Part shown: in pieces, positions 1 to 64,000 of the stretch
How the letters are laid out: the number at the start of each line of letters is the position of its first letter
Numbering within the stretch: the stretch's first letter is position 1
NCBI GenBank assembly: GCA_002104905.1
Contig: MCFE01000347.1
Location: 1-64,000, forward strand
Length of the DNA: 64,000 nucleotides
Direction of reading: 5' to 3'
From: Basidiobolus meristosporus CBS 931.73
Taxonomy: Eukaryota > Fungi > Basidiobolomycota
Translations under genes and position numbers: made by a program
Notes under the pieces: model-generated
The model's database searches: none
The model's input: the letters and a program-made list of their open reading frames with translations, nothing else
What the model was told of the DNA's origin: nothing

Positions 1-1111
1 GGTTGATGAGGACCGATTTATTCCAGTCTATTTTATCTGGAGACATTTAAGAGCATCTTAATCGGAGTCGCATTGAAGATTGGCAGTTCACACAGCATTC
101 TCCTATTTAGGACCCTTAGTATAATAGAGCCATTATCTGTATATGAAAGCATCGCCTGTAAGCCCTCGTAGCTTAGTTGATACAACTCTAACATTATATA
201 CACTTACATTGTCGCTTCAACGTCATCATAATTTCACTTGGACTTTTCACAACGGAAAATATTCTGATTCTAGCACATAAATATTCGATGGCGAAGCATC
301 TCTCCGAACACTACTACACTCTGACGCTTTTAGACAACTGTCTGGACATTACCAGGAGGCGTAAACGCTGATCCTGGATACATTGCAAAAAGAGGGACAG
401 ATAGCTTGTCTTAAAGTTCAACCGTTCATTCACAGCGTAGAGGCAGTACAGGTATACTTGGGATCAAAAACAGTTGGCACAATGTAAGGTGTGATCGGAA
501 TCGGACCGCGATGATCCTAGAGCGTTGTAGATTCGTGCTTAGTGCACAAGCCCATCAAACAGTCTTAGAGTTTAAGGCTGAGAACAGTCCAGTAAGACTC
601 TTACGATCTCTTCCCGAACGCTCCAAAAACGGAAGTTATTTCACCAATTTTCTAAATTGAGAAAGTGTATTATACCTTTCATGATATAATTTGGAGAGAA
701 GCACTCCTTGTCTCCGATCAGCATAATTTGCCCCACATGGCGGCTAATTTAATTTTCATTGCTAGATTTATACACTGGAAATGACATCATGGGCAGGTGC
801 ATTCCTCACCCGCCAATTGTATTGCACCGTATCCTGTACTGCTATGTGTCACGAGCCCGTATACTATGAGGTGTAATGGAATGTATGGGGATCAGGTAGG
901 GTAACTATGGTATCTTCCATCATGGTTAAAAGGGCGATGGGCCATAGGATCACTCATTTTCTTCCCATCTATCAGCCTCTTTGATTCAATCAAATTTCGA
1001 AATCACTTTGATTTTCTGGTAGTTTCTTTTCTACACTCCAGCCGTTGCCATCTACGTTCTGCCTATTCTTTCTTATTCAACATTAAGCGATCTTTTGTAA
1101 TAACTGCAGTC

Positions 1112-2120
1112 ATGTCAGGACTAACTCCCGTAGTAATAGTTACAGGAGCTTCACGCGGTATTGGGCGTGCTGTGACTTTGGAAGCTTTAGAGCAAGGGGC
1201 TTTTGTTGTCAGCGTTGCGCGTACAGAGCATCTACTGCAGACTATAGAACTTGAAACCACGTTTCCAGAAAACTACTCCTATATTGTGGCCGATCTATCC
1301 TCGGAGAAGGATTTGGAGCGAGTCGTAACCCACACCATTGACAAGCATGGCAGGATTGATAGCATTATCTTAAATGCAGGGTTAGTACTATAAACGGTTA
1401 TCTTGGATGCTCGCGATGCATATTGAAGAGCGCCATCTTTATCAGTGTCATCGACCCTATCAAAAGTCTTGGAGATATCAAAGAAGCAGAGTGGAGAAGG
1501 TAAGACATATTCTAAGCTGTTACCTATGGATATGCAGTGCTAAGCCAGGAGGACATGTAGACTGTTTGAGTTGAATTTTTTCTCCGTGGTGAGCTTGGTA
1601 CGAAAAGCGCTGCCTGAGCTGCGAAAGTCTCGAGGAAACTGTGTAATGGTCAGCTCAGGGGCAGCCATGATTGCATTTCCTGGGTGGGCGGCATATTGTT
1701 GGTACGTTAATCCACCAAATGTCACGAGATGCGAATCTAATTGGACTATTAGTTCCAAGGCAGCGTTGAATATGTTCTCATACTGTCTGGCCATTGAGGA
1801 GCCAGACGTGCGATGTACCGCCATTCACCCTGGTGCGGTGGATACAGATTTCCAACGATTAATTCGGGAAACCGGTAATTAGAGTCAATCAGCGATAATC
1901 TCGTCAAGACACGGGCCTAACCATTCGTGTAGGATCCAAACATATGTCAAGAAACGATTACAATGGATTTGTATCTATGAAACAGAACAACATTCTGGTG
2001 AAACCAAACGAGGTTGGTTTTGTTCTCGCAAAGCTAGGTAGGGATGGTGTTCCAGACCAGTTTCATGGAAAATTTTTTAGTTGGGACGATGCAGAGTTGG
2101 AGTATCTTCGCAAGATCTAG
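1112..2120 (+). CDS. Short-chain dehydrogenase/reductase (classical SDR, similar to yeast Irc24/benzil or sepiapterin reductase type), 5 exons
   Basis: TGASRGIG NAD(P)-binding motif, NAG motif across intron 1381-1445, YCCSK catalytic YxxxK formed by splicing at about 1703-1751, and IHPGAVDT. Four GT-AG introns keep the frame to TAG at 2118-2120. Confidence 0.92.
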
Positions 2121-2883
2121 CGAATTTTACTGACTCTGCACCTCAAGCTGTACATTCACCAAGCCCCGTTGTATATACTGCCTTTCGTCATAATTCATTG
2201 TCCACTGTACACACCACCACCATATAAATCAGCCATGCTCCCGATAAGGAAGTTGGGAAATCCTCGCTTCTATTTCTACTGGTCACTCAAAACAGATATA
2301 TTGATGTCCGATGAGCTCAATAAACGTCATGCATTCAGAAAACAGCAATATTACACAGCTCCTTCGTACTCACCAAACAGCAGTATTACCCAAATGTCTT
2401 CATCATGATGTAATCATTTGACTTTCGGTGCCGCATAATTGGAGGTTTTTCTGATGCCCTTCCAAGTATGGTGCGACCTGGGCCCTATAGGCATGCAAAG
2501 TAATACAACCATTTTTCCTCCTCCAATTTCCATTCATAGATCTAGTTGTGAACTTTATTTCAATGTTCCGGCTTTCACTACTAGACGCTACGGTATTGGA
2601 TGTACATTCCTAAGCAAACCGCTAGAAACATGGACACGATTATAAAAGATAACTTGACGTGAAACTATCGGAGTCATTCCAGAGAAATCTCTGTGGGCCA
2701 CTGCATTTGAGCCACAGTTTCATCATGTAACGGCTTTTCCAGAGATGCCATGGGTGGAGATATTCTATCATCAAACATACACGTGTGTCCCCCAATAAAT
2801 CACCAATGAGTTCTCATTCATTCAAGTTTTCAAATGTGATTTATTAATGATAGCGTGAATAAATACTAGAACTCTACCCAAGG

Positions 2884-3621
2884 TTACACCAGCAGTACAT
2901 AGCCCAGAGAGGAGGCTGCTATGGTTAGAAAGACCCAATTGTTGTTCGGGCAGGAAACTGCCACCGACTTCGATGTGGCTTGGGGTGCTTTGGTGGAGTT
3001 TGCGCCCAATGCTGTCGTTTTAGATGGAATAATGGCACCGCTTATATTGAGCTTGTTTAGGTTTGAAGAGTTCATTTTGGTCTGGGCTGACTCCCAAGTT
3101 GAAGTGGGTACAGTAGCCAGTGAAGCTGATGGAAACTCGGGATCCGAGGGACTAGACAGACTAGGCTCACTGCTTTCGTCAATTTCTTCCATGGTTTGCG
3201 AGGTCTGCTGTCCAGTGATCTCGAAGAATGGGCTGTATTTCACCAACTTCCCTTCGCTAGCTTGGATGGCATAATTTGCCTCGGGTTTGATGGTTTCTGG
3301 GATCACCCATACATATTGGCCTGACTTGGTGTCCACCGCAGTAGCTATGTTTGCGATTAATTGCAAACTAGATGGTGACCCTTGCATCAAATGAAGATCG
3401 ATCGCGGGTGGGCTTAGCGGCCCATCAATTTCCTGCCTAGTATTCAAACCAACGGTAAGATTACCTGGCTTCTTGATAGATCAGCTGACTTACCAGGAGA
3501 TAATGTTGGGGGTTCCAATCTCCCAAGAGGCACCTATCGGGCTGGTTATCGAGAATTCCGCGCGAGCGCCTAGCACCGTTAGCCACAAATACCAGAGAAA
3601 AGTTCTGCCTGTCTTGTTCAT
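2884..3621 (-). CDS. Secreted GPI-anchored Ser/Thr-rich cell-surface protein (Kre9/Knh1-N-like domain)
   Basis: Exon 1 (3621-3494) reads MNKTGRTFLWYLWLTVLGARAEFSITSP...ISW (signal peptide). Intron 3493-3437 joins it to the ORF with GQYVWVIP...NYAI...YSPFFEI, a Ser/Thr/Pro-rich stalk and a hydrophobic C-terminal GPI signal. Confidence 0.85.
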
Positions 3622-3673
3622 GAGTGAGAAGTTGAGAAACAAAGAACCCTTTTGCCCGGAGCAGATTCAGTAT

Positions 3674-4390
3674 TTATCCCTTGGACTTTGAGCTAAATGT
3701 CCGGTTGATGAGCTCGGTTACAGCGCAACCGAAAGGAATTAATGTATCAGATAGACCATCCATCATTGTCGTAGCATATCCTCTGTTCGGGGATTCCCAT
3801 CAAGAAACGCTCTACGTTGATTAATCTCTCACCAATCGAAGGATTGCTACATACCTAACCATCCGATTATGCAGGCAATTCTACTGGGGTGAAGGATCAG
3901 TGATAGGTGGGTGGAGAAATGCCCCAAGAAGCATACTGAAACTTGCTTGGTTTCTCCATGGTGGAGGACTGCTATTTCATTGATTGATTGATCCGGAAAA
4001 TATGGAGTATTGATCGATTGTTTAACATTCATATAGTCTTTGCCTATCCACAAATCTAAAAGCACATCTAGATTGGGGGTATTGATCAGAGGCTGGTGAA
4101 ATAATGCGTGGAATGTCTTTGTTTCACGACTTCTGAATAATGCATCTCGGATAGTTTTACAAAACTCTCCCTTCACCGCGGCGGGCCATCGATCTACTCT
4201 TGCTACCAGGTTTGGCGATCAACTGTACAAGGACGCTCCGATTATTCTATCGTGGTATTAGAAATTGAACCACAAGACTACGAAGGCAACAACAAAGGTT
4301 TTCGATAGATCCGATGTAAATGGAGTTGGGAGCCTGGAAAGGATTTTTTGATTGTTGGGATTGTGGGGTGTCTCCACTTGATGGCACTAT
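3674..4390 (-). other. Unassigned coding-like segment, possibly a decayed multi-exon gene
   Basis: A protein-like 109-codon ORF (3847-4176) and a second open frame (RFLMGIPNRGYATT...) ending at 3674. The upstream frame has TGA at 4219-4221 and no clean splice model joins the pieces. No family recognised. Confidence 0.3.
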
Positions 4391-7300
4391 AGCTAGTCAA
4401 ATGTGCAAGATTTCGGCTTGGCTTTGTAAGCCGAATTACTGTGTATAGCAAGTAGAAGCGGGGCTGGTGGTGGTTTATCGGGTAGGAGCAAAGTGCTGAT
4501 ACACTTAGTCGATTTGGTAAAACTAACTGCTGGGCGGATTGTGTGAATATAGTTCAGGGGTTTGTGGCGACTTTGTGAAATGATGTTAATCATTGACCAA
4601 GTGGAAGATCAAGATGCATGAAAAACAGTATTAACCATCTGCAACACCGAGCTCGATCAATAGATGTCTTGGGATGACATGGTCAATACTAGGTAGCAAC
4701 TTCAAAGCCTTGCTTAACATCTCGGATGATTCTGCCAAATGGCTACAAAAATCAGTTCCCATCATGCTGATGCGGAAATACCGCTAAAATTTTTAAGAAT
4801 GGATTAGGCTTATTTTACACCCCATAAAACAGCACTCTTATCGCGTTTGGACGGTGATTTCGTCTAAATCCGTGTTCATATAGCTAGTGGAATTGGGATC
4901 TTGGTATTTGGAATAATAGGGGCATGTGCGGTTTTTACTTGGTTAACTAGATGATCAATGACGCTGCAAATAGTATGAATTTGCCCATATGAAAAATTTC
5001 ATCCTTGGAATTCATATGATATTCTGCAGGTATTCAGCTGGTGTTTTTCCTTCAATTTTTTAGTCGTAAATAATTGTGGAAGTAGTGAGTAGCTTATTAC
5101 CAAATTTGGTATGACGGTTATTCAGCTTAACCTCCTCCCAGAAAATATGTCTTCTTGTCTGCCTAATAGCTAGAACCCAAGATATTAAAAGCTATATGTT
5201 CAGCGAAACTCGGAATTCTGCTGATATTGTTCTGGTATCCTGCTGGCCTTTGGTTAATTTTTTTCATAGAGATGCCTACCCCAACCTCAACAATGTTGCC
5301 AACTCAAGTTACAACTTCTATCAGCTTTATATAGCTTGTTACAGCTTTGAAATTCTCATATATGAACAATTGATAGGCTTTTAAGGAGTATTGAAAGATA
5401 GGGCCCAAGAAGCCGCGTTCAAGGTGTGGGATCATTCAGGCAAGTTCAAAAGCTTCCATATTTTCCAGCACTTTGCTAAATCAAAAAGTCAGCCAATATC
5501 TTGCGAACTAAGCCTCGAGTTAGAACATCTTAAAATGGCAATTGCCATGAGAGACTGAAGATGTACTCGCAGTGCAGGTGCTTAACCAAATGGCTGTAAT
5601 AGAAACTCTACAAGTCTTAGGAAATTATTAGCTGAAAATAAATTAAAATGAATATACATTTCCTAGCGATAAAGTTGGCCCACAACCATTGAATAAATGG
5701 GCTCCAACATAATAATTTCCAGAAGCTCGTTGACCATCTCCCTTTTCCTACACTTACAGGTTACATATTCTTCCTCGATGACTACTCAAGTTCAAAGCCT
5801 TAGCCACACTACAATACCTAACCTATCATGGGCTCGTACACTGTAATATTGGCGCTATTGATGTCTACGAAGCTTGGCATAATGATTATTTAGTTTACAC
5901 CCAAGTTATTCATGTGTAATAAGATTCGATTTAGCATGTTGCCAAGTTATAAATATTTTACATTGATTTTAGTTCGTAAGATAATATGTAATTCTTAGAA
6001 ACTGTCAAGTCCAGAAAGTTATCAGAATTTAAGCTTGTTCATAAGACCCCAACCTTTATACACTACTTTCTGAAGTATCCCTTCAAGTATTTTATCAAAA
6101 TTTCAACGGGTTTTCTCCTAAAAGTAGAAGTACCTTCTTGTGCTCAATATATCCGGTGGACTTGATGTAACTTCTCCAGTTCTCCAAATCACTTCCAATA
6201 CTCCCTAGAATATTGCAGCGCCACAGTACCGGTATAAATCTTTCACAAATATGCTACAAGTGAGCTACTGGAACTGTGCTCATTCTGAAAGGTACATGTA
6301 AGTGTAAAGGTGGATAAATAAATTACTTTAGTATCTTTATTGCAATTTACTTACAAAATATGCTGAAAATTGTGAAACAATCAGTAATTGTGCAATATGG
6401 AAGTCTAAACTGTGGCACACATACCTGAAGGGCTGTGAAGATTTATACTAACTGTCAAATTTTCAACATAGAGAGAAGCAACTTTACTGAAATTCGCCAT
6501 GTCCTCCAGTAGAAGAAGCCTTTTCCTATATCGTAACATTTCTCTTCATACGTATATGCCATCTATGTTGCCCCTGATGGACGCTCTTGTACGACCTTTG
6601 TCCCTCCTGTATATGACCTAACTGCATGGTTGTTTTCTAAATCCGATCTTAATACCTTCGACGTCAAAAATATCATTATGATATTGTCTCTCAGCCGCAG
6701 GGTAGACTTAGTAAACCTGGTTTTAGTGAAATTGCGATTTTGGGTGAATCTCATAAAATAGGCCCTAGGAATGTGATATGAAAAATAGATGTAAAATATA
6801 CAGCATTGGGTGAATTGTGTGACTATATTTTTCAATATATTCAACATGTCTACAGATCCGGGTAATAATTTATATTTTCTTCAGCTTTTGAAGTCGGGTC
6901 AAGCATGCAACAGAAGTATACAAGTAATAAAATGTGGTATTACTGATTTGCAAAATACTAGATTAGCATCTCATCACCCCTCAATTGGAGTATTCCCCCC
7001 TCACACTACAATTGATTTAGTGGTTCTCCTTTTGTATCAATTCAATAAACATGGAAACACGGTTTTTTCAGATCTATGATTCAGAGTACTTTGCTCTGCT
7101 AGTTGTGACAAGCAAGATGTGGTGGCCTCTTTGTTTTTCTGAAAGCATCTCTCTCGAGTCCCTCTAAACCATTGATAAAGCCCTTGGTGCTTGATTGATG
7201 CCTTCTACTAAGCTAAGTAGTACGACAACAAATACTTTTCTAGATTGCCCTCTAATAATACCTAAAGATACGAATATGACAGCAAGTAAACAGTTAAAAA

Positions 7301-8918
7301 TTTGGCATATTTGATATCTTTTTTATTTTACCTATTATCAATCGAAGAGAGGTTATTCCATCAATAAGTTGCCAAACTTACATGCTGCCATCAAGTTGAT
7401 TACAAATTAAACTGTAACTTACTGATGATGTACCAGGAGTTTCTACTGGATTTTACACGGCCAGTAAATCATTTACTTGGGCTAATCCACTAGCGATTTT
7501 ACCATCATCGCTATGACATAGGCAGCGGATATTGTCAAACGAACAATACGTCACGAATAGAAATCGTGGTACTTGCATGTCTAGACTTCAAGCAAACACG
7601 TAATAAGGGCTGAATTACTACCAAATAAGCCCAAAGAACTGACTTCTATAATGTAATAGACACGTATATAAATTAAATACGAGCAAGCAAAGACTGTACT
7701 GATTTCGCCTGTATCGATATCGTAAATTGGCTCATTTTAAGTATACCAAAGTCCTCAAATATGTATCCTAAATTCAATAGTATGACCTTGCTTTACGATT
7801 AAGCAATAGAAGGCATCAGCTTGGCAAGGATCATTCCGTAAGCCTAACGTGGGAAATACCAAGGCTGATGGGAATTCTCAGCATGAGCTGATCTCGTATG
7901 GGAAACATACGAGCTTCTGGTAGAGGAAACTATAGCTATGGCGAGGGGTTACAACAAGATTTAATAAATAGGAACGCAGTAGGGCTATGGCCACAGCTTT
8001 ATTCTCAGTGCGTGAGGTGAGGAAGGATGGAGATATGGGCCGCTTTTTGGATAAAATTCACGGTAGTAATTGGTGAGGCATGGCACGATCTTCAGAATCA
8101 TCTGATCAGCAGGTTACATTAGTTCCCAAAAGTACCAGAAAGAGATAGCACTCATGAAATTGGTCAAGCTTCTTCTATTCTTGAACGGCGAGTATTTCTC
8201 CCACGGCAAGAGTATTTTCGAATGCTTACATCTTGGTGATAATAGGTGGAGCATTGGATGGGCAAATGAGCATCGAAGGAAAAGGCGACACTGGCGATTT
8301 TCGTGCGTGTGAATTCGTTTGCAAAGCAACAGTCACCATGCGGACGCAAAGCCAGATTAGGATTGACCCGAGATACATTGGGAAAATCACTAAAACCATC
8401 AAACCATCGCATCATGACTAATGACCAACATGACTGCAGAAACCGTCGGAAGCCTAACCCTAATTGCTTCGACAAGCATCACACCAACAGTAACATCAGT
8501 CATCGGCAACTGGCAGCTGCTCGAGGAAATGGAAATTGACCCGATTTCCAGATTTAGTAAATCATTGAGTAATCACTAATTATTCTGGTGTTCATCACTC
8601 TGCAGGTCCACATGACCTTGTCGGATACGAAATCCTCAGGACTGGGAAGGCTGCTGTGGCCGGAGTCCGAAGATTTTTCATTCGAACATGGGAATTGTAC
8701 TACGAAAGACGCTGTTCTTGGAGCATGGTTTGGGAAATTCGGTAACACTCCATCAAGATATTCATTGCACTTGATTTGTTACGGTTGTGATAAATGTTCC
8801 ATTGGTTGATCGAGGATAAAGTGTTCCAATGGTGGGTGCAGGTAACCCCAGTTGGATCATGTATAAATAACTATGGGGGAGGAGCTTTACCATCATCATC
8901 CCACTCATCTATCTAGCA

Positions 8919-10403
8919 ATGAAGGTTCAAGCCTGCTTGACTATTTTTGGCTCTCTGGCACTGTTCACTGCCACCAGTGCTGTCCACATCAAGAGGCACC
9001 ACGCTGAACTTGAGGGCGAAGATTGGATCCAGAGCATTCCCCAGATCCTGGCTAGAGACCCTACAGCACTCCCCGAACAATGGTTTGATCAGAAGATCGA
9101 CCATTTCGCACATAAGACATCCGTCTTCAAGCAACGCTATTTCGTGAATAGCACTTATTTCAAGCCTGGCGGTCCGGTTTATTGTAAGTGATTATCTCTT
9201 GGGCGATATTGTCCTTTTCCTACTTCATGCTAACCGCTCTACTCAGTATACTCTCCTGGTGAGGGCCCCGCAAGACCTGTAGGTGGTGGTCAGCTCCGTA
9301 ATCTTGCTGCAGCCACTAATGGCTTGATGATCGGCTTGGAGCATCGCTACTACGGCAAGTCACTCCCCACTGAGAAGTCGAACTTTGAGGGAATGAAGTA
9401 CTTGACTGTTGATCAAGGTTTGGCCGATTTTGCCAACTTCATCAAGAATTTCAAATATCAGGGTGTTAGCCCCAAGACTAAGTGGGCCCTTGTTGGTGGT
9501 TCCTACGCCGGAGCTCAAGCCTCATGGGGACGTCAAAAGTACCCTGAACTCATTCACGCTGCGTTAGCTTCATCTGGCCCAGTTCAAGCCAAGGCTGATT
9601 TCTTTGAGTACGACCTTGCTTTGACCGAGGCCATTCCCTGTGCTGAGGATCTCCATCAGGTCACCAAGTACATCGATACCGTACTTGATAATGGTAACAA
9701 GAAGGATATTCTCAAGATCAAGACCGCCTTTGGTCTTCAAAACATTACCGACAATGCTGATTTCGCCTTTGCCTACACCGATATCCTCGCCGGTCTTGTT
9801 CAATACTACAAGCCAGCCAAGGTTGACCCTCTTGAGGCTTTCTGTAGCCCATTCGCTTTCGCCAAGACAATGCCTGAGAAGCTTAAGGTCTGGGGTGATT
9901 ATATCCGCAGCCAAGTTACCGGTCCCGACTCTCTTCACTTCTACGACTACGATGGTATGCGCAAGAACCTTGCCCATGATGACACCAAGGGCTGGTACTG
10001 GCAAACATGCATCGAACTTGGCTACTTCCAGACTGCTCCCCGTGGTAAGCTTCCTCGCGTTCGCTCCAAGTATTGCGATTTGAAGCAGCAACTCGGGGCT
10101 TGTGAGAAGATCTTTGGTAGAAAGATGAGCCCTAGCATCGACCAATTCAACCGCAAGCACAAAGGCTGGAACGTCCGCACCTCTAGAATCTTCTACGCTG
10201 ATGGAGAAATTGATCCCTGGAGAAAGCTCTCTGTCAACTCTCCTAATGCTCCCAAGCGTACCAGCAAGCCAGCCAATCCCCTCTTCGTGATCAAGAAGGG
10301 CTCCCACTGCACCGATCTCGGTTCTGACTCGCCTTTCGACACCCAGTCGCTCAAGGACGCCAGAAAGAGCGAAATTGAAGCTTTCAAGAAGTGGATGTTG
10401 TAA
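8919..10403 (+). CDS. Secreted serine carboxypeptidase, family S28 (prolylcarboxypeptidase-like)
   Basis: Signal peptide, FDQKIDHF...QRYF, one intron 9184-9246, LEHRYYGKS, nucleophile GGSYAG, WYWQTCIELGYFQT, DPW and HCTDL motifs. Confidence 0.95.
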
Positions 10404-10850
10404 CATATTCCAGACGCAGTGCCATGCGACACTTCAACCATCTAATTAATATCAATTAATCGTACGGAGACTCTATCACACCCACGTCCAGAAGTTTTGG
10501 TTTTAGTTACGCGATATGAATTAAAATGACCGATTAATGATTCTTGACATTGAACATTGAATTGTATTTTCGAATGGGCGGCCGAATCCAAATTCCCCAT
10601 TGACTTGTGTGTATACGGATATGATCTTGGTAGGGCGTACACGTCATTGAGGCTGTTCAGATACAGATGTGGGTGTGGGAATGGATAGTGCTGGATTGGG
10701 CAGATCAGATAAAGTCTTATTTATTTGCATGTACAATCTAGTTTACAACATCTTTTCGCAAAGCTACTATGAGTAAATGATATTCAAATGTGTAGATATA
10801 TAGGTTGGAGGCCACGCTGTGTAACAGCCCAAAGTTGCCGTAGCTTGGAT

Positions 10851-13800
10851 TCATTTGGGCGGTCTGTAGAGCTTCAAGGCTAGAGATGAGCTGAGCACGC
10901 TCAGGCTGGAGCCAATCATCAGGAGCCCAGCAAGTGGAGGTGGTAGCGCAACCTTAAATATTGGGAAGAATACCCCGGCAGCCACAGGGATTGCAAGAAC
11001 GTTGTACCCGAAAGCCCAAATAAAGTTGTATCGAATTCTGTTAAAGATTTTTCTCGACAAGGAGAACAGGACAATCAAATCATCGAGTCTTGATCGTAGT
11101 AGGACCGCCTGCGCCGCCGAGTGTGCAATATCTGAGCCTGCGCCCATGGCAATCCCGATGTCTGCTTGAGCTAGGGCTGGCGAGTCGTTTATACCGTCTC
11201 CAACCATGGCAACCAACATCCGTTTTGTTGGAATCTGCTGTATGGGACTAACCTTCCATTGGAAAAATCGGTTGCGGGCTCTGGATGAGTTCGTGTTGGA
11301 GTTGGTCTTCTTGACCGGCTGCTGCTGCAGCCATTGCACTTTGGCTTTCTTGTGTTCAGGAAGCACATTCGCCAGGATATTTTCGATTCCTAGTTTACCA
11401 GCCACGGATTTGGCGGTCAGCTCATTATCACCAGTAATCATCCAGACTTGTTTGCCTTGTTTCTTGAGGTTGTCAACAGTCCTCTTGGCTTCTTTACGTA
11501 TAACGTCGGCCAAGACAAAATAGCTCAAAACTTGGCCATTCTTCTGCAGAGGAGATTTTTCTTTCAGATCATTCGTGGAGCTCAACAGAGAGAAGCCGAG
11601 CATGACAAGTGTCCCGCCTTCAGATTGGTGCTTGTCAAGCTCCGCGCGGATCAGGGGCGAGTAGATGGTGGCTGGGTAGTGGCACTGGTTTTGGATCATC
11701 CAATTTTCATTTCCATAGACAACTGAAAACCGAAGCGTTCCTGATGAGCTTTTTCTATCCAAGCCAAGGGCAGACACCAGGGCCTTTGGAATGGATGGTG
11801 TGGATATTTCTGCCATGAGACCTCTTCCGGGAACTTCTTTTACCGATTCCAGGGTCACAGGAACCTTACCAAGGCCCTCATTCGTTTCTGTGTACTTCGA
11901 AATTGCCTTGGACAATGGATGATCGCTGGAACATGCCAAGAGTTGGGCCACTTTTTGAATCCAATCGGCAGCTTCTGTATCGCTGAAGCCAAAGTTTTTC
12001 ACGGTAGTCACCTCTGGTCTCCCCAATGTCAAAGTGCCAGTTTTGTCGAAGACAACCGCATCAAACTTGCTTGCGCGCTCCATGGTATCACCACCACCTT
12101 TGATGAGGATACCATACTTGGCGGCTACTCCTGTTCCTACCATAACGGCAGTTGGGCTGGCGAGTCCCAATGCGCATGGACAGGCGATTACTAGAACCGA
12201 TAACCCGAAGAATAGACTAAACAAGACATTGCCCTGGTTCATTGGGATCCAATCTTGCGGCACACGGCCAAAATGAGTTAGCAACATCCATGTGGCAAAC
12301 ACCAGGATGGCCAGTAATACTACAATGGGGACGAAAAAGTGAGAGATGCGATCTCCCAGAGCCTCAAGTGGGGATTTGGTGGCTTGAGCTGATTGTACAA
12401 GGTCTATAATCTGCGAAAGGGTAGTATCCGATGCGACGCGTGTTGCCCTCATGAAAATAGTCGCACTTTGGTTGATGGTGGCACCAGTCACTTCGTCTTC
12501 GACATCTTTTGGTACAGGGACTGGCTCGCCTGTTAACATTGACTCATCAATTGCGGTAGATCCGCGAACAATCACGCCATCGCATGGAAGTCGCCCGCCA
12601 GCATTGACCTTTAATATGTCCCCAACTTGTATCAACTCCAGAGGCATTACCTCCTCCTTGTCTACTTCTCCGCTGTCCATTAAATGGACAAGAACGGCTT
12701 TTTCGGGCTGAAGATTCGTCAGTTTTACCATTGCATCGACGGTTTTTTCCTTGGCAAAGGCTTCGAGATACTTGCCGAGCAAGATGAAAGTAATCAGAAA
12801 GATGGAGGTCTCGAAAAAATCCATGTTGTGGGTATCCATATGGCTATTCATGTGCTCAGAAGGAGTTAGTATCTTCACGATGATATTTACGACGGATGCG
12901 ATGTACGCAACCCAGGTCCCAAGAGCCACCAACACATCCATATTGGCAGTCTTTGCGCGCACTATTGACATATAGCCATGTTGCACAAATGGGACTCCGA
13001 GGGTGAGCTGGACTATTGTTGCGAGAATAAACATGATGAAAGCGCCTAGTCCAAGGCCTTTCATTCCAAAAATGTCCTGCTTGAAAAATAGATAGGCGGC
13101 ATTGTCTGATGGGAGGAACATTCCAATCACCATAGAGACAACGAACGCTGGTATAGCAAATACCAGAGAGAATAGGAATTTCTTTCGAGCTTTGCGGATT
13201 TCTCCCTGGGCTCGTGCCTGGAGATTCACATTTTGGTTGGAATTATTCGTGAGCACTTTTGCCAGATATCCTTGCTCTTTACATATGGCAATTAGTGAGC
13301 GAATACCAATAGTATATCCTTGATGCTGTATACTAAGAGAGTACTCTGGTTTGTCCATCCCTGCTGTCCTGTTGAACTTGCTCATGTAAAGGGATTTATA
13401 AACCTTTGAGGCCTTTGTTTTCCTGGCCGTGCCATTACTCCTTTGAGAAAGTGAAATCGAGATGATACCATCTTTTGATAAGAGCAGCTCTTTCAAGGCA
13501 TCAATGTTTCGGGAATTTGTAGTGAAGGCCGGATCTTCAGAAAGAATTAGTCGAGTGGTGCTGGCTTTGTTGATGTTGTTGGCATTCTCTGATTTTACGT
13601 TGCCGTGCGGGGTGGCCAATTTCTCGGAATTCTCGGTCATTGAGATGGCGGTATCTTCTTGGGATGGCTCCTTCTCTTCGTATGAAGAGTCAAGTACATC
13701 ATACCCAAGATCCTCGATATTTTGGGAAAGTTGCGCCGTCGTTATGAAGCCGGCATCGTGTTCAAGTATGAGTTTTCCCGTAAGAAGGGAGAGGGAAACG

Positions 13801-13898
13801 GTGTTGGGCTTGACGCCCGTGATCTTTTTTAGAGCTGACTCGATGGCGTTGACGCAGGAAGAGCAGGTCATCCCGCTGACTGTGAAGGTAGAGATCAT
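10851..13898 (-). CDS. Copper-transporting P1B-type ATPase (Ccc2/CopA-like), single exon
   Basis: GMTCSSC HMA domain, TGE, CPC in TM6, DKTGTLT phosphorylation site, HP, TGDN, GDGINDSPAL, YN and MxxSS Cu(I)-site motifs. Uninterrupted 1015-codon ORF. Confidence 0.97.
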   Translation of the reverse strand: MISTFTVSGMTCSSCVNAIESALKKITGVKPNTVSLSLLTGKLILEHDAGFITTAQLSQNIEDLGYDVLDSSYEEKEPSQEDTAISMTENSEKLATPHGNVKSENANNINKASTTRLILSEDPAFTTNSRNIDALKELLLSKDGIISISLSQRSNGTARKTKASKVYKSLYMSKFNRTAGMDKPEYSLSIQHQGYTIGIRSLIAICKEQGYLAKVLTNNSNQNVNLQARAQGEIRKARKKFLFSLVFAIPAFVVSMVIGMFLPSDNAAYLFFKQDIFGMKGLGLGAFIMFILATIVQLTLGVPFVQHGYMSIVRAKTANMDVLVALGTWVAYIASVVNIIVKILTPSEHMNSHMDTHNMDFFETSIFLITFILLGKYLEAFAKEKTVDAMVKLTNLQPEKAVLVHLMDSGEVDKEEVMPLELIQVGDILKVNAGGRLPCDGVIVRGSTAIDESMLTGEPVPVPKDVEDEVTGATINQSATIFMRATRVASDTTLSQIIDLVQSAQATKSPLEALGDRISHFFVPIVVLLAILVFATWMLLTHFGRVPQDWIPMNQGNVLFSLFFGLSVLVIACPCALGLASPTAVMVGTGVAAKYGILIKGGGDTMERASKFDAVVFDKTGTLTLGRPEVTTVKNFGFSDTEAADWIQKVAQLLACSSDHPLSKAISKYTETNEGLGKVPVTLESVKEVPGRGLMAEISTPSIPKALVSALGLDRKSSSGTLRFSVVYGNENWMIQNQCHYPATIYSPLIRAELDKHQSEGGTLVMLGFSLLSSTNDLKEKSPLQKNGQVLSYFVLADVIRKEAKRTVDNLKKQGKQVWMITGDNELTAKSVAGKLGIENILANVLPEHKKAKVQWLQQQPVKKTNSNTNSSRARNRFFQWKVSPIQQIPTKRMLVAMVGDGINDSPALAQADIGIAMGAGSDIAHSAAQAVLLRSRLDDLIVLFSLSRKIFNRIRYNFIWAFGYNVLAIPVAAGVFFPIFKVALPPPLAGLLMIGSSLSVLSSSLALKLYRPPK

Positions 13899-15430
13899 CT
13901 TTGTGTGAAATTAGTGAAGGAGCGCTACGGGAAATAAAAGCTCTAAAATGCTCGAGCTTAAGAAGAGATATTGAATTGACGATTGTTACTCCACAAACAC
14001 CGGCTATATATACGGGATGCGATGTTACACACCGTCTAAATAATTGGTAAGCACAAGATGCGCATTGTTAGCAGGATACGATCATTATCAATCAGTCCAA
14101 GAGTTCAGGTTGGAAGGAGATTTCCTATTGATCCCCTTAATTTCATTTGAAATTGAGCAGTTTTCACAAACGAATGTGAACTCTGATTGGCATTGACTTA
14201 TTTTCTTCCAAGGATCTTGTACGGAGTGTTATCCGCTTGAACTAGACTGCTGAGCACGCTCTATACACTGATGCGCCCCACCTCTGCTGGTATTGAGAGG
14301 ATCAGTGCTCCTCGGTCTCAGCACTATGATCGCTTCACATCTAACTGGATGCCATCTAATTTATGTATGAGCATGTTAAGATGCTGTTGATATCCCCTGT
14401 GAGTGTGTTGATGGTGAATAAACATTTTGGAGCTGGGTGTGCGTATATTAACAACATTTGATTTTTTATTCAATGCATTCATAAGGCTAGTCCCATGCGT
14501 TGCAACGGAGCATTCGTATTATGATGGTTGGAAAACGAGGTTGAACGGATCATACTGATCCATAGGGATAAACTGGGGAGGATAAGCTGATGCCACCTGC
14601 CCAATGGCATTTATCTCTCTCTGTGTGGAAACTTGCGCGCTTTATGCCATTGGTCTCTATCGCTCGTCAGTCACCCACACTGAAATTGTGCTGGATACAA
14701 GGGTGATTTAAGGTCTTGGAGAATGCTCAGAACCTGGAAATTACACAGGCATCAATATGTTAGGCCTTGAGGGATTTAGGAGTCACATGGCAACCAAGTG
14801 CGTCAACTTTTCTAGAGGAGTAGGTCTGGAGTACTGTCACGTAGAGTAACTGAGGTATTTTTGCTGCCCTTCTATACAGTCCCGCGTCTTCAGCAATAGA
14901 AATCCTCCTGATCGCCTTCATTTAAAGGAAACAGAATAGGGGGACAATAAATGATGTGGCGATACAGTTCCACGCCCTACAAGCGCCGTTTGGATCTAGT
15001 TCTACTGGAGGTTTCGTGGTTGACGATTGCTGAGCCGACTAATGCCGATATATCCGGCTATAGTGGGAAATGCCCAATCTGAATGCTGGCCGACAAATAA
15101 GCAACCCACCATGCCGTCATAACAACGATAGGTGCAAGAGCAAGCACTTTACCTGTTTCTAACTACAGTCTAACTCCTCCACTACGATGGTTATTTGTAG
15201 AATTCAGCAACAAATTGCCAGCGTACTGATCATGCGCATGCTCTCCCCGCAAGGGAAACTCAGAGAGGCCTCTGGTGGGTGAAAATATCCGAATGGTTGA
15301 AATTTATTTGACAAAATTTATGCACTGGTTTTCAGCTTAAAAAAGCAAACCACAACCGGGAGATGTGTGTGTTTAGGTGTTCCAATTGTGTGTACAAGCA
15401 AAAGAAATCAGTTACAAGATGGCAAACGAA

Positions 15431-17960
15431 TCAGAGCGAGTCGGCTCTAGATCTTGCTTGGACTGAGTGGAGATTTTGGCATTCAATAGTCAGCTGGTTG
15501 ACAAATTTAATCTCGTCTTCCATGGTTGCTCGAAGTATCACCACTCGCTTCTCAGCCTCGGCTATTTCCTGTCGGAGCAGCCGACAATCTGCCTCATAGG
15601 TCTGGATGGTCCGTTTTTCCGCATCGAAAATTTCATCCTCACGTGCTGCTAGTTCTGTTCGACGAGACAATGCATGAGCGATATCTCCTTCAATGCGCGA
15701 TAGTTGATTCCGAAGGCTCACGATCTCCGTATCTTGAATTGCCTGGATCTTGGCTTTGATTTCCTTGTGAGTGGCGGTCAACTTCTGATTCTTGGTTTGG
15801 ATCTCCTTCAGTTGCTTGGCGAATTCATTGCTTATTCTTTGGAGCTCCTTTTCGACTTCTTTCAGTTGCTGCCTGCACTCGTTCGCCTCTTCGCCGACTT
15901 TGACAATACGATCGCGTATCTCCGCTTGTTCTAGCTTCACGGCTGCGATCTCCTCAACGACCGCTTTCGAATGGGCGTCCATCTGTCGAAGATGCTCTTG
16001 AAGAAACTGGATTCGCGACTTTGATCGGACGTCCATGGCGTTGGATTTGGCAAGACTACGGTTTAGGCTCTCGATCTCATTGCGGAGCTGGGCTTCGGAC
16101 TTCTGAAGATCGCGCTTCAACTTCTTCAGAGACAACAACGCCTCCTTTTTTTGCTGCTTCTCAAAGTTCAGCTCGGACACAAGCGTTTGGTAGAGTGCAT
16201 AGCGATCCGATTCATCAGGCAGCCCGACTGTTTTTTCATCCTCGGCATGGGTTTCTATTTTAGGCTCGACAATCGGGGCTTCGGTGGTGGTGGCGGCGGC
16301 ATGGTGGTCCGCTATAGCTAATTGTGGAAAGTTGCAAATACAGTTAGATCATGCCAGCTAGGCGGGAGCTCAGGTGTTGTAGCGAGCAGCAGGTTTGCTT
16401 ACCGGTCGAAGGCGAGGTACAGAACCTGCATATTGCGCTTCTATACCCCATGATAGTAATGGTGACCTCATATTCAGTGACGGGGTTAAGCCCTTGGATC
16501 GTGGCGTTGGCCTCTTCGACGCTAACATGGACGTCCTGCCAGAGCATGTTGTCAACCCGGACCTTTATACTACTGACCTCAATGGGTAGAATAGAGGTGT
16601 TTGTGGTGCTAGGACCATCAGCCCCTTCAGAGGCCCCAGAAGAGCTACCCTCCGTGCTCTTTTCTTTGGGCTCCTCCGAGCCAGACGCGGATGCCCTTGT
16701 GGGGGCTGGGCCGTGATCATCTCCGTACGCCTTACCTGAGGCTCCCAAAGTATGTAGGATCGTTTCAGGCATGATCCAATACAAAGTGACAGAGACCGGG
16801 GTGATTCTAGAAATACATAGATCAAAACTGTTGGGGATCTCTTCTCCGTGCGAGGCGCGTACGAGAGAATCCGACGATGGTTTCCCACTTTTGGGGTCTT
16901 TGAGAAAGGACGGGTCGCCGATAGGCGCTGGAGCCGCGCTGTGCCGTTGTCGTATACTGCCGGGTATTCTGCGGGGCTTTCGAAGGGGTGAATACTTTTG
17001 AGCCCGGTGGATAGGGTTGCTTTGGGAATCGGGCTCGTGACTGCTGTTGATGCGTAGGAACTGGTGGCGGGACCGCTGGTTTAAGTAAGACTCCTCTACG
17101 CTGATATCGGATGAAGATATTCGGTGGTTCTTCCACTCCATAATCTGACAGAGCATCTCGGCGGCCAGAACGTACACACCATAGCTCACCGCGTGGATAG
17201 GGACGAGCAAGGCCCCACCCTCCGGGCTGGAAGACCTTCCGTAAAGATCGACCGAGAAAATGCCGAGACATATCAGCCAAGACAACGAATCGAGCCCCCG
17301 GATACTACTGACTATCGACAAATAAAACGAAGTATCAGCAAGAATATATAGAGCCGTATTATCTAACAACGGATGCACTACAGTCCAGATCACGATATCC
17401 ATGATGAGCAGAAAGAGCATGAGCGCAAGCGATATCGAGGACGACGCTTGATAGGCCTTGAAGCAAGCCACGGCCGACATCAGCGACGCGAGCCCCCATT
17501 CGATTCGGAAAGCCGCTGGGATCACGGCATCTGCCACGAAAACCACCGACCATATACTAAGCACTTTTAGCGTGCTATAGCTGGGGAACGAGGCTCCCAT
17601 TCTCCTGTCGAAGCCCAAGGCCCACTCATATAGAATGTAGAGAAGTCTATTGGCCTCCATGAAAATCCCTTTGTAGCTGTTCCCGTCGAACAATTGATCG
17701 GCGGTGGTGAAATCCTGGCTGGGGAAGAAATCGTTCAGCACGCGGGAGTCGAAGTATTGGACATCGGGATTTCCTTTGTAGTACAGGGTTGGGCCAGAGA
17801 GTTTAGCATGAGTGTACGGGGCATCGCCTGCGGTGTGTTGAGAAGCACTCTTGCTGCCGTGTGCATCATAGACATCATGCTCATCGTTTTGTTGGCATAC
17901 TTCGAGAGGATGGATGGTTGTACTCGGTGAATCGGGAAGCGGTGAGTCTGAGGAATCCAT
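15431..17960 (-). CDS. Membrane protein: macoilin-like N-terminal TM bundle, FN3-like domain and long C-terminal coiled coil
   Basis: ORF 16344-18038 splices (GTAAGC donor at 16402, AG acceptor at about 16312) in frame to the coiled-coil ORF 15431-16180. TM segment LKVLSIWSVVFVADAVIPAAFRIEW; FN3-like PVSVTLYW...GLNPVTEYEVTI. Start taken at MDSSDS (17960). Confidence 0.8.
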
Positions 17961-18553
17961 AAGAAGTTGGGTAGACGTCAAGTATAACCTCTGCGGTAGA
18001 CAAAAATCAGTAAGGCAATATTGACAACTCGTCAACAACAGGCTGTCCTGTACGGGGAAAATACCTATATTTTGATGTGATTCAAAATAGAATTTTAGAA
18101 AACCACAGATTATTCGAACACACGCTCACTCTAAGGTCGCGAAATACTGTAGGTAAATAGAAAAGGCGGTTTAGTGAAAGGTTCTTGACCGAGTAGGCCC
18201 AACAAATCAATTTGATCAATTTTTGGAGCTTTTAATTCCTTAATCGTTGATGATTTGGTTAGGTGTTTAGTTCAAGCTCCAGGGCGCAGCAGTGTTAAAC
18301 AAGATTAGTTGCATTGATTATGGCCATAGTCGCCAGGTAAACAGCTTTCATTATTACGTATTCGACAAATTCTCTTGGCTTGAAATACATATGATAGATG
18401 CATCAATAACAAACATGGTCACAGTCTAACCTGAATCTTCATCACCATAATCGGTGGATTGTGAACAAAAAAAATTCAATGTAGTGTTCTGCCTAGGTGC
18501 AAATATATTATTCCTTGACAGTTTATCGGGTCGACAGTGAATCAGTGGCCAAC

Positions 18554-20072
18554 ATGAGCCATTTACCTCCCGTACCATCGCCAAAATCGAAGTTGTTCTT
18601 GACTTACTCCAACTTCAACTCTTCCAAATCTTGCCACAACAACTTTGTTGCCCAGCATCCATTCAATCATGAGGTAATTCAGATTTTCACATGGTCGCTC
18701 AGCGGTGATTGGATTTCTGCCCTGTTTGAGATAGCGCTTTCCGTTCCAAGCCCTCAACAGACTTCATTTTTTTCTTAGTTGGAGATTTTTGTGCCTGGCG
18801 TAGTGTCCTCCAGTTCTGAGTTGTTGCAAGACGTTTTGAGCACCGATTTCTTCTATAAAGCACAGTTGCCGTTGAGCTTTTTTATCCGACCCGATTTCCT
18901 CCGCTCCTATATCAAAAACGGTAAAGACAGACAAAAACCGCCTTCGGTGGAATTGAAGATTCATCGAATATTTGCTACCTAGGCTCAGTTACAGCCCTTA
19001 CTCATAATGCTGGAATCGATACCGACGATGTATTTGCACTAGATAACACAGGCATGTTGTCTTTGTTTTTCTTTGTTCGACTCTCATACTTGCACGTAGT
19101 GCTAATGGGCAAGTAATTGATAGGTGTGTTACATCTGAGCGTTACGAAGGATACCTATGAGCAGCTTGGGCTCGTTGGCATGCCTGCGAAATTTGGATCT
19201 GCGGGACATCGCTATGGTAAGCACCCTGCTGTACTGTGTGTTGCGATCAGTTTGGATTAATAGCCAAGGGCCTGTGTAGTTGTCACGGTCGATCTTCGCG
19301 CTGACAATATGTTGCCTGGCCACAAAATCTACGAAAGAGTCAAATGGTGCTTTGAGCATACTCTCCCCAACGCTTACACCTTCATCATTCAAGCGACCAA
19401 CCCTGGTAATATACCACATAAACACTTGTCGCCCTGTCTACTCATGTAGTAACCGCCGATATTTTGTGCAGATGGCAAATGCGTAGAGCTTGAGCTCCCC
19501 GCCGATTCCCAGCCCAAAAAAATTTATCCAGCATGTCTCGAGAGCGCACAAGAGGGTATTGAAATTCCCGACATGAGCACACTTCTAAACAATGAAAACA
19601 TGGAAAATTGGAAAGAGGAGGCGCTGGAACGCTACGAATGGCTGGGCATGGTTGCCTGCCGTACCCCAAGGTTAGCATTATAATTGCCGCCTATCTAACG
19701 TAATGCACGTTACTTACGAAGCCATTCACGATATTAAGGATTGAGGCCAATGGGTCGGTGGATCCATTTGTATCTATCTACAGTACGCCAGAGCCATTTG
19801 CTGTTGGAGCCGGAAGCAGTGTTAAAATAACAGGAATGATCAAGCCATCCACCATCAGCTCACTTGTCAGCCACACAAGAGAGTACTTGAAGATCAAGAA
19901 GCTGCCCTGGGCCAGCGTTACTGTCTGGGGGTTCCTGGACTCGCCCATTTCGTGGCAATCCAAGGAGCATGGCTATCTGCTCAATGGAGAAAACCATTAC
20001 ACCTTCATTGTGTACCCCAATGGTACATACATACTCTATCAGGCGTGTGGGTCTCACGATAACTCCTCATAA
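18554..20072 (+). CDS. RPP40: RNase P/MRP protein subunit p40
   Basis: Seven exons splice in frame. Motifs: HPFNHE, GIDTDDVF, LSVTKDTYEQLGLVG, YERVKWCF, EWLGMVAC, DPFVSIY, WASVTVWGFLDSPISW and GENHYTF. Confidence 0.88.
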
Positions 20073-20341
20073 AGGCCATCCTGGAATTTTTAGTGGCCGA
20101 TACTCGTATTCATCCCATCTGAATCATTTTGGATTCCTGTGCAATGGTGTCAGAATTTTCTTTCCCTTGATACTCGTTATGGCGGAGTAAAAAAAATCCC
20201 TAGATGGATCTGATTGAATGCGTGATTGAACTTGGATGTACGTTAAAAAGAAAAAATAATTGATTTAGGCAACTTCCAATAAAAAAGTTGAACTGCACGA
20301 AAATTTCGGCCTTTACCTTTATCTCTTCAGGTAGTTCGAAC

Positions 20342-22836
20342 ATGTCTACAGCCAAAGCAGCCAAGAGATTTAAGCTTCAGGTTAACATCGTTAATGTCGA
20401 GGAGGAAAAGCTGGCCAAGGATTGGTCAGTTAACCCCGTCAAGCGGTTTCTTCTCCTCACCGAGGGTAATGCCTCCCTCTTGAGTGTAAGACGCAAGATC
20501 GAAAACATGTTTGCAAAGCTCTATCCTAACAGCAGGTAATACCAAACGCATATACATTTACCTTTTTGCTATTTCTCTAACTTTCTTTCCAACCGTTGTT
20601 TAGCCATACCGCTGTTGCCCGTCTTAGAGACGCTTCACTCTGCGAGCTCGACGACGATTTCAAGGTTGCTGAAGTATTCGACGAGAGCAATGTTGTCTAT
20701 GCAGCCCTGGCCAACAATCCCATGAACAAGACCCCTAATAATGCGCCTGCTTTGAACAAACCGGTCCCCAACGCCGAGCAGCAGAAGAAGAGAAAGCAGA
20801 CCCAAAATGAGGCAGTTGTGAACAGCCCTATAGATAAACAAACTGCTTCGACCCCTGATTCAAATAGTCCCACTATTGGCGACAACACTATTGCGGCCAA
20901 GGAAACCCCTGAACCACAGCCAAAGAAGAAGAAGGCCAAAAAGAAGAACCAGAAAGCTGCAAACGCCGAGCCCACCCCGATGGAGGTGGAAAGATTGCCC
21001 GAAGGCACTAAAGCTCCTCAGGAGAATGCTCCTGCGAAGAAGACTATCGACGCGCCTCCTCAAGTCGTCAAGAACGCTGGGCCAAAGGAGAAATCAAATC
21101 AGCCTGAAAATAAACTACCCCAGGCCCAGAAAGCTCCCCAAGCTACTGCAAAGAAGAGTACTGAGACGACTGAAGCACAAAACAAAAAGCAGCCACAAAC
21201 AAAAGTCGTACCCAAAAAAGGTACTTCTCCCATCGTAGATCAACCCAATAAGCAAGCGACTCAAGAAGCCCAAAAGAAAAATGCCAACGCCAACGCCAAC
21301 AAAGCCCAGCAAGCGCAACAGCCACAAAAGGTAGAAGCACAGGCAAAAGGCAAAAAAGGGAAGAATACTCCACCACAGGTTTCTTCAGCTGTCAAGGTAG
21401 ACGAAACTAAGCCGAACACTACCAATCAACAAACGCAACCCAACCAAAAACAGCATGATGTAGTGGCTCAAAACGCCGGTCCCAAGGCTGCTGAAGAATC
21501 TCAACAGAATGAGAAACCTGCCGAAAATAAGAAACGTAAATTGGCTTCCACAGGAAACAACGACAACCAAGTTACTAAGGGGAATGGGAAACCAGCCGTG
21601 GCCCCGCAGGCAGCCAAAAAGGATGTCGAGAAAAAACAGCCATCCCAGCCTGTGAGTAATGATGCCTCGAAAGCTGAGGCCCCCAGTTCAAAGAACAAGC
21701 CCACGAACAACCAGAAAAAAGCTAAAACTGAGGTTGCCGAATCCCCAAAAGTGACCCCGAACCCTACCGTTACCAATGCGCCTAAAGCTACGGAAACGAA
21801 GGCTAACAAAAAGGCGGTGGTCAAAGCTTCCCCCCCTGAAGCTAAAGGAGCCGAAAGCGTAAAATCCCCACCCTCAACCCAAGCAACGAAGGCCAATAAT
21901 AAGAAACCTGAGAGCGCGCCTGTCAACAAGGTACAAGCCGGCAAAGCTGGGGCATTGGCAAATGGAGCCGCTGCTACCAAAGAGCAAGCGAATCCTGTCA
22001 TGATTCCAGAAACGCCCACTCCTGTGCATTCCGATCCTCATATGGATAAGAAACCCATCAGCGCCTACGGAGTACAAATGAGAGATGCTATAGGTGTTGA
22101 GGCCGGCCGTATGATGGGACGCTTATTGCTTGGTGCTGATGAAGATGACGATGAAGAAGAAGGAGACCTCAGAGAACCCCAGCAATCGCATATTCCCCCG
22201 ATTATCATGTCCAGCAAGAAATCACCCGCCTTGACAAGGGTGAGCGGTGGTATTTCATCACCAGTAATTACTCCTACTCGCAAAGAGTCTATCAAACAAA
22301 TTCCTATGGAAATGAACTCGGCGGTTACTCCAGCCAAAGTGACCGGCGGAAAGCCAACTCCAGAGGCGATCGCAAGCAATTCGAGTAGTTCGGATGGTAG
22401 CTCTAGCAGCGAAGACTCTTCTGATGATGAGGATCCAGCTTCCAAGAAGACGCTAACCAATGTGGCCACTCCAAATACGAGCATCTCCAAAGCGTCGCAG
22501 ATGTACACTCCGTATCAAAACCCCACATTCTCCTCCCTCCGTCAAATTGCCGCATCTGCCAAGCTAACCAATCTTGCGGCGAAAACCTCAGCTATCGCTG
22601 GCGGTGTAACCCCCTCTATCTCTAAGCATCGTACTGAACCAATGGATGCCTCGTCTTCGTCTTCCGAGGAAGAACAAGGCGACGACAGTGACAGTAGTAG
22701 TTCTGACGAGAGTGATAGTGATGCCGAGAAGCCAGTTGCCAAAACTCCTCAACTCAATGTTAGACTGGCCGGCCAGAAATCAAAAGGTAGAAACAAACGC
22801 AAGTCAGCTCTATTCCAGCTAGCTAGAGATGCTTAA
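20342..22836 (+). CDS. Nucleolar Cdc14-binding-type protein (Net1/Tof2/Dnt1 N-terminal domain) with a long low-complexity K/Q/P/S tail
   Basis: N-terminus KRFLLLT...KIENMFAKLYP | RLRDASLCELDDDFKVAEVF matches the Cytokin_check_N pattern. One intron at about 20536-20603; acidic Ser tracts and a basic C-terminus. Confidence 0.8.
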
Positions 22837-23235
22837 TTCCGCAAGTAATTCACCACAATACCCCGACAGATATCTTCAACTCCATAGCATAGTTATATGC
22901 TGCATCTATGGTTTGTCGATTCAGTTGAAATTCAATCTCTGTATAGACGTTACCTGTATTAGTAATAAAGCATGCAATAATTTATCCCATATCTTAGACA
23001 ATAATATTGCCATTGCATAGAGCTTGATTAGTTGGCTTAGTTGGCTCCCACACCAATGGAGTGATTTTTCTACGTTCGCAATTCTCCATATAAATCCCAA
23101 AACTTCAAGTCACGAAATAACTAGCACAGCAGTCACGATTACGGTTACGGTTACTGGAAATTTCCCTCGGAATGTATATCATATCTTGTACTTCTCTGGC
23201 TACTCGGCTATAACTACCTCTACAGCTGGTCCAAC

Positions 23236-24723
23236 ATGAACTCTGTCAAAGCGAGAGAGAGAGGTGTCGGAGGCGTGACAACAAGTTCCCCGATATCGGT
23301 GTACGCGGAAGGTAAGAGGGGATGATGAGGCGAGTCTCGAGCTACGGACTGATCTGTCTTGGGTTCCAGGATGAGCGGCATTCTTATCCGACAGAACGTC
23401 CTGCGTGACAAAGGTGGATTGGAAAATATTGACGACTTTTTCGGGGGAAGAGCAAAGTGTGGTTCCAGGGGTGAGCATGCCCAGTCGCTTGAGGCAATCA
23501 ATGAATAGCTCTGCAGATGTTGGCTTTTACCATGACCTTAGCATCTCTGTCGTCACCACCGACCCTTAACAATAAGCAACCATTACCTCCCCAGAACCGT
23601 ATGGCGAGGCGGATGAGGGCATTTCGAACACGAATGAGATGGCTGCAGCCAGCGGACACCTTTTCCCGACCCAATCAACCGTCGATTTACTGATGCACAG
23701 AGCCATTTCCAAGCCTGGCAAGAGAGGTAACTTACCAGAAGCCACCGAATGCCTGGTCATCTAATGATGGTTTTCTTTCGTTTTGTAGCAGTGGTCGGAG
23801 CAAAACACCCGGGTCAGGGCCCATTCAATGAGGAGAACGATCAGGATGGGTACGTTTCATTTTTCTGTCAAGAACTACTAGCTCACCAGGCGACTAGGGA
23901 TCAGAAGAATCGGGAGAACCAAAGTGAAGCCTCGGGACTTCTGGCGAAACGAGAGAGTTTTGTACGGCCGCCGAAAGTCAGGCAAGGTGGGATAAGCCGT
24001 AGAGCAAGCTTGGATATTTGTGTTGACCAAATGTAAAGGACCCAATGTTGTTTCCGTGGTCAAGGAGATCGTGACATCCCGCGGAGCACCGGTTGCTGTC
24101 CAAGAAAAAGAATGCCAGGTGGGTGATGGTCGCGGATGAAAGTGAGGAAGAGGAGTACAACGATGGGCCAATCGACAAAATCCCCACACTCGGGAAGAAA
24201 TTAAACAAGGTAATTTTGGTAGGGCCTGGCTGCGTGAGGATTCGTCTCTAAGTTGGCCAATATAGTGGCCGGCTTGGCAAAGAATATGACCATCACCAAG
24301 CCCGTGAAGAATCAGACATTCGAATTCGAGAAGACATTTGATGAGCAAGATCTCATGTCCTCAGGAATCATATAGTTACAGTTTGATGGAATGAGGCCGA
24401 AGAGGAATTCTGGCGACAATGCTGTGGTGGGCGTGGGAGAGAGCTGGGCCTATTCGAAGCGCAAGCTCACCCTTTCATCGGGTATTTTTTGTGAAATCCG
24501 GTGCCTGCAGAGCGACTGCTCATACTACCAGATTTATCATGTCCGCTGGAGGCCAGTTCCACGTGCCTAGAGGTTGGTCAGAGAACTCCAGAATCCCCAT
24601 GAGAGGCGGTGAGACCTAATTGAACTTATTTCGGTAGGAACTCAGTACCAACTCGAAAACATCGGTTCCAAAGAGACCCGGTTATTCTTTGCCCAAGCCC
24701 GAGAAACCGTTTCTGCAGAATAG
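23236..24723 (+). pseudogene. MIF2: Centromere protein CENP-C (Mif2/Cnp3), disrupted
   Basis: Mif2_N motifs DNKFPDIGVRGR and RDKGGLENIDDFF, CENP-C motif RRIGRTKVKPRDFWRNERVLYGRR, and cupin VFFVKSG...GGQFHVPRG...YQLENIG...RLFFAQA. Lesions: ATG out of frame across a (GA)n tract, frameshift near 24074, in-frame TAG at 24373-24375, and GG instead of AG at the acceptor 24480-24481. Confidence 0.88.
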
Positions 24724-25428
24724 ACGATGTAGCCCCAGCCGATATGAAGCATCATTGCACAGACGTGGATTCGACCGTACAGCCCAACTCCAACCGTAGA
24801 TTACTTCGCCTCGTGACTCCCTCCTGTTTGCACCCAAGCATCTGGCCTGATTGCGTATCCGCCTAACTGCTCTTCGCTGACCGAGTTAGCTGCACGGGTC
24901 GGCGCCACAAAGAATTGCTGTTATGAAAACAAATAAAACCCCACCGGCCCTAGGATCTTTTTATTTCATGGTGCAGCAACCGGATGAGCCGGTTAGGGAT
25001 GAGGCGAGGCAATGATCACATTACATGGAGAAATCTTGATTTTCACGGACAATTTCAAAATGAACCAACTATTACTTGAAATCGTGATTTGCATGTTACC
25101 AAATTGGTGGCACCTCCAAGGGAGAATGAGGCCGCACACATGCTTGATTTGCACACAAACACTTCACGTTTAATCCGCCACATAGATTGAGTGGTCGGAT
25201 TCCCGACTAAAGCGGGCATGAACAGACTCCACCCCCGCCCACATCGTCCCACATCCCCTGCCAATTTAGTACATCAATCTATACTAGCACTGTGGAGGAT
25301 TGGTTTAAAAGCACCCGGCGATCTTGCTGGCTACACATCACCACAAAACCTTTCCGCGCAAGCCTCAGCCCAAGGGACCTTCTGGCAGAAGAGCATCCAC
25401 CCAGCAGATAGCCGCAAACCGCAAAATC

Positions 25429-26453
25429 ATGGCCGAGTCCTCACACGAGTACACATCAGAACACGAGCTGTTTTACAAGACAAATGTTCACTTGGTGGTA
25501 AACTCTGTTTCGCTGATTATCTTCTGGAGCACCTCCTACAACTCTCTGCTACTGGTGCGGCAGAAAGCCAGCTTCAGTCACGCAGTCTGTTTATTTCAGT
25601 CCATCCTAGGCTTTGTTGCTACACTGAGCAACGTCTTGCACTCGCTGATGCTGGACCAGGATTGCGTTCTGGGCATGTATCTAAACGTCGTTTTCTACTA
25701 CCTCTCCTCGGCCTCCGTAGGATGGCTGTTGGTTCTGAAAGCCTACGCGCTCCACAGCAAGTCCAAGGCGGTCATCCTGATCGGCGGCATCTTGAGTTTG
25801 GTCAAGATCTCTTTGATGGCCCCTACGTTGATAGCAATGAATGTTCGCAGCGAGCCGCTGTGCCAATTGAGCCTGCCTCAGATCAACATCCAGGCCACGG
25901 GACTGGTGGATATGGGTCTGCTGGCTCTCTGCCTGTTTTACTTTGCCCAGTCCAGCCTGCGAAAGTCCCGGCACTTCAAATTGCGCATGAAGGAGGCGCT
26001 GCAGAAGGACGGGGTGGTGTATTTCGCCATTGCTGCGTTCTTGCAGTTCCTCGGCTTGACCAGCGTGTTAGGGAACAGCCTCTGGCAGGGGTATTTCGCG
26101 ATTGTATCCATGACACTGTTGTGTAAGTAGTCGGCGGGTTTGCTTCGTGGTCCTGGGTACTCACCTCTCCATTCCTCCCAGGGAGCTTCTACTCAAAGCT
26201 GTTGTACGAGGGTCTGATGCATAGGATGGACTCGACCTCCTTCGTCTGTACTGGAGACTCCTCGGTCGATCCAACTCCACGCAACGCCAAGCAGGCGGGA
26301 GCTTACGTGGTCCACATCGAGGATCCGGACAAACAGTCGATTGAGCTTGGGGCCATCGATGCCGATGCCGATGTCGATGACGAAAACAAAGCAATCGAAA
26401 TTGACGACTCCCAGTCTCAGGTGAAACTGACTTGCCCCATGGCGTTGGGTTGA
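25429..26453 (+). CDS. Seven-transmembrane (GPCR-like) membrane protein
   Basis: Seven hydrophobic segments by eye, Cys at the start of TM3 and in the second extracellular loop, KDGVVYF before TM6. One intron (about 26125-26179) joins to ORF 26202-26453. Confidence 0.75.
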
Positions 26454-26695
26454 TTTCTCTTGGTATCAAACGATTGTACATTTAATTGTTTCTAGTATAA
26501 TATGGATTTGGACATCACAAGTCAAGTGTTACATAATTTGATGAGGCTTATTAAAGCTCAATTCCATCGCACCATCGGTCCCTACAAAAACCATCTCTTC
26601 CGCCCGCAACCTTGCCCGCCAAAGCCTCCCAATGCCTACAGCTGCAGCCCATCTCTCCCGCAAGTGCGAAGTTACAGGGGGAGGCCCGTTTTCTT

Positions 26696-29129
26696 TTAGC
26701 CGGAGGGGCTGCTTTCCAGCAGACGGTCCGTGCTCTCGTTGGTTGGGTGAGGCTCATCCGTGGAATCGTCAGCGGTGACCTCTCTATACCACCCTCTTTC
26801 CTGGGATCTTTTTACGATCAAACACCCGACTCCCACCACCCCAATGACCGCGAAAATAGCAAGTGCCAGGTACCAGTTGGCGTCCGTAGGAGGTGTCGCT
26901 GCGACCTCCGCCGTCAGGCCCTTGGCGGTTGTCGCCTGGTCCTTGAGATTTGGGTTTGATTCAACACCAAACATAACAATCGCCCAGTCGAGGAAATCCC
27001 CACCTGCGTCGGGGTTCACCCGATCAATCACCTGGAGTGTCCAATTCCCCAACGGTGATTCGTCCCTGCGTTGCAAGACTATTAATCGGACAGCTCGAGT
27101 GCTGAGCAGCGCGTTATCGCTTACCAATGCTTGACCGACATGAATGTCCAGCTTTTCATCCCGGCTTTGCTCTCATCAAGCCTACGGCGAGCAGCCAGTT
27201 GCGAGACTATCTGGTTTGGGGATATGAGATACACCTCCAGATCGCCTCGTCTGGCGTGGTCAATGTTCACCCGGACGGTGACGTGCTCCAGCGAATGAAG
27301 TTGGGCCGGGCCGGTCTCTGCTTCTGTGATCTGGATGGTGCTGTTGACGCCGTGCTCGCCCTGGGGTATCTTCTTGCCGACCACTTGGACGGGGGTTTCC
27401 AGGCGAATCTGAGGCCCCACCGATTGGAATGTTTTTGCTGCTTCCACGATCCGGTAGGCGTCTAGCTTGCCATAGCCGAACTTGTGGTTGAAGAGTCGGC
27501 CAGCAGCGGTCGGCTTCCAGTCCTCATCTTCCAGCGAGATGGGAATCGCCGCCTGCACACAAAGATGCTGGATATCTCGCCAATGCAATTCTGGGCTATG
27601 GCAACGGGAAAGAAGATGTGAACACATGCCGTCTCTTCATGCCGCACTCGTCCACTTACCGAATAGAAAGTACGAGGGCAATGATTCCTGCGGCCAAGGG
27701 GGCGGCAGCCGACGTTCCTCCGTGCAGGTTGGAGCAACTCGAATGGCCAACATCGGTCGTATACTGTGGAAGCAAGGGAAGGCTTAGTTCTGGCCGAGAT
27801 AGACGACTGAGCCGTAGTTGAAAATACGTACAATGTAGTTGCCTTGTCCGCTACTGTAGGACACTGCCAGTTGCGCAGCGCAGCTCTCCGAATAATACGG
27901 GTGGGCGTCGGTATGGTCGATGGCCCCAATGGTCACGGTATAGATGCTGTTGGTGTATCCATCGAAGTTGCAATTGTCGTCGTGGGACCCACCATTCCCG
28001 GACGCGAACACGAAGACACTTCCTTTCCCACCGCGCCCTTTTTGGATCCCGTTGATTAGGGCGTACAGAATCAACCCCTTGGGTCCATCCATCGATTGGC
28101 CGTCGTCGGGTGGCCCCCAGCTGCAGGAATACACTTGGTTCTTTTGGTATTGGTAGTTGATGGCCAGCGCTTCGTCAGTGTCGGTGATCTCTGCTGACAG
28201 TATCCTCAGTCCTAATAATAGCTGTCAGTAACAGTGGATCCCGCCGCACAGATGTGCTCCGGCTTACCGGCCACTTTCGCTTCATACGCGACCCCGATTC
28301 CGCAGAAGTCGTTCTTCGCCGCAGCTATCTCTCCGGCACAGCGCGTGCCGTGGTAATCATCCGAGAGGCGAGGTTTCGGCTGGCTGACATGGTCGTTAAA
28401 GTCAAACGAACCCTCAGCAAACTAATCCCCAGAATCAGTATAGAGTGGAGCCAGCAAATTATCTGAATAAACACTAACGTAATTGCTCGCAAGGTCCTTG
28501 TTGTCCATGTCCAATCCATCATCGAGAATTGCCACCACCACTCCCTTGCCCGTGATGCCTTGCTCCCATACCCCAGTCACATTGATGTCTCTCTTGGCAC
28601 CGTTATGCTAGGTCAAACAATAGGATGTTAGCCGGCTGCTAGCCACTGTGCGACATCAAGTACATACCAAGAACCATTGTTTTTGGAACATGGGATCTTC
28701 CAAAGGCGAATTGTTGGACGAGGTAATATTACCAGAAGTAGCTCCGTTTGGAGGAGGGGGAGGAGGGATAGGGCCTCGCTTGCTTCGAAGTCGAGGTATT
28801 TGCTTCTCCAGTGAAGATATGCTTGCCAAAGCGGACAGAGCGCGCTTTTCCAGCTGTCCACCAAACTGAAGCTTCTGCAACTGCTCGACCTGTTGGCCAA
28901 CTGGATCCTCGTGCTCCCCCGTTTTTGGGCAAGAGAATAGATGGTAATTCTCCAGCTCCCCTATCTGACCGTGATGCGTCAGGTCTAGCAGACGAGCTAT
29001 CTCCGACGGGGCGGCGGAGTGTATAGCGTAGTAATGATGCTCTCGATGGTTTTGCCTTACCAGGTTCCAACCTAGCGTTGTCGAGACGCACGCGAAGAAA
29101 AGTGCGATAAGTGGTGGTGGGCGTAGCAT
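26696..29129 (-). CDS. KEX2: Kexin/Kex2 proprotein convertase (S8B)
   Basis: Signal peptide and prodomain ending RSKR; catalytic motifs [18 protein letters not shown] and HGGTSAAAP; P domain [18 protein letters not shown]; a TM helix and cytosolic tail. Introns splice in frame. Confidence 0.96.
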
Positions 29130-29566
29130 GTTCAACAGAGCTGGCTATGCTGCATGGAGGAAACCCTTGAACTGACTCGACCATACTTCGTGCGGGGTCT
29201 TATGAATATGTTCGGCTGCCGATTTGCCACGTGTAAACCGCGTGCTCGCAAACCCCAACAACAACAAGCCGGCCTTCGAAGGGCACCAAAAGGTTTGCTT
29301 GTTTTCATATGCAGCAACCTGCGACACCACTCGCCTCTGTGCGATAATCGCTAACCAACTGTGGTAGTGGTTTCGAACTCTATTTCGTCCACACCCATTG
29401 GCCGATGAGCGATCACATGATGGAACCGAGAATATGATCATTTCTCACATGCTGATCATGGCTGAGCCTGACACAAAAATCTAACCCACATGCACAAAGC
29501 TTTCCCACAGATGGGCTGAGATTAGCAATTCGTCAGTGGAGTATCCATACCTTGAGTTCGCCCAGA

Positions 29567-30826
29567 ATGCCGTGCATACAGAAACAACACCTCAAGAACT
29601 TGTCGGGATACTAGTACAGTGGTGCGGACAAGTCCCTGCTATCGAAATATGTATTGCAGGCTTACTGGACGAGACTGGTGGAGTAAGTTCTCGCTCGACC
29701 GTTTCTGCGTGTGGCGCGAGTGCCGACCTTTCTGCATTTGGACCCAACTTCATCACGCTCCTTGGCTTCTCACCTTCCTCGACAGCGTTTATTAGAACCA
29801 CCGCATTCTCACGCATGCGCTGCTTTCAGATATGCCCTCGGTCTTTAGGTCTACGCCTCGCTTGATACCATCGAGGGTAAGCAGGCTGACCGCGATGACG
29901 CTTCTTTCCAGTAATTAATCAGAGTGCAATCTTACGCCGGGTGTGATGGCGGCTGACGATTACATGGGACATATCGACGAGTAACTTCTACCTTTCGACC
30001 TGGGAAGAGTACCATACTGGGACTTTGTATCTCGGCTATTTCAGCGGTCCAGTGGAAGGGATCGTAATGCTCGTCATTTTATTCGTTTTAACCGGGCTGC
30101 TAGGTAAGTATGGGGATCGACCCCCCCCCCACAGAGTTGTACAGTCCTAAGATACCATCGTATCATATATAGAGGGCGGCCCTGTCTTTTGGGGATCGTC
30201 GTTGCGTGAGGTTCTGGGCCTGGCGCCTGGCAGGTGCACTTGGATCTCTGATTACCCTATCAACGTATTCCTCAACGCACTCTCGATTCTTGTACTTGGC
30301 AGCAACGTGGTCAATGGGTTCGTATCGCCACGCCGGTTTTATTGGTAAGCTCGCTGGATTCTAATCTTGCGTTTAGCATCGGACTGGTGTACAACTATCT
30401 CCTTACCTACCCAGGATTGTGACCCACCATTTGACCCCGTTCATGATATATTGCGGATGCTCATTTGGATACATGGCTGGCCGTATCATCCTCGCCCATG
30501 TCACGAAGGCTCCATTCCCGTTCCCTCATCGAGTGTACATTCCACTGATCTTGGGCTCGCTGAAAGCCCCACTTCCCGCATATTTCAATTGGTAGGCCTT
30601 CTCGGAACCCTTGGCAATCCACACCCCCAGTACTCAACCGCCTCCCCTCCCCTCCTCTCCTAGGAACTCTCTTTTTCCGATGGAGTACGAGTACCACTAC
30701 ATCCTGTTGGCTCTAGCCTACTCCATCGCCATCTACGCCCATTTTGCCATCTCGGTGATTTGCGAGGTATGCGACTACTTCGACATCTGGTGCCTCAGCA
30801 TCAAGCATCCCAAGAAGCAACTGTAA
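29567..30826 (+). pseudogene. Choline/ethanolamine phosphotransferase (EPT1/CPT1 family), disrupted
   Basis: Reads MPCIQKQHLKNLSGY*YSGADKSLLSKYVL (TAG 29612-29614), PNFITLLG, GL*VYASLDTIEGKQA (TAG 29846-29848), TWEEYHTGTLYLG, GRIILAH and a C-terminal CDYFDIWCLSIK. The CDP-alcohol motif is truncated after KQA. Confidence 0.88.
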
Positions 30827-31746
30827 ACCACTCTCCCTCAGAATCCGTCCCATGCCTCCATCAAAAATAAACCTGCCTTTATTCCATCCAGACGGACCAT
30901 CATTTATCCCCCCATGTTCCGAAATACTTACCAGAAATCCACTGCTTCCACCCGTCCGGCGTCGGTGGACCAAATCTTGCCTCCACCGCTTCTGCGGTAA
31001 AGCTTGCGTAAAAACCAAGTGGGGGTCTGCTAGTTGCCGGTGGAGCAGACGGTGAGGATGGGATTTCTTGTGGGCAGTGCTCGAGCCGGTGCTTGGATCG
31101 ATGTTCCCTTGCCTTGTCACACATGGGTCGGTCTTGTTCGGGAGAGAATCGGAACTCCCATTGCCCCAAGCCAGTGTACAATGGACATTTGTTGTCGGAT
31201 CTGAACTCGAACGAGTCATGCTCCACCTTCGTCGTGTCCGGCTGGCCATTTTAGGGTTCGCTTTGGGAGTCTGACCCATCCGGCACTCCACCAACGGGAT
31301 GCCCAAGGAAAGAGCACGGCGATCTGCCACGTATGACGGATTGGCTCGCTGTGAAGGTACGATACTGTGCTCAAGATGGTTGACTCGACTGGTCCCGTAG
31401 AGGAGTGGGGTCAGCGAAGTGAATGGGCCGGTGTTTATTCAGGTAGGATAGATCCGGTTCGTGACTGAAATCCGACCTCAGCAGCGACCAATCACCCGCC
31501 TGGCCCGGGCATTGGATCGTTGATCCGTTCACTTGGACTCATTCTGGTTTATCCACAGAGGAAGGTTGGGTGACTGTTGATCGAATGCCCCCTAGAATTC
31601 GCCTACTTCTTGACAATAAGATGCATCTAAATGGGTCGGAATTCTCCGAGATGTGATAAGAGTCGAGTGGCAATTGGCGGAATATAAATGAAATCCTTAT
31701 TTTACTGCTCCTTAATGTCCGAACGCTGTCCCATGGTACTTATTGA

Positions 31747-33907
31747 ATGGCTTTTCCGTCTGGCATAGATAGCCACAGCCCCTTCCTTCATAGAGTCTCC
31801 TTTTTCCCCAACCTTCCTGATTCTCCTTCCCGGAAGATGCTCGTCGAATCCACCCATGTTCCTCCGAAGACCGTGCTGAAGAGAAGCCAGATAAAGACGA
31901 TGAAATTACTGAGCAACAATGCTCGTAGACTGGAGTTGCAAAAAACCCTTCAGCCCAGGCAGCATCGTAGTGTCTCTTTACCCGAGCAGCCGTCCGCGCT
32001 TAACAAACCTCCCCCCAGTGCCAGTCACGACGACAACCTGGTGGCGAAGAAAGGCCACCGGTTCGGGATAACTAGGTTAGTTGTAGAATGGCCGATCCCT
32101 GTGCTTCTGTGTTCGCTGTTATCCAACGAGGGATTAATCGGTGGATGTGATTGATATAGAAAGCGAAGATTCGAAGGGCCAGATCCAGAAAAGGTAACCG
32201 CCCTCCGGCTTGTTTCTTGGCGACGCTCGAGCTGATCAGGGCCATTCTTTTTCGCAGGGAAATCCAAACTGAAGAAGGCCCAAAGTGACGAAGGCGTAGG
32301 CCGCGCCTGTCCCGCGGAGGCGATGGAGGTGGACTTCGACGAGATTGGATCGATGCGCCACTCGACGATCCCCCGCTCCTTCAAAAGCCTCCTAACGGCC
32401 ATGGGCTCGGCACTCAAAGCCAACAAAGGGAAGCAATCCCGGAAATTCTCGTCCATGTTCGACGGAGGGGACGAGTACGCATTGGACAGGGAAAGGCTCA
32501 AAATCTTCATCGGCACCTGGAATATGTACGGAAAGGTTGGTCTATCTGCTCGTCTTCTTGAAGCGCCGCTGCTAACACATTGCCAGCCCCCACCGCAGGA
32601 TCTAGCCCCATTTATCGAGCAACCCGAGCACGCTAACCCTAGCATCACCCCCTATTTGAACTGCCGCGACGAACATCCCTACCATCTGCTGGTAATCGGG
32701 ACTCAGGAGTGCCAGCGACCTATCTCGGAATCGGTCCTATTTCCCTCTAAAGAGGAATGGGAAAAGCAGCTGGAGGAAGTGCTGAGTCCGCAGTACGTGC
32801 TGGTTAAATCCGAGACCATGGCTGCCCTCCACCTGGCGGTGTTTGTATGGAAGGATTGCCGTCACTGGATCAAAGGTACATGCACTCAGACACTTGTCAC
32901 CACCACGATTACTTACCCATCATCCACAGCGCGACACTCGGCTCAGGTTGCAACAGGCATCGGGGGAATCATCGGAAACAAGGGAGGCGTAGGGATCTCC
33001 ATCCTATTTGGAGCCACATCGCTACTTTTCGTGAATAGCCACTTCACCGGTAAGGCCACTGCATGCCACTTTCTCCAGACCATCCAACCCACCCCTCCAC
33101 CATCTAGCGCACCAATCGAGAGTTTCCTATCGCAACTACGACTACAAGCGAATCGACCGCGAGTTGAAACTCCCGGGCTACAAGAAAGCGGACACCGGTA
33201 AGCCTTCGATGACTAGCGGATGCCAAACCCATGTGAGCTAAACGTGTATGTTCGCAAGCCCCCTCCTCGTTGGCCAGCGAGCGATTCGATTACACATTCT
33301 GGTTTGGCGACCTGAATTATCGGGTGAACGGGGATCGAGCAACGATCGACAGAAAGATCAGCGAAGGCGACATGGATGTAAGTTGCCCACATACGTCTTG
33401 GGATGGCCCTTTGGATGATTCAATGATTTGCCTTGGATACAGTACCTGTTGGAGAACGACCAGTTGAACATTCAACGCCAGTGCCTCAACGTATTTCAAG
33501 GCTTCCAGGAGGCACCAATCCACTTCCCGCCTACCTATAAGTTTGATGTCCCTAGCCTACCGACCGCGGACTACAGCCGAACAATCTACGATTTCATCCA
33601 ACCGAACAATGTTTACGACACCAGCCCCAAGGCTAGGGTTCCTTCTTGGACCGACCGGATTCTATACAAGGCACGGAAAGGTGTGGTGGATGTGGCGCGT
33701 TACGAGGCTGTGATGGAGATGTATGGCTCTGATCACAAACCGGTGGTGGGAATCTTTCTAGCTGAGTTCAACTGGAAGAAAGAGCTCGCCAAAGAGCTCA
33801 AGAGCTGCTTCAAGAGCGGCACCATTGCGCAGACCATCGAGCAACAGCGAGATCTGATGTTGGCCAAGTTAGCCAAAGAACAGTATGCCCCTTGTAAAAT
33901 GCAGTAG
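31747..33907 (+). CDS. Inositol polyphosphate 5-phosphatase with a C-terminal CaaX box (INPP5E-like)
   Basis: IFIGTWNM, GTQE, GNKGGV, NSHF, FWFGDLNYRV, PPTYKFD and RVPSWTDRILY motifs, SDHKPV, ending CKMQ. The 5' exon boundaries are uncertain. Confidence 0.92.
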
Positions 33908-34147
33908 TCGTACCTACCTAAGGCCTGTTCAGCCCATAGAGTTTTCGTGTAAATAACCTTGCTCCTGTGACCCATTTAAGCAATAATCCTCTAATTCTAT
34001 AACCAGTAACTCCAAACCATCTCAACTCCCCACCCTATAGAACCCAGCACAAGCCCCACTTCTCCATGGAAGCACTTTATTGAGTGTGACGCAGCATCAA
34101 GTCGAGACGACAGCCATACCCACGATAACCATGTAACCATCCATTCG

Positions 34148-34939
34148 TCACCACCAAAGAGAGCTTCGAAGGTTCTGCGATGGGACTCCCGGGAACGGCG
34201 TTAACGGTAAGATGAATCCGTAACTCACTACCCAATAAAAACATCCGAATATCACCCCGCTAGTCTTCTCCCTTATGGTATGGAAATACACGTTGGTCAT
34301 CAGCAGCATCCACCACCAAAGGAACTAGAGCGCGATCAATCCGATCCCAAGCATTTTGGACGCGAGGTGCCTGTTGATACGGGTGTTTAATCTAGGGTTG
34401 AACCAGCCAAATTTCAGCTTCTCCCACAGGAACAGGGATGCATGTACAAGCAGCATACAATGCCCGGACATGTCGTGGCCTCCTGCCCATTCTCCTCCAT
34501 TCGACTCGGTGACGGAAGGGCCCGCGAAACTCTGAGTCATGAAATACCAGTACAAGGTGGCCAACAGCCAGCGAAACCAGAAGGGACCGGCTTCCTTGAT
34601 ATCCAGCCGAGCGAAAGCTATGGTGACAAATGGAAGATATAGCACAGAAGTCCAGCCCCAGCCATACGTGACAAATACGCCATTGAACAGGTTTCTCTCG
34701 TCGGAAAAGTAGGCCTCGTGGGCGGGGTGGAGGAAGTGTACCAAACTCCCCAGAGGAGCAGTCCCGGCGTACATCAGGGTGATAGGCTGGAACTGCTGGA
34801 TACAGAAGTTGCTTAGTGTTGGCCCTTGACTTAAGGAGGAGGCATTCACCAGATCTCGCTGTATATTCTGGCCGGCAAATACCTGTTTTTCAACTGCCCG
34901 TAGATGGTGCTTTTCAGGTTCTGTAAGCGAACTGCTCAT
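34148..34939 (-). pseudogene. FIT-family (Scs3/Yft2, fat-storage-inducing transmembrane) acyl-CoA diphosphatase, prematurely stopped
   Basis: RNLFN..FV.YGWGWT, GGHDMSGH and HASLFLWE motifs. TAG at 34325-34327 is followed in frame by the conserved LWWWMLLMTNVYFHTIREKTSG. The loop between GPSVTE and GGEW is unusually short. Confidence 0.8.
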
Positions 34940-35406
34940 GGTAAAGGATTGTTTCACGCAGACCCAGCACTCGACTGACTTGTTAAAGAGTATGTCGTGG
35001 TCATGAGTCGTGACGTCACTACAGGATACTTTCAATTTCAAGGCTCATTACTTCACAATGGTGCGTTTGATACAGGCTGAAATGGTCATATTTTGTATTC
35101 TTCGGCGAGTTTGGATCTCGTGCACTTCGGTGCAGGTGATCGAATTGGCTTCTTTATTAGTAAAACTGTATTTGCTTAATGGTTTAAACGAAACTCCACT
35201 TCTATGCATTTTGTAAGAGTCGAACAAAAATAGTTCCGTCGTCTACATCCGTGTTACAAGAGCCCGCTAATTTATGCTAGAACCACTGAAAAACAGTTTG
35301 CAAACTTTTCTGGGTACATATATGGTGTTGGTGTTGGTGGTCTTTGGAATCTCATTTCAGTCGGTTAGCTTCGAAAGTGTATTTCGGCACGCTTGACATT
35401 TCGGAT

Positions 35407-37029
35407 TTAGTTAGTAAACCCCTGTGTTTTACGTGTTTCCCTGAAATGGAGTGGGCGATCGCTCAACAACAGCAAAGAAGTTGCGGCGGAAGAGACCTTG
35501 CTTGTTAAAAGGATAGGATCCTCATAAGAGGTTCCCAAAGGTGGTAGCTGAACAATTGAGCCTCGATTCTCCGAGTTTTTGCAAGAGTGGCGTGGTGAGA
35601 TGGAAGGCAGCAGGTTGGCTTGTTTAGTACCGATATGATTCGAGTAAGGAACGGCAGAGGCATTAGAGATACAAAAGCTATTAAGGCCATTAGACATAAT
35701 AGCTTTTTCATATTGTTGCAGAGAGTGACGAGTTGTTGGTGGAGCGGAAGGTGCGATGGTAGGTGTTGGTGGCGGAAGTTGAATTACCGAGGTCGTCTTA
35801 TCAAGCGGTGTCAAACCATATGGGTCGGCCTTGATGATCAATTTCTTTTTAGATGCTGCTGAGGGCTCCGAAAGTACCTTATGATTGTTCCCTTCAACAT
35901 TGGACTTTTCCTGAGTGGAGAGTGCTAGGTATCGCTTAGGTATTCTTGCTTCTTCAGACTCCACTGAGCGTTTCAAAGTTCGCGAACGTGTCGAGAAAAT
36001 TTTGGCGTCTTCGCCCTCAATAATCCGAAACCCTTTAGCATGTGGATTATATTGCTTTTTCAGTTGATTGACTGCATTATTCTGATAATGGGTAACCGCG
36101 ATGAAAGCTGCTTCCTCAAATACAAAAGTCTTCTCTTGTTGAATGCCTTCATTAAGTTTAATAAGGTGCACCCGAGGCTGATATTTGTGAAACGTTTTCA
36201 GAGGAAAATAACCATCTGGAAGTGCGAATTCTGGATCAAAAGCACTCCTGCGACAATCCATGAATGATCCATTATTCAACACCTTGTTGTCAATCGAGTT
36301 CTCAAGTCTGTTAGTCAACTTTACTTTGGTAAAGGAAACGCCATTCTTGACCCAGTAAGCTCCTAATTGGCCAAGTGCTTTAGTCCACTAACCTGTGCTG
36401 TTCATGCCAAATAGATTCAATGATTTACCTGACTGGGGAGAGTCTGGGTGTGTATATTCTCTCGTGATCCAGCATTCCAAGCCGGGTCGCTTCTTTTCGC
36501 TCATCGTATACGGCTGTGGCTGGCTCTTTGAAACATCGCTGTGGACCACCACCCATTCATCGTTGCGAAATTTAAATCTTTCTGGAGAAATCTGCTCAAA
36601 GTCTAGCTTAATTTTGTAAAGTGCATATGGGTCCAAGTCTGTTGCTTTAAATTTCAGGGAAGGAAAAAGACATCTTCCAGTTTTTGTAATTATCATCTCA
36701 TTGGCGATGGAGTTGAACTGCTTCCATAAGCTGGCCTCTTCAAGGTGCAAAGCCCCACGCTGCTGCTCTACTGTGCCGCCTACTATAGGCGTGCTTACCA
36801 CTTGAGGGGTAGTCTGAATGGTGACTGCGGGTCCACTGGGTTATCAAACAATATATTAGCAGATGTATCCGAAGAAGTATTAAGAAGGTAATAGTGTCAA
36901 TTGAGCTAAAGGTGGCTTTTTGGTATGAATACTACAAGGGAAATTTATTCCTGCTTGATAACTTTACCTAGGATCCATGGGATTTTGAAGCTTAGTATAT
37001 GAGAAATCTCCAGTGTGCAGATTATTCAT
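35407..37029 (-). CDS. T-box transcription factor
   Basis: LWKQF...NEMIITKTGRCLFP, HPDSPQSGAYW...VSFTKVKLTN, HKYQPRVH and FIAVTHYQN...NPHAKGFR. Two introns splice in frame; the start codon is tentative. Confidence 0.93.
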
Positions 37030-39499
37030 ATTCTTGACACCTGATCTGAAATTCTCAAGCTTGCTGCTATTTACAGTACTTCTACAGGTGAAAAATCCGT
37101 TGAAGAAAGTCAGGGGAAGTGTAATGAGAGCTGAAGTGCAGACTCCAACCTTTGGTGTTCTGTGCTAATCGAATTTGTATCTTTGCAGACAAGATTGGAT
37201 ATTTTCATGTTTTCTCTACGTTTGTGCAAAACTATGTGGCAATCTAGCCCAGCTCAGCATCAATACCAGTGCTTCTTCACATACACCCTTGGGCTTCTTA
37301 CCTTGGACAATAGCTAACCAAAGGCTGACTATCCTTATCTTCAAATTAACTGATCAGAAAAGATTCTCTGTAAAGTCCGAAAGTAAATTGAGTTTTATGG
37401 CATTCGCAACTGAACTGATCAAGGGCCTTTCAGATACAGGATGAACGCCACAGATGCTCGCCGGAAAAGACTACCCTTTTCATATCAAATATACGGTGAT
37501 ATATACTTTGGAATAGTTGATAGTTTATTCAGTCTGAGCTCCATACATACTTTTTAATATGGTAGTGTACCTTATTTAGTGAGATGAGTGACTGGGAGCA
37601 AGCTCGCGATCAGAAAAACTTTCCTATATCGCTCAAATCATTCATACCATCACCGGCAATTACTAAAAATAGGCTATCTTCACTCACAACCATCGAGGCG
37701 ATACATACCTCCAATGTTTCATACTCTCAGAATTTAGCCAGGAAAGTTTAGCGGCCCTATAAGAGGTGAAATAAAACTATCGTAAAGCATCTAAGTTGGA
37801 GTCAGGTATAGTTGTTACTAGTAATCTGGTAGTACTTGGATTTATATAGCCACTCTATATGCTTTATAGAGTACGCTATATGCTCATGAAATGACGTGTC
37901 GAACATTTGAATCGGATGAGTTCTCTACAGCAACTGATCAGTCCAGGATAGGTGATCAGGCTCACTTGTGAAGAGTTCATCACTATCCACAGCCAAACAG
38001 GCCACACAAGCCAAGCGAAGCCATTTCAGCATGGAGGGGCTTGCGTGTATAATCAGCGCATTTATCCAGGCTGTTAAGAAAGCATCACTGAGTCTGCCAT
38101 GCCGAACTCCATCTAAGCCCCATTACTCTATACTAGATAAGACAACTGATCCCTGGCATTTCCATCAGCGCCTGGTGTGTGCTGCGCAGATGTGATTGTT
38201 GGCTTGCCATCGCGTCTTAGTGGTAGTTTGTCTTTATTTAGATGATTGAACATATCACTGTGTTTCAACTGCCACTAACATAAGGGCTCATTTTAGTCAC
38301 GCTCTACGTGTATTCACTTTAATTACGCGAACCTGAATGCCAATTGATTGTGAATGGTTGTCATTTATGAAACTTTACGTGACATCACACCCTCGGTTAT
38401 CTTCCACTGAAACTTGTTGTTCGCTGTGATACAAAATAATTGGGAGTGGGTCGAAGGTTTGAGTGATGAGTTTGGCGAGATTCTGCTCGCATCGAAGTTT
38501 GTATTCGACAGCAGCATCAGGCCTTTGCGTTCATGCATGATGATCCTATTGTAGATCCTGGATTGGACTGGAGAGCCTTTCGGGTATGTACCTAGACAAC
38601 TACTGATGGATGCTGGATTGTCAGTTCTCAAAGGTGTGCGTGGGCCTCGATCCTGAAAAAACCGGTGGCCTTCCTTTCGAGACGACAGCTCAGCCACATT
38701 TGTTTACGAATGCATTGTAGCACTGGTATGTTTGTTAACTACTCCTGGGCGTTTTTACAGCGCAGCTTACTTAACACAGCGTTTCCTATACGTGCTTATT
38801 AGGAAACTACTGCCAACATCTTGGCTGATCTGCAACGGTTGTGATCCGTCGGATCGCATGATGACCACCACAATCTTAAGTGCTGATGTCTTTTAGATTC
38901 AAAACTTGGAGAGTGTGCCTATTGAGCTATCAAGTAGAAGCTTCCCACCTTAGGGCATTTCGTCTTACATTGCGATGAATTCTCATCCTTCTATGCCTGG
39001 GCTTCAAAGTGTATCGACGTGGGCGTCCAGTCCATTTACTTTTCTAATACAATCGTATTATGCACTAATGTATTGTGAGTATGCGTTCCCTACTGCATTG
39101 CTCGATGGCGGCTAGTTAGATTCGTGAGTTCTGGGGCGACACATCTCTAATTGTTAGTTACCAGTGAATTTGGTATTCAACAACCATGCGAAAACTGAGA
39201 GTTGTAATCAAAACCCATAATACTGATCATTAGCTCTAGGTGCGTGGCCTCGATGCGAGAAGGCGTTTACGACATATTTTTATGCCACACGGAGTTTTAA
39301 ACTTTACCAAAATGCCGTGATGTAGCCGATCAAAAGCTATACACTGCTGTGTACAACTAATCGCCCAATGTAAAAGCTCTCGTTAGGCTAATTTTCAAAG
39401 TATTCTGCTGCTTTTCAAATTAATTCTTACGGAACACATTCTGACATTATTTGCAAGGCCTACCGCAATATCTATTTTCCGGGTTTCACAGATATATCA

Positions 39500-41220
39500 A
39501 GAATCATAGAACATGCAGGATTTGCATTTTTACTGGCACTCAGTTTGGCCAGGTCTTAATAGAGTATGGTTCCCAAAATCGGATCATATATTGTTGTGAC
39601 TACTCTGTGATGTTGTGTTGCAGTTGCAGATACTTGATTCTGTTAGCAATATATCTGAACTTAAATAGTCAGCAAGCGAGTGTCATATGGATCTTCAGGT
39701 ATTATGGTAATAGTGAGGGAAGGACTAAAAAGGATCACAGGAATCTATGTGCTCAGCTTAGGGGTATTGGATTAGTATCAGAGCTCCAGTGACTATCTGG
39801 ACGGCACTTATACCTCAGTTCAACTGACATCACATAAGCTAAATATATAATACAATGTTAATAGTGACAAATATGTATCTAATTGAGAGAATGCTCTTGG
39901 TTGGTGAGTAATCTAGATGTTGGCTTAAGTGATCCCAGTAATATTTCAGAACTAAACTTTGCTTTGGTTTACTAAGCATCAAATCCTATGAAGAATCTGA
40001 TACTTGGGACTCATCTAACAATTGGTAAGTATTTTGTTGGTATTCAAATTGTATTTGCTAGTATTTGGATATTCCTTTTCCTTTGAAATTTTAGCTGTGA
40101 ATGTTTGTCAAAGTAGGGTATAACTGAGTATCATATTTGGCATGAATGCTAGCTAGACTAGTCTCACTCATGAAAACATGTCTGCTCATCTATTAGATAC
40201 CTTGCACCTGAGATTTAGAGGGCTCTAGGCTTAGAGAAGCTTGGAATTAAACATATATCATGGTGGTATTCTGCTGACCTTTGACTAATATTTTTCTTAG
40301 AAAAATGCACTTTGAAACAGTGTACTCTCTAATGGGAGTACTCAAGTATACTACTACTGTAGCCATCTATTCTTCAAGACTGCCAGCAGGTGAGCATTCA
40401 TATATTGTTTGGAGGAAATTGCCAAGCTGTGCTGCAGAATTATATATATATATATTTGCAAGGTAACTCTAAGTTTATAGATGGGCATTTTCACCTAAAT
40501 CAACTAAAGTAAACCATGATTACTTTTTGAGCATGCCAAATTAAATGTGCTAATATATTGAAGAGTTTGAACTAGCATAGTTAGAAGCAACTTGCAGCTT
40601 TACAAATGTCTGCACTAATTACCTTTAAGGCTCAAAGCTTAATGTCATACTAGCATCCATATCATGATGTCATGATTGACAAAATACTCAGCAGGAATGG
40701 ACACCATTATTCTGACACAACAATAGAATTAGCTGGCTCTAATATATACTTGATTGTAGCACCCTAGTGTGCTGCATATAGTGGTATAGTCTGATAAATC
40801 AGTGACATGCAGGTCATCTTTGATCTCAACTAAGCATCACTGTTTTCAGAGCTGATTTTCCAGGTCTTGGTTGCTAGGTGCAGCTTTGTTTAGTTACTCC
40901 TGGACAGGTATTATTTATGCTATCACAATCCTGAACACCCATGAGATTTGGCAAACTTGGCTTGAAGTGACTCAGAAAAATTACATTACAAAGTTTAACA
41001 AGTAGTATTAGCTTGTGTATCCCACATATTTATGAGAATCCTTGTTTTCATGGACACTTGATTTTCTTAATTTCCCATCCTGGAGCCTTAAGGTATTCTA
41101 ACAGTCTCATTGCTGCCTACACTATAGGAGCAGACCCAGCTGGCTAGTTCATACAGTTACTTTATGTGGAACACCACTTGATGGTATCTTGATGGCCTTG
41201 ATGTGGATATTGGTTGGCAT
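39500..41220. repeat. AT-rich, CpG-depleted degenerate repeat-like DNA, family not identified
   Basis: Almost no CG dinucleotides, the same texture as the adjacent transposons, and no convincing ORF. Confidence 0.35.
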
Positions 41221-43521
41221 TGTCAATATGAAAAATAATTTGGTCCTGCAGGTGGATCCAATCCAGATCAGCCATAAATATCCTGTTTAGAGACCATCAT
41301 AATAACAGCAGCTTGGAATTAGTGACCCTCCTAACAATCTAATAACAAAATCATGACAGTGCTTTGCTAATTTTACAGCCAAATAAAGGGATAAACTTGA
41401 CAATATTTTATTGGTGCTGTATTGATATTAGCATGGTATTGTTGCAATCTTTCAGCACTCTATAACTATTTTAAGTAAATCCAGTTAGCTAGGACATCCA
41501 ATTGCCTTATATGGCAAGAAACTTGACAGTATTTTGATGGCCTCACAGCAAGACTCTGATGGCATTATATTAGCAGTATGATGGCCCACTGCTGGTTCTG
41601 TATAATGCTACCATACCAATTTACCAAATGGTATTTCCTTTTTCTACCTCACCTTGTGCAGTCCATATATTCCACTGTAGAATCACCTTCCTTTATTTGC
41701 TTACCCACTACTACCTTGGGTATTCCACATATAGTTTGAGTCAAAAAAACTATGGCCTCCTGCTTACTAACCTCTACAAAAGCACACACCTGCCACAATT
41801 GACACACTTCTATCACCACACCTCCCTATGAAAATCATGAGATGATCCCATCAAAAGGCCGTCACAGAGTTAACGTCCTGTGACTGAGAGATACTGATCT
41901 TGTCAGGACTCTGTCCAGAGACCATTGAAAAATAATTGCACCCCAGATTTCACAAAGAACTTGGTCAAAAGTTTTCATCACAACAATGTATAAGTGGCTT
42001 TTGATTGGTTCCCTGCTAATTTGCTCACTTTCTGATCCCGGAAACTCTATTGCCTCCTACGTTAGTGTGAATTGGTTGGCTATTGCCTCTTTTTCACACT
42101 CCTTACTTCCTGACTCAACCATTTCTCTTACTTTTCATGCGTACAAATTGATTTATTTCCGTTGAAACTTCAGTTGTACCTCAATTGCCAATTGTATTGA
42201 CCTATACAAGTCTCTATACCCTACACTAATATTAAGCCCAACCCCACACCCAATAAGTAACTCCATTAAGATCCACCACTCAGTAAGTACTTCTGCTGTA
42301 ACGCTCTGGCTCCACAACTTTGGTGGGAACCTAATGGCTTTATGCCACGGTTCATTCACTGGTTCCCACATGTCCTGGTCTTCAGCTGGCACTGTAAGGT
42401 CAAGCTCCTCATCTACCAGTCTTTGCAATAAATCCTTGCAATATTCCAGTGCATTTTCTTGAGCACTGCTCTTGAAGAAGTGCTGCAACCTCTTGGTGTG
42501 TCTATTAATGTTCCAACACTCCACTGAAGGCATTGTGATAGTCTTTCAAGCTCTTTACATTGTAGCCTTGTCTGTCAGTGGGATCTCCACTCTGTCAACA
42601 ATGGAGGCTGTGGAGGCTGTGGTAGACAAATTGCCTTTTTCAGCAAACTCATCTACCTTGCTGGACTGTAGCTCAACTGGCTGTGCTTCCAACTCTTGTG
42701 AAAACAGCTGTTTTCTTGTTGGTAATTCTTCTTGGCTATGATGGGATTCAGTCTGTTCCTGGCTTGCGGCATTAATTGGCAAGAACTGCAGTTTTCTTTG
42801 CATGCCTCCCTGTCTCAGGCTTGGGTAGACATCTTTCCCATTACCTTTTCCTTTATCACTGCCAGGTCTTTCACTGCTACTTTGTCTGAGTACTTCTTGA
42901 AAAGACCTACGTTTTCTCCTGGATAAATTCTGCTCTGACGCATCTGTTTTGGCCTGCTTGTCCCTTGCTGGCACTCTTCTGGCAACCTGATGTTTCTTTT
43001 CAGCTTGTTTTGAGCTCTCAACCGTAGTTGTGACGGGCTCCTGTAAAAGCGGCTGGTTTTTATCACTGCCAGGTCCTTCACTGCTACTTTGTCTGGGTGC
43101 TTCTTGAGTGGTACTATGCCTTTTCCTTGATAAATTTGTGCTGGTGCATCCATGTCTGCCTGATTGTCCTTAATTGGCACTCTTCCAGCTGCCTGACATC
43201 TCTTTGATGCTTGTCTGGAGCTTTTGGCCCTGATTGTAACGGGCTCTTGAGGAAGCCGCTGGTTTTTAGCCATGGCACCCTTGTTCTTCTGACTTTGATA
43301 GTTTCTGCTACTCATAAGATACTTTCTTAGCATACCAATGCTGGCCCAGAATCCGTTTGCCCATTTAAATCCAGGATAATGCTCATGGAACAAGTCAAGT
43401 GCATTCTGCTTGGCCTTGAGTTCCTGATGGTCCCATGGTATGCTGGCCTTAAGGTGATGGTGTGCTAGACTTCTGATGGCCTCTTGAATATTAGCCCACT
43501 CTTCATTATTGCACTCAACGG

Positions 43522-44324
43522 TGTGGTAGGGTAAACATACCTCCCGCAGACAAGTTTACTCATATAGTCATTATGATATACTTATCCATATTTTATCTTA
43601 TCAGTATTATCCCATTCTTCTTTTGCCCATATTATCAGTATTATCCCCATATGATGTTTGCCCTGATTAGTTATTAGCATTAGTTATCCCAGATGTTATT
43701 CAGCTTTGTGATCAGTATATGTATCTACATAAGGCAAGTACCCGCGTCAGTACCCAAGACACATGACCTAAGTCTGTGTTACCATCCCTATCATTTCAAT
43801 ACCATCTATGGTATTTCTATGTTGCACAGGTTTCAGACTACTGATTCCTGATTGGTAGAATGTGCTGTGCCTTTTAGAACCTTCCAGGACATTCTTGGCA
43901 TATTTTAGCTCATACTGATGTCATCAAGAATTCCATTGATACCTAGAATCTTCTAGAACCTTGTCATTAGTAATCACTTGGCTATCAGGAAAAGTATTTA
44001 AGGGAAAGCAATCCCTCATCAATAAATCATCCCTTCTATCAGTAACACTTCTCCCTTATTGATTAGTAGTTGATCACTGCACCTGCCTTCAACAGTACAT
44101 CTCAGACCTGCCATCAAGGAGCTTTTCAGGGTAGTGCACAAGACACACAGAGATCTTTGGAGACACTTGGAGCACCTTGGAAGCTAGAGAAGCAGGAGCT
44201 TTTACCATAGTGACATATTGACCAAGACACCAGCAGTTTAGACACAGAGGTTATTGCACCCATCAGACACCTCACACACCTTGAGTTGTGTAGCTTCTCC
44301 CAGGAGTACCTCTACACCATCACA
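43522..44324 (+). mobile_element. Solo LTR (family A, about 800 bp)
   Basis: TG...CA ends, near-identical to the LTRs at 49253 and 51875. 4-bp TSD ACGG/ATGG; interrupts the accessory ORF of the inner CACTA copy. Confidence 0.92.
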
Positions 44325-45250
44325 ATGGCTTCACAGATCTTCAATGTCTTTTGATTCTTAGGCTTTGGTATAAACACCACATTGTCTCCCTCCCATGCTG
44401 TGATAGGCTTTTCTGTGGGCTTTATCTTTGGGCACTGTTGTTGTGCTTCAAAGACTGTACAGTGTTCCTCTGCTTTTACATTGGGAAATGTCTCAATTCT
44501 TGGCTGTGACATTGAGCTACTTGAGTTCCTTCTTTGCAGCAAAGATACTGCTTTCTCTACCTGGGATATTGATTGCTCTACACGTATTATCCACTCATCC
44601 TGTTTCTAGATTACTTCCTGATTTCTCTGGGCCATTGCATCTATCCTATCTGCCACTGCACCTAATTGCTTCATTAATGATTTTGTATGAGCTGACAACA
44701 TACTTGCTAATATGGGTGGTGGTGATGTTATCATGGCCACTTGCTGATCTTCAACAGAGGGTACTGTGTTTGCTACATTCTCATCTGCCTGAGGATAATG
44801 GTCAGCTTATGGCTCCACAGAGGTTCTCAATTGCCTACTTGACTGAGAGCCTGAGGAGTCTGCATTATTACCTTCAATGGGCACACTGACCACAGGGCCT
44901 TTTTTGAATGTAGCCCTGCTTGTTGCACTGAATGTCAAAGTAAGCTGTTGTCCAACCGTTCTTCTGTTGCTGTCAGTGGTGGGGCTTGGTTGAGAACCAG
45001 ACGGCTTTGCTTTGTTTTTTGGCGGCATATATATGGAAGTGAGTCAAACCAAAGGGGATATAGTGTTACATATACGTGTGTATGTGGTGCCACAACTTTA
45101 TTTATAATGCTTACAATGGCGGGTCTTCATTGAATCTTACATTCATGTAGGTGCAATGTCTCAAATACAAGACTGTCTTAAGCTCACATGAGTATTGACC
45201 AAAAAGTGATATAATAGCATGATGTTGTTGAAGGTGAAACTGTTTTACCC

Positions 45251-47377
45251 ATGGACAAGACTACTTTGACTCAACGCCATAAGAGAAGAGAAAAAAGACC
45301 ATGTGGCTATTGTGGCAAGCCTCTCAGCCATGAAGCACGCAGACAGCATAGGAAGTATTACAAGGATCATGGCCAGTGTTTTGCCACCCAAGTCATATTT
45401 GACCATTCATTGGTCACTACTGTACCAGCATTATCTTGCCGGCCAGTTGCTACTTCTATATTGGCACCTGGCCGTCTTTATCACCTTGCACAAACCGAGT
45501 CAGGTGAGTTTGTGATGCCTTTAGGCTCACCTCAGCCTTCTGAATATGGCATGCAGAGTGATAGCTCTGAAGAAGAAGGTTCACTGATGGATCTTGACCC
45601 TATCTCCCCTAACAACAGTACCATGTATGAGCCCGGTCAAGTTCCTATATGCAATGAGACAACACCTGTTGAGACAAGTGCCAAGGATACTTTATGGAGC
45701 CAAGTGAGTCCAGTAATCCATCTACTGGTGAATGATGTGATGTTGTGGCTAGAGAAGTGGTGCGTTTCCACTAATATCAGTAATGGGGGCTTTGCGGATT
45801 TATTACTACTTCTTGCCAAAATCATACCAGGATGCAACTTACCATGTACATGGTACAAGTGGACAACCGTCATGTGGCTGGCAACATATGATCCAAAGAC
45901 TGTACTAATTCCAGCATGTGTTAACAGTTGCATGGCATTCACATCCAAAAATGCTACTATTGCAACGTGTCCAAATTGTCATGAATCCACCACCATTGAG
46001 GGAAGACATTGTTCACACTCCGGATATTTTCCGGTCATACCCCGTCTGAGGAAGCTGATGCAGTCCAACAAATATTGCAAAGCATTTCAAGCTAAATGAG
46101 CCCTTCAAGATACCGGAGAAATTTGAAAAAATTGGCACAATATTACAGAGTATCCTCTACCCTAAGTACTTCTCATGGGCTCCAATTAATATTCATATGC
46201 ATATGCAACAATACAAATGCAAAGACTGGATGAACTGGATATGTGTTTATTCAAGTGGTGTTCTGAAGCCATTCCTACCAAGAGTTCATTGGAAGCATTG
46301 GGAGTCATATGTGGACATTGTAGGAATATTTATCCAGTAGCAGATCACCAATGCCAACTTGATGCATCTACAGCTGTTGTGTGAGGAGTTTGTGACAGGA
46401 TTTGATCAGCTATACTACAAACATAAAGCTGAATGCATAGATCTCTGCCGCTACTGTATCCATTCTCCACTCCATCTTGCATGGTGTGCGGAGAATATTA
46501 GGCCTTTCTTCACCTTTTGGGAGTTTCCTATGGAGCAGATGTGTGGGGAGATAGGAAGATGAGTCAAGTTGCAGGTACTACCATATCCCAATCTCATCAA
46601 GAATATTACCTTCAAGTCTGTCATGGATGTGATGAGTTGGCACATGGAGGACAGCCAGAAAGAGTTGAAAAATACTGAGGACAAATGTGCACATAGAGAC
46701 ACCTATGCCTATGGCATTAAGAAGCTAAGCAGCCCCAATGCATGGGTATTCAGTTAAGTAATGCAAAGTTAGGTTGGGTGCAACAAGCAACTAATTTTTA
46801 TAAGGAAAACTCCACCAAGATATGCTGGATTTCTTGTGGTTGCAAGCCCACTTCTGCACCATTTAATACAGAATTCACACAAACAAAAGCCAGAGCGCAC
46901 CTATAACGGGGACTAGAATCCAGCAGGGAGAAGGAATATATTGGCTAAATACCAAGAAGTTCTTTGCCAATATTTGGGAGGTATTCATGGCAGAAGTGGC
47001 AACAACCAAGAATATGTTTGCAAGATGTATATGCTACCAGCAGTAAAAGGTATATAGCAACTTTGCAAGTATCACACTAAAAAGCCGTAAAGTTGAGGTG
47101 ATAGAAGTATGTCAATACAGCAGGTGTGCACATTTGTAGAGGTTAGTAAGCAGGAGGCCATAGTTTTCTTTGGATTTGAACTATATGTGGAATACCCAAG
47201 GTAGTGGTGGGTAAGTAAATAAAAAAGATGATTCTACAGTGGAATATATGAATTGCACAAGGGGAGGTAGAAAAAAGAAATACCATTTGGTAAATTGGTA
47301 TGGTTGCATTATACAGAACCGGCAGCAGGCCGTCATACTGCCAAGAAAAAGCCATCAGAGTCTTGCTGTGAGGCCAT
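45251..47377 (+). pseudogene. CACTA-type transposase of the inner copy, catalytic core deleted
   Basis: Contains PCGYCG...H, PACVNSCMAF and CPNC. At about 46084 it jumps from KYCKA directly to FKLNEPFK, skipping the LALDG and GDTPA region seen at 52666-53565. Downstream HSPLHL and WEFPMEQMCG motifs with stops. Confidence 0.8.
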
Positions 47378-48181
47378 TGTGGTGGTGTAGAGGTACTCCT
47401 GGGAGAAGCTACACAACTCAAGGTGTGTGAAGTGTCTGATGGGTGCAATAACCTCTGTGTCTAAACTGCTGGTGTCTTTGTCAATATGTCACTATGGTAA
47501 AAGCTCCTGCTTCTCTAGCTTCCAAGGTGCTCCAAGTGTCTCCAAAGATCTCTGTGTGTCTTGTGCACTACCCTGAAAAGCTCCTTGATGGCAGGTCTGA
47601 GATGTACTGTTGAAGGCAGGTGCAGTGATCAACTACTAATCAATAAGGGAGAAGTGTTACTGATAGAAGGGATGATTTATTGATGAGGGATTGCTTTCCC
47701 TTAAATACTTTTCCTGATTGCCAAGTGATTACTAATGACAGGGTTCTAGAAGATTCTAGGCATCAGTGGAATTCTTGATGACATCACTATGAGCTAAAAA
47801 TATGGCAAGAATGTCCTGGAAGGTTCTAAAGGGCACAGCACATCCAACCAATCAGGAATCAGTAGTCTGAAACCTGTGCAACATAGAAATACCATATATG
47901 GTATTGAAATGGTAGGGATGGTAACACAGACCTAAGTCATGTGTCACGGGTACCAACGCGGGTACTTGCCTTATGTAGGTACAAATAACAATCACAAAGC
48001 TGAATAATATCTGGGATAACTAATGCTAATCACTAATCAGGGTAAACATCATATGAGGATAATATTGATAATATGGGCAAAAGAAGAATGGGATAATACT
48101 GATAAGATAAAATATGGATAAGTATATCATAATGACTATATGAATAAACTTGTCTGTGGGAGGTATGTTTACCCTACCACA
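47378..48181 (-). mobile_element. Solo LTR (family A)
   Basis: Reverse complement of the 43522 LTR. TSD CCAT/CCGT; the empty site is seen once in the homologous segment near 41535. Confidence 0.92.
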
Positions 48182-49252
48182 CCGTCAAAATGCGGTCAAG
48201 TTGCTTGCCATATAAGGCAATGGAATTCCTGGCCAACTGGACCCCCTTAAAATAGTAATAGAGCGCTGAAAGACTGCAACAATAACATGCCAATATTGTC
48301 ACAGCACCAATCAAAAATTGTCAAGTTTTATCCCTTTATTTGGCTGTAAAATTTGCAAAACACCGTCAAGATCTTGCTATAAGGTTGTCAGGAGGGTCAC
48401 TAATTCCAAGCTGCTGTTATTATGACGGTCTCTGAACAGGATCTTGACAGATGATCCGGATTGAATCCACCTGCAGGACCAAATTATTTTTCATAGGAAC
48501 CTTATGGCTTTTTAGTGTGATACTTGCAAAGTTACCATGTGCCTTGTACTGCTGGTAACATATACATCTTGCAAACATATGCTTGGTTGTTGCCACTTCT
48601 GCCATAAATACCTCCTGAATATTGGCAAAGAACTTCTTGGTATTTAACCAATATATTCCTTCTCCCTGCTGGATTCTAGTCCCCCTTATTTGCATGCTCT
48701 GGCTTTTGCTTGAGTGAATTCCATATTGAATGGTGTAGAAGTTGGCTTGTGACCACAAGAAATCCGGCATATCTTGGTGGAATTTTCCTGATACAAATTA
48801 GTTGCTTGTTGCACCCAGCCCAACTTTGCATTACTTAACTGAATACCCATGCATTGGGGCTGCTTAGCTTCTTAATGCCATAGGCATAGGGGTCTCCATG
48901 TGCATATTTGTCCTCAGTATTTTCCAACTCTTTCTGGCTGTCCTCCATGTGCCAACTCATCACATCCATGATGGACTTGAAGGTAATATTCTTGATGAGA
49001 TTGAGATATGGCAGTACATGCTGCTTGACTTGTCTTCCTATCTCCCCACACATCCGCTCCATAGGAAACTCCCAAAAGGTGTAGCAAGGCCCAACATTCT
49101 CCACACACCATGCAAGATGGAGTAGAGAATGGATACAGTAGTGGCAGAGATCTATGCATTCAGCTTTATGTTTGTAGTATAGCAGCCTAAATCCCATTAC
49201 AAACTCCTCACACAACAGCTGTAGATGTGTCAAGTTGGGATTGGTGATCCGC

Positions 49253-52200
49253 TGTGGTGGTGTAGAAGTACTCCTGGGAGAAGCTACACAACTCAAGGTG
49301 TGTGAGGTGTCTGATGGGTGCAATAACCACTGTGTCTAAACTGCTGTTGTCTTGGTCAATATGTCACTATGGTAAAAGCTCCTGCTTCTCTAGCTTCCTA
49401 GGCGCTCCAAGTGTCTCCAAAGGCCTCTGTGTGTCTTGTGCACTACCCTGAAAAGCTCCTTGATGGCAGGTCTGAGATGTACTGTTGTAGGCAGGTGCAG
49501 TGATCAACTACTAATCAATAAGGGAGAAGTGTTACTGATAGAAGGGATGATTTATTGATGAGGGATTGCTTTCCCTTAAATACTTTTCCTGATTGCCAAG
49601 TGATTACTAATGACAAGGTTCTAGAAGATTCTAGGTATCAGTGGAATTCTTGATGACATCACTGTGAGCTAAAAATATGCCAAGAATGTCCTGGAAGGTT
49701 CTAAAAGGCACAGCACTTTCAACTAATCAGGAATCAGTAGTCTGAAACCTTTGCAACATAGAAATACCATATATGGTATTGAAATGGAGGGATGGTAAAA
49801 CAGACCTAGGTCATGTGTCACAGGTACTGACGTGGGTACTTGCCTTATATAGATACATCTACTGATCACAAAGCTGAATAACATCTGGGATAACTAATGC
49901 TAATCACTAATCAGGGTAAACATCATATGGGGATAATACTGATAATATGGGCAAAAGAAGAATGGGATCATACTGATAAGATAAAATATGGATAAGTATA
50001 TCATAATGACTATATAAGTAAACTTGTCTGCGGGAGGTATGTTTACCCTACCACATCCACCCCCCACTTGAGCTAAAAAGTTTCAGGGAACTTTTTAGCT
50101 AACCACTGTAAGTTTGGAGAACAAAGTGCTCTCTCAGTCTTCCTCAATGAAGCCACCTGTCCTTTCTTGGGATAGAAATCTACATGATGTCATTGATCGG
50201 ATATTGTTTGAGTCCACACCACAGAAGGTTGCTGTTAGTCCTGGGCTCTCTGAGTATATAGTATACCATGCTGAACCATCTGGGTAGTTCACTGCAGTTG
50301 CTCTTGCTTTTACCTCCCATGATCTTCCAAGAAGTAATTCAAAGTTAGCCTTTGCACAAATGAATACTGGGATCTCATGGGGTATTCCCTCAATGATGAG
50401 AGGGAAGCTGTGAAGAATTCCCAAAAGCTTTGATTGCCCTGAGTTGGCATCCTTCATGCTCCAATTGATATTGGTGTCTATGGGCAATAGGTCTTTGCAT
50501 GGTAGTTGTTTCCAAGCCTCCAAAGGCATCACACATATCTCAGATCCACTGTCTATATGACATAGGATTTCTTGATTATGCACAGTTCCTGTAGTTGTTG
50601 CAGTTGCCACTGAGTAGTAGTGTTTGTGGCTTTGATGCAGCTTACTGGTATCTTGGCTTCCTTGAACTGTCCTGACCTGGTTACCTTGAGTTGCTTCAAT
50701 TGGATGCTTTCTTATTCTGATGTGCTCATCCAGAGTCTTTCTTACAGATGGTGATACACTAAGTAGCTCTCCAACCTTGATTGATATGTTGCTTCCTAGT
50801 ATATGACTTGTCAGAGCCTTTGGGGTACCATTTTGCTTGACTCTAGGCTGCATGTGGTAGTTGTTGGCCTTGGCAGACTTCTGTAAAATTAATGGGGGTG
50901 ATGCTTTCTTCTCAATCACAACTTCTGGCTTGCATCTTGGTACTTTTGTTGCTGGGCCTGGATTAGCCATTTTTCAGGATGGTGTCTCTTTGAAGCATAA
51001 ATTGAAGTTATATGATCCTGGGCCTCTTTGGGGTCCTCATAGTCAAAGTTCAGAACTTCAGCTGGATATAATTTCTCTTGGAATGGTTGGCAGAGTCACA
51101 CCACAAGCATGTATATTTGACTTCTTTTTCTCCTGGCTTCTGCCCATATGCTTTGCTGGTGAGTAGCAAAGAGAGTTTCTCTAGTTGCTGTGTCAGCTCC
51201 TGAATTTGAGAGCTTTGATTACTGGGATTAAGTAAGTCTTGGCTATCTTGGTTTTATGCTGAGCTTGAAAGAAGCTTTCTGATTGGTGAGGTTTCTTCAG
51301 GGGCAAGTAGAATCTGCTTAGCTAACTGAAATGCAGGCAGTGAACTCATAACTTTCACAGTAGGATTGTTTTCAATCCTTCTCACCAGGTCTTCTGGAAG
51401 TGCTCTGAGAAGATAGGCAGTTAAAGTGAGATCAGTGATAACTCCTTGGACTTTCAGTGACTCTCAATTTGCTCAAGGCCACTCAAGTATTCTTTCAGTG
51501 GTAGCAGCTTAAACTTGCTATAAGCAAAGTTCTCCAAATCATTAAGTGTGTAGTCAACTTGTCTCTCTCCATATTCATCAATCAAGTAGTTCTTCAAGAG
51601 TGTCCAATTTGTTAGCAGATCATTTCTTTCATATAATGAGCGCATGATCTCATCAGCACTGTAAGGGGGCATCTCTTCAGCCATAATGGCCTCAGGTATT
51701 TTGTGGGCTCTGTAGAAAAGCTTTCACCACTTGATGAAAGCTTTAACTTTAGTTCCATCAAAGAAAGGGGTTCCTTGCATTCCTGGTAAAGGTAGATCAA
51801 TGGTCTTGTAATTTGTTCTTTCTTAAGTCTTCTAGGGGCAGTTCAGTCAAACCCCCCACGTTGGGTGCCAAATATGTGGTGGTGTAGAGGTACTCCTGGG
51901 AGAAGCTACACAACTCAAGGTGTGTGAGGTGTCTGATGGGTGCAATAACCACTGTGTCTAAACTGCTGTTGTCTTGGTCAATATGTCACTATGGCAAAAG
52001 CTCCTGCTTCTCTAGCTTCCTAGGTGCTCCAAGTGTCTCCAAAGGCCTCTGTGTGTCTTGTGCACTACCCTGAAAAGCTCCTTGATGGCAGGTCTGAGAT
52101 GTACTGTTGAAGGCAGGTGCAGTGATCAACTGCTAATCAATAAGGGAGAAGTGTTACTGATAGAAGGGATGATTTATTGATGAGGGATTGCTTTCCCTTA

Positions 52201-52678
52201 AATACTTTTCCTGATTGCCAAGTGATTACTAATGACAAGGTTCTAGAAGATTCTAGGTATCAGTGGAATTCTTGATGACATTGCTGTGAGCTAAAAATAT
52301 GCCAAGAATGTCCTGGAAGGTTCTAAAAGGCACAGCACTTTTAACCAATCAGGAATCAGTAGTCTGAAACCTGTGCAACATAGAAATACCATATATGGTA
52401 TTGTAATGGTAGGGATGGTAACACAGACCTAGGTCATGTATCATAGGTGCTGACATGGGTACTTGCCTTGTATAGATATATCTACTGATCACAAAGCTGA
52501 ATAACATCTGGGGTAACTAATGCTAATAACTAATCAGGGCAAACATCATATGGGGATAATACTGATAATATGGGCAAAAGAAGAATGGGATAATACTGAT
52601 AAGATAAAATATGGATAAATATATCATAATGACTATATGAGTAAACCTGTCTGTAGGAGGTATGTTTACCCTACCACA
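49253..52678 (-). mobile_element. Non-autonomous LTR retroelement (family A) encoding decayed gag and aspartic protease only
   Basis: LTRs 52678-51875 and 50055-49253, TSD CCGC/CCGC. PBS TGGCACCCAACGTGGGG next to the 5' LTR and G-rich PPT at 50056-50070. Gag PFFDG motif, decayed zinc knuckle CLWCDSANH and protease CHIDSGSEI (ORF 50134-50970). No RT, RNase H or integrase. Confidence 0.9.
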
Positions 52679-53828
52679 CCGCTTCTGGATAAATATTCCG
52701 ACAATGTCCAATATGAATCCCTATACTTCCAATGTACTTTTGGTAGGAGTGGCTTCAGAACACCACTTGAATAAATACATATCCAGTTCATCCAGTCTTT
52801 GCATTTGTATTGTTGCGTTTGCATATGAATATTAATTGGAGCCCATGAGAAGTACTTAGGGTAGCAGATACTCTGTAATATCTTGCCAATTCTTTCAAAT
52901 TTCTCCAGTATCTTGAAGGGCTCATTTAGCTTGAAATGTCCCATGTACAACTTGGTCATCAGTATAGGGATATTGTTGAAAAGCAAGTGCATTGCTCCTA
53001 GTGGAAAGCTTTTGCTCCAACAGATACTCTCTATCTTAAGTATCTCCGCTTTCCAATTGGTACCATATTCTGGCTGATGGCTTATAGATTGCCAACTTTG
53101 CTGCAATTGCATGCTTACTTCTGTACGTTCTCTCTGTGGAAAGATGATGTTCTTAGTGCTGGTGTTTGGGTAATATTGATATGTGTGAGTTATAGAGTAA
53201 ATCCCCTGGAACCCACACATTTGACAGCAATACCATCCATTGTGCCTGGAAAAACCTGCTATCTTGCTGATGGCAGGGGTATCTCCAATGCAGATAATAA
53301 TAGGCACTTTAACATGACGGCCATTTACGATTATCCTGCTGGAAAGCACACAAAATTCATCCAGCAATGGATACAGGTAGCTATCCAGGTTGGATGGTGA
53401 TTTAGGCCCAGATACCAATGAGACTACCATCAGATTATTGCTCCAATACCGTAAGATGGGAAGCAGATTCAGATTGATGAGAATCAGTGGCCAGCAGGAT
53501 TTGCTGGCAGAGTACTTGTTTAATGAGAATCCATCAAGTGCTAAAGCAAAAGCATGGTCACACATACCTTAAAAGTAGCCCTTGCTTCTTAGCTGTTTGT
53601 AGTGTTTGCCATCAAATATATTGCATATGTTTGTGCTTGATTGATAAAGAGTGTGGTACTTTATAGCTTTGCAATATTTGTTAGACTGCTTGAGCTTCCT
53701 CAGATGGGATATGACCGGAATATATCTGGAGTGTGAACAATGTTTTCCCTCAATTGTGGTGGATTCCTGACCACTTGGGCACATTGCAATGGTAGCATTT
53801 TTGGATGTGAATGCCATGCAACTGTTAA
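52666..53828 (-). pseudogene. Tnp2/Transposase_21-type catalytic core of the outer CACTA copy
   Basis: FDGKHY, ALALDGF...SCWPLILINLNL, GPKSPSNLDSYLYPLLDE, GDTPAISKIAG...CCQMC, MHLL and WMNW motifs. The third catalytic motif (PMERMCG) lies beyond the LTR element, at about 49050. Confidence 0.88.
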
Positions 53829-54359
53829 TGTCATGATCACATGATAACCATGAACACCCATGCCAAGTTTCAGCTTCCCAGCTCAATTTCTAAGAGATTC
53901 CTTCCGGAACCTTCTACCACCTTCCAGAAAGTTCCTGACCATTCCAAACCATTGTTACACAATGGAACATTCCATGGAAGCTTTCCATCGTATTTTTTAT
54001 AGTCCAGTACCATATATGGAAATACCAGGTCACATGACTTAGTCACATGATCAGGTGACCCAATACATTTCCCCATCCTGTCTCAGTACCATGTCATCTA
54101 TGTCATTATCCCCAGCACCATTGCTGTGCCTCACCCCACAACCCCATTAGTATTAGCTAACATCTCTCGGCATCAATATAGCCAAAAAGTATATATAGTC
54201 CTATCCCCCCTTAAGTATTCCTCAGTCTGATAAACACAGGTCTTGAATAAACAGCCTTGCCTTGGAAATCCGCCTTGCCTTGTTGATCCACACCTAAGTC
54301 CTTTCCTGGTCCTGCCTTGCCTAGCTCTACTCTCCTGCCTTGTGTCTATTCATAATAGT

Positions 54360-54370
54360 TTTATCAGACT
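54360..54370 (+). other. Self-priming primer-binding site
   Basis: TTTATCAGACT just after the 5' LTR is the exact reverse complement of AGTCTGATAAA at 54224-54234 inside the LTR, about 30 bp downstream of a TATATATA box. Confidence 0.8.
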
Positions 54371-54763
54371 CTCCTGACTTACCTGTGGATCCCTGCCTTC
54401 TGCCCAAAGTTTGAAGAAAACTTGTAAAAGGAATACTCACCGTAAGTATCACCCATCATCTTTCCCTAGTCTTGTCCTATAAAGGCAAAGATACTTTATC
54501 TTTGTAAAACTATTGGTCAAAGCTGCATTCACTTTATTACCCTGCTGGTGGAGTTTACAGTTGTTACAGTATTGGAAGCTTTAGTACAATACTCTATCAA
54601 AGGACGTTGAAACCAGTACCTTCTGAAGTGACGCTAACTTATTTAAGTTGGGGATTGTGGCTCAATAGTTGTATTCTTGACATACTAGTGGCTTTACAAA
54701 CCCACAACCTAGTTTAGTATATTCCAGTATTCCTTGCAAGTTCATCCGCCTTCCTCTGCTACC

Positions 54764-55696
54764 ATGTCCAACCTAGAGCTGAACTTTGCCCAGCTCATGG
54801 CTGCCTTTACTCAACTGCAGCAAGACCATACAGACCTCAGAAACACTCTTGCTCAGTTCCAGAACCAAAGTGTCCAGCAAACTAGCCATGTCCCAGTCTA
54901 CCAAGAACCCAAGTATACTCCTGCTACCAAGTTCAATGGCTCTCAGAATGAATTCCGTGGCTTCATCAACATGGTGAAGAACAATCTTGCACTCCAGCCC
55001 AACCGGTACCCCACTGACCAGGCCAAAGTTGGGTTCATCTCCAACCTGCTTACTGGTACAGCTCTCAAGTGGTTCTCCCCATTAGTGGAGACCAACTCTC
55101 CCCTACTCAGAGACTACCAAGCCTTTCTCACTGAAATGGAGCTAACATTTGGTAACCTTGACCAAGCCAGAACTGCTGCCAACAAGATCAAGACCCTCAA
55201 GCAAGGGAACAAGCCAGCATCAGTCTATGCCTCAGAATTCCGACAACTCTCCAGTGACCTCAGCTCCTGGGGTCAAGCAGCCTTGATTAGCCAATTTCAA
55301 GATGGCCTCAATGATGAAGTGTGTGATCTGCTACTCACACTCCCAGATCCGGATACATTGGTTGAAGCTATGCACCAGGCAATCCGGTGTGATAACAGAC
55401 TATTCCAGAAGAAGCAAAAGAACCATCAAAGACACATTCCTGTTGCATTCCCAGCTCCTCCTGCTCCCCAAGTCACTCCAGAAGATCCTATGCAGATTGA
55501 TAGTGCCAAATACAAGAAACTATCAAAGAGTGAAAAGTCCAGACGTCAACAAGCCAACCTCTGTCTATACTGTGGCCAACCAGGTCACTTTGCCAAGTCC
55601 TGCCCCAACAAGAAGTCCAGCTTCAAGCTGATGCAGTCCTCCAGCAACCAACCTGATCCAGATCTGTCGGGAAACTCCAATGTCCAGTTGCACTGA
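54764..55696 (+). CDS. Ty3/Gypsy Gag
   Basis: [12 protein letters not shown], retrotrans_gag-like core, LKQG...YASEF, FQDGLN and zinc knuckle [14 protein letters not shown]. Confidence 0.93.
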
Positions 55697-55712
55697 CAGG
55701 CTTGCAACTGGA
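55669..55712 (+). other. Programmed -1 ribosomal frameshift signal
   Basis: G-GGA-AAC slippery heptamer (55669-55675) in the gag frame, a 7-nt spacer, then a perfect 10-bp stem TCCAGTTGCA (55683-55692) / TGCAACTGGA (55703-55712). Pol is in the -1 frame. Confidence 0.88.
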
Positions 55713-58700
55713 CCCACCCATGAAAATCCAGCATATCCAAGAATCTTCCTTCGCCACAAAATCTATACAGTCCTTGAGAATGCCTGTCAAAATCCAGATC
55801 CCTGACTCCAGTCCTGTCCCAGCCCTAGCCCTGATTGATTCCGGTGCTTCATCCTGTTTCATTGACCAAGCCTTTGTCCAGAAGCACTCTATTCCTGTTA
55901 CCTTGAAATCCTGTCCAGTCCAAGTAGAAGTTATTGATGGAAGATCACTCTCCTCTGGTGCCGTTACCCATGAAACATGCTTACTCCAGCTGTCCAGTAC
56001 TGCCCACCAAGAAAGAATTGCCTTCAACATCATCAACTCACCCTACTACCCTATTGTGCTTGGAAGCTCATGGTTGAGCTACCACAATCCAAGTATTGAT
56101 TGGAAATCCAAGATCCTGTCATTCACCAGATCCCACCAAGTCAACTCCATGAAATCTCCAGACCCTGATAACCGTGAAAAGACGGTTGCCAACAGTTCAA
56201 CAGCCCAAGATACCTTGCCAGCTGAAGGAGCCCCCTCAGCAACTATACCAGCCAAGTACCAAGAGTTTGCCCATGTCTTTGACAAGAAGAAAGCAGAACT
56301 CCTCCCTGACCATTGGCCTTATGACTGCCCTATTGACCTTGAAGATGGAAAAGTCCCTCCATTTGGCCCAATATATAACCTCTCCCAGCCGGAGTTGAAA
56401 GAACTCCATGGTTATATTCAAGAAAACCTCCAGAAGGGTTTTATTCAGCACTCCAAATCACCTGCTGGAGCCCCAATCCTCTTTGTCAAGAAGAAGGATG
56501 GCACCCTCAGAATGTGTGTGGACTACCGTGCTTTGAATAAGATCACAGTCAAGAACCGCTACCCCCTGCCCCTGATCAATACACTGTTGGATCAGCTATC
56601 TGCTGCCCAAGTCTTCACCAAGATAGACTTGAGAGGAGCTTACAATCTTGTCAGAATCAAGCCTGGTGATGAATGGAAAACTGCCTTTCGCACAAGATAT
56701 GGCCACTTTGAATACAAAGTAATGCCATTTGGCCTCACCAATGCCCCTGCTGTGTTTCAACACCTCATGAATGACATATTCCGTGAATACCTTGACCATT
56801 TTGTGGTAATCTACCTTGATGATATTCTCATATACTCCAAGAGCCAAGATGAACATGATGAACATGTCAAGAAAGTATTGAGAAAACTAGACTCTGCCGG
56901 TCTCTATGCCAAGCTAGAGAAGTGTGAATTTGACCAGAGAGAAGTGGAATTTCTTGGTTATCTCATCAGCCCTGAGGGAACAAGAATGGACCCAAAGAAA
57001 GTTGACTCAGTCCAATCCTGGAAAACTCCAAGCTCAGTCAAGGAAGTACAATCCTTCCTGGGATTTGCCAACTTCTATTGCAGGTTCATAGCCAACTACT
57101 CCAAGATAGTCACCCCTCTGACAAAGCTTACCCAGAAGAACACACCTTTTGCCTGGAATGAGGAGCAATCCAGCTCATTCAACCAACTCAAGAAATCTTT
57201 CCTGAAGGCCCCCCTGCTTGCCCACCCTGACCTTGAGAAGCAATTCATAGTGGAGACTGATGCTTCTGATTTTGCCCTTGGTGCCATACTCTCCCAGTAT
57301 GATGAGGACAATGTGTTGCACCCCATTGCATTCTACTCTCGGAAGTTTTCCCCTGCAGAGATCAACTATGATATCTATGATAAGGAGTTGCTTGCCATCA
57401 TTGTAGCCTTTGAGCAATGGAGACACTACCTGGACGGTGCAAAACACAAAATCAAAGTCTTCTGTGACCATAAGAACCTTGAGTACTTTACAACTTCCAA
57501 AGTACTAAACCGGAGACAAGCCAGATGGTCACTCTTCCTGTCCAGCTTTGACTTTACTATCACCTATAGACCTGGTGCAAAGCAAGGAAAGCCTGATGCC
57601 CTGTCCAGAAAAAAGGAATATGCCCTGGAAGAGGGAGATGATGCCTGTCGGCAAATGGAACACCTATTGCTGAGCAAGAAACATTTTGAGATTCTTGCCA
57701 CCCAGTCCTCAAGTCTTGTCATCCCTTCATTCCTAGTAAGGATATCAGAATCCCAAGCCTCTGATATGACTTCCAGCACCATCAAGAAATATCTGGAATC
57801 CCCAGTTGGGCCCCCTCCCAAGTTCCCAAACATCCAGAACCTGCATTTGGTAAACAACCTCATCTACCACAAGCAGCAGCTTTATGTCCCAGACCTTGCC
57901 ACCCAGCTAGACATCATTAAGTCTCGGCATGATTCAATGGCTGCAGGCCACTTTGGTACTGCCAAAACCTTGAATGCTATCAAAAGAGATTTCTGGTGGC
58001 CTAGAATGATAACTCTTATCAAAGAGTACATTCTGACTTGTGATATCTGCAACCGTGCAAAACCAGCCAGACACCAGCCCTATGGACTTCTTCAACCCCT
58101 GCCTATCCCAGAACACCAATGGAGATCTATATCTATGGACTTCATTACTGACCTCCCTGAGTCATGTGGCTTCAATGCTATACTTGTAGTGGCTGACCGG
58201 CTGACCAAGATGGCTCACTTCATCCCTTGCTGTAAGAACACTGATGCAAAAGAAACTGCTGCTTTAGTCCTGAAGAATATTTTCCGCCTTCATGGTATCC
58301 CCAGTGATATTGTGTCAGATAGAGGCCCACAGTTTGTGTCCAAGTTTTGGAAACACTTCATGCAATACCTTGGTGTTCAAGTCAAGCTCTCTACTGCCTT
58401 CCATCCACAGTCTGATGGCCAGACTGAAAGAATCAACCAGATTCTGGAGCAATACCTCCGGTGCTATATCAATTACCAGCAAGACAATTGGGTTGACCTA
58501 CTCCCTGTTGCTGAGTTTGCCTACAACAACTCAAGTCATAGTGCAACCGGTTTTACACCATTCTATGCAAACTATGGATTCCACCCTCAGTTTGATATCC
58601 AGATTCCAACAAACCCAATGAGCCCACATGCGGCTGAACATGCCCAAGCAATCCAGGACATCCAGAGCACTCTCAAGGAAGAGCTATCCTTAGCTCAGGA

Positions 58701-59217
58701 AAGCTACAAGAAATTTGCCAATCTAAAACGGCATCCCAGCCCTGATCTTAATGAAGGAGATTCTGTATGGTTGCTCAGAAGAAACATCAGCACCAACCGC
58801 CCTTGTGACAAGTTGGATTTCAAGAAACTTGGTCCCTTCAAGATCAAGAAGAAGCTTAGCCCTATAGTATATCAGCTACAGTTACCAGCAAGTATGAAAA
58901 TCCATGATACTTTCCATGTGTCCCTCCTGGAGCCATATTATAGGAACACATTGCCAAACCGGCAAGAAGCAAAGCCCCAAGCTATCCAGGTTGACCAACA
59001 TCAAGAATTTGAAGTTAAACAGATTCTAGACTCCAAGTATATCCGGTCAAAGCTGTACTACTTAGTAGACTGGATTGGTTATGGCCCAAGTGACCAAACA
59101 TGGGAACCAGCTACACATCTTGCTAATTGTCACGAACTAGTTACCCAGTTCCACCAACAATATCCTGCAAAACCTGCCCCAAAGGGAAACAGAGCTCCGC
59201 CTGGAAGAGGAGAATAG
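55669..59217 (+). CDS. Ty3/Gypsy Pol (protease-RT-RNase H-integrase-chromodomain), reached by -1 frameshift
   Basis: [25 protein letters not shown] zinc finger, DFIT/SDRG/QTER integrase triad, GPF motif and chromodomain [17 protein letters not shown]. No stops. Confidence 0.96.
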
Positions 59218-60179
59218 TGTCATGATCACATGACAACCATGAACACCCATGCCAAGTTTCAGCTTCCCAGCTCAATTTCTAAGAGATTCCTTCCGGAACC
59301 TTCTACCACCTTCCAGAAAGTTCCTGACCATTCCAAACCATTGTTACACAATGGAACATTCCATGGAAGCTTTCCATCGTATTTTTTAGTCACATGATCA
59401 GGTGACCCAATACATTTCCCCATCCTGTCTCAGTACCATGTCATCTATGTCATTATCCCCAGCACCATTGCTGTGCCTCACCCCACAACCCCATTAGTAT
59501 TAGCTAACATCTCTCGGCATCAATATAGCCAAAAAGTATATATAGTCCTATCCCCCCTTAAGTATTCCTCAGTCTGATAAACACAGGTCTTGAATAAACA
59601 GCCTTGCCTTGGAAATCCGCCTTGCCTTGTTGATCCACACCTAAGTCCTTTCCTGGTCCTGCCTTGCCTAGCTCTACTCTCCTGCCTTGTGTCTATTCAT
59701 AACAGTTAACACATGCTGGAGTCAGGACAGTATCTGGATCATTTGTTGCTAGCCACATGACAGTTGTACACTTGTACCATGTACATGGTAAGTTGCATCC
59801 TGGTATGATTTTGGCAAGAAGTAGTAATAAATCCCCAAAGCCCCCATTACTGATATAAGTGGAAATGCGCCACTTCTCTAGCCACAACATTACATCATTC
59901 ACCAGTAGATGGATTACTGGGCTCACTTGGCTCCACAAAGTATCCTTTGCATTTGCTTCAATGGGTGTTATCTCATTGCATATAGGGAGTTGACTGGGCT
60001 CATACGTGGTACTGTTGTTAGGGGAGATAGGGTCAAAGTCCATCAGTGAACCTTCTTTGTCAGAGCCATCACTCTGCATGCCATATTCAAAAGGCTGAGG
60101 TGAGCCTAAAGGCATCACAAACTCACCAGACTTAGTTTGTGCAAGGTGACAAAGATGGGCAGGTGCCAATATAGAAGTA

Positions 60180-61496
60180 CCTGCTGTTGTGCCTCAAAGA
60201 CTGTTTGGTGTTCCTCTGCTGTTACATTGGGAAATGGCTCAATTCTTGGCTGTGACATTGAGCTACTTGAGTTCCTTCTTTGCAGCAAAGATACTGCTTT
60301 CTCTACCTGGGATATTGATTGCTCTACACGTATTATCCACTCATCCTGTTTCAAGATTACTTCCTGATTTCTCTGGGCCATTGCATCTATCCTATCTGCC
60401 ACTGTACCTAATTGCTTCATTAATGCTTTGGTACAGGCTGACAACATACTTGCTAATATGGGTGGTGGTAATGTTATCATGTCCACTTGCTGATCTTCAA
60501 CTGAAGGTACTGCGTTGGCCACATTCACATCTGCCTGAGCATAACAGTCAGCTTGTGGCTCTGCAGAGGTTCTCAATTGCCTACTTGACTGAGAGCCTGA
60601 GGAGTCTGCACTATTATCTTCAATGGGCACATTGTCCACAGGGCTTTTTTTGGATGTAGCCCCGCTTGTTGCACAGAATATCAAAGCAAACTGTTGTCCA
60701 ACTGTTCTTCTATTGCCATCAGTGGTGGGGTTTGGTTGAGAACCAGACAACTTTGCTTTACTTTTTGGCGGCATATATATGGAAGTGAGTCAAACCTAAG
60801 AGGAAATAGTGTTACAAATACGTGTGTATGTGGTGCCACAACTTTATTTATAATGCTTACCATGGCAAGTCATCATTAAATCTTAAATTCATGTAGGTGC
60901 AATGTCTCAAATACAAGACTGCCTTAAGTTCACATGAGTATTGACCAAAAGGTGATATAATAGCATTATGTTGCTGAAGGTCAAGCTATTTGCCCCATGA
61001 ATAAGACTAATTTGACTCAACATCCCAAGAGAAGAGAAAAACAACCATGTGGCTATTGAGGCAAGCCTCTCAGTCATGAAGCATGCAGACAGCATATGAA
61101 GTATTACAAGGATCACAGCCAGTGTTTTGCCACACAAGTCATAGTTGACCATTCATTGGTCACTACTATACCAGCATTATCTTGTTGGCCAGTTGATACT
61201 TCTATATTGGCACCTGGCTGTCTTTGTCACCTTGCACAAACTGAGTTAGGTGAGTTTGTGGTGCCTTTAGGCTCACCTCAGCCTTCTGAATATGGCATGC
61301 AGAGTGATAGCTCTGACAAAGAAGGTTCACTGATGGACTTTGACCCTATCTCCCCTAACAGCAGTACCATGTATGGGCCCGGTCAAATCCCTATATGCAA
61401 TGAGATAACACCCATTGAAACAAATGCAAAGGATACTTTATGGAGCCAAGTGAGCCCAGTAATCCATCTACTGGTGAATGATTTAATGTTGTGGCT
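60180..61496. mobile_element. Inverted internal fragment of a third copy of the CACTA element, inserted into the outer transposase
   Basis: The outer copy breaks at GAAGTA|(T)GTATCAAC. The insert carries the 5' part of the accessory ORF (-), the intergenic spacer and the transposase 5' end (+), with no termini. Confidence 0.78.
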
Positions 61497-61922
61497 TGTA
61501 TCAACTGGCCAGCAAGTTAATGCTGGTACAGTGTTGACCAATGAATGGTCAAATATGACTTGTGTGGCAAAACACTGGCTGTGATCTTTGTAATACTTCA
61601 TATGCTGTCTGCATGCTTCATGGCTGAGAGGCTTGCCACAATAGCCACATGGTTGTTTTTCTCTTCTCTTAGGGTGTTGAGTCAAAGTAGTCTTATCCAT
61701 GGGGCAAACAGTTTGACCTTCAGCAACAAAATGCTATTATATCACTTTTTGGTCAATACTAATGTGAACTTAAGGCAGTCTTGTATTTGAGACATTGCAC
61801 CTATATGAATGTAAGATTCAATGATGACCCACCATGGTAAGCATTATAAATAAAGCTGTGCCACCACATACACACGTATATGTAACACTATTTCCTCTTA
61901 GGTTTGACTCACTTCCATATAT

Positions 61923-63970
61923 ATGCTGCCAAAAAATAAAGCAAAGTTGTCTGGTTCTCAACCAAACCCCACCACTGATGGCAATAGAAGAGCAGTTGGA
62001 CAACAGTTTGCTTTGATATTCTGTGCAACAAGCGGGGCTACATCCAAAAAAAGCCCTGTGGACAATGTGCCCATTGAAGATAATAGTGCAGACTTCTCAG
62101 GCTCTTAGTCAAGTAGGCAATTGAGAACCTCTGCAGAGCCACAATCTGACCGTTATGCTCAGGCAGATGAGAATGTGGCCAATGCAGTACCTTCAGTTGA
62201 AGATCAGCAAGTGGACATGATAACATCACCACCACCCATATTAGCAAGTATGTTGTAAGCCCATAGCAAAGCATTAATGAAGCAATTAGGTGCAGTGGCA
62301 GATAGGATAGATGCAATGGCCCAGAGAAATCAGGAAATAGTCCAGAAAAAGAATCAGTGGATAATACGTGTAGAGCCATCAGTATCCCAGGTAGAGAAAG
62401 CAGTATCTTTGCTGCAAAGAAAGAACTCAAGTAGCTCAATGCTACAGCCAAGAATTGAGCCATTTCCCAATGTAACAGCAGAGGAACACCATACAGTCTT
62501 TGAGGCACAACAACAGTGCCCAAAGATAAACCCTACAGAAAAACCTATCACAGCATGGCATGGAGACAATGTGGTGTTTATACCAAAGCCTAAAAATCAA
62601 AAGACACTGAAAATCTGTAAAGCCATAGAGTGAAATAATGAAGAGTGGGCTGATATACAAGAGGCCATCAGAAGTCTAGCACGCCATCACCTTAAGGCCA
62701 GTATACCATGGGACCATCAGGAACTCAAGGCCAAGCAGAATGTGCTTGACTCTTTCCATGAGCATTATCCTGGATTCAAATAGTTGAACAGATTTTGGGC
62801 TAGCATTGGTATGCTAAGAAAGTATATTGAGAATAGTAGAAACTATCAAAGGCAGAAGAACAAGGGTGCCATGGCTAAAAGCCAGTGGCTTCCTCAAGAG
62901 CCTGTTACAAGCAGGGCCAAAAGCTCCAGACAAGCATTAAAGAGACATCAGGCAGCTGGAAGAGTGCCAATTAGGGACAAGCAGGCAGACATGGATGCAT
63001 CAGCACAGCACTTATCAAGGAAAAAGCGTAGTACCACTCAAGAAGCACCCAGTCAAAGTAGCAGTGAAGGACCTGGTAGTGACAAAAACCAGCTGCTTTC
63101 AGAGGAGCCCATCACAACTATGGCAGAGAGCTCTAAAGAAGCTGAAAGAAAATCTCAGGTTGACAGAAGAGTGCCAGCAAGGGTCAAGCAAGCAAAACAG
63201 ATGCGTTAGAGCAGAATTTATCCTGGAGAAAATGTGGTTCTTTACAAGAAGCACTCAAACAAAGTAGCAGTGAAAAACCTGGCAGTGATAAAGGAAAAGG
63301 TAAAGGGAAAAATGTCTACCCAAGCCTGAGATTGGTAGGCGTGCAAAAAGAACTGCAGTTCTTGTCAATTAACGCTGCAAGCCAGGAACAGACTAAATCC
63401 CATCATAGCCAAGAAGAATCAACAACAAGAAAACAGCTGTTTTCACAAGAGTTGGAAGCACAGCCAGTTGAGCTACAGTCCAGCAAGGTAGATGAGTTTG
63501 CTGAAAAAGGCAATTTGTTTACCACAGCATCAACAGCCTCCAAAGCCTCCATTGTTGACAGAGTGGAGATCTCACTGACAGACATGGCTACAATGTCAAG
63601 AGCTTGATAGACTATCACAATACCTTCAGTGGAGTTTTGGTACATCAATAGGCACACCACGAGGTTGCAGCACTTCTTCTAGAGCAGTGCTTAAGAAAAC
63701 CCACTGGAATTTTGCAAGGATTTATTGCAAAGACTGGCAGATGAGGTGCTAGACCTTGCAGTGCTGGCTGAAGATCAGGATATGTGGGAACCAGTGAATG
63801 AACAGTGGGATAAAGCCACTGGGTTCCCACCAAGGTTGTGGAACCAGAGTGTTACAGCAGAAATACTTATTGAGGGTGGGGCTGGGCTTAATGTTAGTGT
63901 AGGCTATAGGGACTTGTATAGGTCAATAAAACTTGTAATTGAGGTACCACAGAAGTTTCAACAGAAATAA
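61923..63970 (+). pseudogene. Accessory (non-transposase) ORF of the CACTA element, decayed
   Basis: Collinear with the 45028-42153 copy (MPPK...QLGAVADRIDAM...FHEHYPGF...FWASIGMLRKY). Several stops and frameshifts; internal imperfect tandem repeat of about 170 bp. Confidence 0.72.
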
Positions 63971-64000
63971 ATCAATTCATATGCATGTAAAGTAGGTGAA

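Follow-up and report, generated by a model that had tools for sequence, protein, structure and literature searches.

Remnants of CENP-C/Mif2 in Basidiobolus meristosporus CBS 931.73 very probably represent a non-processed pseudogene in a genome with three intact copies

We analyzed a stretch of 64,000 nucleotides of the Basidiobolus meristosporus CBS 931.73 assembly GCA_002104905.1 (contig MCFE01000347.1, positions 1 to 64,000 of the forward strand), which we refer to as the window. The public locus of the gene model K493DRAFT_356121 on this contig (L002) agrees with window positions 13371-36453 in every letter. Between positions 23236 and 24723 the window harbors sequence related to CENP-C (Mif2) in all three hallmark parts, the Mif2_N domain (PF15624), the CENP-C motif and the cupin domain, as an earlier note on this DNA had recognized. 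A three-frame translation of 23200-24760 displays the Mif2 N-terminal pieces 'DIGVRGR' and 'GLENIDDFF', and an ATG at 23236-38 is homologous to the start (MNSVK...) of intact paralogs such as K493DRAFT_311389. The Pfam match to Mif2_N at 23371-23469 was obtained with a 33-aa exon piece and lies below the gathering score (E=0.015); membership is established by 79% nucleotide identity to exons 1-2 of K493DRAFT_311389, whose own Mif2_N match has an E-value of 1.5e-11. The CENP-C motif IRRIGRTKVKPRDFWRNERVLY is found at 23900-23965 when read in the homologous frame and conforms to the consensus R-R-x-x-R...P-x-x-[YF]-W-x-x-E, with an Ile taking the place of the Ser after RR. The cupin domain is matched in two portions (CENP-C_C, PF11699; E=5.7e-7 at 24482-24579 and E=0.021 at 24628-24720). 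A functional gene would unite start, motif and cupin in one open reading frame across canonical introns; here no single frame or obvious splice path links them.

A stop-free reference for the full gene being absent, the 32-aa cupin exon (24482-24579) served as query against a representative protein library to search for intact copies. The best library match was the complete 508-aa CENP-C protein K493DRAFT_311389, which is 84% identical over this exon. A word search with the latter protein retrieved four proteins of B. meristosporus CBS 931.73, namely K493DRAFT_311389 itself (P0001; locus L001 on contig MCFE01000035.1), K493DRAFT_19557 (P0004, 528 aa; locus L003), K493DRAFT_319237 (P0006, 390 aa) and the gene model K493DRAFT_356121 (P0020) at the window locus, as well as an intact CENP-C homolog of Basidiobolus ranarum (P0005). 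Mif2_N, CENP-C_C and cupin all score above the Pfam cut-offs in each of P0001, P0004 and P0006. The first two of these genes consist of ten exons with nine GT-AG introns in the same phases, the third has five GT-AG introns, the phases are common to them, and intron length in the intact paralogs ranges from 55 to 73 nt. The earlier note had held that CENP-C is present only as a multiply broken gene and had named an intact, expressed copy elsewhere as the observation that would speak against this. As regards presence, the claim is wrong, since three intact copies with all three domains are encoded by the same assembly, one of them in a collinear duplicate of this neighbourhood.

The exon structure was derived for the three intact genes, and L001 was then aligned to the window (Table 1). 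Identity to L001 amounts to 72-88% in most exons and 63-66% in the two short exon 5 pieces, compared with 65% in introns and 54-57% in the flanks. Introns 1, 5, 6, 7, 8 and 9 are located at the positions they occupy in L001.

Table 1. Exon and intron remnants of the CENP-C copy in the window, aligned to L001.
Feature	Position	Strand	Remarks
Exon 1 remnant	23236..23311	+	79% identity to L001 exon 1, one 2-nt gap
Intron 1 (GTAAGA...CCAG)	23312..23369	+	phase 2, homologous to intron 1 of three intact paralogs
Exon 2 first part, Mif2_N core (…GLENIDDFF)	23370..23441	+	79% nt identity to L001 10142-10213
Collapsed middle	23442..23694	+	from blastn map and frame translations
Exon 5 first-part homolog	23695..23726	+	3 nt shorter than paralog, in frame
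62-nt intron (GTAACT...TGTAG), phase 1	23727..23788	+	no counterpart in L001; at L003 intron 5 position
Exon 5 second-part homolog	23789..23849	+	4 nt longer than in L001
Intron 5, 48 nt	23850..23897	+	common to window copy and L001
Exon 6, CENP-C motif	23898..23981	+	83% identical to L001, no indel
Intron 6	23982..24038	+	donor GC
Exon 7 (linker)	24039..24209	+	-2, -12, -13 nt vs L001
Intron 7 (GTAATT...ATATAG)	24210..24265	+	70% identical to L001 intron 7
Exon 8, first cupin half	24266..24426	+	TAG at 24373-75
Intron 8	24427..24481	+	acceptor GG, weakened donor
Exon 9, cupin core (VFFVKSG...FHVPR)	24482..24572	+	88% identical to L001, lesion-free
Intron 9, 65 nt	24573..24637	+	GT-AG intact
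Exon 10, cupin end	24638..24723	+	stop TAG 24721-23 at L001's stop position

Compared with K493DRAFT_311389, seven or more lesions that disable or weaken the gene are present in the window copy. In exon 1, two additional nucleotides (GA) at 23253-54 within a (GA)n tract (23253-63) shift the frame, and translation from the ATG via the homologous splice sites ends after 26 residues. The middle of the gene has collapsed, as about 669 coding nucleotides of paralog exons 2b-5a are shrunk to 253 nt that keep a single similar island of 34 nt (23480-23513), in whose frame two TAA stops follow (23567-69 and 23573-75). The end of exon 5 is extended by 4 nt (23846-51); the position of the GT donor of L001 is occupied by AT (23846-47) and the next GT is located at 23850, so that the frame is shifted on entry into exon 6. 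Intron 6 starts with GC at 23982-83, which is GT in both L001 and L003. The linker exon 7 has lost 2 nt between 24076 and 24077, which causes a frameshift that runs into a TGA (24137-39) in the incoming frame, near 24104-24111 a further 12 nt that leave the frame unchanged, and between 24185 and 24186 another 13 nt, the latter representing a second frameshift. Within the cupin, the TAG in exon 8 replaces an AAG (Lys) codon of the paralog. The acceptor of the conserved phase-0 intron 8 reads GG at 24480-81, directly before VFFVKSG, and AG in all three intact paralogs (L001, L003 and L004), and its donor has changed from GTAAGT to the weaker GTGGGC. Exons 9 and 10 have remained intact, as has the stop codon. 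All four lesions listed in the earlier note, i.e. the ATG displaced by one GA unit, the frame switch near 24074, the TAG in the cupin and the GG acceptor, are thereby corroborated by comparison with the paralogs; the extension of exon 5, the GC donor, the 13-nt and 12-nt deletions and the collapsed middle with its two TAA codons come in addition to these.

Three ways of bridging the lesions were considered and discarded. A first model built on splice-site consensus alone yielded a stop-free path through 23370-23990 with a 124-nt 'intron' (23471-23594), which was dropped as this 'intron' contains remnants of exon 4. The frame lost through the 4-nt extension of exon 5 would be regained with a cryptic acceptor at 23887-89; its use is unlikely, as the resulting intron would measure 40 nt with a branch-point-like CTCAC only 3 nt from the acceptor. 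Skipping of exon 7 would be in frame, both flanking introns being in phase 1, and leaves the TAG, the GG acceptor and the 5' frameshift uncured.

The surroundings of the locus are duplicated. Positions 1-18727 of L001 are collinear with 13000-30935 of the window over at least 18 kb at 72-81% nucleotide identity. The block around L003 is more loosely collinear and comprises genes for a short-chain dehydrogenase, a peptidase S28, CENP-C, a CDP-alcohol phosphatidyltransferase and FIT, while the locus of P0006 is not collinear with the window. Hence, three collinear paralogous blocks reside on three contigs, the relationship between window positions 1559-34722 and L003 being the older one with 68-80% identity in exons only. 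This arrangement is consistent with repeated large-scale duplication, and the three-fold collinearity fits the gene or genome duplication that has been proposed for Basidiobolus on other grounds (Henk & Fisher 2012, PMC3281927). In a maximum-likelihood tree, built with the window copy translated in its homologous frame and X inserted at the breaks, this copy and P0001 are sisters (support 100/99), P0004 is joined with P0005 of B. ranarum (83/78) and P0006 branches first, all Basidiobolus copies forming one clade (91/94). The branch of the window copy has a length of 0.40 compared to 0.12 for P0001. The two sister copies share their start, intron positions and at least 18 kb of collinear flanking genes; they differ in that the window copy lacks most of the middle, shows four times as many lineage-specific amino-acid changes and possesses the additional intron at 23727-23788, which is lost in P0001.

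We then compared substitution rates over the 261 codons that can be aligned among the window copy, L001 and L003. Window copy and L001 are separated by a dS of 0.57 and a dN of 0.135, and with L003 as outgroup the three-point dN amounts to 0.103 on the window branch versus 0.032 on the L001 branch. Tajima's relative-rate test counts 40 lineage-specific amino-acid changes in the window copy against 10 in L001 (p=2e-5), whereas third positions evolve at equal rates (23 versus 30, p=0.34). The unique changes are spread evenly over the three codon positions in the window copy (22:21:23) and accumulate at the third in L001 (7:9:30; Fisher p=0.002), and of the residues that are invariant in the other paralogs, 22 are lost in the window copy and 4 in L001. 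Relative-rate test and codon-position spread both show that the window copy has evolved under weaker constraint than its surviving sister. For the window branch we obtain an omega of about 0.36 and for that of L001 about 0.11, values that are only approximate because dS to the outgroup paralogs is saturated and an equal split of dS between both branches had to be assumed. The whole-branch average of the window copy is not omega = 1, which counts against a dead gene. Taken with the higher identity of exons than of introns, the omega values suggest that the window copy was probably constrained for part of its history since the duplication, its death having come later.

The public gene model K493DRAFT_356121 (P0020, 607 aa) bears on the question whether the locus still yields a product, be it a truncated or alternatively spliced protein, for example one carrying the Mif2_N core, or a regulatory RNA, and might have been repurposed. 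The model demonstrates that a stop-free path exists, the omega of the branch is below 1, and the Mif2_N core, the exon with the motif and the final two cupin exons are well conserved; with 83-88% identity to the sister, the motif exon and these cupin exons also count as evidence against the death of the gene. However, the path starts at an ATG at 23371 and spans 23371-26450, where the frameshift stop and the TAG are bypassed by 'introns' of 28, 43 and 39 nt, compared with 55-73 nt in the intact paralogs, and then takes an 822-nt jump into a downstream gene for a multi-pass membrane protein (~25363-26450). Exon 6 and the cupin are read out of frame in this fusion, and no Pfam domain is found in P0020. 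Beside the intact paralogs, the downstream gene has separate homologs of 234 aa and 241 aa. We conclude that P0020 is a chimera and an artefact of the predictor, and the annotation should be split into the pseudogene and the downstream gene. A search of sequencing runs returned no RNA run containing the locus. Since the substitutions specific to the window copy are also even over the codon positions, we regard a remaining product of the locus as very unlikely.

It is still less probable that the lesions are artefacts of assembly or sequencing and that the true gene is intact. The indel in the (GA)n tract is of a type to which some platforms are prone, but the lesions are varied (deletions of 13 and 12 nt, splice-site substitutions, a nonsense codon and a loss of 400-600 nt) and are accompanied by a fourfold excess of amino-acid replacements. 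Moreover, contigs from two separately assembled runs of the probable source sample each span 20500-26400 (5.9 kb) with 0 differences and 0 gaps at full depth (about 102), so that both reproduce the lesions and none lacks them. The same runs yield a second contig set at 80-88% identity and a depth of about 107, and all five of its loose ends are found exactly in L001; a further copy at 80% identity or more was not seen among the contigs of these two runs. The contigs without differences exclude an assembly error and show that the dead copy and the intact one occur side by side in this DNA sample, with equal copy numbers. As the assembly derives from the same DNA sample, the contigs are compatible with a mutation specific to the culture. 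The neighbouring long open reading frames are likewise clean, and the earlier judgement that a general assembly error is unlikely is substantiated. That Basidiobolus might be losing CENP-C as Mucorales did, with the locus representing a loss in progress, corresponds to the other proposal of the earlier note. It could draw on the broken state of this single locus only and is refuted by the three intact all-domain paralogs in the same genome and the intact homolog in B. ranarum, which leaves it with next to no probability. The underlying statement on Mucorales is correct, as neither CENP-A nor CENP-C is present in these fungi (Navarro-Mendoza et al., bioRxiv 10.1101/706580). The cases resemble each other in that a CENP-C gene is non-functional or absent in an early-diverging fungus; in Mucorales, however, a whole lineage is devoid of the protein, whereas B. 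meristosporus has a single dead copy beside three intact ones, which amounts to turnover of gene copies with the function kept.

We thus consider the locus very probably to be a non-processed (duplicated) pseudogene of CENP-C/Mif2 in B. meristosporus CBS 931.73, as the other part of the earlier proposal, a dead duplicate, had envisaged. The intact sister in a collinear block, the lesions and the accelerated amino-acid change all argue for this assignment. An origin as a processed pseudogene (retrocopy) was rejected, as introns are kept and the context is syntenic. A plausible course of events begins with a large duplication, segmental or genome-wide, that would have copied at least 18 kb of the neighbourhood. 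One copy, K493DRAFT_311389, would have kept a working CENP-C, and the existence of two more intact paralogs would have relaxed selection on the window copy. The latter would then have gathered frameshifts, a nonsense codon, losses of splice sites and, in its disordered middle, a large loss of sequence. As it stands, a protein with both the motif and the cupin dimerisation domain can no longer be read from it in a single frame. From its sequence, the window copy is likely to be without present function. The locus shows no essential difference from fractionation pseudogenes that arise after large-scale duplication, which likewise keep their introns, have flanks collinear with the survivor and display mixed indel, nonsense and splice lesions under relaxed constraint.

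For centromere biology the locus carries little weight, as the suggested loss of CENP-C in a second fungal lineage is not borne out. In surveys of kinetochore genes, B. meristosporus should be entered with three intact CENP-C genes and one pseudogene. The locus further illustrates cleanly how a duplicate decays in a genome whose collinear blocks are at least three-fold, and may be used for dating. A search of the literature for work linking Basidiobolus with CENP-C, the kinetochore or CENP-A returned nothing relevant. What mild interest remains attaches to the fact that three diverged intact paralogs of CENP-C have been retained. Some Drosophila likewise keep several intact CENP-C genes per genome, namely the lineage-specific paralogs Cenp-C1 and Cenp-C2; the finding made here, in contrast, concerns a dead copy, and any specialisation of the Basidiobolus copies is hypothetical. 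We deem it possible but rather doubtful that the three strongly diverged paralogs (dN up to ~0.5; 390 to 528 aa) have divided kinetochore roles among them, e.g. between mitosis and meiosis or between nuclear states. The dead copy would then be the visible loser of a four-copy CENP-C family, a reading that we hold to be similarly tentative. Split kinetochore roles, if true, would be unusual for fungi; the genome of B. meristosporus has been reported to be very large.

Several further observations were made in the course of this analysis. The window copy contains both introns around exon 5 (23727-23788 and 23850-23897), of which L001 (11177-11232) lacks the first and L003 (11165-11225) the second. 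This pattern points to reciprocal intron loss after duplication, the pseudogene apparently keeping the fuller ancestral set, and makes the locus usable for studying intron loss among paralogs. Another run filed under the same sample, inspected over 20650-25288, does not contain the window; it yields a contig of 21.6 kb whose syntenic copy of the neighbourhood is more diverged and aligns only in short stretches. Either another organism is covered by the sample label or the contig represents a further diverged block. In the representative library, the protein P0003 (194 aa) is 65% identical to the cupin exon with an apparent unspliced intron translated within the cupin, and is probably part of a CENP-C of some related fungus in which the gene was mis-modelled. 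The CDP-alcohol phosphatidyltransferase gene encodes proteins of 393 aa and 395 aa with PF01066 in two paralogous blocks. At the corresponding window positions 29566-30935, the product is annotated at 30067-30826 with 187 aa and no Pfam domain, and the window is about 340 nt short compared to L001 (L001 17068-17605 versus window 29684-29884). This window gene is probably a second decayed duplicate. Finally, L001 contains at 7430-9622 an open reading frame of 730 aa, homologous to a 746-aa open reading frame of the window (20596-22836) that belongs to the gene annotated as RNase P p40 / Cytokin_check_N. The open reading frame of L001 is missing from the called genes of MCFE01000035.1, which may reflect an annotation gap.
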